In this document: positions 1-18,197 of the stretch, piece by piece
Position numbering within the stretch: the first letter of the stretch is position 1
Layout of the letters: each line of letters begins with the position of its first letter
Source: Tubiluchus corallicola
Lineage: Eukaryota > Animalia > Priapulida
Direction: 5' to 3'
Length of the DNA: 18,197 nucleotides
NCBI GenBank assembly: GCA_030141605.1
Contig: JAQGDQ010002002.1
Coordinates: forward strand, 1-18,197
Translations under genes and position numbers: made by a program
The notes under the pieces: generated by a model
Told to the model about the DNA's origin: nothing
The model's input: only the letters and a program-made list of their open reading frames with translations
Database searches by the model: none

Positions 1-321
1 CAGGAATTTCGAATGTGTTTTGGTAACTCAAATGTGACTTAGGTAAGTCAAATGTAGATGCATTACTTTGAATAAATCAGTAATTAAGTTATTTAAGTGC
101 AAATTAGAAAAAGATAAACCAAAGATAGTGCATCTATTAGTAGGCCTATAACGTTGTTATTTTAACTTAGGAGCAATTATTAAATTGAAATTAAAGAAGA
201 TTAAATTTAACATCCTTAAAAGATTAAAAGATAAAGATACCACCTATCACATTTGAGATACCAATGTCACATTTGACTTGACATGTGTCTACATTTGACT
301 TACCAAAAACGCTTAAGATTT
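1..321. repeat. Left arm of a long inverted repeat (pairs with 1231-1538); cut by the window start
   Basis: Direct reading: 1-321 is the reverse complement of 1231-1538 apart from a few substitutions and a ~13-nt indel near 218-240. Confidence 0.95.
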
Positions 322-360
322 TTTCGTAACAGGGCCTATTTTTGAGTCTAATCTACACAC

Positions 361-713
361 ATTGATTGGTATCCTTCAGTCTCGGAAGACAATGGAATGT
401 GCGCCAGTCAGTTATTGATCACATTGATGGAGCTGCAGCGTCGATCCTTGAACGTCTCCAGGGTGCACGCCTGGGCAAGGTGTATGGAGATCCTGAGTTG
501 CCCAGACAACAGGAACCCCCTCTCTTCCTTTGCCCTCTAGGCGTTGGCTGCTTGTGCAGCTCCTCCGCCTAGTGTCGAGATTCAGTGGCATCCCGCAAGC
601 CTACAGCACCTGGTATTCCTAGGCGATCACCCATCCAAGTACTGACCAGGGTCTACGTTGCTTAACTTCGGTGATCAGACGAGAACCGGCGTTTCCAACG
701 TGATTTGACCGTA
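361..713 (-). mobile_element. 5S rRNA-derived SINE (SINE3 type) with RTE-like body and 3' tail
   Basis: The 5S head (713 to 597) runs without an oligo-T terminator into a GC-rich body. Minus-strand GAGAGGGGGTTCCTGTTGTCTGGGCAAC...CTCCATACACCTTGCCCAGGCGTGCACCCTGGAGA resembles RTE-clade 5' UTRs, and the end GCGCACATTCCATTGTCTTCCGAGACTGAAGGATACCAATCAAT resembles RTE 3' termini (both from recall). No TSD recognised. Confidence 0.7.
597..713 (-). rRNA. 5S rRNA-like sequence (SINE head or pseudogene, probably not a functional rDNA unit)
   Basis: Reverse complement reads TACGGTCAAATCACGTTGGAAACGCCGGTTCTCGTCTGATCACCGAAGTTAAGCAACGTAGACCCTGGTCAGTACTTGGATGGGTGATCGCCTAGGAATACCAGGTGCTGTAGGCTT, a near full-length metazoan 5S lacking about the first 3 nt; A-box and C-box regions retained. 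Confidence 0.92.
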
Positions 714-820
714 TTTTATTAGAATATTATACAAAAAAGTTAATTTTGGAGGTGCGATTGACCGCGGGGAAAGGGAAGACTGTTGAACAGGTTTTACAAG
801 TCAAATATAGATCTACGTTA

Positions 821-1212
821 ACTCAAATGTAGACTTAGGTAGTTCAAATGTGTCTTGGTAACTCAAATGTAGACTTAGGTAGTTCAAATGTGTCTTGGTA
901 ACTCAAATGTAGACTTAGGTAGTTCAAATGTGTCTTGGTAACTCAAATGTAGATTTAGGTAGTTCAAATGTGTCTTGGTAACTCAAATGTAGATTTAGGT
1001 AGTTCAAATGTGTCTTGGTAACTCAAATGTAGATTTAGGTAGTTCAAATGTGTCTTGGTAACTCAAATGTAGATTTAGGTAGTTCAAATGTGTCTTGGTA
1101 ACTCAAATGTAGACTTAGGTAGTTCAAATGTGTCTTGGTAACTCAAATGTAGACTTAGGTAGTTCAAATGTGTCTTGGTAACTCAAATGTAGACTTAGGT
1201 AGTTCAAATGTG
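821..1212. repeat. 40-bp tandem array, ~9.8 copies
   Basis: Unit ACTCAAATGTAGA(C/T)TTAGGTAGTTCAAATGTGTCTTGGTA, itself a diverged dimer of ~20-bp subunits. Confidence 0.97.
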
Positions 1213-1480
1213 TTAACAATGGTTTTCAACAAATCTTAAGCGTTTTTGGTAAGTCAAATGTAGACACATGTCAAGTCAAATGTGACATTGGTATCTCAAA
1301 TGTGGATAGGTGGTAAAGTTTAAGGATGTTAAATTTAATCTTCTTTAATTTCAATTTAATAATTGCTCCTAAGTTAAAATAACAACGTTATAGGCCTACT
1401 AATAGATGCACTATCTTTGGTTTATCTTTTTCTAATTTGCACTTAAATAACTTAATTACTGATTTATTCAAAGTACCTCA

Positions 1481-1948
1481 TCTACATTTGACTTACCTAA
1501 GTCACATTCGAGTTACCAAAACACATTCGAAATTCCTGTGTCTACATTTGACTTACCTAAGTCACATTTGAACTTTCCTGTGTCTACATTTGACTTACCT
1601 AAGTCACATTTGAACTTTCCTGTGTCTACATTTGACTTACCTAAGTCACATTCGAGTTACCAAAACACATTCGAAATTCCTGTGTCTACATTTGACTTAC
1701 CTAAGTCACATTTGAACTTTCCTGTGTCTACATTTGACTTACCTAAGTCACATTTGAACTTTCCTGTGTCTACATTTGACTTACCTAAGTCACATTTGAA
1801 CTTTCCTGTGTCTACATTTGACTTACCTAAGTCACATTTGAACTTTCCTATGTCTACATTTGACTTACCTAAGTCACATTTCAACTTTCCTATGTCTACA
1901 TTTGACTTACCTAAGTCACATTTCAACTTTCCTGTGTCTACATTTGAC
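1481..1948. repeat. 42-bp tandem array with two 60-bp variant units
   Basis: Unit TCTACATTTGACTTACCTAAGTCACATTTGAACTTTCCTGTG; its reverse complement shares TCAAATGT..ACTTAGGTA with the 40-bp array. Confidence 0.97.
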
Positions 1949-2016
1949 GTGTAAAACCTAAAGAACGAGTGTTTACTTCTGGCTAGAGCGTCAAACTACC
2001 TAGAGCCACCCCAGAG

Positions 2017-2100
2017 CTGAAGCCATAAGATGAACTTTTGACTGAACTGAAGCCATAGGATGAACTTTTGACTGAACTGAAGCCATAGGATGACCTTTGA
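2017..2100. repeat. 30-bp tandem repeat, ~3 copies
   Basis: CTGAAGCCATA(A/G)GATGAACTTTTGACTGAA repeated. Confidence 0.9.
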
Positions 2101-2252
2101 CGAAGAACAGCTCAAAAAACAGCAGGCAAAGAACACAGGCTTCAATATTGGTTCTTTGTTTCAGTTTAACCCTTTGATCACGAGTTCTTTGAACATTATT
2201 TCTCTGAATGGTGCCTTTTGCACGTTTAAACTGTGAATTTCGCCCTGCTCAC

Positions 2253-2461
2253 CTGAAAGGCTTGGCATTATGGAATTCGAGAAAGTTGAAAGCTTCGAAG
2301 CTGTAGAAAGGAGGAGAGATGTAGCGACCCCACCTCAACCATAGAGGGAAGTTCTCCACGTAGAAACCGCCCATCATCAGATAGAAGAGACTGGCGGTCA
2401 CGCAGAAGGTGATCCCTTGCGACGTGTCCAAGAAGAAAGCACCAGCAAACAAACCAAACGA
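2253..2461 (-). CDS. ABCG: ABCG internal exon (SFGLFAGAFFLD...GGFYVENFPLWLRWGRYISPPFYSFEA...PFR)
   Basis: ttatgttacag|TCG acceptor and TTCAG|gtgagc donor; 209 bp, phase 0 to 2; GGFY...P.WL.W.RY.S...Y.FEA motif of ABCG TM5 and ECL3. Confidence 0.95.
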
Positions 2462-2753
2462 CTGTAACATAAAATAAACAACTTTAACTTTTCAACCCTT
2501 CAATGAAAATATAAAAGCAAGAGTTATTTATAAAATTAGGCAAATATAAATTTAAATGTAAATCTAGCTATGTTGCTTGTAGTTGTTGATGTGTTTTTGT
2601 ATATAAGCGTTTTACTGTTATCATAGTCACCAGTGATATTAGAAGGGATAATTGTAATTATTTTCTAACTTATTATAATAATGTTCATACTGGTCCCTGC
2701 AAATAGAGGGAATTTATGTATATTATGTATGTATTTATGTTAATATGTATAAT

Positions 2754-2785
2754 ATAATAATAATTATAATAATAATAATAATGAT

Positions 2786-2873
<88 letters not shown>

Positions 2874-2881
2874 GTAATAAT
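2754..2881. repeat. (AAT)n microsatellite
   Basis: Direct reading. Confidence 0.97.
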
Positions 2882-3694
2882 AGCTTTTCAAATTTTAGTT
2901 AAATCTGCTAAAGGAAGACAGGATGATTTTTCATCTACCGCCCCATTTTCAAGTCCGACAAAAATTATACATTTTAACACAATTAATACTGCAAAATCAT
3001 TCATGATAATTAAATAATAGATTAAAAACTTAATTAACGGCAGGCGAGCCCAACTCACTCAGAACTGAACATAATTTCCAACAGCAAAAATATTCCGCGA
3101 GCGTGTTGCACGTGTTTGCAAAAGCAAAAATTGAAATACAGTGTTGCTGTAAGAGATTCAGTGTGTTGTACTAAAACTAGGCAAATTTTAAGATAAAAAT
3201 TCAAATTTCAAATTTACGCCTGTGCTCACGCATGAACTGTCGAACTGTTAGTTCGTCAGAAACTAACACACCTGAACTGAGAGGTACAGCACCTGTTTTT
3301 TTTTGTGCAACGCTTTCCGTAATGCAGGCGCTGGTTCCCATCTAACTAGCAATTGGCGAAGTGCATGTAACAGCAAAGAACTAGTGGCGCGAACGTGAAA
3401 TTGTATTTACGTGGTAATAATTCTTTCACGTAAGTCATTTTTGAAAATATAGTGTGTTTCCTTTCAATATTTTAAAGAGTAGATTGTTTTGACGTGCAGT
3501 TTAAGATTGGGTTTTGCTGTAATCATTAGGCTGCTGTTTTGAAATGTGCGTATACAATTTGACTATGTGTATAACGCGTATGTTTGTACAAACCAGCCAA
3601 ATAAAAAATATAAATGTAAAAAAATTAAGATACTTTGTTTGAGCTCTTATCTGTTGGTTACTTATCGAGCTAAGATTTCCAGACATTCCTTTTA

Positions 3695-4245
3695 GTTTAA
3701 ACATAATTTATTTAGGATTGGATCAGACAGTTTGTACAACATGATTTAGGATCCTCACCACAACAGACTTTATACACTATTTACAAGAACATTTACAGTA
3801 AGAATAAACTATTCTTAGTTTTTAGTATACTTTAGTATACTAAAGTTTTACTACAGTGATACATTAGACATTAGTAGAAAATGACGGTTAGTAAATATTA
3901 ATGTACGAATATTTAAGAATGATGCATTTTATATCAGATAGAAACTACTGGAAGCGTTTAGTACGTAATATAAAGTCATGTATACATTGGAATATTTTAC
4001 AGTTAGTAACATAGTTAAATTCATCTTTACCGAATAATAACAACTTCAACAGATCATTAGTTCCTAAGGCAGCTATATTAAGGTTTTCGGGCAGAAGTAT
4101 TTCATTTAATTTATCAAACATAACTACCCTAGCTAGTTGATACAATGGGCAGTGCAACAAAAAGTGTTCAACAGACACAAATCGAAATCCACAGTTACAA
4201 TTCGGCAATATTGGATGACCGTTATTATCTTTACAGCCTTTGTTG
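3695..4245 (-). mobile_element. 5'-truncated non-LTR retrotransposon (ORF2 C-terminus plus 3' UTR; CR1/L2/RTEX-like) with 14-bp TSD
   Basis: ORF 3945-4208 encodes CNCG...EHFLLHCPLY...R...LLFG...N..IF..I..FI..TKRF, the CCHC-type C-terminus of LINE ORF2. Identical AGACATTCCTTTTA flanks it at 3681-3694 and 4246-4259. Confidence 0.85.
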
Positions 4246-4581
4246 AGACATTCCTTTTAAGTACCTTCACTAGGAAGCATAGAACTTTGTTTGCTAATCA
4301 ATAACGATTATAATGCAGTTGTAAAGTAATTATATTAGTGATGCTATTAGAATCTCTAGCTTTACTCTTTGTAATCTGGCTTCAAATTGGAAGCCCCCCT
4401 TTTAAGCAGCTTAGATGCACTGCACTCATTTCTTAACTCGTAATTGCTTCGGTGGATTAATCTGGACAGACGAATGACTGGGTAGGCGGACAGTGGCTGT
4501 TTGGACAAAGACAACAGAAATAAAATACACAGACGGAGAGGTAGGAACTGTCTTTGGGTTTTTTACCTAGTCAGGAATGTC

Positions 4582-4616
4582 GACGATGATGGAGACGATG
4601 ACGGTAATGGTGATAA

Positions 4617-4649
<33 letters not shown>

Positions 4650-4829
4650 TGATGATGATGGTGATGATGATGATTACGGTGACGATGACGACAATAATGG
4701 CGACGATGACGATGATAATGATGACGATATGACGACGAGGTCGAGGACGATGATGACAATAATGGCGACGATGACTATGATAATAATGATGATGATGATG
4801 ATGATGATGATGACGACGACGACGACGAG
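4582..4829. repeat. Compound (GAC/GAT)n microsatellite
   Basis: Direct reading. Confidence 0.95.
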
Positions 4830-4964
4830 AAATAATTGACTTTTAGCAATGATGCAACAGGCAGATAAGGAAACAAGCTCCTATTTTCTCCATATCATCA
4901 ACATTGCAAGCAGCAAATGAAGCCAAGTGCAAGCAGCAAATGAAGCCAAGTTGAAACCCCTTAC

Positions 4965-5179
4965 CTCCCCTGCAAGTGCGGTCATCATCAGGAAAAACCA
5001 CATCCCCACGAATCCCAGGTAACCATTGAGACTGACCATTGGAAACACGATGAGTAAGTAGACCGTTGGCAGGGTCAAGGTCAGTGGCAACTCGCTGGTC
5101 AGTTTAGCTAAGTAGTAGGCGGAGAGACGGTAGGTTCCCGCTGATCTCTCTTTGTTGAGGACTTCTCTTTCTTCGGGAA
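4965..5179 (-). CDS. ABCG: ABCG internal exon (PEEREVLNKERSAGTYRLSAYYLAKLTSELPL...MTALAGE)
   Basis: ttctcttag|TT acceptor and GAG|gtaagg donor; 215 bp, phase 1 to 0. ER..G.YRLSAYYLAK...ELP is a hallmark ABCG membrane-domain motif. Confidence 0.95.
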
Positions 5180-5280
5180 CTAAGAGAAAAAATTTGCTAA
5201 TGTAAATCTCAGTCAAAGTCAAACTCAGCGTTAGTTAAAACATTTGGAAAATTTAAAGAAAAGTCATCACGTTGATAGAT

Positions 5281-5490
5281 GCGTATTGTACAGTAAAGTG
5301 TTAATAAGATTGGTGGCGCCATCTACGAAAGTAATCAGCGTATTGTACAGTAAAGTGTTAATAAGATTGGTGGCGCCATCTACGAAAGTAATCAGCGTAT
5401 TGTACAGTAAAGTGTTAATAAGATTGGTGGCGCCATCTACGAAAGTAATCAGCGTATTGTACAGTAAAGTGTTAATAAGATTGGTGGCGC
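5281..5490. repeat. 57-bp tandem repeat, ~3.7 copies
   Basis: Unit GCGTATTGTACAGTAAAGTGTTAATAAGATTGGTGGCGCCATCTACGAAAGTAATCA, copies identical. Confidence 0.95.
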
Positions 5491-5966
5491 GTGTTATGCA
5501 CATACACGTTTCCCTACCTGTTAAATTTGGTCTTGCCCCTTTAACTGTCATCAGTCATGTGACCAGGTGGTTGGCCAGGTAGACATTACCTGACATGCAA
5601 TTCAATTGATACGATGTGAATGTTGTAGTTGATTTCTATTGTTTTTCTTGCAAGTTATAAGTGCCAAAACTCAGGGAGACCACATGTAAGTGTCTAATTA
5701 TGTTTATTGAACTGCTTTATGCTATTAGTACAATTTCGCTGTCATTTTTTTGTATAATTATGACGTAATAATGACGTAACCTAATTTAGTAATTTACCTT
5801 TATCAAACTTATGTTTTTCATTGAAAACTTTTTGCTGTAATTTATTATTACAGATAAAACGACAATTGCTGCATTTTAAACATATTTGATGTTCTGGAGT
5901 TTAAATGTAGTACAGCGCCATCTACGAACGTAATCAATGAACTATTAAAGGGCAACGTTTACTTAC

Positions 5967-6024
5967 AGGCACTATGCGCTGACATCATTGGAGTTATTAA
6001 CCAGTAAATAACCGTGAAGAAAAG
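5967..6024 (-). CDS. ABCG: ABCG internal exon, TM2 (LFFTVIYWLITPMMSAHSAF)
   Basis: tatttacag|CTT acceptor and GCCT|gtaagt donor; 58 bp, phase 0 to 1; the split codon T+TT gives the expected F of FP.E. Confidence 0.9.
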
Positions 6025-6158
6025 CTGTAAATAAACAAATATTAATACACAACTTGTTTACACAACAAAAATTAGTGAAAAAGTTTGTGCTTTCATCATT
6101 TTCTTTTTTCTTGCGTTTCCTCACTTCTTTGATCTCAGTCAACAAGGTTAGTACATTA

Positions 6159-6259
6159 CATCATCATCATCATCATCGTCGTCGTCGTCGTCGTCGTCGT
6201 CGTCATCATCATCATCGTCGTCGTCGTCGTTGTCGTCGTAATCATCGTCATCGTCGTCG

Positions 6260-6293
<34 letters not shown>

Positions 6294-6334
6294 CATCATC
6301 ATCATCGTCGTCATCGTCATCGTCGTCGTCGTCG

Positions 6335-6377
<43 letters not shown>

Positions 6378-6390
6378 CATCATCATCGTC
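6159..6390. repeat. Compound (CAT/CGT)n microsatellite
   Basis: Direct reading; reverse-complement type of 4582-4829. Confidence 0.95.
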
Positions 6391-6488
6391 AATACTGATA
6401 CAATCAAAGCTTCAATCACTGCCATTATCACCATGATTAGATTCACCAACATAGAAACTTTAAGATCATTATCATCACAACCATCACT

Positions 6489-6783
6489 AGCAGCAATAGC
6501 AGCAACAGCAGCAGCTGCAACAGTAAAAGAACCAACAGCAACAACAACAACAACAACAACAACAACAGCAACAGCAATATAAACAGCACCAACAGCAGCA
6601 CAGCAATATAAACAGCACCAACAGCGACAGCAGCAGCAGCAGCAGCAACAACAACAGCAACAGCAACAGCACCAACAGCAGCAGCAGCAACAACAACAAC
6701 AACAGCAATATAAACAGCACCAACAGCAGCACAGCAATATAAACAGCAACAACAGCAACAGCAATAGCACCAACAGCAGCAGC

Positions 6784-6814
<31 letters not shown>

Positions 6815-6880
6815 GCAACAGCAACAGCAGCAGCAGCGACAACAACAACAACAACAACAACAGCAACAACAGCAACAGCA
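6489..6880. repeat. (CAA/CAG)n microsatellite with recurring CAGCAATATAAACAGCA interruptions
   Basis: Direct reading. Confidence 0.93.
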
Positions 6881-6909
6881 TTGATTAAAACGTACATTCT
6901 ATTACTTAC

Positions 6910-7032
6910 AATTCCCTTCCTATCTTTCAGATTCTCCTCTCGTCTGTCCATTTGAAACCACACGAGCCCCGCCATTATTGCCACTGCCACGATCTCAATG
7001 GCGGCCCACTTTGATAAAATTCTGCTTTTTGC
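6910..7032 (-). CDS. ABCG: ABCG internal exon, TM1 (AKSRILSKWAAIEIVAVAIMAGLVWFQMDRREENLKDRKGI)
   Basis: ttcttctcag|GCA acceptor and ATT|gtaagt donor; 123 bp = 41 codons; GLVWFQ and DR.G motifs of the ABC2 membrane domain. Confidence 0.92.
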
Positions 7033-7149
7033 CTGAGAAGAAAATTAGACTTGATTTCACCATTGTTATGGAAATTTAACATCTTTCAAATATTCACATT
7101 TTTTTAAACATTCTATTATTCACAACGACATTTTTCGTGGAATTTTATG

Positions 7150-7283
7150 CATCCATCCATCCATCCATCCATCCATCCATCCATCCATCCGTCCGTCCGT
7201 CCGTCCAACCATCCTTCCATCCATCCATCCATCCATCCATCCAACCATCCTTCCATCCATCCATCCATCCATCCATCCATCCA
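7150..7283. repeat. (TCCA)n microsatellite
   Basis: Direct reading. Confidence 0.95.
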
Positions 7284-7905
7284 ACTCAGGTCAGGTCATC
7301 CATCCTGTAATGTCTTCTAAACGTTTTACTAATAGATTGTACATTAAATTAACTTGAATTATTTTGAACTTTGAATTTGATTTTTGAATTAAATATCAGT
7401 TATAGAATAATAATACTTTTGTACAAATAGTAAGGTGATATACATTGGTAATTGTTTCTGGTATCTCTTCTGTACTCTGAGCACTTTGTATATTTCGATT
7501 TTAAGTGTGAACTAGTGAATTGCTGGTAGCTTTGAACTAACCATCTGTGTAATTATATTCTTGAACTGACCAATTGTATATAACTGTATATAATTGTATA
7601 TATTCTCAACTAAAATGTATTTGTTGCACATAGCGAAAATACTTGAACAGAAATATTACTGTATGTTAATCAAATTTAAATAAATAGTGTTGAAGTTGGA
7701 ATTGTACATTATAATTAGGTACTGCCATCTATGGGCTACTCCTGTTACATTTTACCAGCTGACTTACCCCCAGTGTAATTGTAAGGTCCAGATGATGCAT
7801 ATTCACTGGTTCTCTCCCTAATTTAAAGTAATGGTTGTTGTGAAGCCTGTGCAAGTCTGCATAGGTCACTTATACCTATATATACTGACTGGTTTTGCTT
7901 TCTAG

Positions 7906-8458
7906 TCACTCTCACGCTCACTCTCAGTGTTCAGTGCAGGAGACTCTCACACTCTCACTCTCAGTGTTCAGTGCAGGAGACTTTCACTCTCAGTGTTCAG
8001 TGCAGGAGACTCTCACACTCTCACTCTCAGTGTTCAGTGCAGGAGACTTTCACTCTCAGTGTTCAGTGCAGGAGACTCACACTCTCACTCTCAGTGTTCA
8101 GTGCAGGAGACTCTCACACTCTCACTCTCAGTGTTCAGTGCAGGAGACTCTCACTCTCACTCTCAGTGTTCAGTGCAGGAGACTCTCACACTCTCACTCT
8201 CAGTGTTCAGTGCAGGAGACTCTCACACTCTCACTCTCAGTGTTCAGTGCAGGAGACTCTCACTCTCACTCTCAGTGTTCAGTGCAGGAGACTTTCACTC
8301 TCAGTGTTCAGTGCAGGAGACTCTCACACTCTCACTCTCAGTGTTCAGTGCAGGAGACTCTCACACTCTCACTCTCAGTGATCAGTGCAGGAGACTCTCA
8401 CTCTCACTCTCAGTGTTCAGTGCAGGACACTCTCACTCTGAGTGTTGTGTTCAGTGCA
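7906..8458. repeat. Minisatellite of 29-37-bp units
   Basis: Constant CTCAGTGTTCAGTGCAGGAGACT followed by a variable CT/CA stretch, about 15-16 copies. Confidence 0.95.
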
Positions 8459-8636
8459 GCAGTCATGCTACTCATGTGTCTGTAGTTTAATAAACACTTT
8501 TCTGTTGTGTGCAGTGCAAATATGTATTATAGATTTTTTATTCTTGTTCATACTTCTGTGCCTAAACTCAATCATAACAAAGTGAGTGATCAACAACTTC
8601 AAACATGACTTTCACACACATATATATATATAATAT

Positions 8637-9201
8637 TGTTGCGGGCACGCTTAGTCAAGGTTGACTTTGCGCATGCGCGTCATTTGCTATAAAAGCAGTG
8701 AGCACGTAGTTTTCTACGTTTGTCACGTCCACTATGTGTGCTGCTCTTTCCAGTGCTTAGCAGTGATTGTCATTTTGGTAGGTACGGCATATTTTTAATC
8801 TAATTAATTATCTTTTGTCTTTCTTTCTTGTGCACTCCTTCCTGGTAGGATGCAACGCGGTCAAACGAAGGCTGACTGCACACCGTCTTCGCGTCCCTCA
8901 ACCCCCTGGCGGCTCCCAGGGGAGGGCTCTGCAACACTGATCCCACTTCTGACACCAGTGTTGGGGAGACCTCTCTGGGAGTCGCCAGCAGTCAAACGAA
9001 GGTTGACTGCTCGGCCGTCTTCGCGTCCGTCGACCGCCTGGCGGCTCCCAGGGGAGGGCTCTGCAACACTGATCCCACTTCTGACACCAGTGTTGCAAAG
9101 ACCTCCCCTGGGAGTCGCCAGCGGTCAAACGGATGCTGACTGCTCAGCCGTCTTCGCGTCCCTCGACCCCCTGGCGGCTCCTAGGGGAGGATTCTGCAAC
9201 A
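8637..9201. mobile_element. LTR-retrotransposon-derived element (Gypsy-like solo LTR or tandem mini-LTR) with two embedded tRNA-Leu PBS sequences
   Basis: Termini TGTTGC...GCAACA; ATAT duplicated at 8633-8636 and 9202-9205; ~132-bp internal tandem units; ATCCCACTTCTGACACCA at 8940-8957 and 9072-9089. Confidence 0.7.
8668..8695 (+). promoter_or_regulatory. Putative LTR Pol II promoter: TGCGCATGCGC (NRF1-type site) and TATAAAA box
   Basis: TGCGCATGCGC at 8668-8678 and TATAAAAG at 8688-8695, near the left end of the LTR-like element. Motif match only. Confidence 0.5.
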
Positions 9202-9459
9202 ATATCTTTCACTGGCTAAGATTCTAAATCTAACGTTAAATTAACTAGTTATAATAACAAGAATTTGTTTCATATCTCAAATTTTGGGACAGTGGAACAG
9301 CATCGGCCTACTCATATCTGCATAATTAGACTCATCGTTTTTTATCCCAAAAGCGTCGAGGTGAAACGCAATAGTCGTATTTCTTAGCGACAATGTTACC
9401 TACTTGTATTAACAGGTTAGACAAATTAGATTTTTCTCATAATGATTTCGTGTTACTGA

Positions 9460-10330
9460 TTTTAGGGTTTAAAACGTCTATTGAGCTGCCTGTTTAGGGT
9501 TCAGGACGTCTATTGAGCTGTCTGTTTAAGTTTTAGGACGTCTATTGAGGATGTCTGTTTAGGGTTTAGGACGTCTATTGAGGATGACTGTTTAGGGTTT
9601 AGGACGTCTATTGAGGATGTCTGTTTAGGGTTTAGGACGTCTATTGAGGATGACTGTTTAGGGTTTAGGACGTCTATTGAGGTGTCTGTTTAGGGTTTAG
9701 GACGTCTATTGAGGATGACTGTTTAGGTTTTAGGACGTCTATTGAGGATGACTGTTTAGGGTTTAGGACGTCTATTGAGGATGTCTGTTTAGGGTTTAGG
9801 ACGTCTATTGAGATGTCTGTTTAGGGTTTAGGACGTCTATTGAGATGTCTGTTAGGGTTTAGGACGTCTATTGAGGATGACTGTTTAGGTTTTAGGACGT
9901 CTATTGAGGTGTCTGTTTAGGGTTCAGAACGTCTATTGAGGTGTCTGTTTAGGTTTTAGGACGTCTATTGAGGATGTCTGTTTAGGGTTTAGGACGTCTA
10001 TTGAGGTGTCTGTTTAGGGTTTAGGACGTCTATTGAGGTGTCTGTTTAGGGTTCAGGACGTCTATTGAGGTGTCTGTTTAGGTTTTAGGACGTCTATATT
10101 GAGGTGTCTGTTTAGGTTTTAGGACGTCTATTGAGGTGCCTGTTTAGGGTTTAGGACGTCTATATTGAGGTGTCTGTTTAGGTTTTAGGACGTCTATTGA
10201 GGTGCCTGTTTAGGGTTTAGGACGTCTATTGAGGTGTCTGTTTAGGGTTTAGGACGTCTATTGAGGTGTCTGTTTAGGTTTTAGGACGTCTATTGATGAT
10301 GTCTGTTTAGGGTTTAGGACGTCTATTGAG
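9460..10330. repeat. ~32-34-bp minisatellite containing TTTAGGGTTTAGG, roughly 26 copies
   Basis: Unit CTGTTTAG(G/T)TTTAGG-type core followed by ACGTCTATTGAGG(A)TG(T/A). Confidence 0.95.
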
Positions 10331-10420
10331 TATTTTTAGTTATAACAACAGCAGCAAAAACACAACAACACCAACAGCAACAACAACAGCAGCAGCAACA
10401 ATAGCAACAACAACAGCAAC

Positions 10421-10920
10421 AATATATTATATTATATTATATTATATTATATTATATTATATTATATTATATTATATTATATTATATTATATTATATTAT
10501 ATTATATTATATTATATTATATTATATTATATTATATTATATTATATTATATTATATTATATTATATTATATTATATTATATTATATTATATTATATTAT
10601 ATTATATTATATTATATTATATTATATTATATTATATTATATTATATTATATTATATTATATTATATTATATTATATTATATTATATTATATTATATTAT
10701 ATTATATTATATTATATTATATTATATTATATTATATTATATTATATTATATTATATTATATTATATTATATTATATTATATTATGTTATATTATGTTAT
10801 ATTATATTATATTATATTACATTATGTTATATTATGTTACATTATATTACATTACATTACATTACATTACATTACATTATATTACATTACATTACATTAC
10901 ATTACATTACATTATATTAT
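10421..10920. repeat. (ATATT)n pentanucleotide array grading into (ACATT)n
   Basis: Direct reading; preceded by a short (CAA/CAG)n tract at ~10344-10421. Confidence 0.97.
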
Positions 10921-10959
10921 AGCCATAGACTGTAAATAACAAATGTAAACTACATAACA

Positions 10960-11097
10960 GGGACGATTATTACCCCACTTTTACCCTAAATGCCATGCAG
11001 GGCAACAGCAGGTACCATTTTTAAGAACTTTGGTATGGCACGGTCGCAATATCGAACTCACGACCTCCCAGACGGAAACCAAACGCTACCTATAACC
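10960..11097 (-). mobile_element. Degraded tRNA-derived SINE with Meta/MESC-like central domain
   Basis: Minus strand has a B-box-like GGGAGGTCGTGAGTTCGAT followed by GCCATACCAAAGTTCTTAAAAATGGTACCTGCTGTTGCCCTGCATGGCA, similar to the recalled MetaSINE core. Boundaries approximate. Confidence 0.6.
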
Positions 11098-11537
11098 GTC
11101 TGGCTTAAACTATTAGCTATTATCAATTTTAAAGATAAAAGCGTGGAAATCTTTTTTTTTGGCAAACATTTCTGACTCCATTCAGGAAGAAAGTATGTCA
11201 ATTTTGTTTTAATTAACTGCCCTTAATGAATTGCAGCATCTCTCCAGCGGACTGGCGCACGCAAACCGAGGCTAAAACCATTATGACTTAGACCGTATGT
11301 TCTGTTACTTTATTGACTGTTGAAGCTCATTTGTTTCCATGGTAATAAACTAAGAAATTGGATGAAAGTAATTACAAGACGCTGTCTCTGGTCATTACTT
11401 TAAAGTCAGATGTCACGTAGGTAATGTTAATCGCATCCGCAAAGGACAGACTGAAACCCCGGACTCGCCGGAAAGGTCAAGTTTGTGATTAATAGCGTTA
11501 TTTTCACCGCGCCTGCTAAAAATAGCGCATCTGTTAG

Positions 11538-11820
11538 GCCCCTTTCACAGTGAGGACGCGCAGCAAAACGCCTTGTGGAGAAATTACTTGCGGCGTTCCT
11601 CATGAAAATGGAACACATTGTTGTGTGGAGAAATTACTTGTGGCGTTCCTCATGAAAATGGAACATATTGTTGTCTGTGGCCCATTTCACAGTGAGGACG
11701 CGCAGCAAAACGCCTTGTGGAGAAATTACTTGTGGCGTTCCTCATGAAAATGGAACACATTGTTGTCTGTGGCCCATTTCACGGTGAGGACGCGCGGCAA
11801 AATTTCTCGTGCGGTTCCTC
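11538..11820. repeat. Tandem ~92-bp palindromic units (MITE-like) with one internal partial duplication
   Basis: GGCCC(C/A)TTTCAC(A/G)GTGAGGACGCGC starts at 11538, 11679 and 11771; inverted partner GCGTTCCTCATGAAAATGG within units. Confidence 0.8.
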
Positions 11821-11870
11821 TTAAAGAATTCTGCCGCCACTTAGAAGCTATGCGTCCTCCTCGTGTCTCC

Positions 11871-12026
11871 AAAAATGTTTTATCTAGCAGTTCCAACCGT
11901 TTAACTAACCGTTTCAGCATGAACATGCTGTACTTTTAAGAAAAATGTTTTATCTAGCAGTTCCAACCGTTTAACTAACCGTTTCAGCATGAACATGCTG
12001 TACTTTTAAGAAAAATGTTTTATCTA
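11871..12026. repeat. 70-bp exact tandem duplication, 2.2 copies
   Basis: 11871-11940 equals 11941-12010, with a partial third copy ending just before the splice donor at 12033-12034. Confidence 0.93.
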
Positions 12027-12034
12027 ATTCTTAC

Positions 12035-12150
12035 GTGAATGAAGTTGCGTTTTGTGAGAACTTTGTATTGAGTCCAGAAAGAAGTGGGCCATTTCTCGTC
12101 ATAGTAATCTTCATACCATTTTCTAATGCTGCGCAGATGGCTTCTCTTTA
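12035..12150 (-). CDS. ABCG: ABCG internal exon (VKRSHLRSIRKWYEDYYDEKWPTSFWTQYKVLTKRNFIH)
   Basis: cttgttacag|TA acceptor and CAC|gtaaga donor; 116 bp, phase 1 to 0. KWPTSFWTQ..VL..R.F is the typical motif just before the ABCG membrane domain. Not in the ORF track; translated by hand. Confidence 0.9.
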
Positions 12151-12379
12151 CTGTAACAAGGAAACCAATAAGCGAGAACTCAAATACATGTCAGAACTTG
12201 TGATAGAAATGCAAAACTGAAAATGGGCTATGAGTTCATAAAAACTATAGCAGAGAAATACGAGCAAACCTATCAGACAATAGTCGCCATTTAATTAATG
12301 ATAATTAATTATTAGTGCAATTAATCGTTTTGCGTTTTAGTTTGGCAAATGATGATTTGTTTTAGAAGCCTGCAAGCTT

Positions 12380-13056
12380 CTGATGGTTTACAAGACTCCT
12401 CAAATTGTGGTTTTGGTTTGAGAACTCATTTCTTCCTAGAATGCCCTTATTATTATCAGGTCAGAGATTGTATGTTCAGTCAATTAACCCTTTCAGTCCC
12501 AAATTATTTTTTTATAAGAAGAATTTTTTTGATTTGGTACTTTTGTTCAGTATGTCCATCTTGTTTACACATAATAATTATTTTTTCTACCTGTGCCCGC
12601 GTGCTAAATATAGCCTGCATCCAACGGGATACATTGGGATTCAATGGAAGCATAAAATGTGCTTCATTTTGCAACTGCTGATAATTTTTTAAAGTATTTA
12701 AGACATTTAGTGTGCCTGCTATGCTGATCCGTACAAAGTCGTCTCTAAAGTACTGTACCTTGCGCAGTTTTTTGTGCCATGTAGATTCTCTAGTTTGCCA
12801 GTATTTTTAGTCTATTGCTATTGGCTTAAATCAAAATAACTATTAACAGATCAAATAACTGTCAGTTTTAAAGTTTTATTAATTTTAAAGGCAGAAAATA
12901 TTCTCGTATCCCACGGGATACAACGGGTATGAAAGGGTTAAACATCTTATTCTTGAGTTTAAATACCAATATTTACAATACAGTAACAATGAACTATTGT
13001 CATCGTATCTTTGTGAAAGTGATGATTTTGATATTGCTATTAACTGTAAAAAAATT
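12380..13056 (+). mobile_element. Degraded LINE ORF2 C-terminal fragment interrupted by a MITE
   Basis: NCGFG...HFFLECPYYYQVRDCMFSQL before the MITE and NNELLSSYLCESDDFDIAINCKKI after it align by eye with the copy at 3945-4208 (NCGF...HFLLHCPLYQLARVVMFDKL...TNDLLKLLLFGKDEFNYVTNCKI). Outer boundaries approximate. Confidence 0.65.
12488..12937. mobile_element. piggyBac-like MITE, 450 bp, TTAA TSD
   Basis: TTAA|CCCTTTCAGTCCC...GGGTATGAAAGGG|TTAA; 13-bp TIR with 2 mismatches; internal repeated motif ATCC(A/C)ACGGGATACA near 12619 and 12908. Confidence 0.8.
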
Positions 13057-13104
13057 TTGTTTACATTAGGAGAACTACTTATTGCCAATCATGAGTATTT
13101 TTAC

Positions 13105-13280
13105 CTGGTGCATTGTTTTGCATATGTATTGCAATGTTGTTTTGCTTCATGTCTCCAGTACCACGTCCAACTTGTGCATGATAAACCGTACTGTTAGCAA
13201 AGTTCATGTCAATTAGTGATTCAGTTTCATCCACGTCAATCTCATCCAGTTGAGTTTGTCCAAATTCTTCCATGGATTCT
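13105..13280 (-). CDS. ABCG: ABCG internal exon, low-conservation linker (ESMEEFGQTQLDEIDVDE...MQNNAP)
   Basis: cttgttacag|A acceptor and CCAG|gtaaaa donor; 176 bp, phase 2 to 1, open frame bridging the flanking exons. Confidence 0.75.
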
Positions 13281-13375
13281 CTGTAACAAGGATTACTCAT
13301 TCGTACTGCTAGGTTTTCAAAGTAATTCTCTTACTGGATTGATACTGAATTACATTAATTCATTCGTTCGTTCGT

Positions 13376-14880
13376 TGGTTGGATCATATGTTGGATGTTG
13401 GTTGGTTGATTGGTTGGTAGGTTGGTTGGTTGGTTGGTTTATTCGGTCAGTCGTTCATTCATTCGTGCATTCGACTATCCAACTATTTCTCCGTTCATTC
13501 ATTTATTCATTCATTCCATCATTTATTCAAGCATTCATTCATCATTCGATCATTCACTCACTCATTCGTCCGTCCATTCGTTTATTCATTCATTCATTCA
13601 TTCATTCATTCATTCATTCATTCATTTATTCATTCATTCATTCATTCCATCAATCATTCAGATATTTATTCACCATTTCTTCATTCATTTATTCATTCAT
13701 TCGTTTCTTCATTCATTCATTCATTCATTCATTCATTCATTCATTCATTCATTCATTCATTCATTCATTCATTCATTCATTCATTCATTCATTCATTCAT
13801 TCATTCATTCATTCATTCATTCATTCATTCATTCATTCATTCATTCATTCATTCATTCATTCATTCATTCATTCATTCATTCACACATTCATTCCATCAT
13901 TCATTCAAATATTTATTCGCCATTTCTTCATTCATTCATTCATTCATTCATTCATTCATTCATTCATTCATTTGTTTCTTCATTCGTTTATTCATTCATT
14001 CGTTTATTCATTCATTCATTCATTCACACATTCATTCCATCATTCATTCAAATATTTATTCGCCATTTCTTCATTCATTCATTCATTCATTCATTCATTC
14101 ATTCATTCATTCATTCATTCATTCATTCATTCATTCATTCATTCATTCTTCATTCATTCATTCATTCATTCATTCATTCATTCATTCATTCATTCATTCA
14201 TTCATTCATTCATTCATTCATTCATTCATTCATTCATTCATTCATTCATTCATTCATTCATTCATTCATTCATTCATTCATTTCATTCATTCATTCATTC
14301 ATTCATTCATTCATTCATTCATTCATTCATTCATTCATTCATTCATTCATTCATTCATTCATTCATTCATTCATCCATTCATTCATTCATTCATTCATTC
14401 ATTCATTCATTCATTCATTCATTCATTCATTCATTCAATCATTCATTCATTCATTCATTCATTCATTCATTCATTCATTCATTCATTCATTCATTCATTC
14501 ATTCATTCATTCATTCATTCATTCATTCATTCATTCATTCATTCATTCATTCATTCATTCATTCATTCATTCATTCACTCATTCATTCATTCATTCATTC
14601 ATTCATTCATTCATTCATTCATTCATTCATTCATTCATTCATTCATTCATTCATTCATTCATTCATTCATTCATTCATTCATTCATTCATTCATTCATTC
14701 ATTCATTCATTCATTCATTCATTCATTCATTCATTCATTCATTCATTCATTCGTGTCTTCATTCGTTTATTCATTCCTTCGTTCATTCATTCATTATCTC
14801 AATCGTTTCTTCATTCGTTCATTCATTCATTCATTCATTCATTCATTCGTTTATTTATTCCTTCGTTCATTCATTCACTC
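13376..14880. repeat. ~1.5-kb (TTCA)n array with degenerate flanks, preceded by (GGTT)n
   Basis: Direct reading; source of the three spurious FIHS ORFs. Confidence 0.97.
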
Positions 14881-15098
14881 TACTTATTACTGTCCATTTC
14901 TACTACGAGCAAATGCGTTTTCAATAAAATCAACACATTTTTAAAGTGATGAAACCAATTACATTTGCGATTTTTAACACAAAATATTGGTTCACTTTTC
15001 TGTCGTGCAATCCACTCTCATTTTCCCATTTTTCTATTTTCCAAGCCAATTTTTTTTTTTCAAAAAATGACAACTAATTAATGTGAACTGGTACCTAC

Positions 15099-15162
15099 TT
15101 GAGTTCTATGTAAGCATTGATGATTCTTTCTTGCATGTCTTCGTCTGTGGAAACGGCCTCCA
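15099..15162 (-). CDS. ABCG: ABCG half-transporter, first internal exon in window: (x)EAVSTDEDMQERIINAYIELK, post-NBD region
   Basis: tttttcag|TG acceptor and AA|gtaggt donor; 64 bp, phase 1 to 2, compatible with the next exon. Position fits the segment after the NPADF motif of ABCG proteins; that upstream exon was not found in the window. Confidence 0.75.
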
Positions 15163-15410
15163 CTGAAAAAAATACATTAAAAACAATGAATGCATGTAAA
15201 CTGAAAAACATGCAAGCACTTTTGAAGAAAATGTTGTCACTGATAATATTGGTTTTGAAGATTTTAGGAAACACGTGATTTTTTTTAAGTGTCTGATTTA
15301 GGAAGCTGAACAAACTTTCTGGGATGGCAGAAGCAAAATAACCTCTAATCAAGTAAACTTTCTAATGAAACCTCCTCTACCTCAGCGCCATATTATTCAT
15401 ATTATTAGCT

Positions 15411-15918
15411 ATGATGAAGATGATGATGAGGAGGAGGAGCAGGAGGAGGAGGAGGAGGAGGAGAATGATGAGGAGGAGGAGGATGAAGAGGAGGATGATG
15501 AGGAGGATGATGATGATGAGGATGATGATGAGGATGATGACGAGGAGGGGGAAGAGGATGATGATGAGGATGATGATGATGATGATGAGGAGGAGGAGGA
15601 GGAGGAGGGGAGGAGGAGGAGGAGGAGAATGATGAGGAGGAGGAGGATGAGGAGGAGGATGATGAGGAGGAGGAGGATGAGGAGCAGGAGGATGATGATG
15701 AGGATGATGAGGATGAGGATGATGATGATGATGATGAGGAAGAGGATGATGATGATGACGATGATGATGAGGAGGATGATGATGAGGAGGAGGAGGAGGA
15801 TGATGATGAGGATAAGGATGAGGATGATGATGAGGAGGAGGATGATGATGATGAGGATGAGGAGGAGGAGGAGGAGCAGGAGGAGGAGGAGGATGAGGAG
15901 GATGAGGAGGAGCAGGAG
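15411..15918. repeat. (GAG/GAT)n purine-rich microsatellite
   Basis: Direct reading. Confidence 0.95.
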
Positions 15919-18197
15919 TACCAGTGACAATCATGCTAGTTAGTTGCTTAGTAGTAACAGATAAATTAGCTTAACTGTTTAAATACTAATTGAAGCTAAG
16001 TACGAAAATCTCGCGTGAAAGCGTCATTTCCGAAGAATATCTGGAACTTGATGTCGCACGTTTTATTCGTTAGATTTAGCCGGCAAAATCTCCGTTTCTT
16101 AGTTAAAGCAGCGTTTGTGTTTGGTTATCACGTGTTACATTTCACTGTGTGCATTGTTTACAAACTCCGCATTAGAGAAACAATGCGGTATCCAAGGAAG
16201 CCGTTGCTAGCACATTTATTTAGCCTGCGATTTTCCGAGTTTCACAAGCAAAACTGAACAAAAGGTCTGGGAAAAATTCAACATTTGAGGTCTGATTTCA
16301 CTAAGAAGCTGTGAAATCTAATGAAATTAGTGCCAAATTGCAAGTTACAGTTAGCTCTTTTAATTAACTAATTAACTCTTGTTTTTACCTTTAAATTTGA
16401 CCTTTCTGGTTTTTTAGTATAACATGATATGCAATATTAAAGTGGAATTGTTCGCATTCGAACGAGCATTAATTGGCTGTTCATCATAGTGTAGTTTACA
16501 TTTACTAATATTGTATAGTGAAAGCTTTCTCTAATCGCAGTCTTCACTTACGGTTATTTTCAGAAAAAGGCAAGTAGAGAATCGCTATGTTCTATTTAAA
16601 TCATTGAGATAGCGATGTGCTGGTATCGTTATGGTAACGTATGATGACCTTTTCTAAAGCACTCGATAGCATTTTTTGCAACGTCGACAAACTGGTAAAG
16701 CATTGCTACTTCCTTCAGAATTTATATAATTAATCGATAATGTCAGTAATAAATGATCGCTTATACAAGTGTTAAATGCAAATATGTTTTTTGGTCAAGT
16801 GTAGCTTTATGAAGTGCAATTGCTTTACTAGTTGTTGGCTGTTGCTTGTTACTCCAGGTTTTTGCTTCGTTACATTTTCTTAACTAAATCTGGAAAATAT
16901 TTAAAGTTTATTTTTTTGTGACTAATTTTTGCATTTTATTTTTAAATCATACATAGTAGTTAAATGTGATGCATTCATTCTCATTCCATTTTTCTTGTAT
17001 AAATGTGCACAAAGAGTTAAAACTTTGTTAATTAAATTTGCACTAGGTGGTGGTATCCCTTTATGAAATTCTTGATATTTTTGCACTGTTGTTTTTACAA
17101 AGGGGAATTAATGATAGGAGATTACTTGTATTGTTAACAATCAAGAAAACACTTCGGTACTTTTTTATTTACACCATTCATAAGACATTGCTGCATGCAT
17201 TTTAGTTTCACTTACAACACAAAATGCTAACAACATTCTTTTATTAGGAGTTTTATCATGAATAACTTCTCATTGATTAAATTTTTCATTACAGGCATGC
17301 TTTCTCTAATGCTGTATAAACTTGCATGAGAGAGATGCTTCGCTTTATAACCCAAATTTAATACTTAGTGGCAATTAATGAAAAATTCTGCAATTAAAAA
17401 CCACAAAATTTCAAACTTTTGATGTAGTTTATCTTAAGGTGAAAGAAAAAAGGAAAAAAGAACTAAAATTAGTACTAATACTGTTTTAAGAGAGGAGTTA
17501 ATAGATATGTGTTAATTTGATACCATGTGGGCTTTGTTCGAAGTAAAAGCCAGTAATGCCTGGCTAAGTAGACCTCTTACTATAATATAGTCGATATGCA
17601 GTTTTTCATCTATTTCTTCTGATTAGTCATATACAGTTTTATTTTTTGTCTTTTTCTCCCAACTTTATGGGCCAATGTTTTGACAACTTTTTTCTTGTGT
17701 AAAACTATGATTTCCTGTTAGACATTTGTAAGTTTCTGTTTTATCTCACCTGTGCTGTGATCATGGCCTATGATTTTATACTTCCACGTTTTTTTTATTT
17801 GCTGTGTTGTTTCTTTGCGATTGTATCTTTTTAGTGCAATGTCTTTATGTATTAATTATTTAATAATATAAAATAATTTAATAAATATTAGTAATTTTAT
17901 GTGATTTTCTTCCTGCTTTCTTTCACCTGAAAATAAACTGGCAGTCGTTTGAAACATTGTGTTTTTTCCTTGTTTTTTAATTGTGGGATTGGCTTAAAAT
18001 GTTTTGCTTTCTCTTTAACGCCACCTGTAGTGTTTGTTACCATGTCCTTTTTTCCGAAAACATTCATTTTGACTCTGTAGGGAAATGGAGCCATAAATTA
18101 GAGCACTGTTAAATGCTGTTAGCAATTCTAAAATGTGATTTGCTTTCTGTGGTAGACTTACATTTTTTCTCTAGATTTTACGGCATTTTTTTAACAA

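What the first reader, a model, noticed from the sequence alone, without database searches (positions are those of the whole stretch)
8637..9201. LTR-like element with tandem hairpins centred on the exact 18-nt 3' end of tRNA-Leu(CAA)
Seen: TGTTGC...GCAACA termini with an ATAT duplication. A 300-bp first block (8637-8936) ends in GCAACA and is followed twice by [CTG + ATCCCACTTCTGACACCA + G + a ~110-bp TGTTG...GCAACA unit] (units 8959-9068 and 9091-9201). Each 18-mer sits at the apex of a long stem (9038-9071 pairs with 9088-9121, 31/34 matches, 16-nt loop). Known: ATCCCACTTCTGACACCA is the mature 3' end of tRNA-Leu(CAA) including the post-transcriptionally added CCA. Its complement TGGTGTCAGAAGTGGGAT is a primer-binding site used by animal Gypsy elements, and 18 nt is the canonical PBS length. 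Inference, three options: (a) on the minus strand, a tandem ultra-minimal TRIM of ~110-bp LTRs separated by little more than a PBS; (b) on the plus strand, where the TATA box points, a transcript carrying tRNA-primer mimics and U5 dsRNA, i.e. a self-encoded primer or an anti-retrotransposon hairpin/3'-tRF-mimic source; (c) a fossil of fold-back template switching during reverse transcription with the primer sequence retained.
Basis: partly seen in the sequence, partly recalled or inferred. Interest (0 to 1): 0.85.

Follow-up and report, generated by a model that had tools for sequence, protein, structure and literature searches.

The report
LTR with inverted tRNA-primer hairpins
This is the leftover end of an animal jumping gene whose tail holds two back-to-front copies of the last 18 letters of the tRNA that likely primes its copying, each set in a predicted hairpin; other diverged copies of this hairpin exist in the same species, so it is likely a copying error that became a heritable part of the element, with no function shown.

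Summary
The 565-bp element has TG...CA ends, ATAT on both sides and two identical 22-nt spacers holding the 18-nt tRNA-Leu(CAA) 3' end inside 34-bp stems (z -6.6 and -10.5).

Public contigs of the species fix the orientation. The 300-bp block is a multi-copy LTR on the + strand, other copies also end in ATAT, and linear copies carry an imperfect sense PBS behind it. The window's 18-mers are therefore inverted, and match the tRNA better than that PBS does.

Each 133-bp module is the inverted tRNA end, about 30 nt of inverted U5, then the last 81 nt of U5 again. Six diverged X1 contigs and one X3 contig carry the module with the same junctions. None of 148 other Leu-PBS sites has such a hairpin.

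Best reading: a solo LTR whose U5 was likely expanded by a fold-back onto strong-stop DNA and then inherited. A minus-strand TRIM is not supported. An RNA function is untested.

The scan noted related things on other DNA (tRNA read-through junctions, hairpin arrays at fungal LTR ends), but not this layout. New variant; interest moderate.

The parts
8633..8636 (.). Left ATAT (target-site duplication), at the end of a (TA)n run
   Evidence: family preference for ATAT from loose ends behind 9205
8637..8936 (+). Full LTR (U3-R-U5 inferred) of a multi-copy family; TG...CA ends; TATA-like box at 8688
   Evidence: summed contig depth 7,739-19,225 over 8635-8865 against 181.7 on the unique flank
8937..8939 (+). 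CTG: spacer base plus the first two letters of the sense PBS, as in linear copies
   Evidence: linear-copy contigs match up to 8939 and then leave (X3 loose end; X1 record 3)
8940..8957 (+). tRNA-Leu(CAA) 3' 18-mer with CCA, i.e. an inverted PBS; 16 nt form the hairpin loop
8958..8987 (+). Inverted arm 1: spacer base plus reverse complement of the LTR's last ~30 nt
8988..9068 (+). Repeat of LTR nt 221-300 (U5 end), copy 2
   Evidence: 73 of 80 aligned letters identical to 8857-8936
9069..9090 (+). Second 22-nt spacer (CTG + 18-mer at 9072-9089 + G), identical to the first
9091..9120 (+). Inverted arm 2
   Evidence: 27 of 30 complementary to the LTR ends at 8936 and 9068
9121..9201 (+). Repeat of LTR nt 221-300, copy 3; supplies the right CA end; starts at a GCGGTC-type microhomology with the inverted arm
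9202..9205 (.). Right ATAT (target-site duplication), then unique DNA
   Evidence: flank contigs with 0 differences in X1 and X2

Best explanation
The element is a + strand LTR of a multi-copy animal family, likely Ty3/Gypsy, followed by two 133-bp modules (inverted tRNA-Leu 3' end, inverted U5 end, U5 end again); the module likely arose once by a fold-back during reverse transcription and likely spread as an expanded U5, leaving this copy as a likely solo LTR. Shown: anatomy, orientation, multi-copy LTR, ATAT target, diverged copies of the module with the same junctions. [quoted passage not shown] Inferred step 2: it returned to the minus-strand template at a short native inverted repeat in U5 (GCGGTC type) and finished U5. 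Inferred step 3: placed in a 5' LTR upstream of the true PBS, the module lies inside the stretch copied as minus-strand strong-stop DNA, so it becomes part of both LTRs of progeny. Unit number then varies by slippage or unequal recombination, and LTR-LTR recombination leaves LTR+(module)n between one pair of ATATs. The hairpins follow from this layout; no RNA function is needed.
For: Orientation: two different X3 contigs run from the LTR end through the spacer base into a PBS-like stretch and 255 nt of other DNA (loose ends); the mixed X1 cell behind 9201 (2 contigs, agreement 0.62) fits one more. That PBS matches the tRNA end for 7 letters and then has indels, whereas the window's 18-mers are exact, which points to the tRNA itself as the source. 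In Ty3 the PBS is inherited from the element and tRNA-copying plus strands are dead-end products (PMC5371799 section 2.2). Plus-strand synthesis stops at tRNA position 59 in retroviruses (PMC11251516 passages). The second junction sits on a 5-6 nt microhomology. Family: 7 X1 contigs cover the arm, and 6 listed pieces run spacer-arm-U5 with 9-17 differences from unit 2, four of them without gaps; one X3 contig does too (12 differences, depth 2.8). One X1 contig has LTR interior + spacer + unit with 31 differences over 8810-9053, too many for an allele. One goes on for 270 nt unlike the window's flank, and one shows the tandem joint 9188>9056. Arm variants are nested across contigs and the window's units, i.e. 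copied after formation. ATAT: 3 X1 and 4 X3 contigs match through 9205 and then diverge.
Against: No contig shows a module followed by a sense PBS and internal DNA, or a module in both LTRs of one element; step 3 is unobserved. No listed piece spans the element. 0 of 7 X1 arm contigs carry unit 2's letters at 9097-9098, so the window's second arm has no independent exact match. The nested variants could partly be alleles or tandem units of this one locus. An 18-nt boundary is also that of any ordinary PBS, so it does not prove a tRNA copy; an unseen subfamily with an exact PBS could be the source. The three U5 copies differ at 8-10 of 81 places, and copy 3 shares two adjacent letters with an ordinary-LTR contig (depth 407), so they were not simply made in one event or have been reshuffled since. 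No coding sequence of the partner was seen; 'Gypsy' rests on termini, PBS type and the 4-bp ATAT.
Confidence: 0.55

Rival explanations
1. Recurrent accident: each module-bearing copy is an independent aberrant reverse-transcription product with biochemically fixed junctions, integrated at the right end of a cDNA and never itself mobile.
For: The tRNA remnant sits at exactly this end of a linear cDNA (established model). In 4 of 6 X1 contigs the arm has the pairing letter at 9115, and in 2 also at 9101. Aberrant tRNA-copy junctions recur in HIV (PMC12657518 passages), and 6 fetched loci show tRNA read-through.
Against: Both junctions, including arm length, are the same in all listed pieces. Nested shared arm changes. 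0 of 148 other Leu-PBS sites show a fold-back, though these come from other species.
Confidence: 0.15
2. Host DNA replication made the inversion: a fork switched templates at a 3-nt inverted repeat around the PBS of an integrated copy with an exact PBS, and back at the U5 microhomology; later spread as in the best reading or by duplication.
For: Inverted segment between two microhomologies is the classic two-switch signature (own knowledge). The second microhomology is present.
Against: The linear copies seen have an imperfect PBS followed by other letters. Only 2 of 154 Leu-PBS matches carry the needed three letters.
Confidence: 0.15
3. The module is kept because its RNA does something: the LTR promoter makes hairpins that yield siRNA against U5, release an 18-nt tRF-like piece, or pair with the element's own PBS to gate priming.
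For: + strand orientation and a TATA-like box are right. Spacers differ at 0 of 22 while units differ at 15 of 111 (P about 0.04-0.055). 3'-tRFs block LTR elements, and mismatched PBS are proposed to escape them (PMC7472051 section 4.3).
Against: The conservation signal is borderline and from one pair. The stems carry 3-6 mispairs from private changes. The CCA end is buried in the stem, so a precise cut would be needed. The layout explains the hairpins without selection.
Confidence: 0.1
4. Minus-strand tandem TRIM with 110-bp LTRs and a 22-nt internal domain, possibly recombined into a solo LTR.
For: On the minus strand each unit is followed by one base and an exact PBS; units have TG...CA ends; tandem TRIMs exist (PMC7215508 passages; PMC6934838 part 1).
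Against: No purine run of 8 or more in the spacer. Terminal repeats unequal. The unit is a composite of one LTR's U5 in two orientations. At least one other copy also starts from LTR interior.
Confidence: 0.07
5. The inverted 18-mer is a mirror tRNA site standing in for the PPT ahead of a 3' LTR (lead from notes e1-10617911 and e1-10586713).
For: On the + strand the 18-mer lies one base before a TGTTG start, the PPT position; most arms begin like the LTR's first 8 letters.
Against: What follows is inverted U5, not U3. No listed joint links the 18-mer to the LTR start, although 8607-8640 was skipped as a repeat in that call. In the fetched loci the long frames behind the 18-mer mostly run on its own strand.
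Confidence: 0.03

Closest known systems
PbTRIM of the red harvester ant (PMC3532108, passages)
   Same: Non-coding, tRNA-Leu PBS, 4-bp TSD with ATAT most common, many solo LTRs, often in or near genes.
   Different: PbTRIM has two equal LTRs, a sense PBS and a PPT; here there is one full LTR, inverted tRNA ends, no PPT, and partial U5 repeats.
Solo LTRs of Leu-primed animal Ty3/Gypsy elements, e.g. Steamer (PMC8905726, passage); ta-TRIM and lennie (PMC4558846, passages)
   Same: TG...CA ends, Leu PBS type. ta-TRIM also has mostly 4-bp TSDs. ATAT targets are known in the Drosophila 412 and Idefix clades (PMC3276498, passages).
   Different: A plain solo LTR holds no PBS. The clade cannot be named: this PBS precedes both RT-before-integrase and integrase-first elements in the fetched loci.
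HIV-1 aberrant second-strand transfer with tRNA-Lys3 inserts (PMC12657518, abstract and passages)
   Same: Primer tRNA sequence fixed in integrated DNA by an error in plus-strand synthesis.
   Different: There the tRNA copy is in PBS sense, extends past position 58 and marks a deletion in a dead provirus; the word 'invert' has 0 hits in that text. Here it is inverted, stops at 18 nt, is tandem and occurs in several copies.
Ty3 dead-end plus-strand strong-stop DNA (PMC5371799, section 2.2)
   Same: Supplies the two molecules the proposed first junction needs.
   Different: Ty3 copies 12 tRNA letters, and the section describes no fold-back or integration of such products.
Cassandra tandem arrays (PMC7215508, passages) and retrozymes (search listing only)
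   Same: Short tandem LTR-derived units with strong predicted folding.
   Different: Those alternate full LTRs with PBS-PPT internal domains or carry ribozymes; no ribozyme was found here.

Membership tests
LTR of an LTR retrotransposon family | TG...CA termini | tested here: met
LTR of an LTR retrotransposon family | Dispersed copies with a fixed-length target duplication | tested here: met
   7 contigs in two studies match through ATAT at 9205 and then diverge; right ends only, so the pairing of both flanks is seen only in the window
LTR of an LTR retrotransposon family | Sense PBS just behind the LTR in linear copies | tested here: met
   two X3 contigs, probably one X1 contig; imperfect match to the tRNA
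Ty3/Gypsy | gag-pol with Gypsy RT in the partner | not testable with these tools
   no genome held; no relative beyond the PBS among 153 fetched loci (script output partly cut, BLAST table seen) or 53 more
TRIM | Two equal terminal direct repeats | tested here: not met
   300 nt against 110-111 nt, sharing 81 nt
TRIM | PBS in the same sense as the LTR | tested here: not met
   LTR runs on +, 18-mers read as PBS on -
TRIM | PPT before the last repeat | tested here: not met
   no purine run of 8 or more in the spacers on either strand
Plain solo LTR | One LTR between TSDs, no PBS-derived DNA | tested here: not met
   two tRNA-end modules follow the LTR; it works like a solo LTR only if the modules count as U5
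Retrozyme | Self-cleaving ribozyme in the unit | tested here: not met
   Rfam scan gave 8 matches, all miRNA hairpin models below gathering score; own HDV descriptor and hammerhead-core scan found none
tRNA gene or tRNA-derived SINE | tRNA body or Pol III boxes | tested here: not met
   0 tRNA genes; no A or B box pattern
Hairpin-RNA or tRF source | Transcription and small-RNA products | not testable with these tools
   no raw or stranded RNA reads were offered

The most novel reading that the evidence does not exclude
A Gypsy subfamily turned a reverse-transcription accident into a heritable U5 module: its leader RNA carries an exact copy of the primer tRNA's 3' end in a hairpin loop upstream of its own imperfect PBS, and uses it to gate or replace tRNA priming, or to release tRF-like and hairpin small RNAs that silence the parent family.
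Probability: 0.12. Interest if true: 0.8.

Novelty: new variant of a known kind. Interest (0 to 1): 0.45.

Why it matters
If the origin is as proposed, the module is a genomic record of a blunt jump between two plus-strand intermediates that the Ty3 model predicts, in an animal element, and shows that an LTR can gain a heritable tRNA-derived block. It would also suggest that this family inherits its PBS from the element and not from the tRNA, since the two differ. If the module is also used as RNA, it would be a built-in primer mimic or self-silencing device. If neither holds, it is a rearranged solo LTR of interest mainly for annotation, because on the wrong strand it looks like a minimal TRIM.

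Tried and rejected
No genome is held, so no genome-wide BLAST. Exact hairpin pattern in metagenome contigs: 0 hits. A second viral scan gave 53 chance-like hits with no BLAST match to the element. No RNA holder listed; the one run guessed to be RNA, X6, had 0 contigs laid, which is no evidence either way. No contig joint skipping the element (empty site) was listed; the left flank is a repeat and 8607-8640 was skipped, so this proves nothing. The idea that the LTR's own last 108 nt already form the long hairpin was rejected (z -0.4); the arm is only weakly like the LTR interior (score 8 against 48 for the inverted end, shuffle p 0.01). Rfam miRNA matches are generic hairpin hits. Ribozyme and Pol III scans were blank. 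The bacterial promoter scan does not apply to an animal. Candidate ABCG exons at 6890-7044 and 12023-12190 found no family or structure match. Clade assignment from the PBS failed. Summed contig depths were not used as copy numbers. Repbase and Dfam are not among the tools.

Full report
1. Observation. The element is there as described: 8637-8936 (300 nt), a 22-nt spacer, 8959-9068, an identical spacer, 9091-9201, with ATAT on both sides. The second stem pairs at 31 of 34 and the first at 28 of 34 with one gap; z-scores are -10.5 and -6.6 against 200 shuffles. The 18-mer equals the complement of a published probe for the 3' end of mammalian tRNA-Leu(CAA) (PMC7997516, passage seen). The same PBS type is reported for Steamer (PMC8905726, passage). 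There is no tRNA gene in the window and no other copy of the element in it. No host genome is held.

2. Anatomy. Each unit is a composite. Its first ~30 nt are the reverse complement of the block's end (27 of 30 for arm 2), and its last 81 nt repeat block nt 221-300 (73 of 80 aligned letters). The block's own last 108 nt do not fold better than shuffles (z -0.4), so the long stems come from the inverted arms. The repeating module is CTG + tRNA 18-mer + G + inverted U5 end + U5 end, 133 bp (period also found). The arm-to-U5 junction sits on a 5-6 nt microhomology between the continued inverted strand and block nt 221-226. There is no purine run of 8 or more in the spacers on either strand and no ribozyme. 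Minus-strand exons of an ABC-2 type transporter lie to the left; that the element is intronic is inferred.

3. Family evidence. One search listed 6 runs. Four were laid on 8470-9440 (X1, X2 and X4 are one sample, X3 another study) and three on 9056-9270 (X1, X3, X6). All are assembled contigs, and their summed depths are not copy numbers. In X1 the block shows depth 7,739-19,225 over 8635-8865 against 181.7 on the unique right flank, with many variant contigs, so it is a multi-copy family. Three X1 and four X3 contigs match through 9205 and then run into unlike DNA (agreement 0.66 and 0.53), so ATAT is the family's target site. ATAT with a 4-bp duplication is known for PbTRIM (PMC3532108, passages) and for the Drosophila 412 and Idefix clades (PMC3276498, passages).

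4. Orientation. Two X3 contigs that differ from each other leave the LTR end through the spacer base into a PBS-like stretch on the + strand and 255 nt of other DNA (loose ends behind 8939 and before 9083). The mixed X1 cell behind 9201 fits one more, and a 903-nt X1 contig also stops matching at 8939. The LTR therefore runs on +, as the TATA-like box at 8688 suggests, and the window's 18-mers are inverted. The PBS of those linear copies matches the tRNA end for 7 letters and then has indels; the inverted copies are exact.

5. The module has other copies. Seven X1 contigs cover the arm. The six listed pieces run from the spacer through the arm into U5 with 9-17 differences from unit 2, four of them without gaps, and one X3 contig does so with 12 differences at depth 2.8. 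One X1 contig carries LTR interior, spacer and unit with 31 differences over 8810-9053, and an X2 contig bridges 8907-9068 with 18. One unit-1-like contig goes on for 270 nt unlike the window's flank, and one shows the tandem joint. Decomposing the depth sums gives nested arm variants: 9101 shared by four contigs and both window arms, 9115 by two contigs and both arms, 9123 by two contigs and unit 1, a deletion by one contig and unit 1. Arm depth is about 1,000-1,300, a small part of the family. Against over-reading: no piece spans the element; 0 of 7 arm contigs have unit 2's letters at 9097-9098; some variant contigs may be alleles of this locus; and U5 copy 3 shares two letters with an ordinary-LTR contig.

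6. How unusual. The exact hairpin pattern has 0 hits in metagenome contigs. 148 could be scored and 6 were dropped as too near a contig end; 117 of 148 have CA within 4 nt upstream. The best inverted-repeat score between LTR end and the next 150 nt is 25, against 54 and 32 in the window. Many of these loci are redundant and some are chance bacterial matches. Six show tRNA read-through and three show direct U5 repeats after the PBS, so errors at this step do reach animal genomes, but none has this layout. The PBS precedes both RT-first and integrase-first elements (9 same-strand frames among 14 scanned), so it names no clade.

7. Mechanism. Shown: sections 1-5. Inferred: in the Ty3 model the first plus strand copies the tRNA and is a dead end, later plus strands stop at the end of U5, and the PBS is inherited from the element (PMC5371799 section 2.2; PMC7472051 section 4.3). 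In retroviruses the tRNA copy stops at position 59, which is 18 letters (PMC11251516, passages; numbering from own knowledge; m1A58 in this host is assumed, and Ty3 itself copies 12). A plus strand ending at CTG that jumps onto the 3' end of such a dead-end strand writes exactly tRNA 18-mer + G + inverted U5; a return at the microhomology completes the module. Once in a 5' LTR ahead of the true PBS, the module would be copied as part of U5 into both LTRs of progeny, and recombination would leave this solo form. That last step is unobserved; overall confidence 0.55. Rivals: recurrent accidents (0.15), a host-replication switch on an unseen exact-PBS subfamily (0.15; only 2 of 154 matches have the needed three letters), an RNA function (0.10; spacers 0 of 22 against units 15 of 111 differences, P 0.04-0.055), a minus-strand TRIM (0.07) and a mirror site replacing the PPT (0.03).

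8. Known relatives and novelty. It fails three defining TRIM features and is more than a plain solo LTR. It is closest to PbTRIM and to Leu-primed Gypsy solo LTRs in type, and to HIV tRNA-insert proviruses in origin (PMC12657518, abstract and passages). Ten full-text searches listed no paper whose title, abstract start or passages read describe inverted tRNA-end hairpin modules at an LTR end. Most hits were seen as listings only, subscription journals, Repbase and Dfam were not searched, and no supplements were read; TE libraries in supplements could hold this family. Other papers seen: PMC6934838 (part 1 of 5), PMC4558846 (passages), PMC7215508 (passages), PMC8220671 (passages). The scan's notes hold no look-alike sequence but related themes on other DNA: tRNA read-through with a fold-back (e1-10274077, which led to PMC12657518), mirror tRNA sites in plant Gypsy (e1-10617911, e1-10586713) and hairpin arrays at fungal LTR ends (e1-9746201, e1-9723826). 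An HDV-ribozyme note from this genome (e1-10418096) prompted. These are unchecked leads.

9. Verdict. A real, multi-copy and unusual structure: a new variant of a known kind. Interest 0.45. The boldest reading not excluded, a domesticated primer-mimic module, has probability about 0.12 and would merit 0.8.

Noticed in passing
window 2252-2491 and 4884-5234, minus strand: Exons of an ABC-2 type (ABCG-like) transporter gene (Pfam ABC2_membrane). Candidate upstream exons near 6890-7044 and 12023-12190 resemble ABCG text from recall only; if real, the element lies in an intron and host transcription reads its minus strand, where the 18-mers are sense PBS.
   Followed up: partly
window 8470-8600: A very abundant repeat (summed contig depth above 240,000 in X1) ending in the (TA)n run that took the insertion.
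   Followed up: no
window 8778-8848: Donor-like, branch-like, pyrimidine-tract and acceptor-like signals inside the LTR (and the sequence); no contig joint skips this stretch.
   Followed up: partly
window 1-1538: 220-nt inverted repeats (98%) around a 40-bp tandem core, next to a related 42-bp array at 1481-1948; looks like a foldback or MITE element.
   Followed up: no
L035, L041, L049, L052, L077, L119, at the 18-mer: The Leu PBS runs on into further tRNA-complementary text in 6 loci. In L077 a short inverted piece of the LTR end follows it.
   Followed up: partly
L039, L041, L047, behind the 18-mer: A piece of the upstream LTR end is repeated in direct sense shortly after the PBS, like aberrant second-strand transfers.
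   Followed up: partly
L013:3-863 and L032:793-1767: C2H2 zinc-finger arrays on the opposite strand about 400 nt behind a Leu PBS.
   Followed up: no
L121-L153: Several prokaryotic assemblies in genome contigs hold animal-type LTR elements with this PBS (e.g. L141, L143: integrase, SCAN or zinc-knuckle domains), likely host contamination.
   Followed up: no
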